A DNA stretch of 63,537 nt, counting the filler, from Atractiella rhizophila (Eukaryota): NCBI GenBank assembly GCA_021432655.1. It is 6 parts of 5 records of this genome, joined end to end, with 100 filler letters (N's around TTAATTAATTAA, not from the genome) between each part and the next. Parts side by side here need not be neighbours in the genome. Positions count along the whole stretch, not along the records: positions 39,395 to 44,480 come from MU271344.1; positions 44,581 to 55,391 come from MU271344.1; 4 more parts are not named here. One strand, given 5' to 3'. The position numbers and the translations under genes were made by a program. Under the pieces are notes generated by a model, which was not told the origin of the DNA, searched no databases, and was given only the letters and a program-made list of their open reading frames with translations. Of the stretch, positions 1-63,537 are shown one piece after another; positions within the stretch are counted from its first letter, which is position 1; each line of letters opens with the position of its first letter.

Positions 1-95
1 CTAACTCCCGTCGTGATGTTCAAAACTTGTGATATATAGACATGTCTCGTAAATGCTTGTGATAACAACATAATATTTACACGCTCATTTCTAAC

Positions 96-2368
96 TTAGC
101 TCGAACATGAACATTGGAAACCAAGCATGGATGTTCCACCACCATCATATCGACAAAGCCGTTCTTCTTCTCCTTCCTCGCCTCTCTTCGAAAACAGCTC
201 CCACTTCTTCTCGTTAGGATCCAGCTCACCATAGTCCTCAAAAGGATTCTCGCACATCCTTAAAACCTTGTTCAGAATATCCCTCTCACCGCCTTCGACC
301 CGTTTGATGACCTCTTCCAAAACCCACTGACGAAGCACGAATCGAGGGTTCGCAGATTTCATGGCCGATCGTCTGCCCAGGCCGTCTCCGCCTGCTACTT
401 CCTCAGCCAGACGACGCTCGTATTTCTCCAACCAAGTTGTCCACTTTTTCGGTGCTTCAACCTGGTACTGAGATGGCACTCGGTTGGGAGGTAAGAGATG
501 CGAGAGGAAATCAGAGAACGTTGGAGAAGTCGTCGAGTGGAAGTAGCAAAGAATTCGGAATGTCGAATGGTAGTCGAGCGCGTGCTCCTCCATCAGATCA
601 AGGAAGGGAGAAACGATCTCGTTGAAGTCGGTTTCTTTCTGACTGGATATACCCAAGCGCCGGAACATAACGCGCTCATATTCTTCTTGAAAAGTCGACA
701 TCAATTTGGGTTGTAACTCATCAAAAATCTTCCACCCCGCTTCCCTCCATTGACTCCAGGTCTCCTCTGGAATATCTTCAGAACCAAAAGAGTCGTCAAG
801 TTTTCCTTCTTTAGCCGCCCCAACGACCTCCACTAGCGCTTCTCCTAGCTTTTTTAGGTTCCAAAGAGCGATACTCGGCTGCATGCTGTAGCGATAACGC
901 CCAAGGTCGTCGGAGTGGTTGCAGATGTGCTGAGGATCGAAAACGTCCATGAAGGCGTAAGGACCTAGGTCGATAGTGAGGCCGAAAATGCTGAATAAAA
1001 TTAACCATCCTGTTCAGATGTGCGTTTCTGAAGGTACAAACCTCATGTTATCTGTGTTCATGACTTCAGAAGAGTCAGTACATGTGATGCCTCGCTCAAG
1101 CAGTAGCTAACCTCCATGCATCCATCCCAAAGCTGCTCATCTGGTATCAATGTCCGACATTTTATCTCAACTGAGATGCCCACCTTGCCATCTAGCAATC
1201 ATGATTCCCGTCCTCTCGTATAATATTGGCACCCAATCTTTCTCTCCATACAGCTTGCCAACATACTCATACATTGCTTTAAGCGACTTCCAGTTCCTTT
1301 TCACCTTTTGCATTTCAAAACTGCCTATCCTGAGCCATGTAGGAGCAATCCTGCAAACCACCGCCGCTTTCTCGACTCGTTCTCTTCGCACACTGATAGA
1401 GGGGAACTCGATGAGGGAGAGAGAACGAGTGGTGGGGATATCGAGGGAGGCCAGCGCCTCGCTGCAGAGATATTCTCGAATGGAACTCCTCGTGACCGCA
1501 AGCCCGTCAGCGAAACGAGAGTAAGGCGTTCGACCAGCCCCTTTGAGTTGCAATTCGATGGCAGGTATGCGGTCGAAGAAGGATGTTTTGAGCCCTTCTG
1601 TTGGTTCTTTGGGTGGCTCGGTACTCACTAGGCTCGTAAGCATGATTGGGGTTGTCACAAATGTTACGAGGATACTTACATATTGTAATGGCTCTACCGT
1701 CCCCAAGCTGTCCTGCAAAGCTACCAATCACTTTTAAACAAGGAGCCGTGCATCAAGAGAGCTTGAAAGACTAACCTCCCAAACTGATAGCCAGCGTAAC
1801 ATAACGCGAATGGCGCCCAATGGTCATTTCCCAATACTTCAATCCCAGCCAACACATTCATAGTTTCCTTCACATCGACATCCAACTCTGGCAAGCATTC
1901 CTCTGCGCATTTCCTCGAAATTGAAAGGACCTCATACTGTCCAAAAGGCGGTCTGGTTCGTCCTTCCGACGAATACACATTTAAGCCGGACGGACTCTGC
2001 TCTCCCACATCTCTTGGTTCCAAAGCAGCCAGGAATTTCTCAATGTTCACTTCATCGTTCTCCTGAGACTGATTTCCAGAAGATTGGACAACAACAGCTT
2101 CATATGCTTCTTTGGTCACCCGGTAAGGAAATTCCAGAGGTAAAGGAGTACAGTAGGTGAAGCAACCTCCTTCTCTTATTCCTCGTGAGCGGCGGAGCCA
2201 AGAAGGTCCGTTCTGTGCGTCCTCTTGAATCGGACGGGTGGCTAATCCGAGAACCGAAGTGGGAGTAGGGAACACTGGATCGGGAGGTAGGTGGAATGGG
2301 GCGGAAAGTGGGGAAAGACGAAGGTATGAGATTGGTTTCTTCGCCATGTTTTTGAATTGTTGGAGCAT
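96..2368 (-). CDS. FMP40: Protein adenylyltransferase SelO/YdiU family (multi-exon)
   Basis: Spliced motifs [80 protein letters not shown] and [10 protein letters not shown]-terminus QCSCSS-TAA. Confidence 0.93.
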
Positions 2369-3286
2369 CAAAAGTTGCAGCGCCTACGAGAGACTCATCA
2401 GTTATATGAATACGAAAGACAATGAAGATATATGATCTGTGACGTCTTGTTCGCTAAGGGGAATGAGCACGACACTCCACCGTCCTATGTTCTGAGTGAA
2501 CACTTTCCATACGCACTTAAGGATTATCCTCTCTCAGGTATGCAAACCTAATATAAATTCTGCAACTCATTATGGAGGTCAATTGTCGGACTCATCATAA
2601 AGAGGCTAAAGCAACGCAGTGGACAGAACGAGAAAGGAACGAGTTCAAGCGGGTCCAAGGCTTAAGATAAGGACTCATCGTCATCAATATCCAGTCACAC
2701 TGGGCCACAAACTTGGTAAAGCACTACTATTTGCAATGTCAAGCTAGCTCCTCCATCCAGATTTCTTATTCCCAACTCTGGGATGTCACTTGTCGAAAGA
2801 AGCTCGTCGCACATCGCCCTTCATTTCTGTTGTAACAGGAAGACTCACTCAAATTCCTTTACAATGAAGCTACGTAATGCTCGCTGAAGAAGCGTCCTGA
2901 CATATCGCTCTAGCCGTGAACCTGTGGTGGTCGTAGGTGAAAGAATGCTTACGTAAAGTTCGGTACAAGCAAAGGCCATGATGCATACAAAGTTGCCAAG
3001 TTCATTGCAGACAAGCCTAATACAACAAGAAATAATGAGAAAATCGAGGAGCTTGATATAACCAACATAGGAGAAGTGGAAGTAGGACTACAACATGCAT
3101 GACATGTGACGCCAGCATTGGATTTGTGAATGTGCGCATGCGGGCTCAATGATGCATCTTGGGATATCTATCTTCCTTCAATGGCAAGAATGGAGGGCAA
3201 CGGGCTGATTATCCAGTCCTCCTGTATGACTATTTTACAATTCACTATCTCACTCAATAGGTACTGCAGGAGATCACATATCCAGA

Positions 3287-6200
3287 CTAAGACTCCACAA
3301 GTGTAGCTCCGGCATTAGCAAGCACTTGCGTTCCCTTCCTCTCCTTGATCTTCGCAGTGAAGATGACCTTGTTTCCCTGTTGCTCCTCCATCAGTTTCTC
3401 TCATTGATTTGAAAAGAAACAAACCTCTTTCCACATCTCGGTTACTACAGTTTCCCCAGGGAAGACGACCCCAGAAAACCGGACTTTGATATCTTTATAA
3501 GGTCCATACGCCTCATAAACATGCTTTCCAGCGATACCCATTGTACAAAGTCCTATAATTCCTAAGTTAACCCAAATCCTCGTAACAAAGCTGGAACTGG
3601 ACGTACCATGCAGAATCGGCTGCGGGAATCCTCCAACTTTCGAAAAGCTAGGGTCGATATGGAGAGGATTGTAATCGCCGCTCAACCGATAGATGGCAGC
3701 TTGGCTTTCCAAAGTTTTCTCCTCGACCACCTTGTCAGGATTCCTCTTTGGCGGAACGTAAGCAGCCGTTGCTGGCCCTCGATCTTGAAACAAGTTAATC
3801 AGGGGCGATTAGGCAGCAGGAAAGAGAAACGCTACCTTTACCATTCTTCTTTCCTCCAAAACCTCCAGATCCACGAATGAAGACTGTAGATTGGGATGAG
3901 AAGATTTCTTCTCCTGAGTCCGCGTCAAAAGTCTTTGTGAGAGTAGTGCAGGCAGCGGCTTTCCCTGCAGAAGTTCGTCATGTAAAAAAACTTCCATGGA
4001 ATTGCAATAGGAACCAACCTTTGTCCAGAGCTTCTAACAATTTGGTTTTATTGACGAGTCTGGCACCTGTTGGGATTGGGAATTTCTTGATCTCCAAGAA
4101 CTGCTCCCCGTGGAGTAACATCATGGGACTGAAGTTAGGGAGCCATGAATCTGCCACAATGCTTTAGCCCTCTGACAAAAAGTGGATGATTAAACAACCC
4201 ACAATCAACGGTGAAAAGTGCTTTGAACTGAGGAATGACACCGAAAGTGGGAAGCGCCTGGAAGTCCTCAGCGTTCTCAAACACATACTTCAGCTGTTTC
4301 TCTGTTGCGCCAATCCCCAAGTTGTAGAGCATGACATCGCGCTCCGTATACTCGTACTGGGTGTCATCAATCGCGCTCCTCTTGGCTTGCTTCACGAGGT
4401 CAGAATCTTCGGGATCGACAGTGTCGAGCGAGGCGAAATCGTCAGAAGCAGAAGACGAAGATCCTTCATCTGATTCATTCATTTGAGTAGCATTGGCCAT
4501 AATGGCACCGGTGGCTTCAGCTGGAGTGTTGGGGTAAATTGCATTTTCGTCTGTTCGGTGGGTTAGCACGTCTTCTTCATCCTTATAGGAGGAACGTACC
4601 GAATCTGGTGATATCCTCCCATTTGGCCGCAACATCCTCAGGTCCTAATGGCCTGTTAGGATTGAAACCATAACCTGCGCTCCTCTGCCATCTGTCAACT
4701 GCGACCCAACCGCCCATGCTCTCGACGATCATATTCGTATCCTTATTCGCTTCGCTCGACAAGAATCCGACGACTGGAGCAACGAAAGCGGGTTGGAAAG
4801 CTTTAACCATTTCCTCTGGCCAAATAGTAGCCGTCATAGCTGTACCGGCATTGGGGACGAGCGTGTTCACGAGGATTCCGTACTTTTTCCCTTCGACGGA
4901 AAGCGCCTTGGAGAATCCGAGAATTGCAGCCTTCGCAGTCGAATAGTTGGCTTGTCCGAAGTTCCCAAACAGCGCAACGACGGAGGTAGCGTTCACAATT
5001 CGACCGTATTTCTGTGCGAGGAAATGAGGCCACGCTGCTTTGGTGCAGGAGTAGGTGCCTTTGAGGTGGACGGAGTAAACCAGGTCCCATTCTGCGTCGG
5101 TCATGGCGGTAAAAGATTTGTCCCTAAGGATACCGGCGTTGTTGACCAGAATCTGCAGCATCAATTCAGCCTGGCTCAGCATATGGAGAACAAAAGCATA
5201 CATGGACTGCGCCAAAAGCATCAATGGCGGTCTTGATGACCTTTTCTCCTTCTGTCACAGAATCGGTGTTAGCGACAGCGCTTCCTCCCGCCTTCTTAAT
5301 CTCCTCCACCGTCTTCTCTGCATTCTCCTTCGAGACATCATTGACGACGACATTTGCTCCTCCCTTCGCAAACATGAGGGCATAAGCACGTCCGAGACCA
5401 GCACCGGCGCCAGTGACAACGGCAGTTTTGCCCTTAAAGTCGACAGGAGCATCCGATTGCTTGTTCGTCTCAGCTGATTTCGACTTTTTCATATTTGATT
5501 GATGGTCAACATCCGCCATCGAAGTCGGGTATGTAGGGTTGGAGTAATCTTTGACTTCATCCCAACGTGCAGCGATTGCCGAAGGGGTATAGCTGTCGTC
5601 GGTCTTGAATACCACTCCAGTACTGCGCTCCCATCTTCGCTCTCTTCGTCAGATTATATACGTTAAAATAACTGTGTTGCGCACCGAATCTTGCCCATCC
5701 ATCCTGCTCCTACCTCAAAAACTTCTCCACTGACCTTCGTCTCCTTGTTCACCAGGTAGGCGACGAGGGGAACGACCATTTCTGGCTTGAGGATTGCGAG
5801 CATCTCTGGAGGCATGATCGTTGCTGTCATCTGAGAAGCAGCAATGGGAGCGATGGTGTTGGCGGTAATGTTGTACTTTGGCAATAACTTGAGCAAAAGT
5901 TAAATAGACGATGAAAAGACAGACCTTTTCTCCTTCCCGTGCAAGAGTTTTGGAGAATGTTACAAGTGCCATTTTGGCTGAGGAGTAATTGGTTTGACCG
6001 AAGTTGCCGTACAGGCCAGCAGCTGAAGCAGTCTAATCGCTCTTTCAGCTATAACACCGAGAGAACACAATGGCTAACATTGATGATCCTTCCAAACTTC
6101 TGTTTGCGAAAGATGGGCCAGGCAGCCTTCGTGACCTTGTAAGCCCCTCTCACATGGACTTGGTGCACTTGGTCCCATTCCTTCTCTGTCATGGCTTTGA

Positions 6201-6543
6201 AGCTTTTATCCCTCAAGATTCCAGCATTATTGATGATAACCTAAAGCACAATTCTCATCTATTCCCCTTACGGAAAGAAGGGACTGCTCACATCAACTCG
6301 CCCCCATTTATCGAAAGCAGCCTTGACGATCTTGTCACCCTCATTAACATCATCATAATTCGCCAAAGCATCACCCTTCCCTCCACTCTTGATTTCCTCC
6401 GTGATTTTATTGGCGTTATCTTTGCTGAAATCGTTTACCAGCACTCGAGCTCCCCGCGAGCCAAAGAAGCGAGAATAAGCACCTCCGAGTCCGCCGCCGC
6501 CGCCGGTGACGATGACAACTTGGTCCTTGAAGTCGAGTGGCAT
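3287..6543 (-). CDS. FOX2: Peroxisomal multifunctional beta-oxidation enzyme (two SDR domains plus MaoC-type hydratase)
   Basis: Two Rossmann motifs ([21 protein letters not shown]), [23 protein letters not shown], hydratase motif [14 protein letters not shown]. Last exon reads [32 protein letters not shown]. Confidence 0.95.
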
Positions 6544-6784
6544 GTTGTTGAGTGTGAGCTGATATGGATGAAGGTAATCTGGGGCAAGTCTGGGGGAGGA
6601 GACGTGTTTTTATGACGCGGGAGGGCAGAAGAAGCCGGAAGAAGCTGAAATGGTAATCACTTAGCCGAGTCGGCGTTGCGGTTGTACCTGTTTTTATTTT
6701 GGTGAGGTTTTCTCTCATTCTCGGCTATCAGGGCTATATCAGTAAAGCTACACTCTGCTCAGTGCACAGTACTCGGAGAGCGCT

Positions 6785-6838
6785 TTCACGTTTGACAACA
6801 GCAGCCAACTTCACGTTTGACAACAGCAGCCAACTTCA
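6785..6838. repeat. Perfect 25-bp tandem duplication (TTCACGTTTGACAACAGCAGCCAAC x2) upstream of FOX2
   Basis: Read directly from the sequence. Confidence 0.9.
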
Positions 6839-6968
6839 GAATGAAATTGGCTACATAGAGAGAGAACGAGAGCCTAAGGGGCTGTAATGTAGTTTCATTG
6901 TCTGTTATGTAGTTCCATTGTCTTCTTTATTCGTTTCATTTAAATATTTACTCGTATTCACAACATCT

Positions 6969-8628
6969 TCAACTTCTAAGAATAAGTAGCGCTTCCGGAA
7001 AGTAGGCAGAATTATATCTCTCGAGCGCAACTTCTGTCTCCTCCTTCCCCTCCGAGTCAAGACGATAAGTTCTTCTGATGGTCCAGACTCGATTTCGCAG
7101 ACCAATTTGGCGAAGAGTCGAAGAGCACTTCGAAGCCATGACAATCATGTCATTCTCCGTAAGGTCGTTCGATTGATGTAGGATGTGAAGCGTCCTGAGG
7201 ATAGGCAGAGACGAGATGAAGGAGATGACTTCTTCCTGGTGCACCAAAACGAACACGTGAGTTGACCATTTTATGCACAGAAAAGGTACGAAACGAACAA
7301 AGACAACTTTTGCTCGACCGAGATGTATAACCTGAGAAACAGTGAGTAAATACCAGAAGGTGAGACTGGAGAGGAGGAACAAAAAACTGACAAGATTTCT
7401 CAAAGCTCTCATTCTGCATATCTGGGACAGCGCATCCTTGGGCACGATAACACCATGTATCTCGAATTTGGTCATGTCCTCTCCTCTAGCTTCCAGGAGA
7501 CCCTTTGCAAACTGCGTGGGAATGTGTGCCCAAATTCTCTTTCCGTCCTGCATCTCGTCGCCGCTCTTATAGATTGTCAGCTCTCTCAGCTGGTCACACC
7601 GCTGTGCCAACGTGATTAAACCCATTTCGTACGCGTCCACCGCCGCATGCATAGCTCCAGGATGCGTCGTTTTGAGTGTCCTGAGATGAGGAAGGGAGGA
7701 GCTGGCCGACTCGAAGAAGCTAACGCTATGACCACAGCTTTCAAGGGAAAGTGTTTGGATGCGCGGACAAGCCTCAAAAAGGTCGAGAAGCGGCTGATCT
7801 GTCAGTCTGATACATCCTACAAGAGTGAGCGAGGCGAGGGCTGGGCTGAGAAACGGCACGCAGGAGGAGACGACCGTGTTGTTGATCAATCCCGACTCTA
7901 GACATATTATGGAGAGCTTTTGAAGAGATGCTACATTGCTTCCTCCAGCTTCGGGATCCAAAGAGGCGGGAAAGGAAGAAGCTTGAGCGGAGAGGAAGCG
8001 TGCGAGTACGGTTGCAACGGAGTGATCGGGAAGCATGATCGACAAGGAGTCGAGACGCGGCAACGAAAGAAGTCCTTCTGCCTCCCATCCACCTGGAGCT
8101 GAGGTAGATCCGTTGATTTCGAGAGATTTGAGACTGGGTAAAGTGCAGATGGCCGCTAGAACGCTAAGCAGTGTCGAGTTTGGAATTGTGATAACACTAA
8201 AGGAAAGACGTGCTCATCTGACAAGGCTCCATTTCTCGTGAATATTAGCTCTGAAAGGTTTTGACACCTTTGAAGTGCGCGTATCAGCTTTGAGTGAAGC
8301 TCCGTCCTCTCGTCTAAAGGGAGTTCGAGGGGCCAGGTCCTAATCTCGAGCTTCTGAATGAGTTCACAATATTCAGGGTGTACATCCAGGGTAGCGAGCA
8401 CCTGTCATTTTCACATAAGTAGTGACAGTTTATTTCATTTCAGCACACCTTCACCAGCCTGTTCTTCTCTCCACTCCAACTTGTACATCGAACCCAGGAG
8501 TATAACATCCGCCTACTGGGCAGCAACCACGCTCGTGAAACTCGTGCGCATGCCGCTAGATCTTTCCAACTGTGGTCCATGCAATACACAATTGTAGGGA
8601 CAAGGTCCCATGGTAGACTGACAGTCAT
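6969..8628 (-). CDS. F-box / RNI-like leucine-rich repeat protein (multi-exon)
   Basis: N-terminal F-box-like LPWDLVPTIV...DLAACARVSRAW, then LRR units (LASLTLVGCIRLTD, CPRIQTLSLESC, LPHLRTL, CDQLRELTI). Confidence 0.75.
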
Positions 8629-8828
8629 CTGGCATATATGTCTCTCTGAAGACAAAACCAAACTGACAGCTGGAGGAAACAGTCCAGATCAACGGCATCA
8701 TTCCGACCCGGTCGGATGTTTAACCAAGCAAGGAAGACCCAACTTCACAGTTCCCACAACCCACCAAGAAGCGAATCCGAGAGCAAGAATCACAGGTATT
8801 TATAATCCCAACGAGTTTGATTGGCAAC

Positions 8829-10675
8829 ATGGCGGCTCAATCGATTATACCAGTTCTGGTTACGGGGATGTTGGTACGTGTTTTGCTCCTGACAGGGGGC
8901 AGCACTGAGACGCCAAAACTGGATAGGTCACTGGTGTCTCTAATAGCTTATGGACCAAGTATCAGGTCTGTTCTTCTTCATGGTGTTAAGGGGTATAGTG
9001 GGTTGAAGCGAAGTGACGCGGGAAGGACATGCAATGCGTGGAGAATTGCCAGGATGAGGATGTGTCGAAACATAAAGAATATTCACAGCCAGTCTGGCAA
9101 ACGCTTGTGATGTTCATCGGGGAGACCTTCTGTAGACATTTTCCTTCATATCAGGAGCACCACGCTGAAAGAGCAACGTATAGGTCTCATAGTCTTCCTC
9201 CTACTTTCCCAACTCCGCAAATGGCGTTCATCCTCTCCAACCAAACAAGGCTATCAGCCAGTATCCACATCTGTGCCACACGATTCAGCTGTTGCTATTC
9301 AGGACGATGACGAAGACGTCCTCACCTCCCGTGCTCACGTCAAGAGGGACAACGCATCGCACGTCCCGCACGGCGAGATTGGTGCTGCCCCACTACCGCT
9401 TCCTGTTGGATTAGACGATCCAGAGATCATATTAGAAGGGCACGCTGTCGCGGACCAGGAAGATGCCAAGACAAAGGAGGTGAAAGGACTCTTCCTCAGC
9501 CTGTTATTCTGGTTCCCTGCCGCATGCGATATTCTAGCCACGACGTTGATGAACACGTATGTTGCTCGTCCGAAGGTAGCTGTAGCTGATTACTATGCAG
9601 GGGACTGCTATTTGTTCCGGTATCTGTATATCAAATGACCCGTGGTGCCCTCGTCCTCTTCGTCGGCACATTCTCCGTCATTTTCCTCAAGCGCAAATTG
9701 GGAGTAGATAAGTGGGTCTCGTTAGTGATCGTCGTACTAGGAGTTGCCGTGGTGGGATATGCGAATGCGGTAGGAAGTGGGAAGAAAGGAGAAGATGTCG
9801 GAAGTAACATTGACGAAGGTGTTGGACTGGCGATTCTTGGGTAGGATTTCCCCTTCAGTTTCAGTTGAAGGCAAGTCAATACTGATTTTATAGTTCGTAG
9901 GGTCTCGATGATTGCATTCGCGCAAATCTTGTAAGCGAACTGACCCAACAGCTACTGCATGTGTATTAAAGGAATAAATAGCACAGCTACACAGTTTGTG
10001 GTCGAAGAGAAAATTATGGAGCGATACAGCATAGAACCACTCCGAGCAGTTGGATATGAAGGCATCTATGGACTTACCACAACTAGTATCTCGATCGCCA
10101 TTCTGCATGTTGTGATTGGACGAACGGATAAGGGGAGAGGTGGATATTTTGACGCCACCGCTGGTTTTCACCAGATCATGGATGTAGGTCATTTCACTTG
10201 AACCTAGTCAAATACCTCGCTCACTTTTGACAACGTAGAACCCAACTGTTTGGGGAAGCAGTATTGCGATCGCCATCAGCATTGCGTTTTTCAACTTCTT
10301 CGTATGTGCTTCTTCTGTCTCTTCTAAGTACGATACTCAACCTCTCGTTAAAGGGTTTGGGAGTCACGCGTTCGGTCTCTGCCACTGCGCGAAGCACGAT
10401 TGACACTTGCCGCACACTTGGCATCTGGGTCGTCTCCCTTGGGTTAGGATGGGAAACCTTCCGCTGGTTACAGGTTGTCGGATTTGCTCTTTTAGTTTAT
10501 GGGTGCGTCGTTGCTCCGTCTTAGCGAACAGGTCCATTTAATATATCTGCTGGGTAGAACGTTCGCCTTCAACGGCATCGTTACGCTTCCCCATTGGTTG
10601 GGGGGACCAAAACCTAACGTTCCAGCTATCGTTATATCTGACAGCGAAGAAGAGCGCGAAAGGAGGAGAGAATAA
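8829..10675 (+). CDS. SLC35F6-like drug/metabolite (nucleotide-sugar) transporter family membrane protein
   Basis: Spliced motifs QPVWQTLVMFIGE, FWFPAACDILATTLMN, VSVYQMTRGALVLFVG, ATQFVVEEKIM, VGYEGIYG, SATARSTIDTCRTLGIW. Confidence 0.8.
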
Positions 10676-10861
10676 TCGATTTGTCAACTGCTAGTTCGCA
10701 TTTCGTTGTACAACAGTGCTTCAGTCTCATTTGTACACTTTATTATGCATCAGTGCAAGCCATTCATTCCTTTTCTGAAACATATCTAAATCATTAGAGC
10801 AGCTGTCGTAGGTACATTCTGTCCCGAGTCCTAAGTGCAGCCACACCTCAGGAAAGAAAAG

Positions 10862-11730
10862 TTATATGGGAAGTTGGTGACGCAAATGCTGGAGCACCAG
10901 TGTAAACTTGATGAAGGATGGTGGTTTAGGCAGTATCGTGATTGAAATCAAGGTCAAAATCCTTTCTTCTTCATTGCGAGACAAGTGGATTAATTGAAGT
11001 GTGTGGGGTTTCAAGTTTCTTCTACTGCCTATACCAATCCAGCTGCAATTCCTGTAGCTCACAAGCGTCCTCTTCAAATTCCTAAGTTACAACCGAGACG
11101 CTCATTCTGCAGGGTTGGCTTTTACTCTCTTGCTCATTTTGTCATCAGTTAACCCGGTAGCAGGTACCCCAACTTTTCATAGCGGTGCGAGTCTCGTTCG
11201 CCTCATTTCACATGACAACGGAGTGAACAAGTGAGAGAGCGAAATTGGACGACATGGACGTCAAGGATGATTGGGAGGGCGACTCTTTCTGGGGGGATGA
11301 ATTGTTCCAGGATGCCACCAGAGTATTTGACCCAACGATCTATCAGGATATGGAAATCAAAAGATGGCCAATCCTCGCCAAACGCCACAAGTAGATGAAG
11401 GTCGGCGCCCGTTGGGTTGCTTGTTTTGGACTGCCCTGATATCAAGAGACCCGAAGCGTCTTTGCCCCGTCCAGTAAGAAAAGGCGATTGCATAAAAAGA
11501 TGTGTCGTGGGGATGACATCCAAGACACGAAGGGTATTTATCAAGCTAGTTTGTTCCGTTCTTTGCCGTCCCATATGTATGTGAAGGACGTGGAATGCCC
11601 TTAGGTCGACACAAAGACGATTCAGGACGCATTACCCGAAACCACGCACGAGCTCATAGCTCCCATTCCTCCTGAGAATATGCTCAAAGTTCACTTTCAG
11701 CGTCAATAATGATTGATTGATTGAGTATTG
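10862..11730 (-). pseudogene. Decayed LRR-like coding relic
   Basis: ORF 11203-11574 extends upstream in frame through a TAA (...GFG*CVLNRLCVDLRAFHVLHIHMGRQ...). ORF 10862-11077 looks like a further fragment. Family assignment by eye only. Confidence 0.3.
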
Positions 11731-12065
11731 AGTGGGTTTTGTCGTGCCCATTCCTTGTAATTTAACTAACAGCAAGGTATTCAAGCTTGATCAAGGTTGT
11801 TAATGCGACAAATAGGTTGTAATGCAGTAAGTAGATTTCTGCTTCATCCAGGCAGGTATGTGCCTGTCCACCACAACGACGTCTGCCATTCTCTCAGCGG
11901 GCTTTTGATCCGTACCTTATACCGCATTAGCAGTTTTGGACGACGGAGGAGACAGCTCGCCAGTTCGATCATGCAGGTAGCATTAGCTGCTTTCCATGTA
12001 CTTCATTCTGGCTTCCAGAAAGCACCCACATCGTGTTGGTAGTGTATGAACATTGCACATCGTCA

Positions 12066-14994
12066 TCAAATACGCTGAGCTAACACAGCTTTTATTTCAT
12101 GTTGAGTCAACCGACCGCCAACGTCATCAGCGTCTTCTGGCTGTGATTCAGGTACAAATTAGGGACAATGCTTTAGAACAGAAGGATGGCATACAGATTC
12201 TAGTGTAAGCAACGCCGAGATGTGTTGCAAGCGTGCAAACGCATCTCTCATCACTCCTGATCCGAATGTTGTTTGTGATGACAGATACGTCATGATCGTT
12301 CTGAGGTCGCGGTCAAATTTGAGTCCACCCAACTGGATTTCTTCAGTATTTAAAATCGCGATGAGGTCGAACAAGGGGAAACGTACCTCGGTAAACTTGA
12401 GACCACGGATTATTGTCTCCCATGGTCGTACCAGGACAGTCACAGTCATGGAGAAGAACAGATGGTAATTCGAAGGGGTGAGTGTCTCCTGGAAACGGGC
12501 TTCACTTCAACTTCAGAAATGGAAAGGCACGACTTACTCTGAACACATTGATCAACTGTTCCCAGCCTTTGACGAATCGTTTTCGGACCAGGTCTTGAAA
12601 CTCGGCTTCTGAATGGCCGTCTTCATCCAGCTCGTAGCTCACATCTTTGTAGCAGTCGGACATCAAGGTCCTTAGTTTCGGACGGACTAGTTGATTAAAA
12701 AGCTGATTCACTCCTGCCTACCACTCTGCATAAGTTGCACGTCTACGAGAGGAATAGATGAGACACTGCTTTACTTTTACGACCTGCTTCAGACTCTCCT
12801 CCACATTCTTTTTCAACTCCTCTAAAAGTTGCACAGCCATTTTCCTCTCCCGACTCTTCCAAAATCCAGACTTCACTGCCTCGCTTCCTAATAAGTCATC
12901 ACCCAGTCGATTCATGTATTCTGCTCCTGTGTCTAAATCATTGAGATAAACTATGAACTGGACTCTCCCTTCCCGCTCCTTCTCTGCAGGTGCGTTAGCC
13001 GGTATATTAGCATAAACATTCTCCAAACGCTTCCGCAAGACCTCAGAAAAGTCTTTGATCATGACTTCTTGAAAGGGGGGAAGGAGGGACTGAACGGTGC
13101 GGAGCGAGGAAGTGGCGAGAGTGCGGTTGAGGACTTTTTTGAGGATGTAAAAAGAGTCGTCTAATGCTGACGAGAGGTAAGGAGTACAAGACAAATCAAA
13201 TTCGTCAAGTTGGTGTGCCTGCAAAAACTTCATCAGTCATCACATTTGTTTGGATTTTTGCCAGGCACCTTCTCAATGCTGCAACGCATAAACCACAGTT
13301 CCATTGGACGATAAAACCTGTCGATCCGCTCCTCAATTGCAATTTTAAGGACCGAATCCTCCAAGAACTTCAAGCTGTCGATTTGATCTTCCTTTTCGTC
13401 CTCCTCATCTCCCTGTACACATCATCAAATCATTTCCCTCCTCACCACTCAAAACATACCAGCTCTAGCGCTCGCGTATAGATGAATCGTCTGTATAGTT
13501 CCCATCTTCCTTGCATCAGTGATATCTCTCCTAGGATTCCATCTGCCTCTCTCAGTTCCGATGTATTATCATTCTCATCTGCACCAGTTATGCCAAGGCC
13601 TGGATTACCTGGGGCAGTTGAGACTGGCAGAGTGGATTGGCGGAAAGGGGGCTGGATGTTTACGAAGCGAGAGGCTGTCGAAGCATTGATGTTTAGGAGC
13701 GGAGTCGAAGGGCGGTTCGGAGGTGCGATGAGAGAGGGAAAGACGAGAGAAGTGAGAAAGGGATACCGGTATGTCGCAAGGTCTTCTATCTTTGATCAGG
13801 CTGTCAGGCTCTTGAAATGTGAAGATGTACAAATAAGTGGACAGACCTTTCGGACTACGCGTCGGTCGTCTTCCCATCTGTTGAGCAGCACAGATCCGAG
13901 GTGGTTACAACACTCGCTCTGCACTCTTTCGAGGACGACGGCGACCTTCCCCTCCTTCCCATAGTATTTCTCGATGACCGGTTGATGCTGTGCGATGATG
14001 AGGGCGATGTTTTCGAACAGGCTAGTCAATAATGCAGAGTAATAACTGGGATGTGAAGCTTTCACGCAGAAACCAATCAACTTCTGTTCAGGGAGGACGA
14101 AAACGGCACACAAACCTACTTTTAGCACCTCCAGTATTCATCAACCCCGCCATCCTCCCACTCACTATCTCACTCACGAATTCAGCGTATGCTCCTAGCC
14201 CTTCACTTTCCTTGCCAATCATCGGGAAAAGTTTAAAAAACCTTGAAATCTTTGCTTCATCCCGCTCTCGTGCGGCTAATCGGAACTCTTTCAGAAAGGT
14301 GTCCAGGAGCGTGGTTGCAAAATTGTCAAGCGTCTGTTGCGGTGAAAGGGGGAGGGTGGCCGTTGGCTGGACAAGGTAACGTAAGAATATGATTATTTAG
14401 CAGGGACTGCATACTACTACTGCTTCGGCGAACTTGGAGCTGATTACAGACGGTGGGATGGTTATGCATCGATGGTAGTGTCTCGTCGCCGACTCCCAAT
14501 CTGCCAAACCAACTGAGGACTCCAGAGCCAGGAGTGAGTTCTACGGTCCATTAGCGTCGGCAGAGAATATTCAAGGCTTAAATAAAATGTACCTTCAAAT
14601 CCTGCACGGATTGAACCATAGAGATGCACTGTTGGACCCTCGACTTTCCCCATGACAACGTTTTAGCGGATACACAACATGGCCAGAAAAAACTTACTTG
14701 TTCCTCGTCTAGCTGGCCAATGATCCCTCCAATCCTCTCTGCCACGTCTGCCGTCTCATTGATTCTCTCGTCCATACGACTTCCATCTCGCTCAATCCTT
14801 GCTAGCACAGGCACTACGCTCTCGATAAGTTCTAATTGGTCATTGAGGTGCTGACGGTGGGAGATTTGGGATTGAAGCGATGAATCGAGCGCGGATTCTT
14901 GGGTCGAAAGATGACGCAGGGCGGAGGTGATGGAGGTGACGGAAGTGAGGGAAGCGAATGCGAGTGGAGCCGTCATAGTGGATGTGGTAGCCAT
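12066..14994 (-). CDS. COG4: Conserved oligomeric Golgi complex subunit 4 (multi-exon)
   Basis: TADVAERIGGIIGQLDEEQ.RV; ISRFFKLFPMIG; LFENIALIIAQHQPVIEKYYG; SSALDDSFYILKKV; LGGLKFDRDLRTIMTYL; last exon ...KAVLAQRI-TGA. Confidence 0.9.
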
Positions 14995-15090
14995 TGTCTA
15001 GAGAACGCAACCCAGATGTTAGCGCACAAAGTGCGGTGGTCCAGACAGAAATGATGACGCGGAAGCTGATGCACAGTAGAACTTAGGAGA

Positions 15091-15789
15091 ATGGCAAAGG
15101 GCCTAAACGTAGACCGAAGATTGTGGAACGGTCATTTACCTTCACATTGGCGAACGGCTAGGACATCTGTCTTTCATTCACACTCTCTTGCACTAGGTTG
15201 TCCAATTGAACAATTTCTTTGTCGTATCACGCAAGCAATTTGTGCGTCGGAGAGCTTTAGGGCTCGAACTCGAAAGCAGCTTTGTTATATTAAGAGCATG
15301 TTTCCCATTGTGAAAAGATGTCGCAAAGAAGTATTCTTCGGACGTATTCGTCTGCTGAGACAGGAACAAATAAGCGGACAAGGCGCTGCTCAAGATGGTA
15401 TAGCCTTCATGACCTCCCTCACCTTGATAAGTCTACCAAATATTCAAGAGGAGCAATAAGAAATGATAGATAAATTGCCACATGCTAGGACCTAAACAAG
15501 AACTGAAACTCTCCGTTCAGGAATCAGTTCAATCCACATGCGAAGTCAGGGAAGTCGATTCTGACTTGCAGTGAAGAATTTGAATAATCATGAGTCTTGT
15601 ACCAGATGCACAGTTTTGTCCAAATGGCTCAGTAATTCGCTGAACGTGTCCGATTGGCTGCACAACTGGTGGTTTCTTAGTTGTCCTTTGACTGTCCACT
15701 CCGTTCTTCAACAGAAGGAGTGGTCACACCTTCACCATATATCGTATCCACAATATTTAATCTTTCCAGCCTATTTCATGGGCTTTTGA
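15091..15789 (+). pseudogene. F-box-like pseudogene relic
   Basis: ORFs 15091-15459 and 15571-15789 share a frame, separated by three stops. CPIEQFLCRITQAI...KQLCYIKSMFPIVKRCRKEVFFGRIRL resembles a fungal F-box consensus. Confidence 0.35.
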
Positions 15790-15977
15790 AGATGACATTG
15801 TTTGACATTGAGAACAGGAGTAGAGCAGAGAGCAAGAGAGCAACGTACCTTCTCCCTATCGGCAATATTTTACCTATTATCTTTGAAATTCCTTCCTTAT
15901 CCCTTCACTCTGCTCGCTTCGTCTAGATCCTCCTTAGGCACAGGTACAGGGTTGTCGATTGTTGGCTCAAATTTGTG

Positions 15978-17931
15978 ATGTTCACAATGCCAGCCCCAAC
16001 CCTACTACGCCATCAGAGAACATCGAAAGTTGCTAGCGATATGGACGCACGGATTTTCGTCCCACTCAAGCTGTCAGAAGAGGTGACGGTGGTCAAGTTT
16101 TCCCCTTGGGATCCCTTCCTCCTGGCTGTCGGTTCGTCTTACAAGCTTCTCTGTGCCTTCAAATGACCTCTGAAGTTTTACATTGAATACAGGGGGAACA
16201 ACTTCTTTGTATCTCATTCGAATTGCTCTTGAAGCGGTCAGTTATGCCTACCGAATGGATCAAATGCTCACTCATTAAGCAGAACAAATACATACCTACG
16301 ACTTTGCAAACTATCCCTCTATCTTCTCGTCCCATATCCCTTTCCTACACTCTTCCATCCTCCGCACACAACACCTCGTACGTCAACCTCAACGTATTCA
16401 ACTCTTGAACAACGTCGCGGAACAGGTTGGCAGTCGCATGTTCCGACCAGCGAATTCGTTATATCTCTACCTTCCCTTCCCTCTTGCCCACAGGGAATGT
16501 GGACAGGACAGAAGTCACGTTGTTTGGGTCTAACAGGGGAAGGATTAACGAGATCCAGTTTTGCGCTATTAGAAGGTACGAAGGGTATCTGGGAGTGGTA
16601 TCTGGTGAGTCCCCTTCAAATTCTGCAGTTCGTTCTCATTCTTTCAGCTCCATGCTTTGGCATTTCACTGAGATCAGCCAAACTGCTGATAAGCGCAGCT
16701 AGCTGACTATTCCTTCATAGTCATTTACATTATATAATCTCATTGGCATGATGCATAACGCTCGCCAGTGTCATATTGTTCTTCGTGTTGAGTGGCCGCC
16801 TTTCAAAAGCTGTAGGAGCAACATTCATGTGCTTTCACAGCGCTTCTACGAGTATGACGAACCCTCAGTACTATTTACATCTCATTCTGCGTGGATGAAG
16901 CTTGTTCATTCCGTACCTATGTCCTTTGCATCCGATAACTCACATTCGCCTGATGGCTGATGGATGTGAACAGACGATAAAACGCTTACTATCTGGAATA
17001 CGGCCACATCATCCTCCTCGGTGGCAAATGGCGATCCAGATGCGTCCATACTAACCATAACAGGTGATCCGAGCGATCCCGAATTCAAGCGTGTTCCCTC
17101 ATCTTTACATGTTTGTCCTCCCTCCTCTCCTTGCGAAGAGAGAACTTTGACATCGGCGAACGTAGATCGGATTACCACATCCTTCTCCCTCCATTTCCTT
17201 CTCTCCTCACACAGCTGCCCACTTGGCCATTCTCTGCCTCTCTCCCCACTTATCCACCATCCAAATCAAAGACTGGCTCGGACACCTGAATCCTCAAACT
17301 CCCACAAGGTCTACCAGCCATCGAGAGGAAGGAAGGAATCCGGGTGAGACTGTGTTGACATTGCGAGCAGGATCTGGAAGGAAGGCACAAGGGATGGGTG
17401 GTAAGGTGCAGTGGCATCCTAGCGAGAAGGAGGTGTAGGTCTCCGTTCCTCTTTCTATTTTACTTTTACATCTCTCCCTCCTCACCAAAGTTGATGTGTA
17501 TTTTTGTTCTGCTTCTAGTTTCGGAGCTGTTTTCGCAGATGGTAAATGGGCAATTTGGGACTTAAAAACCGGAAAAGGTGGATTGCCCAGTGTGGAAGGG
17601 ACGATTGGGGATGGCGTCGGTGAATATAGGTTTCGGTTTGTCACTTCCTTCTCCATGTTCGCCCCTTCCCGAGTTAATATGGTGCGTTGCGGCCTGGTGT
17701 AGATGGGCACCTAACGATCTGCGCCTCTTTGCAATATTGGATTCGAGGGCTGGAGCTAATCCGCCGCTTAAAGTCGTATCGACGTCTTTCCCTCAATGTA
17801 GGCTAGACCCTCTTTTCTTTCCGACATGTGAACGGCGATGCTCATGTGATTTGAATGTTTAGCACCAAAGAACATTTATTCCGAGGAGTTAGGACCAGGA
17901 AGAGTGGTTGACTTCGATTGGTTCTCACCTC
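15978..17931 (+). CDS. WD40-repeat protein, possibly Nup37-like; 3' end lost in gap
   Basis: WD-type segments VTVVKFSPWDPFLLAVG, AVACSDQRIRYI, RINEIQF...LGVVS|DDKTLTIWN, KVQWHPSE, FGAVFADGKWAIWDLKTG, VVDFDWF. The Nup37 assignment is inference. Confidence 0.6.
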
Positions 17932-18031
17932 NNNNNNNNNNNNNNNNNNNNNNNNNNNNNNNNNNNNNNNNNNNNTTAATTAATTAANNNNNNNNNNNNN
18001 NNNNNNNNNNNNNNNNNNNNNNNNNNNNNNN
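17932..18031. other. Assembly gap with artificial TTAATTAATTAA six-frame-stop spacer; same spacer at ~39339, ~44525, ~55436 and ~62313. Plain N gaps at 47786-47820 and 57866-58260
   Basis: Identical N-run/TTAATTAATTAA/N-run structure occurs five times. Confidence 0.97.
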
Positions 18032-19019
18032 GGTTTCTGGCACATCTCTCTTGTCTCCGAACCATCAGCTTCTCCTCCATCGATATCCCGACCAATCGGT
18101 ATCTTCCTCCCAACACTTTTCGTTGCTTACGCCATCGGTCGTTTTGCCTGGCGCTGGACCCTGCCTGCATTTGAGATTGTTCCCATCGAACGAACAATAT
18201 GGTACCTCGGTGGCTTTTGGGTTGGTGTATTGCTGAATGTGACGACTGGTTGGATACCTATTGACCGTCTCACCCCGCACGATATTAAACAACGACCCGG
18301 AGGGCTCGTGGCAGTCATCATCTTGTCGATAGTTGGTGCATTCTTGGTTGGCAATCAGGTTTGGTTTATCAGGAAGACGGGGTGGCTAATTATATACCTC
18401 AAATACTACTGTCTTGGGATTCTCGTCCTGGGCATCTTTGCCACATTGCCAAATCTCCAGTTCAGATTTCATCACTACTTTGCTGGAATCGTCCTCTCCC
18501 CCGGAACCGCATTCAAAACGCGTGTATCTGCCCTACTCCAAGCATTTCTTCTTGGAATGTTTCTGAATGGGGTAGCGAGGTGGTCAGTCACAATTTTCCA
18601 CTTTCTGCTGCTCCTTCTGACTGATATCGATGTATAGGGACTACGACGCCATCTTCCAAACTCCAGACGAGCTTCGAGGCGACGCTACCTTTGGAACTGA
18701 CGTGCCCTCGTTCGCTACGAACGACACGAATTTCCAACCTAACCAGCGCGTCATTTCGTGGCCATCAATACCTTCCGACCTCACCTCTTCGTGGAGCGGC
18801 CATTCGCTTCTTGTCGACGACGTCCTGCGATACACTGGCGCTGCACTAAATTTCTCCCTAGATGCGTTGTCGGACGGCTTTGTCCTCGACTTCTCTCTCC
18901 CTCATTATCTCCGATTAGCATACGCAGACAACGATGGCAATCCCGGAGACTTCACCACTGCTGCCACTGCTTTTGTGAGCAATGGGACATGGATCGATCC
19001 CTTGCCGGGTTCGACTTGA
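18032..19019 (+). CDS. 3' part of a fungal LCCL-domain family multi-pass membrane protein (5' end in gap)
   Basis: GFWHISLVSEP...YLGGFWVGVLLN...IPIDRLTPHDIKQRPGG...LQFRFHHYF...PGTAFKTRVSALLQAFLLGMFLNGVARW|.YDAIFQT...GHSLLVDDVLRY. The LCCL domain itself is not visible. Confidence 0.7.
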
Positions 19020-19597
19020 TTTGTTCCATTCAGTTCCTCCTTTGAGTAGACATTTGGATGCTTTCGTTTCATTTCATTTTCGGATGGATTGTATGTGGCA
19101 AGGACTGTGGTTGTGCATTGTTGTATCATCAAAACTCACATTTCATACCCGATACTGTAATCGATTCTAGATTCACTTACCCTCATTTTCTCTTCCCTCC
19201 AGGGGTCAAGCATCTTCAAGCAACACTCGTACAATCACTCCACTCGGAGTCCATTCATTCCAATACCCTACGACACACGACCGCGACACCGCAACTACTT
19301 GATGAAGACTGGGATGAAGAACAAGGATGAAAGGAAGGCTCAAACAAAGGACCAACCAACCAGCATCTGGATTTGATTGAACATATGTAGCAAAGAAATC
19401 AAAGGGGGGAGGGGTCACATTCGAACATATTGCACTGCTCGGGAATTGGGAGTGGGGAGTCGAAGGATGGAAAAACACAGACGTGGATCACGGACAAGGC
19501 TTTTGAGATGGATCAAATGAGTAGAGCGAGATGAAGGGAGAGAGAGTATATGTTAAGGACCGTGTTTCTTGTTTCTCTGCACAGGATGCAAGTTGCA

Positions 19598-21753
19598 TCA
19601 TCGGACACTCTCTGGTCCCATGTTCCGGTTCTGGAACGTGAAACCTGAGGAAGCAGACACATCAACCTTCCAACAACTGAATGAAGAAATTGGTAAGATG
19701 AACATACCTTCAAACTGTGCCTGTACGCTCTCGCTCAAATGACTGGGTTCAACCACACTATCAACTGGCGCTTCGGCGGTAAACTCTTCATCGAACTGTA
19801 CCGAACAACAAACCAGTCAGCTTCTTCTCTACAAAAGGGACAATGAGGCAGTATGCGGTGGAGTTACGCACATTAGAAGTATCAGCAGCGCTCTCCACGC
19901 TCGGCTTGAACGGTGGCTGGATCTTCTTCGTGCTCAAAAGTGCCCAATCCAAATGATTCTTGAAGAACGGATGGTTCTTTATATCCTCAGCGCCACGATT
20001 TCCCAACCTATTGCGCGTGTGAATACGAGTCGAAAGAGTCTGAATGGAAGAAACGAACCTCTGCGATGGTTCTCTCGTCAGTAAGCCGGTGAGCACGGAG
20101 CGAGCTTCAGCTCCCATGTCGTCGGGGAAAATCAACGGATTCTGCGACAGCACATATCAGTCCAGTACGCTTGCGCTATCTTCTAGAGTTGGTAGAGAGG
20201 AGTACGGACCTGCAGAATCTTCTTGTACATGGTTGGCACGTCTTCATCATAGTAAGGTGGTAGTCCAGTCAACATTTCGTACAACAAGACGCCGAGCGTC
20301 CACCAGTCCACACTCTTCGTGTATCCCTGACCCAGCAACAGTTCAGGCGCGAGATATTCGGGTGTTCCGCAGAAAGCTGTTCAGTATCAAAATGGCATGA
20401 GTGAGGATCCCAACATGGAGTAGGGAGGACGAACTGTTAGTCGTCTCTTGATCCGTCATGTTCAGCTTGCACAGACCAAAATCGCAGAGCGAGATGTGTC
20501 CGACGTAATCGAGAAGGATATTTTCTGGTTTCAAATCCCTACGTTGCAGGATCAGCTGGGCGTTTCCACGCAACCGTATGGAAAAAGAGGAACTTACCGA
20601 TAAACGACATTGAAGCCATGGAGACATTCAAGGGCACATAACAATTCGGCGGCGTAAAACCTGCTCCTCTCTTCACTGAACCTTCCCTCTCGTTGGAGGT
20701 GATGAAAGAGTTCTCCACCGTTGACGAAGGCTAGGACGAGGTACAATTTATCTGGAGATTGGAAGGCGAATTTGAGAGGAGTGATGAATGGATTGTTGAC
20801 CTTTGCGAGGACGCTCCTCTCAGCAAGCGTATGGGTGACTTCGGATCGATTGACGATGTGTGCTTTTTTGATCGTCTTGAGAGCATAAATCCTCCCCGTA
20901 TCCGTCTTACGGACTTGCATGACTTTTCCGAAGCTCCCTTTTCCGATGACCCTCAACAAATCCAGATCTTCGATCCTCAAGCCCTGTTCAGTGGCCTTGA
21001 ACGCAATCTGTAAATGGAAGTGACCGCCTTGACCAGTCGAAGAGGTGCCTTCGAACCACTTGTCGATTACTTTCGGACCCAATGCGCCGGCGGGGAGTGT
21101 GGTGTTGAAGTCGGGTGTGATGGTGACGGATGAGAGAAAGACGTCGTCGCCCATGTCATTCCTTTGACCAGGGGGAGCGGAGGAGGTGCGTAGGTAGGCG
21201 GAGAGGGTGAGTTCAGAAGAGCGGGACACATCACTTTTTTTCCCAAGACCACAAGCAATCAATACACCCATCATTAAAAAGGGAGTGATAAGGATAAAAA
21301 AAAAGACGCACAAAATAGTTCGAAACATGTAAACCGGCTTGTCCATCTCCCCTCCCAACGCATCGACGAGCACATCGTTTTTATCAAACTGAAGCACGAC
21401 GTAAGGGAGCCACCAGCACTGTTTCCTCTGCACACTATCCCTCTTCCCACCTCCCAGACTGCCAGACATCGAGCCACTGCCCACGGGTACGCTGGAGCCT
21501 CCGTGTGCGGCCATCGCCTTTTGGATCGATTGAGGGATCGTGGCTGGAAGCGGGAGGGAGCGTGCCTCAATGAGGCGTACTGTCAGTTGGCCTGACTTTG
21601 GGGTGTTGTCATTGTTGGAGGAGGAAAGAGGAGATGGTACAGAGGGGCTGGAGGAGGCAGAGGACACGGTTGGCTTGCTGCTTTCTGTGGTTGTGCTCGT
21701 TAGCGATGCATGGATTGGAGAAATAACACACTTTTGCCTAGTTTCCAGGACAT
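19598..21753 (-). CDS. YPK1: AGC kinase YPK1/Gad8 (paralogue A), with C2-like N-terminal region
   Basis: First exon [52 protein letters not shown]; hydrophobic motif QFEGFTF. Confidence 0.92.
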
Positions 21754-21929
21754 GTTTTGCGTTGCTCTGCTGTGGCAAAAGCAGTGAAAGGGGAAGAAGA
21801 TGGTCGCTTTGGGGAGCCGTTGATTGGTAACGCGATCGATGACTCTTCCATTAACCTTTATCCTTCCCGTGGTCTTCCCGTAATATTAACCACCAATCAT
21901 TCTCTCTGCCTTAGGAGGATATCGAAAAG

Positions 21930-24413
21930 ATGCCTTCGCCCAAAGCCTACTGGCTCATCGCTTCGCCTCTAGTTGACAATGATCCGGGAACAATGATGGA
22001 ACAGTTAAAGGGGGTGGTCGACAAGAAAGGGCTGGGAGATGTCAGGGGTTGGAATGGATGGGCAGGGGCAGAGGTTAAGGTGAGTGACTTCTCCTCCTTG
22101 CTGTGATTTCTAGGGTGTGATTGGATTGTGGTTTGTGGCTGTAATATTCTCCCTTAATAGTGCAGCTCATGAGTGAGAACTTGCAACTTTGGAGATTCAA
22201 GCGCGTCTGATCTTATTACGAGGAGGAGGATTATCTGCCTCTATCTCTTTTGTTAGGCGGTTCCCATCTCAGTCAATAAGTATTGAAGACGAAAGCGCAA
22301 GATGTCCTATCGTGAAGTGTTACAGACCGTTCTTTCTCATCTGATGCTAGCCGCACCAACTTAGTTCAGCATATATCATCTTCTGTGACTGGCTACCTGA
22401 CTACGTCGATCAGAGGTAGACCTGGATTGTTACAACAATTGAATGAAGGTCACCTTGTTGGCGATCTCAAGCGAGGGACGGCTTCTGAAGTGAATTCAGC
22501 TATCCATGTATGAGGAAGCAAGCATATCTGCCCTATCGATCCGTAGCCAGAGTTCGATAGTGCGAGCTTTACATTTCATGCTGACCCTCTCCTCTTGTCA
22601 CGGGCGCTGCGAATCGTCAATTCGCTTTCGCGTTGTTCCACGTGAGAATGTGACCAAGGAGGTTTTTTGCACACAACATGGGTTTATTCCAGTGGTTGCA
22701 TGTCGCTTCAGCAGGACTTCGCATATTGCAGTATTTGTATGCAGACCAAGCAAACGCTCGATTCTGAATGGTTTCAGCTGGTGAGAACTGTGACCAAGGC
22801 AGTGTTTTTGCACAGAACATGGTTATTCCAGTGGTTGCGTGTCCCTTCAGCAGGACTTATCGTATTACAATATTTGAACGCAGACCAAGCAAAGGCTCGA
22901 TCGTGAGGTAGTTTTAACATGACGATGAGTGTCACGGCCAGAAGAAGCTCTGTTGAGGCTCGCACGGCAATGACTAACCCGTATGCCTCCAGACAGCAAG
23001 TCTCTCAAGCCTGCTCACCCTCTCAGAAACGCTCAGCAAAGCCGACACCACGGCCGTATCCGCCGTGTCGAAGATAGTGGAAACCATCCGCACGCTGGTA
23101 AACACTCCATCCGCCTCCTCCTCCGCTCCCAAACAACAGATCGACATCTCGAAACATTTGGTGATGGATGACGGCGTCCCATATGAGGAATATGTCTTCT
23201 CGAATGAGGCAACGGCTGGAGGAGAGGGATGGCATTGGAATCGAGGGAAGTGGAGAGCTGATGGAAGGAAGCTGGAGGAGGTGGTTGATCAACTTGTGAA
23301 GGTGATAATATGTCCCTGTTTTGTCTGGCGAGTTGGAACTGATTGTCTAAACAGGACATCACCGCAGTTGACAATATCCACAAATCGAAGTTGCAGAGCT
23401 ACACTATTGCAAAGGGACAGTTGGCACAACTACAACGCAAGAAAGTGTGAGTCAGTTCTACTCGTCCTCCCCTTTCATACTCACCTTTGGATCTTTGGAT
23501 CGTAGTGGAAATCTTGCAACTCGTTCCCTCAACGAGGTCCTGGATCCTTCAGATTTCTCCAGCACTCGAGACTCTGAATACCTCGATTATGTCCTCGTCG
23601 CTGTGCCCAAGTGCGTTGGTTCTGCTCGCGGGAGAGAAAAGTATACTGACCGGAGGATAGGAATAACCTGAAAGATTTCACGACCAAGTATGAGCGATTG
23701 ACTTCGATGGTCGTTCCACGTTCAGCTGTGTGAGCTAATAGAGTTTACATCTTCGAACCCAGTCTGATTAAGGAATTAGGATGCTGGCAGAGGATGACGA
23801 GTTCTCCCTTTACAGCGTTGTGGTCTTCCGGAAAGTGAAGGACGAGTTTAGTCAGAAGTGCCGAGAGAACAAGTGCGTAACCCCACTTTGTTTCCCAAAC
23901 CTGACAGCGCCTTGTAAGATTTATACCGAGAGACTACAACCCGGATCCACAGGTGATTGCGAAGCAGAAAAAGGAGTTTGAAGAATTAGAAAAGAAGGAG
24001 AGAGAGCTCTGGGTTCGCCCTTCTACTACAGCAACGAATAGAGCTGATGTGTGCTTCCTTGACAGTCCGACCTCCTGAGATTATCACGCCTCAACTTTGC
24101 GGAATCCTTTCAACTTCTGGTACACATCAAGTTCCTACGAACCTACGTCGAATCGGTCCTTCGATACGGTCTACCAGCTGACTATTTCTACGCCGTAATC
24201 AGGCCCGAGCCGAGGCAGAGCAAGAAGCTGATCTCGACGCTCCAAAGTCACTTCGAAGGCGTCGTGCCTCACAGCAATGAGGGTCGTGGGAAGAAGAAAG
24301 GGGGAGGAGCAGCAGGGGCGGATCAACTGGTTGGAGAGTTTGCACAGGTTATGGAGGACGAATGGATGGATTTGGTCGTGTTTGACATTGAAAGGTTTGG
24401 GGAGGAAGAATAG
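21930..24413 (+). CDS. VMA5: V-type ATPase V1 subunit C (multi-exon; first intron 22080-22992)
   Basis: MPSPKAYWLIASP...VK|TASLSSLLTLSETL; WHWNRGKW; GNLATRSLNEV; DSEYL...VAVPK; YERLTSMVVPRSA; HIKFLRTYVESVLRYGLP. Confidence 0.93.
22341..22440 (+). ncRNA. Candidate intronic H/ACA snoRNA in VMA5 intron 1
   Basis: Small 5' hairpin, H box ATATCA (22373-22378), 3' hairpin with lower stem TGTGAC/GTTACA, upper stem CTACCT/AGGTAG and an internal pocket, then ACA at 22435-22437 plus 3 nt. Folded by eye. Confidence 0.5.
22642..22906. repeat. Two diverged tandem copies of a ~139-bp unit inside VMA5 intron 1
   Basis: Units start at 22642 and 22781 and share blocks GTGAGAA, TGTGACCAAGG, TTATTCCAGTGGTTGC, CTTCAGCAGGACTT, GCAGACCAAGCAAA and GCTCGAT. 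Confidence 0.9.
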
Positions 24414-24732
24414 AATGGACGGACTTGTCGCTAGCAATCGAGCAGCGGACGGCTTTGTATTCATTAATGATAAAGGAGCAATAAATCTCCATCTCTGTAT
24501 CATTTCTACTGAATGCGAGGAACTGGGACAAGAAAGACAGGTTGATCGTGCCGATCTGGTGATTGGCACTTTGATTTTGCACAGACAAGTTCTACGGACC
24601 GGGGCCTCCAAGGAAGCAGGTATAGATTTACATCCCTAATACTTCGAAGACAATCCGAACCATTATTCCAATCCAAACATTGGGAGAGAAAGAAACCGAG
24701 CAAACATTACAACGACTCTGAACAGGTAACAG

Positions 24733-27328
<2,596 letters not shown>

Positions 27329-27616
27329 CCTGACTCAATCGCTCCAAGCAAAACGCAAAGCAAAAACGCAAAGCAAAATGCAAATAAGGGGACGCGCCTT
27401 AACCAATATGATATGACCCTTATATACCCAGCGCTGAGGCAGAGGGGCAAGCCGATCGATGCCCGTGAAATCTGAGAGAGTGGGAGAAATCCAAGTTGGC
27501 TGAGAGATGGAGAGGACACCGGTCACGAGTCCGATGCCCGAACTTTCCCCGTCTCGTTCTGAATTCGAACTACGGCCATCCTTCGCTCTTCTCACGTGAT
27601 TGAAACGCTTTAAGAG

Positions 27617-29499
27617 ATGGCCACACCAAAGCCTGCGCCAAAGACGAGGGACGACACGCGTCGTACCGCAGAACGCGCAGGAACAGTCCCCCGTGAGTCG
27701 TTTAATGAGCGAGTTGCCAAGCGAAAGTAACGAAGATGAACAGGATCCCTGCGCGTCCTTCCCGTCCCAACCATCCACTCCATCTCCCGTCCCTCCACCA
27801 GTTATAACCCCCCCTCCCGCCGACAGCCAGACTCACACGCGCACTCAAATGCGGATCCGGACGCGCTCCATACGCCCACTCTTTCCAGGCGCCGTTCCGC
27901 CGACAAGGGCAACTTGAATCGCATTCCTCCTCCCCTTCCCCTTTCCAATAAGCCATTCAGGACAGCATCTCCTCCTCCACTCTCTCGCTCCGAATCAACG
28001 TCCGATCTTTCCCTTCCGCGGCCCGTCACTGGCACTCCGCCAAGATTGCCATTACCCTCTGGATTATCAGGCAGAGACGACGATGAGGTCGATGAAGGTC
28101 AATCAACACCCGTGCGGAATACATCCGGTTCGAGGGCAAAAGAAGCCAATGACGAGAAGGGGGAGGAAGATGGAGGAACGCCTACGCGCTTCCAAAGGGA
28201 CAATGGCGACAAAAACGCCGCAAGCGTGAAGAGGAGGACGCTTCTCCCTCCCCCTCCTTCCTCCGTCTTAGGAAAGCGGAAAGCCTCCCATCTCCCTCTC
28301 CCTCTTCCCTCTCTCAAGAAACAAAATCCGCCGGACATTTCTCTTCCCTCGCTGCCACCTTCTCCGCTCCTTCCTCTTCCCTTTCCCACTTCCGCTTCCA
28401 CTTCCACTCTGAAAGCGAGGACGAAAACTACGAAGGAACCAGCATCTGTGCTCGTACCTCCCTCTTTGGCGTTTAAGGTGAGAGTGAAGAAGGAAGGCGA
28501 GGAGACGAAGGTGAAGAAGGCCTTGAATCATCCTCTGATTGGAGAGACGGAGGATGGAGATGAGGGGAGAGGCGGAGATGTGGAGAGGTGGGATAGTCCG
28601 AGGAAGAGGAGGAGGGGTGATGTCGTCAAGTATGTTCTTTATCTCTACCCTCCCTTTCTCTCCCTTGTCTTTGGTTGCTGGATGGGCACCTTTCTTTCTG
28701 TTTCTTTGTCCGCAGTTTCTTCGTTGCCTGACGGAACACAAGATTGATTTTTCTCTGTGGAGCAGGAACGGACTGAGAGAGATGGCTCAACAAATAATCA
28801 CCCAAGGTTGGTCTCACCTCTTTGCCATAATTTACCAAATAATCGTATTGACGAGACATTATGGACACAGCCAACTCTCGACACGCCCTCTGGCACTCCT
28901 CCCTCTCCCGTTCCCTCTCCTCCCACTCCCCACACCTGCCCCTCTCCCTCTCCGCGCTTGACCCCGCTCCTTCCTTCGACATCCAGATAAAACGCCTTCT
29001 CCACTCACCGAAGACCTCTAAACTGCTCCTCTTCGCCTGCTCACCTCTCTCCCCATCCCCATCTCACACAGGATTCCTCTCGCTCTCAGTCCGCTCTACC
29101 GGCCCTGCGAATGTAACTGCGACTGCAGATGCTCTGAATTCCAGCCCCGCCACTGAAGGAGAAGGAGAAGGAGCTGGAGCTGGAGGTAGGGCCGGAGAAA
29201 AAGAGATGATACTCGCCTGTTCCCTCCCCACACAACTCAAAGGCGCACTCCTCACCCTCTCTCCTCCCGACCCAACCAACGAAACGTCCAATCCAAACGC
29301 AAAGGCAAATAGGAAGGATAAGGACAAACGGAGTCGGAGTGGGATGCTGGTGCCAAGATCTGTGGAGGCGGTTGGAGGACCAGGATTGGGGGACGGTTGG
29401 AGGGATAAGGAGGTGGTTGTTTGGGAACCTGTTATTTGGGACTGTGCGAGGGAGAGAGCGGTGGTGGAGAGATGGGCGGTTGTTGTTTCGGGAGGGTAG
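27617..29499 (+). CDS. Hypothetical Pro/Ser-rich protein (multi-exon)
   Basis: ATG at 27617; a GTGAGT..CAG intron joins the 27914-28747 frame; later exons NGLREMAQQIITQ and ANSRHALW...ERWAVVVSGG. Confidence 0.6.
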
Positions 29500-29826
29500 G
29501 GTGAGTGCTGCGTTTGGTTTGTCGCTTGATTGTGATTTGCCGGTGGTGGGTCGAGAATGCATTCACATTTGTTGTTGTAACCTGAACAAAGCTGGAGCTG
29601 TCGCAAGTTGCAAACGTAAAAATGCACAGTGCAGCACAGGGCACGAGCACATCACGGCTTGTTGTTCTGTCAGGAGCACTTTGTGCCCCATTTCGGTTTC
29701 AAAACAATCTTTTCAATGTTACCAAAGTCGGCTGCAAAACACTTTTAGCTAGACGCATGAGAATTTTAGTTAAAAACTTGAAGGTCGGAAAATTCTAAAA
29801 CTTCATCTTTCTCATACGACATTGGC

Positions 29827-31519
29827 TCACGAATGTCTGCAGTAATATCTCAGACGCCGCTCGCACCACAACCAGGAACACTCACAAACTTTCACCCCGC
29901 GGTGGGCCAGTGCTCCTCTCAGCCTTTCCTCTGTTGCCGTATCAACTTTCTTCTGTTGTCGCCATTCCGGTGGCCCAGGATCTTCATGTTGGAGCAGAAT
30001 GGACAGGGACTGTAAAGCGGGCAAAGCCTTCTGGACACCGGCGGTTTCCAATCTTTCAGTGAATTCCGAGAGCAGATTGTCAAGGTCCAACACTCTCACC
30101 CACGTCCACGAACGCAAATCCAAAGTCGCTCGCTGAGTGGCAGAAGTGGTGGAAGCAAAGAGGTTGTTTAACATTCTAGGATCTGTCCAGGCTCTGTTAT
30201 CAGAAAGATGCAGGGACCATCGTGGGAAGTAAGACATCAGTCGCGCAATCTGACAAATGGCATCTGTCGCGTTGTACCTAGAGCAAGTATGTATGTCGAG
30301 GATTACGTTCTTTGGAATTAGTTGTTGCGTGACAATGTATTCAAAACTGTGCTTACAGTTGTCCATCATCCCAGCGGGGAATCTGTCACCACCAGTGAAC
30401 ATTTTCATTTCCAATCGTGACAGCGACACCGGTGGCAAAACGATGGCAAAGAAGTCTTCAGCTTTGCTACAATGAAACAGTTTGACGTCAGAGAGACGGG
30501 CAATGTGTCGATGTTCGACGCCGGGAAGGGACAACAGTGACATGTTCACCAACTCGACTTTTCGAAGATGTTGAGATTGGCAGATGTTAGGAAATATCTG
30601 GAAGAAAGAAATCTTAACAGTCATGTTTTCAAACCCGCCATGACAGTAGGAACAGTCGAAAAGCAGAGTTCGCAGTCTGGGAAGCACGACCAGAGGAGTG
30701 TTTAGTGGAGCAAGTTGAGCGTCCTGGGAAATCTTCACGCGTAGCTCCAGCAAGGAATTGGCTACATGGCCGGCGCAATCAGCCATTGCGTTGTACATAG
30801 GTTGCTCTGAATGACTGTAGTTCAGTTCCAAATAGGTGACATTCATGGATGAAGGAGGAGTCGCCAAAAGAGGCACAAAATTGAAGGAACGGTGACGAGA
30901 GTTTATATCTAGATGTAGAAGGTTTGATAAGTCAACGGGGGATCCTCCAGCGGGTAAAACAACACGTCCGTGCAATCGTAGATATCGTAAAGATTTTGAG
31001 GAAGCTGCCAGATGCGGGAAAGTCTGTAAGAGATCGAATGCATCGTCCTCGCTGAAACGATGAATGAGAGTCATGTGTAGGCTTCGTAAATGAGGAAGGG
31101 GGGGGGGGGGGAAAGGTACCCATTGATTGAAGCTGCTAACTTCACTGGTCCGAATCCAACCAATGTAAGGACTCGAATGTTCCTGCATCGTTCGACAACG
31201 GTCTGAGCAAACGAATAGAGTGAACGGTCTTCACAATGTGAGTCCAATACGCGCCAGTAAAGAATCCACACAGCATCAGCGACCGCCGTTTGTCCTATTC
31301 AAGGCTTTCAGGGAAGGATCTGGTTCGCCGCCTTCTGACCTGTTTGCCTTGGCTTGCTTCGCAAATATAATCTGTGTCGACCACCCGCATCAGAAGTTCT
31401 CGAGAAAGATCGTTCCATAAACGACAAACGAGCGAAGTCTTATTGTAAGACGGTCGATTGCAGAAGCGTGTTGTCGCCCGAAAATTCGACATTTTCATGA
31501 CGTCATCAATGGAATACAA
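29827..31519 (-). CDS. F-box/LRR-like protein, frameshifted at a C14 tract; 5' end uncertain
   Basis: F-box-like TSLVCRLWNDLSRELL (31295-31519); LRR units RCRNIRVLTL, LPHLRSLHM, LRYLRL, LPRLRTLLF, LPALQSLSI. Frame changes at the G14 run 31098-31111. Confidence 0.6.
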
Positions 31520-32306
31520 GAATCCTTCGATACGTCAGCTTCGAGGAGGGAGCAACCATCCCAAGGGGAATCCCATGGATACACCTAATGGAAGAATTGG
31601 GACGATGGACAATGGTCTGCCAAAAAAGACGAAACTCGAATAGGAATCTCAGTACCCCACCTTCTCGATGACAATACCCCTGGTCCAAGTTGTGGAAAAC
31701 TGCACGGGAGATTCGTGGACAGCCACCTGCATTGGACAATAATAAGTAAATGTACAACGACTCTCCGTGACTGTTCTGGAGTAGCTGTTCAAGCTGAGGA
31801 ATATGTTGTCAAACAACGGGCAATTCAAGTACCTAAATTGTGCTCTGTTCTACCCTAGTCGTCACTTGAGGCTACGAAAGCAAAGGAGCAGACAGAGAAT
31901 TCCACGAAACTAAAGTACTATGACAAGAATGCACAATGTCGACAAACATAAGGAACAGGAAAATGTCGAGCTGAGTGCACAATGTTTAATGCTACTCAAG
32001 GTTCGAGGCCACAACTGAAGCCTTCTGAGCTCAGCACAAACGGCACACTACCACCTGAAATAGTGTAGGGTTGGATTTTTTCAGTGTCGAATTTAGTGCC
32101 ACCAGTTGCTATCAGTATCCAGCTGGTGCTTTCGTGGAATTCGATTGTCTAGTTCTTTTGAGTGTGCAAAAGTGTCATAATGGTGTCGATCATATGGTTC
32201 GGGCCTTTTTGATCATCAGATCCTAGTTGGTGGTAATAGGGGCTGATGAGGTTCTGCCACTTTTAGCTTAACAAGGGCTAAGCAGACGGGCTGGCCATAC
32301 TCATTT

Positions 32307-35300
32307 ATGGCCCCTACGCCTCCCTCCGCCGTCGGCGGTTCCCCAGTTCATGCACTCGTCGCGAAGTTCGAAAGTCAACAGCGGGTGGATGGTAGTGGGA
32401 AGCAGCAGAATTCTAAGGACGATATTGAACGTCTTAGGAGGGGTAGAAGAGTTAGTGTGATTGTAGAAGAGGACAGAGAAAAGGCAAAGGACAGGAGAGG
32501 TATGTTAATTCACCTTCTGTTGAGAACCCTGTACAAGGACGCGGACACTTCATTTGTTCTGGTGTGGAATGTGGAGTTGCTATTGAGATGCTAACCCACT
32601 TCAGCCCCTTCACGCCAGCTATGCTTTCATGCGCAAAGTTCTACAGATTCGCTGTCTTCGAAGCTAACGCTGTTGTCTTGTGATGGCTTACAGCGTCTCT
32701 CCCAATTCCATCTTCAAGCCGCTCACCTGCGCTTGCCTCTCCAACCTCTCCAATAAAACTGAAAACAGTCCTACCAACTGCCCTCCAAAGCCCTAATGCG
32801 GTGCGGATTCATCGACATGCCCCAGCTCCTCCGCGGACCACTTCTCCAGAGCCCATGGCAGCTGAGCATGCAGAACCCTCGAAACGAATACGAAGCGATA
32901 CGAAACATAATGAACACGAACAGCATTTACCTATCTCTCCTAGGAGGACAGCTCATTCTCCACCTTCGCCGAGAAGGGAAATGAAAGGAGAACATGAGAC
33001 AAAGTCACGCAAGCATGATATACACGAATTGGAACGAGTTACGAACCACGCGAACGACGATCGGAGTGCCAGCAAGAACGTAAGAGAAGTAGGAGGGGTG
33101 GAACGGATGAAAGAAAGGAGAATGGAGGAGGGACCGAATCGCGAACGACCGAAAGATGCCACACAGCCGACGCACAGAAGAGATATCATCACCAACTCTC
33201 CCCCGCGCATTCCCAAGGGACAAGCAACGCATCCCCTCCTCATCCCTCCCACGCCTCTCGAACCAGCCCTTTCTCGTGATGGCCTAGCGCCGCCGTACAT
33301 GCCTTCACCCCATTCGCATCACAAGAGGAAGGATGCGTTTGACGTCACTCAGGCAACGAGGAGGCTGAAGGCGGAACCAGCGAGAAATTATTTGAATGTA
33401 GATAAAGCAGAGAGGATCACGGTGCGAACGAAAACGGGCGAAGTGGAGGAGGTAAAGGAAGTAACTCCTGAAGAATCGAAATGGAAGCCCACCTCGCCCA
33501 CATCTGCTGCGACACAACACAAGTCTCCTCCCAAGCCCAGGAATGAGCAGAAAGCTCCCACTCGAGAGACAACTCGGGAGTCTCCTCAAGGCCCATCTCA
33601 AAGCCTGTCTCAACTTAATCACACCCAGCCTACGCCCGGCAATAAATCTCGCCTCTTAGACCATCCGCTCCGCCCTCCCCCTCCTCTTCCTGCCGAGTAT
33701 GGACAGATGTCTTCTACACCGCTGGATCCACCGTTGCGAACCCCAAAGATTGATTTTTCCCCTTCGTTAGAACGACGGCCATTACGTCCTTCACCTGGAC
33801 CATTACAGAACGGAAGATCACGTTCAGGAGATCATTACGGGCACTTAGCGACCCACGGTTCGCCTCGTATGGTTTCTTTTGCTGCCTCTTCGAGGTCAAA
33901 ATCGATATCGAACCTCTCCATGCTCACCAAGGACATTCCTGCGTCCTCGGTCTTCAAATCTGACGCGCTCCCACTCCACCTCCCTGCACTGGATGCCTAT
34001 CTTAATGAAATTGGACCTGCCAAGTTCACGGATCCAGAGCAATTCATGACCCAGAATGGTGGCGGAGAGGAGCTGAAGAGGTGGAAAGAGTGGGTACGAG
34101 GTGGGGAGAGCGAGGAGCAGAAGGGGCTTTTTGGGAAGATTGGTGATTGGGTCGGAGGAATTTTTGAGAATGGAACAAAAGGGGAGAAGCTGGAAAGACG
34201 GACGTTTAAGAAGTTAGAGGAGGCCCCGGATGATGAGGAGGATAAGGACGAGTTGGATGTGCCTGAGAAACCCACGATAGTTACGAAGGCTTCAGTCGAG
34301 CAACAGTCCTCCACCTCCTCCTCCTCAAACATTCGGAACCTCATCTTTCCACCTCTTCAACTCATTCCTCCCCGACTTACAATCGCGGATCTTTTCTTAA
34401 ATCGTTCGAAGCCTCCGCCTGTCCTGACCCTTGATTCAGTTCTGGGAACAGCCATAGACGGCGTGCTAGGAGCAGAGGGCTCAGCTTATGCTGTTGCCCT
34501 TGTCAATGTTGAAATTTTCAGGGACTTGATCCAGATGATTGCATACAGCTTGGGACTGATCAGCTCTCGTTTCTTCGGAGTTGCGACCGGCGGAAAACTT
34601 GTGTTCCCTAAAGATTCCAAAGACATGGAACCATGGAAGCGATTGGTCTTCGTTACGATCCCTGGAATCCTATCCCTGGACTTTATCAGTGCTTTTGGCA
34701 AAGCTATCCTCTTCTTCTGGCTCTTTATTGGGCTCACATTCCTAGGATGCTACGAGTTTTGGAGGATGACAGGCAAGGGTTGGAGCTTCGGAATCGGATG
34801 CGGAGACAGCTTACCTTCCTTTGGTTTCAAAAGGAAGAAAAAGTTGGATTCATCTGGAGAAGGAGCAGGCTCATGCACTAATCTTGAGCCTGAGAAGGAG
34901 CATCCACTCAACGAAACGGAGAACATGAAGATGTCGATTTCCCACCAGCTTGAAGGGTTTGACGTCGACGAAACTGTACGGGAGAACAGGTCGTTAAATA
35001 AGAAGGGATTCAGAGATGCGAGGTGGTACAAGATTACTGTCGTCTTTATCATCTCCTCCCTATATATGCCGTTGTCTAAGATATCAATCTCGGCTCTCCT
35101 CTGGTCTTCTGATTTTTGGGCGGTCTCGAATCCATACCTCGAAAGCGACTTCCCTACCTTCACGCCTCTGGGACCTCCTGACAAATACCGAGATGCAGAC
35201 GACTTCTGCTATACGACCACAATGAAGAAATCCCAGCATTTCTTCGATAACTTCAACTGGGCTCCATTCATTCTTGTCATCTCCGCTATCAACATTCTTG

Positions 35301-37961
35301 TCGTCACCATCTGGCTCCCGCTTCGCCTTTGGGGAGTGATCAAAGAGGTGGCGCCGAAGGTTGATAAGTTCAGCGAGTTGGGAGAGAGAAGGACTCCAGA
35401 GGAGCGCAAAAGGGAATACGAGCGGATTGTTGATAATGATGAAGGCGAATTTAACTTCTTGTACAATTGTCAGTGTCTCTTCCATATATTAAACCTGCAG
35501 ACTGAGTAAGGGTTCCAGCGTATCGATATGAATGGGCTGGATTTAAAGCCATTTAGTAAGTTGGATGGCTTTCATCATCTTTCGCTTCAGGTTGACAATG
35601 TAAATAGCATGGCAATCAAGCTCACCACAGTCATCATTCTCACTGTCTTCAGCAAGGACAATTGCCTGTTCCGTTCGGCGACGCGAGACAAAGTGTCGAT
35701 CTTCAGGCAAGCAGTGCAGTTAGGTTTCATGGTCGGCTTCCTTATTATCCAAACGATCACACATCCCTTTATCGATCGAATTCAAAACAACAGCGACTGG
35801 GTCTCTCGAGTGGGATATGTAGTCATCGCTCTTATTGGGCTTTTTGTGGCCATAAAGTCTCCTGCAGCAAATGCCCTTAACGGACCGGTTTTACTCATCG
35901 CCACTATCACCGTATATATTTTCAACGGATACTTCTCGCTGATCCATACGGGTTTCGCCCAACAAGCAGTCAAGCGGTTGCAGAAGCGACTGGACTTTAG
36001 TATCGACCTGTTCTCCCCACACTTGGATCTCGCTAAGCATGTTACACGTCGAATCTGGCAGGAGACTTTTTCAACTATGTGCGTGCATCTTGATTTGTGA
36101 CCGCAGTCGCTAATGAAATATAACAGCCTTCTTGCCGCTCCCGAATACCAGATGCCAAAGAACAACAAACTCATCTTCTCTGAATGCTCTAAAGCTAGCC
36201 CGTACCTGTTAGGTTTTGAGGGAACGCAGGGCGAGCGACATGCCGAGAATGTCAAGGTATGATTACTTTCAAGCTCAAGGGTATTTGCTGATTGTAATAC
36301 AGATCCTTCGGGAAATAGGCTACGAAGATTATGTGAGAGGCATTGAGAAGAACCACATCATGGAGAATAAACAGAAGGACCTTTGGACTAATATATTCAT
36401 GGAGTTCTCTGGTCCCGACTGTTACTGGCGACCAACAAAGACCCCACCACCTCCGGAAGTCAAATCGTTCTTTGGACGGGTCAAGGTCATTCCTTTCCCT
36501 TTCGCGGTTTGCATGAAGTACGATCAAAGCCGGACGATCTGCATGATCACAGAGTTGGACGAGCTCGAAGCTTATGTCGCTCAGAACAATGACCCTGATG
36601 TCCAACTAAAGCGGAAGGTGCGACAAGCCCTCCGCGTCTTGGACGGGAGAACAGTATATCATCCTCACACCCAAACCGATCTCGTGGGGACAAGAGTCAC
36701 TCTCCCGTGGCAAAAGTCAAGTTATTCTTTGCAAGTGCAGACTTCGTATCGTACTGACATGCTCCGAATCGAGCGCAATGCAGATCTGACTTGGAGAGGC
36801 TATAACTTTTGCTCGGGATTCAACGTCACCATCGATTATCGGGACGGTCAAGGTCGAACACCAGACGGCGGTCTGCAGCAAGGAAAGGAGTTAAAGCTCG
36901 ATGCCACCGGTCTGGGCATCTCCGACGATTTCTCGATCTCTCCTGTATTGGCAAACCTCTTGCGAGAAAACAAGGAAGCCATTAATCAGGGTCTTGAATC
37001 CCTTCAGAATATTCTGCTCGAGCATCGAAAATACTTTTACGATCTTGCGACTTGGAAGCGTCGAGTCCTCTCATACTATTTCTTGATGGACATCAGTGCA
37101 CAGGCTGGTCTCTCACCTGTTCAAATTCGCCAGGTGATCGATCGAAACGAGCAGGCCACGAAAACTCGCAACTTGCCTTTGTGGTATTACGGCTCTATGG
37201 CAGTGCTCCAGGAAAGGCTGGCTGCTGTGAATCGTTCGACGGTTTCTCAGTTTTGGTACATTCTTTGGGATGACCTCTGGAGACGTAATGGAAACGACGT
37301 TCCTTCTATTGGGAAGCATCCTTCCCAGTTCAGTCCCTACTATCGCTCTTCGATCTGCTATCATCCTCTCTCCCGACCAGATCTTGAAACCTTCTTGAGA
37401 AACCTAGGGCTCTGGGTCAATGAGGGTCGAAGCGGCTATTTCACGACCGGTTTTCTCAATCGGATCTACCTCTTCCTTGATCAGGTTGTGTTCGAGAATG
37501 CTTCAGCTCAAATACCCATCAAAGTCGGATCAGAACCCTCACAGGTTCCATTTTCCGACCTGGACAGGCACCTTCCCCACCAGATTCACGAGGAAGGGAC
37601 TCACCCTAAACACGTCCGCGCCGCAAATCATTCTGACGCGACGCAGTTCACCTATGACACAGGCGCTGGAACCGATCATGACGACCCTAACATTCGCCCA
37701 CGCAGGGCATTCCCATTCGAAGAGATCTACGATGATCGTGGCTACGAATTCGTAAAGGGTCAGAGGCGTTTGGCTTTGAAGCAATGGCTACTCGAAAAAC
37801 CCTACGTCGCTGCAAAGACATGGCTAGGTCTGAATCCCGTAAATCATCATCACATCGACGGCCCTGCACCGGGCGTATACTTCTCACTTAGGAAGGCTGA
37901 GGCTGGATGGGAGATTCCAGCTCATCTGAAATCTTCGCGCGCTTCTCACGTTGGACAGTAA
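32307..37961 (+). CDS. Very large multi-pass membrane protein of unknown function (disordered N-terminus, central TM block, soluble C-terminal domain)
   Basis: Long exons of 902 aa and 581 aa linked by short GT-AG introns; several hydrophobic segments between 34480 and 35950. Confidence 0.75.
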
Positions 37962-38232
37962 CGTCTCTTTGTTGTCCCGCTTTTTCGTTTTTCGATACGC
38001 TTTGTCTTGTTGACTTCGGATCCATTGACAGTTTTACATTATACAGGTGTATTTTGGTACATTTGTGCGGAAGAACATGTTGTAATCCTAGCATATAACA
38101 CTCACACATACCCTAATATCAGCAGCTATGAAGACTTTCTAACGACAATCTAGAAGGAGTGTTTTAAAGGATTTAGGCTAAAGATGACGAGACCCTGTAA
38201 CCTGTGTCACGACAACGTTTGCGAAGGCACTA

Positions 38233-38922
38233 TCAACTCACTCCTTGATTGCTCTTTACAACATGCTTCGTCTGAACCAGCTGATTAAGGGCTAAGCGGA
38301 TTCGATTCATCGTGATTCGAGTTCTGTGCTTGCTGATTTGCTCGGCTGATGCGACAGCATGAACTGACATACTAAACGACCGAGATGTGCCTACCTGTAC
38401 TGTAACGCGTGTAAACAACGGAAATCAGAAGATAGGTCAGGGAGACTTACATTCCCTCCGGCTGTAGTCTCAGCTCCTCCAGTACCGCTTCCATCTCCAA
38501 ACGATGAGACTGCTGCTCCCTGTACATGATTGGAAGGGTGTCAATAACCTGACTAGTGAAGTTCTACAATCAAACACGATGAGAATTGCTGGAACGACGA
38601 CGAAGGGTACATGAGTGCGCACGAGCAGAGCTTTCTTCCCTATCTTGCCTTTCGAATTGGTGGACGACCCGCCTTTGGAAGGGACTGGTATCGAGGACTC
38701 GACCCGAGAAATTTGTCCTTGATCGCTGATAAATGTCTCCTCGACTCCTGTGCGCGATTCCATCACAGTTGTTTCGCCAGCTGGAGTCTGAGAACGGAGA
38801 GGCTGGACAGAAGCCATCGAGCGTTGTGGTTGCTGGCGACGTTGTTGGAATATGGGTGCCAGGGCGAATGAATGGGCAGTCGGCGCTTCCACGAAAGTTG
38901 TGGTATAGGCATTGACTTTCAT
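38233..38922 (-). CDS. Hypothetical protein (multi-exon, start uncertain)
   Basis: ORF 38470-38922 with plausible GTGCGC..TAG and GTAAGT..CAG introns leading to ORF 38233-38418. No family recognised. Confidence 0.4.
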
Positions 38923-39994
38923 ACCGTAAAGAAAGGAAGCAAATGATTCGTTGAAGGCATTAATGCGTCCTGTCAGCTAAGAAAAAGTTAGTTTTCTGCA
39001 ACACAGTAGATACTCCAGGACAGGGTATTCTCTCCGTAGCGAAACTATGATGGACGATATCAACAGAGGACGAGAACAACGGACTTGTCTTGGACCCCAA
39101 AACCAACTGGCTTGGTAAGTTAGTTAAGGATTGCGGCACGATACGGTGGAGAAAAGGCCGTCATCAACGCCTAATAGTGAATAACAACGAGTGAGGAGAG
39201 AATCAACATCGCAACATTAGTCGGCGAGAATTCAAATCGCTCTTCCCGCCGTGGGGGTTAAAGCCGTATTGTCCAGACACATAAAGCCTCAAAGNNNNNN
39301 NNNNNNNNNNNNNNNNNNNNNNNNNNNNNNNNNNNNNNTTAATTAATTAANNNNNNNNNNNNNNNNNNNNNNNNNNNNNNNNNNNNNNNNNNNNCTCCGA
39401 AGTCGAACCACGATGCGAGGAAGTCACGTCATTGAGCCGCTGGCAGCTCAAAGGATTGGGGTTGTTAACACTGGTTAACAAGTGCTAAAGATGAAGGGAA
39501 TAATGCAGGAATAATGCGGAAAACATGAGAGAGATGTCCTGAAGACGGCGAAGCTCGACGGTCCGTAGCGCCTGGTAGCTATGATACCTTCTCGTCCCAT
39601 CACATCTGAATGTTATTTGGTTGCGTGGATATTCCAGTTTGAATATAGGCTGAAGAATGTTGTGACAGCAATAGCAATAACGTTGTGCAAAGAGCTGCGC
39701 CGAATCCCCTGGGCTCCCGGCATCCACAGCAGCAGGACTTGGAGCTCAGTTTGTGGACAGGACAAAGGGTACAATTCCTTCCTTTGACCAAATGATCTCG
39801 TGAAGAGACTCTCTTCTGAATGTTGGATATCCTGTATTCGAATTTGGAACACTGCTCCATTGCTTCACCTTCGTTTTTGCGATTCACTCCCAACACGCTA
39901 GATCATCATGTTTCCCTTCTTCCGTTTGTCAAACCGGGATTCAAAATATCTAATACATTCAATCTAAACTGCATCTATCCTCACATGTTCACCC

Positions 39995-42445
39995 TTAAGC
40001 CTGCTGTTCACGCCCTCTCTCGTCTGCATCCTTCTTCTCCTTCTCCACGGCCTTCCTCTTCTTTTCCTCCAACCACAACTTACTCTTCGCCTTCAACTCC
40101 TTTTCATCCTCCCTCCTCAGAGTGACTTCGGCGATGAAAAACAGGGAGACAAAGAAAGAGAGTCCAGCGACGGCTGTGGCGATGAGGAAGATGACGCGGA
40201 ATCCTTGACGATACCCTGCTATCGCTGCCGCCTTCTGTGCAGCTGTGAGAGAGGTGGTTGCATCCTGGATAGACGCTGGGTCGTCGAGGATCGAGGATAT
40301 TAGTTGTTCGGAAAAATTGGCTCCTCGGAGGTGGGAGCGTAGGGAGTTGTTCCTGCCGTCGGATGCACAGAATCAGTTCCATTGGAGGCTGTGTCGTGAG
40401 GGAATACGTTACAGAATCGTGGAGGCTACACAAATGATTAGTGCAAAAACAGCTCAGCGCAAGGAGAATCGTACCAATTGCCAGGCCAATAGTGCCTCCA
40501 AGTTGGCGAATGAAGTTCCTCACAGATGTCACGACTGACATCTCTTTCCGAGGAACCGAAGCTTGAGCAGCAATGAGTGTCGTTTGGAACGTTTGACCTG
40601 CACCTATGCCACTTAGCAAAAGGTATCCCACAGCTTGTCCCGGAGTCGAATGTTCATCCAAAGTCGAAACCAGACCGACTCCAACCGTCCATATCGCCCA
40701 TCCTAACAGGATGTTGACTTTATATCGACCGGTTCGCGAAACAATCAAGCCTGACACGAGACTAGCCACGGCTTGGATGGACATGAGAGGGAGCAAGAGT
40801 AAACCGCTTGTGATTGGAGAATAGCCCCGCAATACTTGGTAGAGTTGAGGGACGAAGAAGAGGGAGGTGTAGAATATGTGGCCGTTGCCTAAAGAGGTTG
40901 CGAGGACACCGGAAATTGTGGCGTTTCGAAAGATTCGGAGAGGGATGATGGGAATGCGAGCTGCCTTCCACTCCCACATCAAGAAAATGGCGAAAATCCC
41001 TATCGAGGCGACCAAGATGCCTAGAACGATGCCAGAATCCCAGGGATATTCCACTCCTCCCCAATTAAGCGACAAGAGCAGGAGAACAGAGCCGCATGTG
41101 ATCAGAATAGATCCGCCATAGTCGATTTTCAGCAATTTCCTCCATGAAAACATACAAGTCAGCGGCAAGAAGTTAGTTGTGTCGTTTTACTTACTCCTTG
41201 AACTCGCCCTTCACGTGCCGCAGAGGAAGCGCAAAGATGACGACCAGTGAAGCTATGATAGACAGAGGCAGGTTGATAAAGAAAGACCATCTAAAAGCGA
41301 TTAAACGATTATTCAAGATTCTGTTCACTGATTCAACTCACCGCCATGTGGCTTTCTCAGCGAGCACTCCTCCAAGTGTCGGCCCAACTCCGCTTCGTCT
41401 CTTGTCAGCCGACGCAATAGGAGGAGTATCCTAAGGCTTACTTTGCGAAAGCAATTGTGACTCCTATAAAGCCCTGATATTTTCCTCGATCTCTCAAGCT
41501 GACAACATCACTGACATCTTGTCAGTCTGATAGCCGCCTTTAAGCAAGAGTACCAACCTAATAATAATCATAGTAAGGGATATAATTCCTAGAGATCCCA
41601 TGATGAGCTAGGTAGTGAAGAGAGAATGAATGCCATCGTTACCTCCACCTCCAATGCCAGCAAAGGCTCGAAAAACGATTAATTGAGTCATCGACTGTGC
41701 AACGCCACAAGCGAGCGTCCAGACAAAAAAATTGGCCAACGAGAACAGCATTACTCTTTTCCGTCCGAATATGTCGCTGAACCGACCGAAGAGAGGTTGA
41801 AAGGAAGTCGATGTCAAAAGGTATGCGGTAGCAACCCAAGTCGACTCTTTGCCCGCTTTGAAGTCTTGGGATATTCGAGGTAAACTCGTGGCGACCTATT
41901 GACAATCATGTCTTAATTGATTCTACAGTTTTTTGAAAGTACCTGTGTCTGGTCCAGCATTGGAAGCACAATGGCGAGTGCGAGACCACAAAAGACCTGC
42001 GACAACGTTCAACACTACTATGAAGCAGTTACCGAAGAATGCGAACAATTATCAAGGCTTTCCGTGGGAGCAAGTTGGTTTGCTCCTGAAGTTGATTATC
42101 ACTATTTCCAATAGGTGGGTCCTTAGTTGATGGCTCGCCAGGGCTGCCTTTCTCGAGATCATCCGCCTGAGAACCTGAAGGTTCTTCTAGGCCGCTTTTG
42201 TTCTCTTCCACATCCTTCCTAATGTCTTCATCAAGACTCTTTTTATCAAACTCTTCTTCTTTCTCGCCGCTTTTCGTATTATTCTCGTCTGTAACGAGAG
42301 TTTTTGCATCGTCTCGATGATAAGACGCCGTGTCAGAATGTCGTTTCGGTTTCGTTTCCAAGTCCTTCCCTCCCAAGGTCGACTCAACCTCAGCTTCGAG
42401 CTGAGAGCCCTTTCTCTTCATCTTCAAAGCCTTCAGAAAACTCAT
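39995..42445 (-). CDS. MFS drug:H+ antiporter, DHA2 family (multi-exon)
   Basis: LTSTSFQPLFGRFSDIFGRK, CGVAQSMTQLIVFRAFAGIGGG, WSFFINLP, LSLNWGGVEYPWDS, VRNFIRQLGGTIGLAIG. Confidence 0.92.
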
Positions 42446-42950
42446 TACGAAGTATCACGAAGCACTGCGACTAAGACCACAACGCAAAACCTGTGACCTG
42501 AAGGTAAGGAACTGGACTAGATTCCCCTCTGCTCCCAACTCGAGCTAAGTAGGTGAAAGCTAGCAACCTTTATATGAAGAAGGCACACGACCTAGCAATG
42601 AAATTCGCCTCAGTGGCAGCGGCAGAGAACGGCATTGTCCGCTATTGAAGCAACATCGAGGCCGAAGGAGAAGAGCCGTTCGGCCGTGCTACGTGATAGG
42701 CACGTGACAACAAGACGGAGAACGAATAGTAGATATTATCCCAATAACATCGAGGGGTGTGGATATAAACCAATATCGAAAAGTATAGGAGGCTCAATAT
42801 TAAAATGTCAGCGGGCGTCATCCGTCAATACTGGGCTGAGCGTGCCCGTCTCCCTGTTAGATTTCCCACAGGAGACTGATGGTCTAGGCACAAGCCATCA
42901 GTCATCAGCAGTCCAATTAGAAATTCGACACGTTACGCAGGTGCTCCAAG

Positions 42951-44391
42951 CTATTTCTCGTCCTCCTTCCCCTTCTTCTCACGCGAACCACCCACAACGT
43001 CCAGCGCGACGAGCACCTTCATCTCCTGCAACCCATACTTGGACGCAACCTTCCTTTCCTCCAACCTCTCCTCCGTCCCTGGCAGGTGAGTTCTCAAGAC
43101 CTCTGCAATTCGATGCGCTTCGTTCCAAATCGCGATCAACTCTGGTACCTGCCAACGCCACCACCAAACACAACCAAGTTCAGTAGTCAGACCTAATAAC
43201 GCGTGATATTGGAGGTGAGGTCGGTTCATGGCGGAAAACTGACTTGATACGCCGCGCTCAACCCGCTCACTCCAGGAGAAGCGACAAGCCACGTCTCTCC
43301 TCCTTCGGGAAGGAGGACCTTGAGCGGTACTACGAACTGGCTCGGTTTCAATTTGTTCGGTTTGGGTAGTTTGAGCGACGGCGGAAGCGTGGCGATGATG
43401 TGCTCGTATATTTTTAAGGCCGTGAAGATGACGATCCTACTCGTCGAATCCATACGTATCAACTTCTCTTTGTTGCACACATAATCAGGGGAGAGAACGA
43501 AGTCGCACCGTGGTCTGCATTGCACTATTTTGCGAAACACTTCCGGTACGCCACCTTGGCATTCTGCGTCTGAGACTTCTGCAAACTAACCCCATGAGAG
43601 GACACTCTTTAGCTTATGGGCTATTTAGGAGGAGGAAGGGGACGAACTTGTCTGGTTGGACGTTGAACTAAGTCTAGTATCCCGATGGAATACTTTGAAG
43701 GGAAGTTGGGAGAATCAGGAGGCTTGACTGTGTCACCGTTTGTAAAACCTAGACACATGGATTTCAATCCACTGAAGCGAAACTGAAAGTGGGCATACCG
43801 CTTTGTGAGAGGACTTTGTAGAATCGGTTGCCGGGATGAGCATAATGGTAGCCTGTTTGTATTCAACTTTTTGTGGCTGAAATGCTGTACGTGGAAGAAT
43901 GTGTATACCTTGTTTAGACGATTCTATTCCAGGATTGCAACCACAGAAGATGACTGTCAACACAAACATCAATTCTCTGTAATTATGCATTTTTGGAACG
44001 ACAACTCACCATGCAGATTCTCGCCCAACCTATCAGTGATAGGTTCAAGACCTTGATACGCCTTCGGATCCATATTCGGTTTCTTTCCAACCCTCACTTT
44101 CTTCTTCACAGTCTCGACAGAAGCTTCCCCATCCACTGTATTAAGACTCCTCTTTCGCTTCAAACTGTCCCCATCACCAGGGGTCACCTCCGTGGACGCG
44201 GAATCGCTTTCTTCTCGTTGTTTATCGCTCGTAGTAGCTACTGTGAGAGAAGCAGCGGTAGGATGCAGCCTGGGACTTCTACGTGGCGGTTTGGAAGCCT
44301 CTGCAGAGTCAGCCGTGTCTGAGAAGGCGAAGCCTGCAAGCATGTCTGCGAACAGTTTGCCAGAGTTTGATTGGGATACTGTAGGTGCCAT
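42951..44391 (-). CDS. G/U mismatch-specific uracil/thymine DNA glycosylase (TDG/MUG family)
   Basis: VIFCGCNPGIESS..G|HHYAHPGNRFYKVL...IGILDLVQRPT; family-2 UDG motif GxNPG present. Confidence 0.85.
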
Positions 44392-47300
44392 TGCGCCTCT
44401 ATGAATGCTCTGATGAATGCTGTGTAACTGTGTGAAAGACGATGTGAACGTAGTCATCAACATGAATATGCATTCTGAAGNNNNNNNNNNNNNNNNNNNN
44501 NNNNNNNNNNNNNNNNNNNNNNNNTTAATTAATTAANNNNNNNNNNNNNNNNNNNNNNNNNNNNNNNNNNNNNNNNNNNNGTCTTTGCAGCGACAGTCGT
44601 CGTTCTCTCTCCTTTTCGATCCCTGGTTCACAAGAGATTCCGGAGATCAGTTTGCTCTCGTATCCTGAAGTCGAAGTCACGCTAAACGGTGCCCTCTACC
44701 ACAGACAATGTCAACTATTCAAAATGGACTACCGATTGTTTTCCCTGTTGTGACAGAACTTGCACGTCAAGAAGCATTCAACCTTCCCAAGCCTCTCCAA
44801 GATGCCCCAATTGAAGATTCTAGCACTAGGACATGTTTATGCCTTTTAGGAGACAGTGGAAAAGTTCTCCGGCTGCCAGTGGCTGCAGTGCGCCATCCAT
44901 GCATGTCAGTGTGATATTGAACCACTGCGGACTGTGCGATGCTCCTTCCTTCCTTATCGGTGAATGGACCTTACAGTACCCAAAAAGGGAATGTCCTTCC
45001 TGATCAGCAAGTAACGACGCGCGTCGACGCGCACATGCGTTGTCGAATTGGACCACACCGCCCTGAAAGAGCAACAACGCCTTCCGACTCTCAAGTTTTG
45101 TGATTTTGTCATTCTTGTACTCCGATCTCCCGCCATTTTGCCTGTTAAGGAAAGGACGGGAGTTGGATGAGTCGTATTGGGAGCAGCAGTTGGATTTAGG
45201 TCTTGACAAGGTGCTCGCGCGCTAAAAGTGAGCGCGATTTATTTACGTTGGAATTGGTTCTTTATTTCTGTGTGAGCCGTTCGCTGTGCTTAATTTCGTC
45301 TGCCCACTTTTTTCACATAACTTTGATCCTGTGAGGACATTCAGTAACTTGTGGTGTGTATCGGAGGCATGGAGACGCTTAAGCTGCGTCAGAGGATTGG
45401 AAATCAATGAGCTTCGTTGGCCGGGTCGATTGATCAAAGCGCCGTTTGCAGGATCAGCTCATTCACAATGCCTCATCTTGGAATCTCAACGATCTCATCC
45501 TTGACGCAAGCTGTCCTAAGGTTTACAGTAGTAGTGCTAGGGCTAAAAGCAATCAATCGCTCTAATTCGAGAGTAAGGACGGCTAATATATCATCTCAAA
45601 AACGCGTCAATTCAGCTCTGCAGGTTTGATGAGGTGATGACCCTGCCTTGATATTTGACCCCGTCATTATATTCCGGAGCGCGTAAAGCCTGCTCCTATA
45701 CGACCTCTGCAGTATTTCCCCAAGCTCAGTCCCTTGACACTGCTTGACGAAATAGGCAGCACGCAAAACGCTAGCGTTCAATCAACGTCTTCACGTCCTA
45801 TTCACAACGCTAACGCTGCTCCTAGTTGTTCCGTTCAAGTCAGCTCTCAGCCCAGGTTTTCGTGGGGAAGTGAAGCATCAACAGACGGCATAGTAATGAT
45901 TTGATTGCAAAGGGGCCGAATGACCCCAATTCCGCTGGTGCCCGTGACGTGTGCTCCCTTTTCTTCAGTTATTATGCGTTCGTCCGTGTCGTTATGCCTA
46001 GACGCGCTGAAGGGGATCGGTTACAGTTACCTCACTTCGATTCTTGGCAAGTTGGTGAGTCCATTGTGTTTGGACCCGTAAGGAATGAAGTGCGTTTTGT
46101 CACGACTTTAGCTCGGCAGGGGAAAAGCTGCGAGGTATTAATGTGGAAGCATTTCAGAAATGAATTGCATTCAGCTTCCGTCATTTCTTGTTCGGGAAAC
46201 AGAGGCTGTCCCTTTATTCCATTTGATTGAGAAAGCAAGCGTGAGGAGGAGGCATCTTGATGAATTTGGATGAATCGGAATGAATCACCTTGAACTCCTC
46301 TGAAGCTGTCTGCCCGGGCTCACTCTATCTAGCTGACCCTCCGACCTGACATCGCGGGATGTTTGGGTCGGCACCGACCTTTATTCCATTTTGGGATCAG
46401 GTATCGTCACTTCAAACAAGGAAAACAGGCTCCAGGGCATAGCTTGTGTTGGGCTTGTGTTGTTTGCCAATCTCAGCGGTGGAAGGACTGCATGAAGGAC
46501 GTTCGAGGAACGTCGACTTGCACACGCGCCACTAATACAGCGAGTTACACCACAAGCACAAGCACAGCACCGGGAAGAGGAAGTCGAGATCCCTTCACGT
46601 GCTCAATTGCAACCACTGCGTGCTCTGTCTTTTTCAATGGAGCTCATTGAAGGTCGATGTGTCTGGTACGTTCATAGTTAGGAAGTTCCCTACCCCATCC
46701 ACTTACCTGTCGAGGGAAAACATACCCTGAAAAGACGTCCGATAATCTCTAGGGCAACACGAACGGGGTCTATCGTGCTAACCACTTTGACGGTTTTAGG
46801 CTCCCGTGCGAGAACTAACCATGTCACTGCTTTCTTCTACCTGTCGTTTCCCTACTGGCTATCGTCTCTCGAGACCCTCTGACGTTCCCCTGCCTCAGCT
46901 TACCAGAAAGCTGAAACACTCGTTCTTACGTCCCGTCGTTCGCTTTCCCCCTTTTGCAGTCAGCTGCCACCCAAAATACCAACGTGTCGATTCTGTCGAA
47001 GCATTAAGCGAGGTCAGAACACGCTATGTAGAGTAGAGACGAGAGATTTACTTCGCTAGCCGCACCTGTCCTACCCGTGAGGCGACTAAAACACGACAAA
47101 GTTCTCGGGAACCTTCAGGCGTACGCCACTCGGCGGTAGGCCGCGCGTAAGCTCGTTGAGTTTGGGTTGGCTTGTTGGCTCCTTCCACGGTTTGTCGAGC
47201 TGAGAACCTTCTCGTTTTAAGTTAAGCTGAGTCACCGAGTTTTACATGACACAACTGTGGTCTTGGAATTGTCGTGGTCTAGGAATTGTGGTATATAATT

Positions 47301-47876
47301 TCAGAGAGTTTTTGCTGAGGTAGGGAATTGTTAAAACCTAAGCGCTAGAGGAGTAGGGTTACGTTTAAAATAGAGATTTGTCATTATCCAAACCAAACAT
47401 TAGAGAACCTCCATAATGACTTTTATTAAAAGAATGATTTGTCACAAAAAGAGTCCTTCATTCACAGTAACGTTAAAAAAAAAAAAACGCGTTTAAGTTC
47501 CCTATACCGTTCGGTTGATAAACGGATTCACAGTCGCGCTGATAGAGTCTAGAGTTGCTTTCCTTCAGTCGAACTCAGTATTAGCCCTTCCTCATGAGGA
47601 GTAAACTCCTCGATATAGAATCACTTCTTCTACATTAAAGGAATGGTTTTATATACTCTCACATCAACTCTGGACAGTACTCCATAAGGCCCGTAAGGCC
47701 ATAGTTATGGTAGTTTTGACCTGTGTTTTAACATGCAACAATTCCTAGATACCATAAAAAAACTCGTATCAACAATTTGATGACCACGGCTGTGTNNNNN
47801 NNNNNNNNNNNNNNNNNNNNTCCAGCCGATAGAGGGGGAGGAACACAAGAGAGGCAGACCAAGAGGAGCAAGAACA

Positions 47877-49912
47877 ATGCAGGCGGATGAAGTTGGCTCT
47901 GGATCGTTGCGGATTGCCTCTGGCTCTGGATCTACCTCCGGGACTAAAGGACGACGACCCTTACCCCTCCCTCCGTCGAGTAATAACATTTCTCCTACCC
48001 TGAACGACCTTTGTCCTTCCACTTCGATAACCATTTCTCCTACCCTAAACGAGCCTTGTCCTTCCACTTCGACCACTAGCTCCATCCGCTCGGTCCGCCC
48101 TCTTCCAACCCCAACCAAAGTAGAAGAAGCGGAGATGCAGGCACCCATCGAATCTCGAACACGTACAATCTCCCTCCCTTCGTCACCCTCACACTCAGAT
48201 TTTCCTCCATCCACATTGCCGTATCTCCGAACTGCAAGTTCGTCGAGATTCGAAGCCATGCCAGAAGCCTCAACTTCCCAGAAGACCATCCTTCCACTTC
48301 GATCACCATTTCTCCTACCCTAAACGAGCCTTGTCCTTCCACTTCGACCACTAGCTCCATCCGCTCGGTCCGCCCTCTTCCAATCCCAACCAAAGTAGAA
48401 GAAGCGGAGATGCAGGCACCCATCGAATCTCGAACACGCACACTCTCCCTCCCTTCGTCACCCTCACACTCAGATTTTCCTCCATCCACATTGCCGTATC
48501 TCCGGGCTGCAAGTTCGTCGAGATTCGAAGCCATGCCAGAAGCCTCGACTTCCCAGAAGACCATCGAACAGACATCTTCCATGCCATCCTCTTCAAGATC
48601 CGTGGTCATGCAGAAGGACCCTCCAGCGAGTCCTCCGACCTTTGCGACAACTTCAAGCAGTCTGCGCTCGAAGACGCACTCTAAGGAAGAAACGCTGATT
48701 CCTTCCTCCGTACGGAGTTCTCAGCCTAGAACAGAAGATCTCATCGGTCCACCTCGATCGACTCCAAGAGAACAAAATCCCCTGAGAGTCAACAGAGACA
48801 AAATAGTAGCTCCTGTCGCCATAAAGCCTTCCGCCTCACAGAAGCAAGTTTCAGCCGCGGGACCGGAGTCGTCAAGCTCTAGCGGGAAGAAGAATTCAGC
48901 CCTCGAAAAGGTTTCGAGGAAAACGATGGAAATTCAGATTGATGTATCACCTGTGACGCCACCTCCATTCTCAGATCTCGTCCCACGACGGCTACTGGAG
49001 CCCCCCCTCTCACTTTCAGTTGACGGTCACGGATCATTGGAGCTGTCTGATCAGCATGTGAAGCCCCTTCGCTCTCCTCCTTCCATGCCACAGCTTCGAC
49101 TTCAGCCTTCGAACCCAGAACCAGGGGATCGCTTTCCTCCAGCAAAGCTGGTGAAGAAGAGCAAAATGAGGGAGATTCTGAGTGCACAAAAGGGTGAGAC
49201 GGGGATGACGGCTGAACGGCGGTCAAAGGATGCAGAGACCGGTCAAGAGTTTTCCAAATCCGATCCTTCTACTGCATCGAAGCGACCACCACCCTTGGTT
49301 TCTCAGGCTTCCCATCTTCTTGCATCCAATTATACGATCGTCAACGAGCCTGAAACTCTTCTTCCACCTTCACCTTACTTTCATGGCTCGATGGGACAAA
49401 GCTCAAAATCTTCATCCTTACCCAGCAGTCCGCTTCCAACACCCAATTCCGTCCATAACGTCAGTAGCTTCAGTTCACCAAAACCTAGTCCCACGTCTCT
49501 GTACCACTTCAATACCCCTTCTCCCACTTTCGCTGCGACCTCTCAAGGGTCTCACGATTCCTCAATGTCGCACCGTAGTCGATGTAGCGCAAACGATTAC
49601 GCAAGACTCGATCCGTCCCGCTATACCTCTTTCCCTCTCATGTCCGCCCCACCTTCCACCACGATGTCTCGCACTCTTCCTCAACAACTCTCCCCGCAAC
49701 CATCTTCAGCAGATCTTCGAAACCCGTCTGCAACTACGAAGAAGCCTCGCTCCTCGTTCGATTCACCCCAAGTGATGTCTACCAAGTCAAACTTGTCAAG
49801 GGAAGAGACACATCGGACCTTCAAACTTCCTCTCTCATCCAACAAACCGCTCCCACCCGATCCTGCCATTCTTTCGCTTCAACGCCAATTCGACGACATC
49901 ATGCACTCATAG
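47877..49912 (+). CDS. Hypothetical Ser/Pro-rich low-complexity protein, frame broken by an internal 275-nt duplication
   Basis: ORFs 47877-48323 and 48410-49912 (500 aa) share the duplicated segment MQAPIESRTRT...EASTSQKTI. Confidence 0.6.
47987..48565. repeat. Nested tandem repeats: 45-nt unit x2 (47987-48076) and 275-nt unit x2 (48014-48290, 48289-48565)
   Basis: Alignment by eye; the 275-nt copies differ by a handful of substitutions. Confidence 0.9.
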
Positions 49913-50316
49913 TCGACCCTGGTGCTTTCATTTGTTACTTAGCCTGCAGTTTTTGGTGTGAATGCTGTGCTTGTAGACGACATCGGTAACTTGTGGGACC
50001 CGTCGTAAATTATCCAAGGTCAGACTTTGATATCCGTTGTACACTATTTTACCATGTATACTTCACTGCAACCCGATTCAGTTCCATTGCCGGTAGAATA
50101 TGCTGCTGCTCCGTTCCTTGAACGCAAACAGCAAAAGATATTTCCAACTGTATAGTGTAACTCTAAGGCGCTATAGCAGGTAGTCCCTTTTCTTGTGCTG
50201 CTCTCATCCCTATCAATTAAGGAAAACGAGGCGTCATGCCGCTCAGCTCTGAACGAGCTTGACCCCTTTCCTCTGTCCCATTACAAGAACATAAATCCTG
50301 ACCCAACAAAAACTAA

Positions 50317-51096
50317 CTACAGTCCCCCGCCACCAATCCTCGCTGCCAATCTTCCCAGACTTCGCTTCGCCAATGCGTACTGCCGCGACCATAGTACCGC
50401 GAGGGCTAGGAAGAAGAATGTGAGGTTCGTGCCCTGTACCATATTTGGGAGCAGAGATGAGTTCCTTTCTGCATTAGCGGGGATAAAATGGAGGATAGTG
50501 AGGAAGAGGGAGGAAACGAGACGCACGACAAACTCCCAATAATCCCTACGCTCCTTTGAGATTGCCCGTAAACAAGGCTCCCAAACCTCCCACGTCTCTT
50601 CCCTTCCTCCCCCTCTCTCTTCTACCTCTCCTCCACGGTCCAATAAGAAAGTTTGGTCGGTTTCTCCCCCGTGCGCTTCCCGCCCACTTCCTTCTCCAGA
50701 ATGCTTCCGTTCCGCCTCCTCCCACTCTTTCCAACTCGGCAGGTGCTCTTTTGAGCCTGAAGAAGAAGAATGAGGAGGAGAGGCGTCGACGTAGGTACAA
50801 CCTAGCAACCGGTGCGCGTGCGTTGCTGGACAGCTGGTTGGAGGGTTCGGAAAGGAGGAGAAGGAGGGAAGGAGGAGGGTGGTGCATTCTAGACAAGCGG
50901 AAAGGGGTCGACACATGTATGGTCTATTCGGATGAGGATGTGGAAGTTGGGCTGCCACGACGGCACTTTCGAGATAACGTTCATCGCTTGAATGTATACT
51001 GGGAGGAGAGACACACCTTTGTAGCGAGAGAGAGACGAGGAACGATACCTTGCCCTTGCCCTTCCCTTTCCTGCTATGTTTGCTTTGGTGGCACAT
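50317..51096 (-). CDS. JTB-like small Cys-containing single-pass membrane protein (start uncertain)
   Basis: Pattern YMCRPLSACLEC...SCPATHAHRLLGC...VWEPCLRAISKERRDYWEFV, then a TM segment and RLAARIG. Family call from recalled pattern. Confidence 0.5.
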   Translation of the reverse strand: MCHQSKHSRKGKGKGKVSFLVSLSLQRCVSPPSIHSSDERYLESAVVAAQLPHPHPNRPYMCRPLSACLECTTLLLPSFSSFPNPPTSCPATHAHRLLGCTYVDASPPHSSSSGSKEHLPSWKEWEEAERKHSGEGSGREAHGGETDQTFLLDRGGEVEERGGGREETWEVWEPCLRAISKERRDYWEFVVRLVSSLFLTILHFIPANAERNSSLLPNMVQGTNLTFFFLALAVLWSRQYALAKRSLGRLAARIGGGGL

Positions 51097-51387
51097 GGCA
51101 GCAGCCAAATTTGAACCAGTCTCTAACCTCTTCTTCCTGGAGTGACGGCCACCTCTTGAGAGCACTAATATAGATTGTGCTCTCCCAACTCGCAAGTTTC
51201 TACTGCCAGCGCAAGTTCTCCTCTCCTTTTTCGCCGTTATTAAATTACCTGCGCTGAAGCGGTCAGCGGTCGGATTCCTTGAAGCTGCAAAGAAGCACAG
51301 ACGCGTCACCACTCAGCAACTCTCAAAAGATTATCCTTCGGGCTTCAGCAGCAAACGTCAGGCCTGCCATATTCAGGAAACAGTACC

Positions 51388-52033
51388 ATGGTATGTTTCT
51401 CCCACAGTAAAGTGAGGAGATGTGCTGATGGCTCCTCATTGGCACAGGGTCCGCCAACTTCCCATCCTCTTCCCCTCCCCAAACCGCCACTCCCAACCCC
51501 TCAACCGGGAGTGAAATATTACTTTCAGAACAAGATTGAGGATTTGAAGTTGGAGATAAATAGGCGGACGAGAGATTTGAGGCGGTTAGAAGCGACAAGG
51601 AATGGTTTAAATGCTAAAGGTACGTTCTACCTCTTCCTCCTTGGGAAGTGGAAAAATGGCGCGGTGTAAAGGAGGAGGAGTATACGTATGCATCATAAGG
51701 CATGCTGCAGACTGTATCACGAATGATGAGGACGCAGCTTGACTAGTTGATACTCGACAAGCTTGATGGCTCCATTGTCCAGTATTCACTCTGAAGCAAC
51801 AAGCCGTCCAAGGACTGCACCTATAAATCTTTGCCCGAATGACTGTTACGCTTTGCTATCGTCTCGCATCCCTCTTCCTAGAATGTCGTTAATTGTTTCT
51901 GGTGTATGAACAGTCCGACTGCTACGCGAAGAGCTCCAACTTCTTCAAGAGCCAGGGTCTTACGTCGGAGAGGTCGTGAAGTTGATGGGAAAGAAGAAGG
52001 TTCTGGTCAAGATCCAACCAGAAGGAAAATACG
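51388..52033 (+). pseudogene. RPT6: Truncated RPT6 copy (first three exons only)
   Basis: M|GPPTSH...[58 protein letters not shown]..., ending at the duplication junction. Confidence 0.8.
51723..51794 (+). ncRNA. Candidate box C/D snoRNA (copy in the truncated RPT6 intron 2)
   Basis: ATGATGA at 51723 and CTGA at 51791; nearly identical to the copy at 53220. Confidence 0.4.
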
Positions 52034-52090
52034 GTCCGTGCTCCCATCCTATCCTCTCCAGTATTCAGCTCATCGCCTGAACGAATTGGA

Positions 52091-52589
52091 CTTCCTCCGC
52101 CTCTCTCTTCTACCTCTCCTCCACGGTCCAATAAGAAAGTTTGGTCGGTTTCTCCCTCGTGCGCTTCCCGCCCACTTCCTTCTCCAGAATGCTTCCGTTC
52201 CGCCTCCTCCCACTCTTTCCAACTCGGAAGGTGCTCTTTTGAGCCTGAAGAAGAAGAATGAGGAGGAGAGGCGTCGACGTAGGTGCAACCTAGCAACCGG
52301 TGCGCGTGCGTTGCTGGACAGCTGGTTGGAGGGTTCGGGAAGGAGGAAAAGGTGGGGAGGAGGGGTGTGGTGCATTCTAGACAGGCGGAAAGGGGTCGAC
52401 ACATGTATGGTCTGTTCGGATGTGGATGTGGAAGTTGGGCTGCCACGACGGCACTTTCGAGATACCGTTCATCGCTTGAATGTAACGGGGAGGAGAGACA
52501 CACCTTTGTAGCGAGAGAGAGACGAGGAATGATACCTTGCCCTTGCCCTTGCCCTTCCCTTTCCTGCTATGTTTGCTTTGGTGGCACAT
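52091..52589 (-). pseudogene. 3'-truncated copy of the JTB-like gene
   Basis: Same peptide as 50317-51096 up to EVEERGGG, then runs into the junction and lacks the TM tail. Confidence 0.7.
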
Positions 52590-52883
52590 GCTCGCAGCCA
52601 AATTTGAACCAGACTCTAACCTCTTCTTCCTTCTTCCCAACGTCGTGACAGCGAGTTCTTGAGGGCACTAATAAAGACCGTACTCTCCCAACTTGCAACT
52701 CTACTGCCGGTGCCGCACGTTCTCTTCTTTTCGTCGTTATTAATTAGCTGGTGGTCAGCGGTCGGATTCCTTAGAAGTTGCAGGAAGAAACACAGACGCG
52801 TCACCACTCAGCAACTCTCAAAAGATTATCCTTCAGCGCTTCAGCAGCAAACGTCAGGCCTGTTATATTCACGAAACAGTACC

Positions 52884-54680
<1,797 letters not shown>

Positions 54681-54973
54681 ACTCTGCACTTGAGCCAGTT
54701 AATTTCATGGTACTGTGTTCTTGTTCACAAGCAAGTTAAATGCACTGGAAAGACTGCTGAAGGCGTTGATGTGAATTTCCGAATATCATATATCACCATC
54801 ATCATGAAACAGAACCTTCGAATGATTGAAGAACGCAAGATCAAGGAGGTTCCCTATTTAATCATTTATGGATGTTGCAAAACTACAGCTGTACTGATTG
54901 ATTGAGGAAGCAATATCAGACAAAGAAAATGAAGAAGAAAGTCGTCAAGTTTTCAAGAACGAAACGAAGATAT

Positions 54974-55391
54974 TTAGATTGCCTGAACATCCCGATCAAT
55001 ATGATGGCCTTCACACGCTGACCTCTTTTGGAGGTTCCGGGCTCGTAGCCCTACTACCGACTCGTGACCCTTGCCTGCTCCCCTCTCGACTGCCGCTCAA
55101 AGGCGTGCTTCCATGGCTGAAGCTCCCACTATCCCTATTCGGGTTCCGCCCAGTTCCACTGCCACCAAAGCCCCGTATCAGGCCGCTCCCTCCTCTCCAT
55201 CCACTTGCTGGGCCACCTTGAGCGTCCCCAGTCGCTCTTCTCGGATTATTCAGCTTATCACCTAATTGGTTAGCGAATCCAGCGAAGCCGAGGGGACCTT
55301 GACTTTGTCGATGCGCAGGAACGGCAGGCGGACCCATGTTTCCGACCTCCATTGGGATGTTGGAGGCTCGACGAATAGAACCAGAGGATGG
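54974..55391 (-). CDS. 3' end of a gene with a Gly/Ser/Arg-rich tail; may or may not belong to SPA2 across the gap
   Basis: Open frame to ...SPEPPKE, a 40-nt GTCAGC..CAG intron, then AI-TAA. Confidence 0.5.
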
Positions 55392-55491
55392 NNNNNNNNN
55401 NNNNNNNNNNNNNNNNNNNNNNNNNNNNNNNNNNNTTAATTAATTAANNNNNNNNNNNNNNNNNNNNNNNNNNNNNNNNNNNNNNNNNNNN

Positions 55492-57619
55492 ACTTGGACA
55501 AGTTTGGCCATGTCAACGATAGTCGTAGCGAGATGGCTAGCAGCGGCGTCAAGGAGCGAGACTGGTGAAATACCAAAGCTCGTGGCGTGCGATTTCGCAG
55601 CTACCATGAGGTTTGTGAGCGTAGCTGAACTCTTCGCCTTCAAGTTCTGTAGGCGGTCTCGATCGTCAGGTGAGAAGCTCCGGTAGGATGGAGTAGCTTC
55701 GAAGCTAACAATGTCTGCATCGATTTTAGAAACCGTTTGCACAATATTCTTCATTGCGCCGAGGACAGAGGAAGGGGACTGGGAACGGCCGGAGGAGAGG
55801 AGATCGTCAATGTTTGACTGGAAGGTCGTGATGTGAATATCTGCTATGCCACCAGAATCGGAGGCAGGGAGGTTGTCTGAGGAGATTGAAGGGGTATTGG
55901 TGTTCATGAAGAATTGAGACGTTGCTGCATCAGCAGGTCAGTGTGAAGGAAATGGAACATGAAGATTACGCACCCTTGATATTCCTCAACTCCGTCTTAG
56001 CCTGCTCAAACTTCTTCTTGTACATATTTAACTGAGCCTTCACCCCCTCCAGCTCCTCTTCGTCCCTCTCCCTATCCTTGGACAGCTCTTCATACTTCTC
56101 CCCCATCTTCCTCAACTCGCTCAGGAGACTTTGAATCTCCCCTCTCAGTTCCTCAACACCTCTTCTCAGATCCTCCTTCTCCCTTTCGGCAGCATCTAGG
56201 TCCCTCTTCATCCTCGATATGGATCCATCATCCCTCTCCATTGTTCTCGCTTTCGCCAGCTGGGATTGTGTCTCCGCCAAGCGAGTTTGGGCGTTGTTAA
56301 GATCGCGTTGAAGGGATTGAAGCGAAACGGATTGATCATCAAATCGCTGCTGCTCACTACGGAGCTCCGTCTCCAGATTCAACTTGTCTTCCGCATCACG
56401 TCTCCTCTCCTCCCTTTCCCGTTCCAGGTCCTTCTCAGCCCCTTCAAATCGTCTCTGCAACGTCGCAAGCTTGAATTCATAGTCACTCTTCATCTTCTCC
56501 ATCTCTTCCTTCGAGACTCGATCATCTGCCTTCTCAGCTGCAAAGTTTCCTAAGAATCTGCCTCCTACACTGCTAGCTTCTGAACCGCGTCCAATGGAAA
56601 GCTTGTCGAAATAATCACTCTCAGCCTTGCTCTTCGTGTCTGGGCTGTCTAGATTACGACTATTTTTCGTGCTGAGACCATTGGGAAGAGGATTATTATA
56701 CCTGGGAGGGGAAGCAGTGTATAACTGAGGGGACATTTCGTCGTTCCCGGGGAGTGAAGGCCCATCATCTTCCACCAGTACCGATTTGTTAGGGACGAGG
56801 ACTTCAGATGCGGCCGAGGGAGCTACTTGGAGGGGAGCAGGACGACGGGTGAGGGTATTGTCACGATTCTCTCTGTACGGTGGTCTCGAATCTGGTGGCG
56901 GATACATGGAGGCAGGAGACTGAGGGTCATTGTTGTAACCATTGTACTGCTGCTGCTCCCTTTCCATTCGTTCGCGCTCCATCTGCTTTTCCTCCTCCTC
57001 AAACTCCGGATACCGTCTGTCCAGTTCTGTGTAGACATCGTTGCCCAAATCCTTGAAGCGTCCAGGCGGGAGAGTCGCGAGTTTCTGCCTCGCTTGATTC
57101 CGCTTGGGATGGAATTCGTTCTTTAGCGGAAGGAAAGGTTCGGCGATGGCTGGATCTGTTGTTCGACGGACCAGCTCATCGTAAACGTCTGTGGAAAGCT
57201 CCTGAAATTGTTGGCGCGTTAGTCGAGTGAGTTTGTCTCGTGCATTTGTGCGGTTTGCAAGATCTGTTCAATAAATGATTAGCCTTTTATGTTTCATCAC
57301 GCCTTACTCCTCTAACAACGAGACCAACTCGGACAACACATCGCAGCTGCGCACTACCATGCAGCATTGCTACATTTTGCAGCCTATCGTGCTCCATCGA
57401 AACAAGAGAGTGCGTACCTTTCCCATCGCCCTGTTGAATCAAGAAGCTCCTGAGTTCCTTCCAATGCGTCCTCGCTATTCTCCTAGCTTCTTCAAGGTTC
57501 CCGCCATCTGCTCTCCTACTAACGCTTCCACTTGACTGAGACGGTGCATCATTGGGGCGATAGGCAGACGAGGCGACAGTGTAGCCACCATCGGAGGTGC
57601 GTGAGGTAATACGAGACAT
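55492..57619 (-). CDS. SPA2: Spa2/GIT-like polarity scaffold protein (3' part interrupted by gap)
   Basis: Two Spa2-homology repeats (ARDKLTRLTRQQFQELSTDVYDEL; PKRNQARQKLATLPPGRFKDLGNDVYTELDRRYP), coiled coil, SPVSLLDAAASHL. Confidence 0.9.
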
Positions 57620-58260
57620 GATTTGAGACTTGCCCTATCGTGAAAGAGCGTGTGGCCAATACAGCCAAGGTACCAACCGCCGACTTGCGATGTCGATAAG
57701 CTGTCCAGCGAATATTTTCGACACAAAAGCGTAAGGGGAGGCTCTCGATCGTTTATCCAAGTACTTGCAAGGCAGGAACAGTCAATAGCGCAAAAGGGCT
57801 CGTCGTGTGTGGACGGCAGACGGATCCGAGACAGAAACATTGCACCACTAATTGCCTCCGCTCACNNNNNNNNNNNNNNNNNNNNNNNNNNNNNNNNNNN
57901 NNNNNNNNNNNNNNNNNNNNNNNNNNNNNNNNNNNNNNNNNNNNNNNNNNNNNNNNNNNNNNNNNNNNNNNNNNNNNNNNNNNNNNNNNNNNNNNNNNNN
58001 NNNNNNNNNNNNNNNNNNNNNNNNNNNNNNNNNNNNNNNNNNNNNNNNNNNNNNNNNNNNNNNNNNNNNNNNNNNNNNNNNNNNNNNNNNNNNNNNNNNN
58101 NNNNNNNNNNNNNNNNNNNNNNNNNNNNNNNNNNNNNNNNNNNNNNNNNNNNNNNNNNNNNNNNNNNNNNNNNNNNNNNNNNNNNNNNNNNNNNNNNNNN
58201 NNNNNNNNNNNNNNNNNNNNNNNNNNNNNNNNNNNNNNNNNNNNNNNNNNNNNNNNNNNN

Positions 58261-58762
58261 ATCTTAACATGGCCACAGCTTTCCTACGTCGCAGCAGATG
58301 AGAAAGGACGTATTGTCGGATATATTTTTAGCGAAAATGTGCGAATAGCTCATTCTCTTTTGTCTGTATTAAATATGTCTTCAGAGACGAGGAACCGTCC
58401 CCTCATGTTCATGGTCACGTGACCTCGATATCAGTTTTGCGATCTTATCGGACGGTTAGGGCTAGCAAAAAAACTCATGGAGCAATCCCGTACGCATTGC
58501 TTGCTTCTTGTGGTTATAGTACTTGACCATATGCGTAGAGAGGGAAATGCGTCGCATCTACAAACGCTGAATTTGTTTCTCTGCATGTTCGCAAGACCAA
58601 CCGGGCGGCACTCGCATTATATAAGGACTCTCTAGGCTTTGAGCTTGCAGGTGTAGAGAAAGCTTATTGTAAGCGTTTTCTTTGACAATGTTGAGTTGGT
58701 TCGCTCAAAATGGGACAGACGGAGACGGCGAAGACGCTTTACAGATGAAGATGCAACTATAA
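58261..58762 (+). CDS. ARD1: N-terminal acetyltransferase A catalytic subunit (5' end in gap; three +1 indels)
   Basis: [72 protein letters not shown]. Confidence 0.92.
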
Positions 58763-58882
58763 CATCTTTTTTTCGCAAATTGGCAGTTGAGAGATCTATG
58801 GGTATTAGTTAATATGTAATTAGATCCTTCTTGCTATAGCTAAACTCGATCCAAATGTCCTTTCCCACGTCTAAAATCTCCC

Positions 58883-61509
58883 TCATGCAAAGCAAGTAAG
58901 GTTCGACACCGCTGCAGCCATTCCAACATAGGGAACGTTGAATTGCTCCTTTGAGCTGTCGTCCTCCAACAATATGTGGCCACTATAAACAGGATAGCTA
59001 GAGGAGCATCAGGAAAGCCGAGAAAGAAGAGGGAACAACGGCTCACTCTGGATTCGCCTCTGGCGGGTCAAAATTTACGGTAACGTTGACAGATCCTCCA
59101 GCAGGAACCGTTACAAAGTCGGGAAGAGACACCGTTGCTTGTAATCCATCGGCTAGTCGGTTGTATGAAGCTTTACAGGGTGAGATTGCCGAATCCACTG
59201 CTAATGCAGTAACTGAGGGAAGATGTCGAAAGATGAACCTGCGTTCATCCTGTCCCAGATTTGACACCGTGAAGGTGTGATTGGAGACGAAATACTCCGT
59301 ATCGTTCAAGTTGAGGGCGTAGGGCTCGAAAACAATTTGAGAGTGCAAGGCGCGTAGAGTGTCTATTCTTCCGCTACCTGCTTGAGGGACGGCAGCGATG
59401 GTGTCGGGAAAAGAGGCGTTGAGACCTGTTATGGTAGAGGTAGAGAAAAGATGCTCCTGAGTTGATTCGGGGTCAGATTCTCGTTCTTCCTTGCACTCAG
59501 GACGAGAGCAAGGGCTCCAGCGACCACGGGACTGGAGGCACTCGTACCAGTGAAGAGAGCGTATCCCCCGCCGAAGACGCAGGAGAAGATGTTGACTCCT
59601 GGGGCATTAAATGAGGGGTTCATGACTGGACCGTACTGGGAAAGTGCGGGACCCCAAGAGCTGCCAGCGAAAGGGTATCCAGCGTTTGGATCATCCCACG
59701 CTTCACTGACAGGAGCAGAATCCGAGAAGTCAAGTGTCACTGTCTCTCCAGCTCCGAGAGCTGCTTTCAGAGATTGATAATCACTAATGTTGATGTAGCC
59801 GATCCCTTTTAGGCCATTGTCAAAACCTGCCGTTGTTCCGGGGGACTCATTATGAGTCGCAGCTAGGAAAACGTAGGTAGCTCCGGCAGCAACGAGATTT
59901 TGAATCTTTGGTCCGAATCTGCAGCCTCCGATTCTCACAAGAGTAACGAAACCGCTAAGATCTGTGCCTGCGGGGAAAGGGTTGCAGGCATCGTCTTCAA
60001 TCGTTTGGTTAGGATTGGTCCCGTCGAAGAGTGGGAGTGTTTGTGTCTTGAAAGAGAAATATGACCAATACTGCACAGATGAGTTGAAAGAGCTTCTGGC
60101 GCCGAAAAGGGTATTGGAAGAAGTTCGGCTGTTGCCGACCGCCCTAAATTTCACTTCATCAGTTTAAGTAGGTGTAAGAGAGACATTCGAAGGCACCAGA
60201 CAGACGGCCCCATTGCTGGGCCACCCATGGAAAAGAGTCCGAAATCGCCATCGTTTCCATTTGCCGCGACGATGATTTTACCCGTCTGTGCACCAAGTCA
60301 GAGGGAGATAATAAAATGCATGAAAGAGCAACCTCTCGAATAATTCTGTCTGCCATAACAGCAACCAAGTTGCCCTCCCAGTACGGACCATTCGCATAAA
60401 GCAGGGACATGTTGATGATATCTGCATCGTCGTCAACGGCGGCAAGCATCGCGTCCACCTTTCCCAAAGCGTTAGTCAGAACTCAGGCGTGAAGGAGCAT
60501 GACGCACCCAAACGTCGATCGAGGTCACCCTAATGCGAGCTTTATCAGAAGTGAACAGCGTGAAGAAGAGGACCCACCCTCCACAGGAAAATACGCGATA
60601 GAACCCCAGCTCTGCAAGAGGACTTATTCCGAAGTAGGGGAAATCAGGATGGGGATCGGCTGCGATCAAAGATGCCTATCAAATATGTTAGCTCACGATT
60701 GGTAATCTGTTGTAATACAGACCACTTCCGTTCCATGGGGGATGACATCGCCGCAAGTCTCCAAGGGATCGTCATCCTGTCCTCCTTGAGTATCTACCTG
60801 GACAGCATGAATGATGCCATACTGGAGTAGGGTAGCCATCGGTTGCAAGGTTGTCTCCCTTGATAATAGGCTTAGTAAAAAAAAGCACGCAGACGCGGGG
60901 ACTTACCACCATATCCTTCCCAAAGCTCACTTTGCAACCAAGTCCAAAACAGCCGCCCAGAAGCGGGTGTGTATAGTCAAAACCCTCATCAATGATAGCA
61001 ACTCGAACTCCTACAAAGGAATTAACAGACCGTTCCATCACAGGAAATGATTCACCTTGACCCAAAATTCCCATCTTATGAAGCTCCGTAGCATTAACGA
61101 GCAAGTGAGGTCGAAAGTTACTGTTTTTAAAGGCAGCATCATCAGCGCTAGGTGGCTGATATGCTCTCTTCCCAAACTCTTTTGCCTTCTTCGACCTCTT
61201 CGCTCGTCTCCTTTGCGCATCGGAGTTTACGCGTATTCTATGATTTGGCCATACCTTCACGACTCCTGCGAGGGCAGAAAGCGAGCTCTCCACTTCTTCT
61301 GAGGTCGATTCGACACGGACCACGACGCCGTTTAAAAGGGCATGATCGTAAACCTTCGTTATTGTAGTTCCCTCTGGAACAGAGAATGCCTTGGGATCGA
61401 CGGCAGGGGATAATTCGAGGAGGTAGCCGTCAGTGCCAGTGGTCTCGGTTGATAACGACCAACAGAGTGGGGACAAAGTCAGAAGGAAGGTGAAAAAGAA
61501 AGACCTCAT
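58883..61509 (-). CDS. Secreted S8 subtilisin-like serine protease with prodomain, PA and Fn3-like domains
   Basis: Signal-like MRSFFFTFLLTLSPLCWSLS; triad motifs VAIIDEGFDYTHP, HGTEVASLIAA and GTSASSPVVAG; AANGNDG; last exon PVYSGHI...VPYVG. Confidence 0.9.
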
Positions 61510-62348
61510 CAAGAAGGATTCTGAGCTCTTCGACACGACGGAAAGAAAGAGCCACATCCATATTTATATCTATCCAAGCCGTATGTATCAAACCCGTATG
61601 TATGAGATGTGTGACAGGCCGACAATGAGGGACAAGAGGAAGGGACAGTCCGAATTGCCATCAAGGTGTTCGCAGCAAGACAAATCCTGGCTCCTGCGAA
61701 GCAGATGCCAATGCCGGCACGTCACAGGCTCTGAGATTGCAACCATGAGCTTCTGCAGGCTACTGCCAGGACTCGGACGGAAAGGCCCCAACAACTTGAA
61801 TTTAGCCGGCTCACGAGGAGCTCAATCTGGAGGCTTTCGGATCCCTGAGCCTGTCATGATTAGAAAACAAAGTACGACAGCCATCATTATAGGAAGAGAT
61901 AAGATAGAGCGGTAAAGCGAGAAAACCTCTGCTGCACAACGCGAAATCTACCTTCGCAGTAGCACGTGATATGAGAACGACTCGAGATCCCAGACAACGA
62001 GAGTTGAGCCTGTGACGGTTGAGAAATAGGTTACTGTAGCATTCGAAAATGGATATTCGCCCTGCAACTGTGAGTAAAATCTCAGCAGGGGATGAGAACA
62101 CGGTGATGAGTCCCGTAAACAGATCGCAGACTTGCAAGGTAAAACACCTGTCTATCGTGTTGTTGAAGCAGGAAGATGCTCTCCTCTTGCTGCCTCTCAA
62201 GTTATAGCTGATACTGACTCTGTAACTAAGGGATGCAGGTACGTTTCTATGCATTCTCTTTAGTGAGCNNNNNNNNNNNNNNNNNNNNNNNNNNNNNNNN
62301 NNNNNNNNNNNNTTAATTAATTAANNNNNNNNNNNNNNNNNNNNNNNN

Positions 62349-62679
62349 NNNNNNNNNNNNNNNNNNNNTCCATCCCAAATCCAAGCCCAACGTCACCACC
62401 ATCTGCACGGAGGATGGCATCGAGAGCTGCGGATGAAGAAGGTGGATTTTCCTGTGGATTGTGATTGGGAGAAGGATCGAGGTGGATGAGATTATCCAAG
62501 TCGAAATCGAGCTCTGTATTGCCATTAGCGCTCGCACCTGTACCGGATACTCCGCCTAGCGCTCCGACGAGGGTTGAGGAGGAGGAAAAGTCGAATTCAG
62601 TCGCACAGATGTCGAAGATGGTGGAGGTGGTGCTGAAGTCGAGGTCGAGGGAGGGGGAGGGCGAGCGACGACGAGACAT
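62349..62679 (-). CDS. 5' fragment of a hypothetical acidic low-complexity protein running into a gap
   Basis: MSRRRSPSPSLDLDF... stays open to the N-run. Confidence 0.4.
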
Positions 62680-63537
62680 TTCTGAAATCACGATTCTACT
62701 TTTTTGACGATGTCCCAATGCTGCTTCCAACAATGACCCCAAAGACCCCTGCAATCCCTAAAGGGAATCCAAAATGATAATACCAGTGATAATATCGATA
62801 CTGCCAACGATAAAGAAGTGGATGTCAGCGATGGAGGGGGCTGCTGGGAGGGGTGAAAGGGAGGGAGATGGTGGATGAATAGCATGAGGAAGTGAGAAGG
62901 GACAAGGACAAGGCCTTTGAGGCTGGAGAAGCGTGATTTGTTTGGAGATCGAATCAATTTCCAGAAGCAGAACAAAGGAAACCTTATTCTTTTGTTGCTA
63001 AACTGTAACTTAAACTTAGAACTCAACTGCATTACGTAAATTAACCTTATGTATCTCCAAACACGTGCACGATCTACACTTGCAAATAGCTCCAAATGTT
63101 TAGGTGATCGCTAATTTCCAACTTTAATATATCCCACTTCAATATTATTTCCGTATTTACTACGCAATATTATTATTGCAGGAAGAACATGTTCAAAGCA
63201 AACCCAAAACACTCCCAACCATCCTTCGAATCCTACAAGCTCTCGCTCACTCCTCCACTCTCCAGCAATTCCCAACGTCTTCCTGTTCCGTCAACCTCAT
63301 TGACCAGCGATGACGAAACGGAGCTGTTCTCGTTCAAGGAAGCGAGGTATCACGCTGCGTTCAATGCATTGTCCATCGCGGGAGCCGGAGACGAACTCGC
63401 TTATGTCACTGAGGGAAAGGTGGTCAGGATCAGGTGGGCTGATGGGGAGGAGGTGTGTTGCTTCTTTTTTTTCCCGCTTTTGTGCCTTCCAATACTTTTC
63501 ATGTTTCATTGTGCATCACGCCATCATTGCAGCAATT

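Follow-up and report, generated by a model that had tools for sequence, protein, structure and literature searches.

Why does a segment of ~1.1 kb next to an assembly gap use short words in the mirror image of those around it, and does this oddity belong to the organism or to the record? The window, which here means the whole 63,537-nt stretch that was analysed and along which segment coordinates are counted, consists of parts joined with 100 filler letters (Ns around a short sequence) that do not come from the genome. An earlier note had described the segment as mirror-written from approximate hand counts, and its inverted short-word composition proved real, with the counts right. Between 46681 and 47280, TA occurs 29 times and AT 14 times, and CTA+TAG 18 times versus 7 for GAT+ATC; over 46680-47785, CTAG is found 6 times and GATC 0 times, with 75 TA versus 54 AT. 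The control regions lean the other way (CTA+TAG 7 versus GAT+ATC 17 in 45901-46500; GATC 11 versus CTAG 7 in 44581-46680), as does the entire window (TA 2442 versus AT 3799; CTAG 117 versus GATC 232).

The mirror-written character also held up when forward and reversed readings were scored with strand-symmetric Markov models trained on the remainder of the window, a check that the note had put forward. The backward reading of the segment was favoured by 26.7, 30.9, 31.0, 23.1, and 7.2 bits for models of order 1, 2, 3, 4, and 5, respectively. Across 591 sliding 500-nt windows, the reversed-minus-forward score had a mean of -17.4 and a standard deviation of 8.2; the ten top windows all started within 46401-47301 (maximum +22.0), and the eleventh scored +2.0. 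All six 500-nt windows lying fully inside the segment scored from +8.0 to +22.0, compared to a maximum of +2.0 for the 575 outside it. When the window was searched for maximal-scoring segments in which reversed words are more typical, the best was 46659-47730 with a score of 26.6, and the runner-up scored 6.25. Seven of seven 150-nt tiles inside the segment were shifted (z +1.7 to +3.5), and the 300 nt to the right of the adjoining gap gave an orientation z of +1.7, within the normal range. The orientation effect was independent of G+C, holding in every G+C class.

Dinucleotide usage was inverted as well. Relative to 47 genuine pieces, the four strand-symmetric, reversal-sensitive dinucleotide contrasts were all turned around (z -4.3, -2.0, -5.6, and -2.1), and all eight dinucleotide classes of the segment fell within 1.7 sd of the opposite class in genuine pieces. 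As written, the segment was less host-like than every one of 93 genuine pieces (z -3.6). Read backwards, it scored -1.991 bits per base (z -1.8), which is at the low end of host-likeness, with one of the 93 genuine pieces lower. The text of the segment is host-like solely when read backwards. Foreign or chimeric DNA, introduced by contamination or a misjoined read, might by coincidence have a word usage that is the reverse of the host's, and both the position of the segment at a contig end adjoining a gap and the low host-likeness even of the backward-read text would suit such an origin. A match of all eight dinucleotide classes to the host's opposite classes is not expected of unrelated DNA, however, and an excess of TA over AT and of CTAG over GATC is unusual in natural DNA generally. 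The loose ends of host contigs described below, which agree with the backward reading at the expected position, also count against a foreign source, which we regard as exceedingly unlikely.

Where the text turns around was established with contigs assembled from publicly available reads of this organism (runs X1 and X2 plus a third run). In X1 and X2, contigs fit the window over 45300-46669 and then end at 46669 or continue unlike the window. Each of these two runs yielded a 241-letter contig on 46429-46669 that has one differing letter and ends at 46669, and two more contigs that fit to 46669 and beyond it carry a median of 26 letters that do not fit the window. The final stretch before the segment, 46429..46669 on the plus strand, is therefore normal and supported by read-derived contigs, and 46669 is probably the original contig end. 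The mirror-written segment accordingly spans 46670..47795, 1126 nt in reverse order without complementing and with no strand assigned; its left boundary is the stop of the contig fit, and its right boundary is the edge of a likewise unstranded gap of 25 Ns at 47796..47820. The note had located the segment correctly at 46680..47785, and its ends had to be moved outward by about 10 nt on each side. Both boundaries fall on assembly joints.

The letters that run past 46669 reveal how the text was turned. In register with the start of the backward-read segment, a 27-letter consensus of these loose ends, formed from only two contigs per run with an agreement of 0.67, matched at 19 of 27 positions (binomial p ~2e-5), compared to 5 of 27 for the segment as written, 6 of 27 for its in-place complement, and 3 of 27 for its reverse complement. 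The local match score of the loose ends to the backward reading was reached by none of 2000 shuffles. At all eight mismatches, the consensus letter is alphabetically earlier than the backward-read letter (chance 0.07), a pattern consistent with tie-breaking in a consensus between two differing contigs, one of them equal to the backward reading, where we infer the last step from how the tool would behave. X1 and X2 are not independent, since they come from one sample, which is possibly also the assembly's source. Farther along, the 13 bins from 46728 on had a depth of 0 in all three runs, and 17 flank bins were covered in X1 and X2; this zero cover agrees with reversal, yet we excluded it as evidence because an uncovered part proves nothing. 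Of 251 sampled words from a query that was 55% flank, fractions of 0.39, 0.35, and 0.06 were present in the three runs. The true plus strand past 46669 is probably the segment read from 47795 to 46670.

The note had favoured another form of mirror writing, in which the letters of the segment were complemented but kept in order, so that the complement read from left to right would be the true plus strand. In-place complementing would give an identical mirrored duplex, only with its other end abutting the flank, and the orientation statistics are exactly those of reversal. The two forms are separated by the run-on contig letters, and because these match the backward reading at 19 positions and the in-place complement at only 6, we describe the segment as reversed and not complemented. 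The note had also drawn on gene-like cues, and the four intron-like strings and an open frame of 41 residues are indeed present at the places it gave in the complement-only reading. As signals they were no better than chance. The top codon-usage scores of mirrored open frames were 5.3 (complement) and 6.5 (reverse), under those of 90% of genuine pieces and akin to those of reversed genuine pieces (for 1126-nt pieces, genuine median 17.0 and 10th percentile 8.7, n = 247; reversed median 7.8, n = 248). Donor-like motifs numbered 4 in the mirrored text and 2 as written, compared to 3.0 ± 1.6 in 47 genuine pieces and 4.7 ± 1.9 in the same pieces reversed, and full intron-like patterns numbered 0 in both the mirrored and the as-written text. 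The mirrored forms contain 11 and 8 open frames of at least 40 aa, versus 5 and 4, a surplus that arises from word usage alone. We consider in-place complementing most improbable.

A protein-coding gene in the mirrored reading was likewise rejected, with codon usage and splice signals at chance. Coding signal was found in no orientation of the segment, which appears to be a non-coding spacer upstream of a gene starting at 47877.

Could the DNA be real as written, as the relic of a repeat altered by RIP or a similar C-to-T process? RIP is a fungal repeat-mutation process that raises TpA and lowers CpA/TpG, often at contig ends, and repeats commonly break assemblies beside gaps. By the usual thresholds, the classical RIP indices of the segment are positive: TpA/ApT is 1.40 (0.64 in genuine pieces) and (CpA+TpG)/(ApC+GpT) is 0.76 (1.23 in genuine pieces). 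In its second half, the segment is rich in A+T, with a G+C content of 0.38-0.43. In simulation, a CpA-type RIP model with r = 0.2 raised the likelihood of the as-written text by ~20-24 of the ~28-33 bits gained by reversal, so that by likelihood alone reversal was ahead of this simple model by only ~8 bits. The note had set RIP aside because the first half of the segment is not A+T-rich; given the positive indices, that argument is too weak alone, and AC+GT and AT counts and simulations were needed.

Multiple observations nevertheless make RIP very unlikely. First, AC+GT is in excess (156 versus 122.6 ± 11.8, z +2.8) and AT is in deficit (55 versus 67.9, z -1.4), both opposite to the effect of any C-to-T process. 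Second, a reversed-versus-RIP likelihood statistic was +8.6 for the segment, a value reached by none of 93 RIP-simulated pieces (mean -21.7, sd 9.0, maximum 4.9); 93 truly reversed pieces gave a mean of 18.6 with an sd of 8.5. Third, the strongest orientation signal lies in the half of the segment with normal G+C, the first (0.51-0.53). Fourth, the 63.5-kb window holds no second copy of the segment, and none of its 14 as-written open frames of at least 35 aa matched a Pfam family. Finally, the read-derived contigs depart from the as-written text at 46669.

The backward reading of 46500-47795 had no match within the window at E <= 1e-3, and an exact 30-mer from 46638-46667 was found in 0 metagenome contigs. 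At 80 metagenome loci carrying relatives of the MFS transporter exon at 40104-41186 (the best 57% identical), the segment was unmatched as written or backward at the DNA or protein level (best E 2.2 and 0.011). Among 20 open frames of the flanks, the single Pfam match was an AAA ATPase at 53379-54215.

As a second possibility, the note had raised an unexplained copying mechanism. In one such reading, which goes beyond the note, the cell would truly carry, as written, a 1.1-kb non-complemented mirror copy of host-like sequence made by parallel rather than antiparallel template copying. We know of no polymerase or recombination reaction that gives a reversed, non-complemented copy, and nothing favours such a copy beyond the text itself. 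A partner copy is absent from the window, and read-derived contigs depart from the text at the junction. An unknown copying mechanism has no support, and the chance that the cell carries such a copy is vanishingly small. To our knowledge, the sole natural symmetry of DNA in which sequence is reversed without complementing is the mirror repeat, which can form H-DNA. In such a repeat, a short and typically purine-rich tract precedes its own reversed copy on one strand, whereas the segment has no reverse-order partner in the window and is mixed in composition.

The other possibility raised in the note, an in-silico orientation error beside an N-gap, was the right one. The mirror-written segment is not a real biological feature, and its ~1.1 kb of mirrored text is almost certainly a software slip in the building of the record and not a property of the organism's DNA. 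We judge it very likely that an extension of the contig into the gap was written reversed and uncomplemented during assembly finishing. A finishing step would have extended the contig ending at 46669 into the gap and put down the 1126 nt of new sequence back to front, the string being simply reversed and not complemented. If so, the true plus strand after 46669 would run through the present letters from 47795 down to 46670 and then into whatever is left of the gap. The slip may have been to put each new base on the wrong end of a growing string, or a reverse-complement routine may have done half its job. We infer that the agent was a gap-filling or extension program or script. That only the final 1126 nt of the contig are affected suggests a step of extension or gap filling, not one that orients contigs.

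Errors of this kind, in which a record is reversed or complemented alone, resemble the present case in their mirrored word statistics, in boundaries on assembly joints, and in needing no biological mechanism; the difference is that a contig's final 1126 nt alone, and not a whole record or contig, are affected here. A literature phrase search on such orientation errors listed matches of which none, by title or the start of the abstract, concerned assembly errors. The 25-N gap is the sole gap of that size within the window, whose N runs otherwise comprise ten of 44 and one of 395. PBJelly can leave 25-N gaps after unclosed extensions. An excerpt of one paper gives PBJelly's default minimum gap size, in one utility, as 25 (PMC6240028).

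Other traces of record building are present in the window. The ten runs of 44 Ns belong to five linkers of the form N44-TTAATTAATTAA-N44, like those of pseudomolecules with contig separators that place stops in six frames; an excerpt of one source describes Ns around TTAATTAATTAA as the separator used in pseudomolecules of unfinished genomes (PMC539331). The record has been stitched into a pseudomolecule, and the linkers show that it passed through custom post-assembly scripting, although the separator itself is harmless. At 48014-48563, 193 nt past the 25-N gap, a 275-nt tandem duplication disrupts a reading frame, which suggests the same faulty finishing step.

The segment is a quality flag for the record only, and the finding matters for data quality alone: ~1.1 kb of a public assembly of fungal type is unreadable as written. 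Across 46669, alignments, primers, and reads will fail, and any analysis of promoter or spacer sequence ahead of the gene at 47877 will give wrong results. If a finishing script was at fault, other gap-side extensions in the assembly may be reversed as well. A strand-symmetric, forward-versus-backward word score detects such errors cleanly. Classical RIP indices, by contrast, wrongly signal RIP in reversed text; AC+GT and AT counts separate the two.

The segment at 46670–47795 (1126 nt), which forms the right end of the piece spanning 44581–47795 and reaches a 25-N gap (47796–47820), is very probably a gap-side extension that was written reversed and not complemented. The mirror-written feature is not biological. 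"Complement only" and "reverse only", the former being the form claimed for 46680–47785 in an earlier note, give the same mirrored duplex and differ in the end that adjoins the flank. As we discuss below, multiple word statistics support mirroring, and reads at the left junction bear on its form.

First, recounting agreed with the short-word inversion described in the earlier note: 46681–47280 contains 29 TA versus 14 AT and 18 CTA+TAG versus 7 GAT+ATC, the whole segment contains 6 CTAG versus 0 GATC, and both of its control counts were reproduced. The window as a whole has the opposite bias (2442 TA versus 3799 AT; 117 CTAG versus 232 GATC). Second, in the Markov check that had been proposed, strand-symmetric models of orders 1–5 trained on the window without 46400–47900 favored the backward reading (the text from 47795 down to 46670) by 26.7, 30.9, 31.0, 23.1, and 7.2 bits, respectively. 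The backward-minus-forward score averaged –17.4 (sd 8.2) over 591 sliding 500-nt windows, of which the top ten started at 46401–47301 and scored up to +22.0; the next anywhere scored +2.0. The 6 windows wholly inside the segment scored +8.0 to +22.0 versus a maximum of +2.0 for the 575 outside windows, and means of –16 to –19 for the latter in four G+C classes indicate that the score is independent of G+C. Third, a maximal-segment search that scored each word by its log ratio against the reversed word returned 46659–47730 as its top hit (score 26.6; second 6.25), and all tiles inside the segment were shifted (7/7 of 150 nt and 3/3 of 300 nt; z +1.7 to +3.9). None of the flanks of other N runs was clearly shifted, the highest z being +2.1 (150 nt) and +1.35 (300 nt) left of 62269. 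Fourth, the four dinucleotide contrasts expected to flip on reversal, given strand symmetry, were all inverted relative to 47 same-length genuine pieces: AT:TA (z –4.3, with 0 of 47 equally extreme), GC:CG (–2.0, 2 of 47), CA+TG:AC+GT (–5.6, 0 of 47), and GA+TC:AG+CT (–2.1, 1 of 47). Finally, host-likeness of the segment as written fell under all 93 genuine pieces (z –3.6); that of the backward reading was at the low end (z –1.8), with 1 of 93 lower.

Repeat-induced point mutation (RIP), a fungal C-to-T process on repeats, would make the segment real DNA and yields much of the same signal. RIP had been dismissed in the earlier note by G+C alone; the rejection holds on other statistics, but that ground does not, as the classical indices are positive, with TpA/ApT at 1.40 versus 0.64 in genuine pieces and (CpA+TpG)/(ApC+GpT) at 0.76 versus 1.23. 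CpA-to-TpA mutation also shifts all four contrasts in the same direction as reversal, and a RIP model simulated at r = 0.2 regains about 20–24 of the roughly 28–33 bits gained by backward reading, which nevertheless stays ahead by about 8 bits at orders 1–3. Moreover, AC+GT is raised (156 versus 122.6 ± 11.8; z +2.8) and AT is lowered (55 versus 67.9 ± 9.4; z –1.4); any C-to-T process goes the opposite way and reversal predicts both changes. RIP and reversal are also separated by the eight dinucleotide classes, each of which comes within 1.7 sd of its opposite class in genuine DNA, and by a likelihood statistic, the backward likelihood less the best RIP likelihood. On this statistic the segment scored +8.6, 93 truly reversed pieces averaged 18.6 (sd 8.5; 13/93 lower than the segment), and 93 pieces with simulated RIP averaged –21.7 (sd 9.0; maximum 4.9 at r = 0.2 and 0.9 at r = 0.3), with 0/93 attaining +8.6. 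RIP was ruled out for the segment by the dinucleotide counts and this statistic, and we consider real RIP-like DNA very unlikely. The segment is useful as a curation flag for the record and carries a caution that reversed text makes RIP indices misfire.

Two further results also count against RIP: the window has no second copy of the segment, and Pfam searches (E ≤ 0.1) assigned no family to any of the 14 as-written frames of at least 35 aa in the segment. Metagenome scans gave nothing informative on the segment. Foreign DNA is an explanation to which we give scant credence. Mirror repeats have a partner copy, and this candidate was rejected because no second copy of the segment is present in the window. 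A real mirror copy in the organism is improbable in the extreme.

Contigs from X1 and X2, public runs from one sample of the same organism, and from X3, a soil metagenome run, were placed on 45300–47795; the fractions of sampled words present were 0.39, 0.35, and 0.06, respectively. X1 and X2 contigs matched the left flank of the segment. In both runs, a 241-letter contig covering 46429–46669 ended at 46669, and two further contigs fit through 46669 and then continued for a median of 26 letters unlike the window. No joints were reported, and no contig was placed past 46727, a hole that we do not count as evidence. The loose-end consensus past 46669, 27 letters from two contigs with agreement of only 0.67, matched the backward reading at 19/27 positions in register (binomial p about 2e-5) versus 5/27 for the text as written, 6/27 for the in-place complement, and 3/27 for the reverse complement. 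A one-base offset in either direction brought the match to the backward reading down to 4–7, and 0/2000 shuffles attained the local alignment score of the loose end. All 8 mismatches have a letter that precedes the backward-read letter alphabetically (chance 0.07), which would fit alphabetical tie-breaking by the tool between two unlike contigs, one of them the backward reading. This match is one of 70% and comes from two contigs of a single sample, from which the assembly itself may derive. According to the loose end, 47795, at the far side of the segment, belongs beside 46669, so the error in the text is an in-place reversal and not an in-place complement. Thus, the mirroring claimed in the earlier note stands on word statistics and its complement-in-place form does not survive the loose-end comparison; complementing in place is highly improbable.

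The X1 contigs on 45300–47795 fell into likeness classes of at least 99% (10/21), 95–99% (3/21), and 90–95% (8/21). The non-coding flank at 45300–46669 occurs in two versions in X1 and X2, one at least 99% like the window and the other at 90–95% likeness, differing by numerous substitutions and small indels; this points to two diverged alleles or nuclei, or to mixing in the sample. One X3 contig of 198 letters (depth 2.9) is identical to 45983–46180, and X3 matched nothing else of the 2.5 kb.

An in-silico orientation error, offered as an alternative in the earlier note, is the reading favored by the word statistics and the loose end. In the simplest account, the primary contig would have ended at 46669 at a branch in the read graph, with two versions of the locus in the sample; a later step may then have lengthened it into the gap, with the extension string entered the wrong way round and 25 Ns left behind. 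PBJelly leaves 25-N gaps. In an excerpt of PMC6240028, a PBJelly utility has a minimum gap size of 25 by default. The nearest known counterpart is simple misorientation of a string in a sequence record, which here is confined to the gap-side extension; among the literature matches listed for such errors, no title or abstract opening dealt with assembly errors.

On the other side of the gap, 193 nt to its right, lies a 275-nt tandem duplication (48014–48288 and 48289–48563; 97% identical). The repeat period is not divisible by 3, and as written the duplication stops the frame from the ATG at 47877 after 148 codons; when either copy is omitted, a single frame stays open for 586 codons, up to the stop at 49912. 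A real frameshifting duplication is the alternative, but the more probable explanation is another assembly fault (for example, two alleles set one after the other), and its position fits a faulty finishing step.

Codon-usage scores, with 11 long frames of the window as the training set, peaked at 5.3 and 6.5 on the mirrored strands and at 4.9 and 8.0 on those as written; 1126-nt reference pieces had medians of 17.0 when genuine (10th percentile 8.7; n = 247) and 7.8 when reversed (n = 248). Neither codon usage nor splice-signal counts pointed to a gene in the mirrored reading, which probably encodes nothing. Four intron-like strings noticed earlier lie at the positions reported, but donor-like motifs are not above chance, with 4 in the mirrored and 2 in the as-written text (3.0 ± 1.6 in genuine pieces and 4.7 ± 1.9 in those pieces reversed). 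The normal flank at 44581–46669 also reaches only 6.0, and the 3.2 kb as a whole thus resembles spacer lying upstream of the gene at 47877. This stretch without coding signal (44581–47795) is unusually long in an otherwise gene-dense window.

The window is fungal-nuclear-like DNA with interrupted reading frames and Pkinase, MFS_1/TRI12, GIT_SHD, and AAA domains. Its pieces are joined by five identical 100-nt linkers, N44-TTAATTAATTAA-N44 (17932–18031, 39295–39394, 44481–44580, 55392–55491, and 62269–62368), and the further N runs are one 395-N gap and the 25-N gap. Ns around TTAATTAATTAA served as a separator in pseudomolecules of unfinished genomes, according to an excerpt of PMC539331. The linkers are six-frame-stop contig separators; their presence shows the record to be a stitched pseudomolecule, in which reading frames entering them are artificially cut. 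Elsewhere, stop-to-stop frames on both strands at 50502–51173 and 51882–52511, in which Pfam found no family, encode long peptides that are almost identical between the two places, and thus a stretch of several hundred nt, known only from the frame listing, is repeated about 1.4 kb apart.
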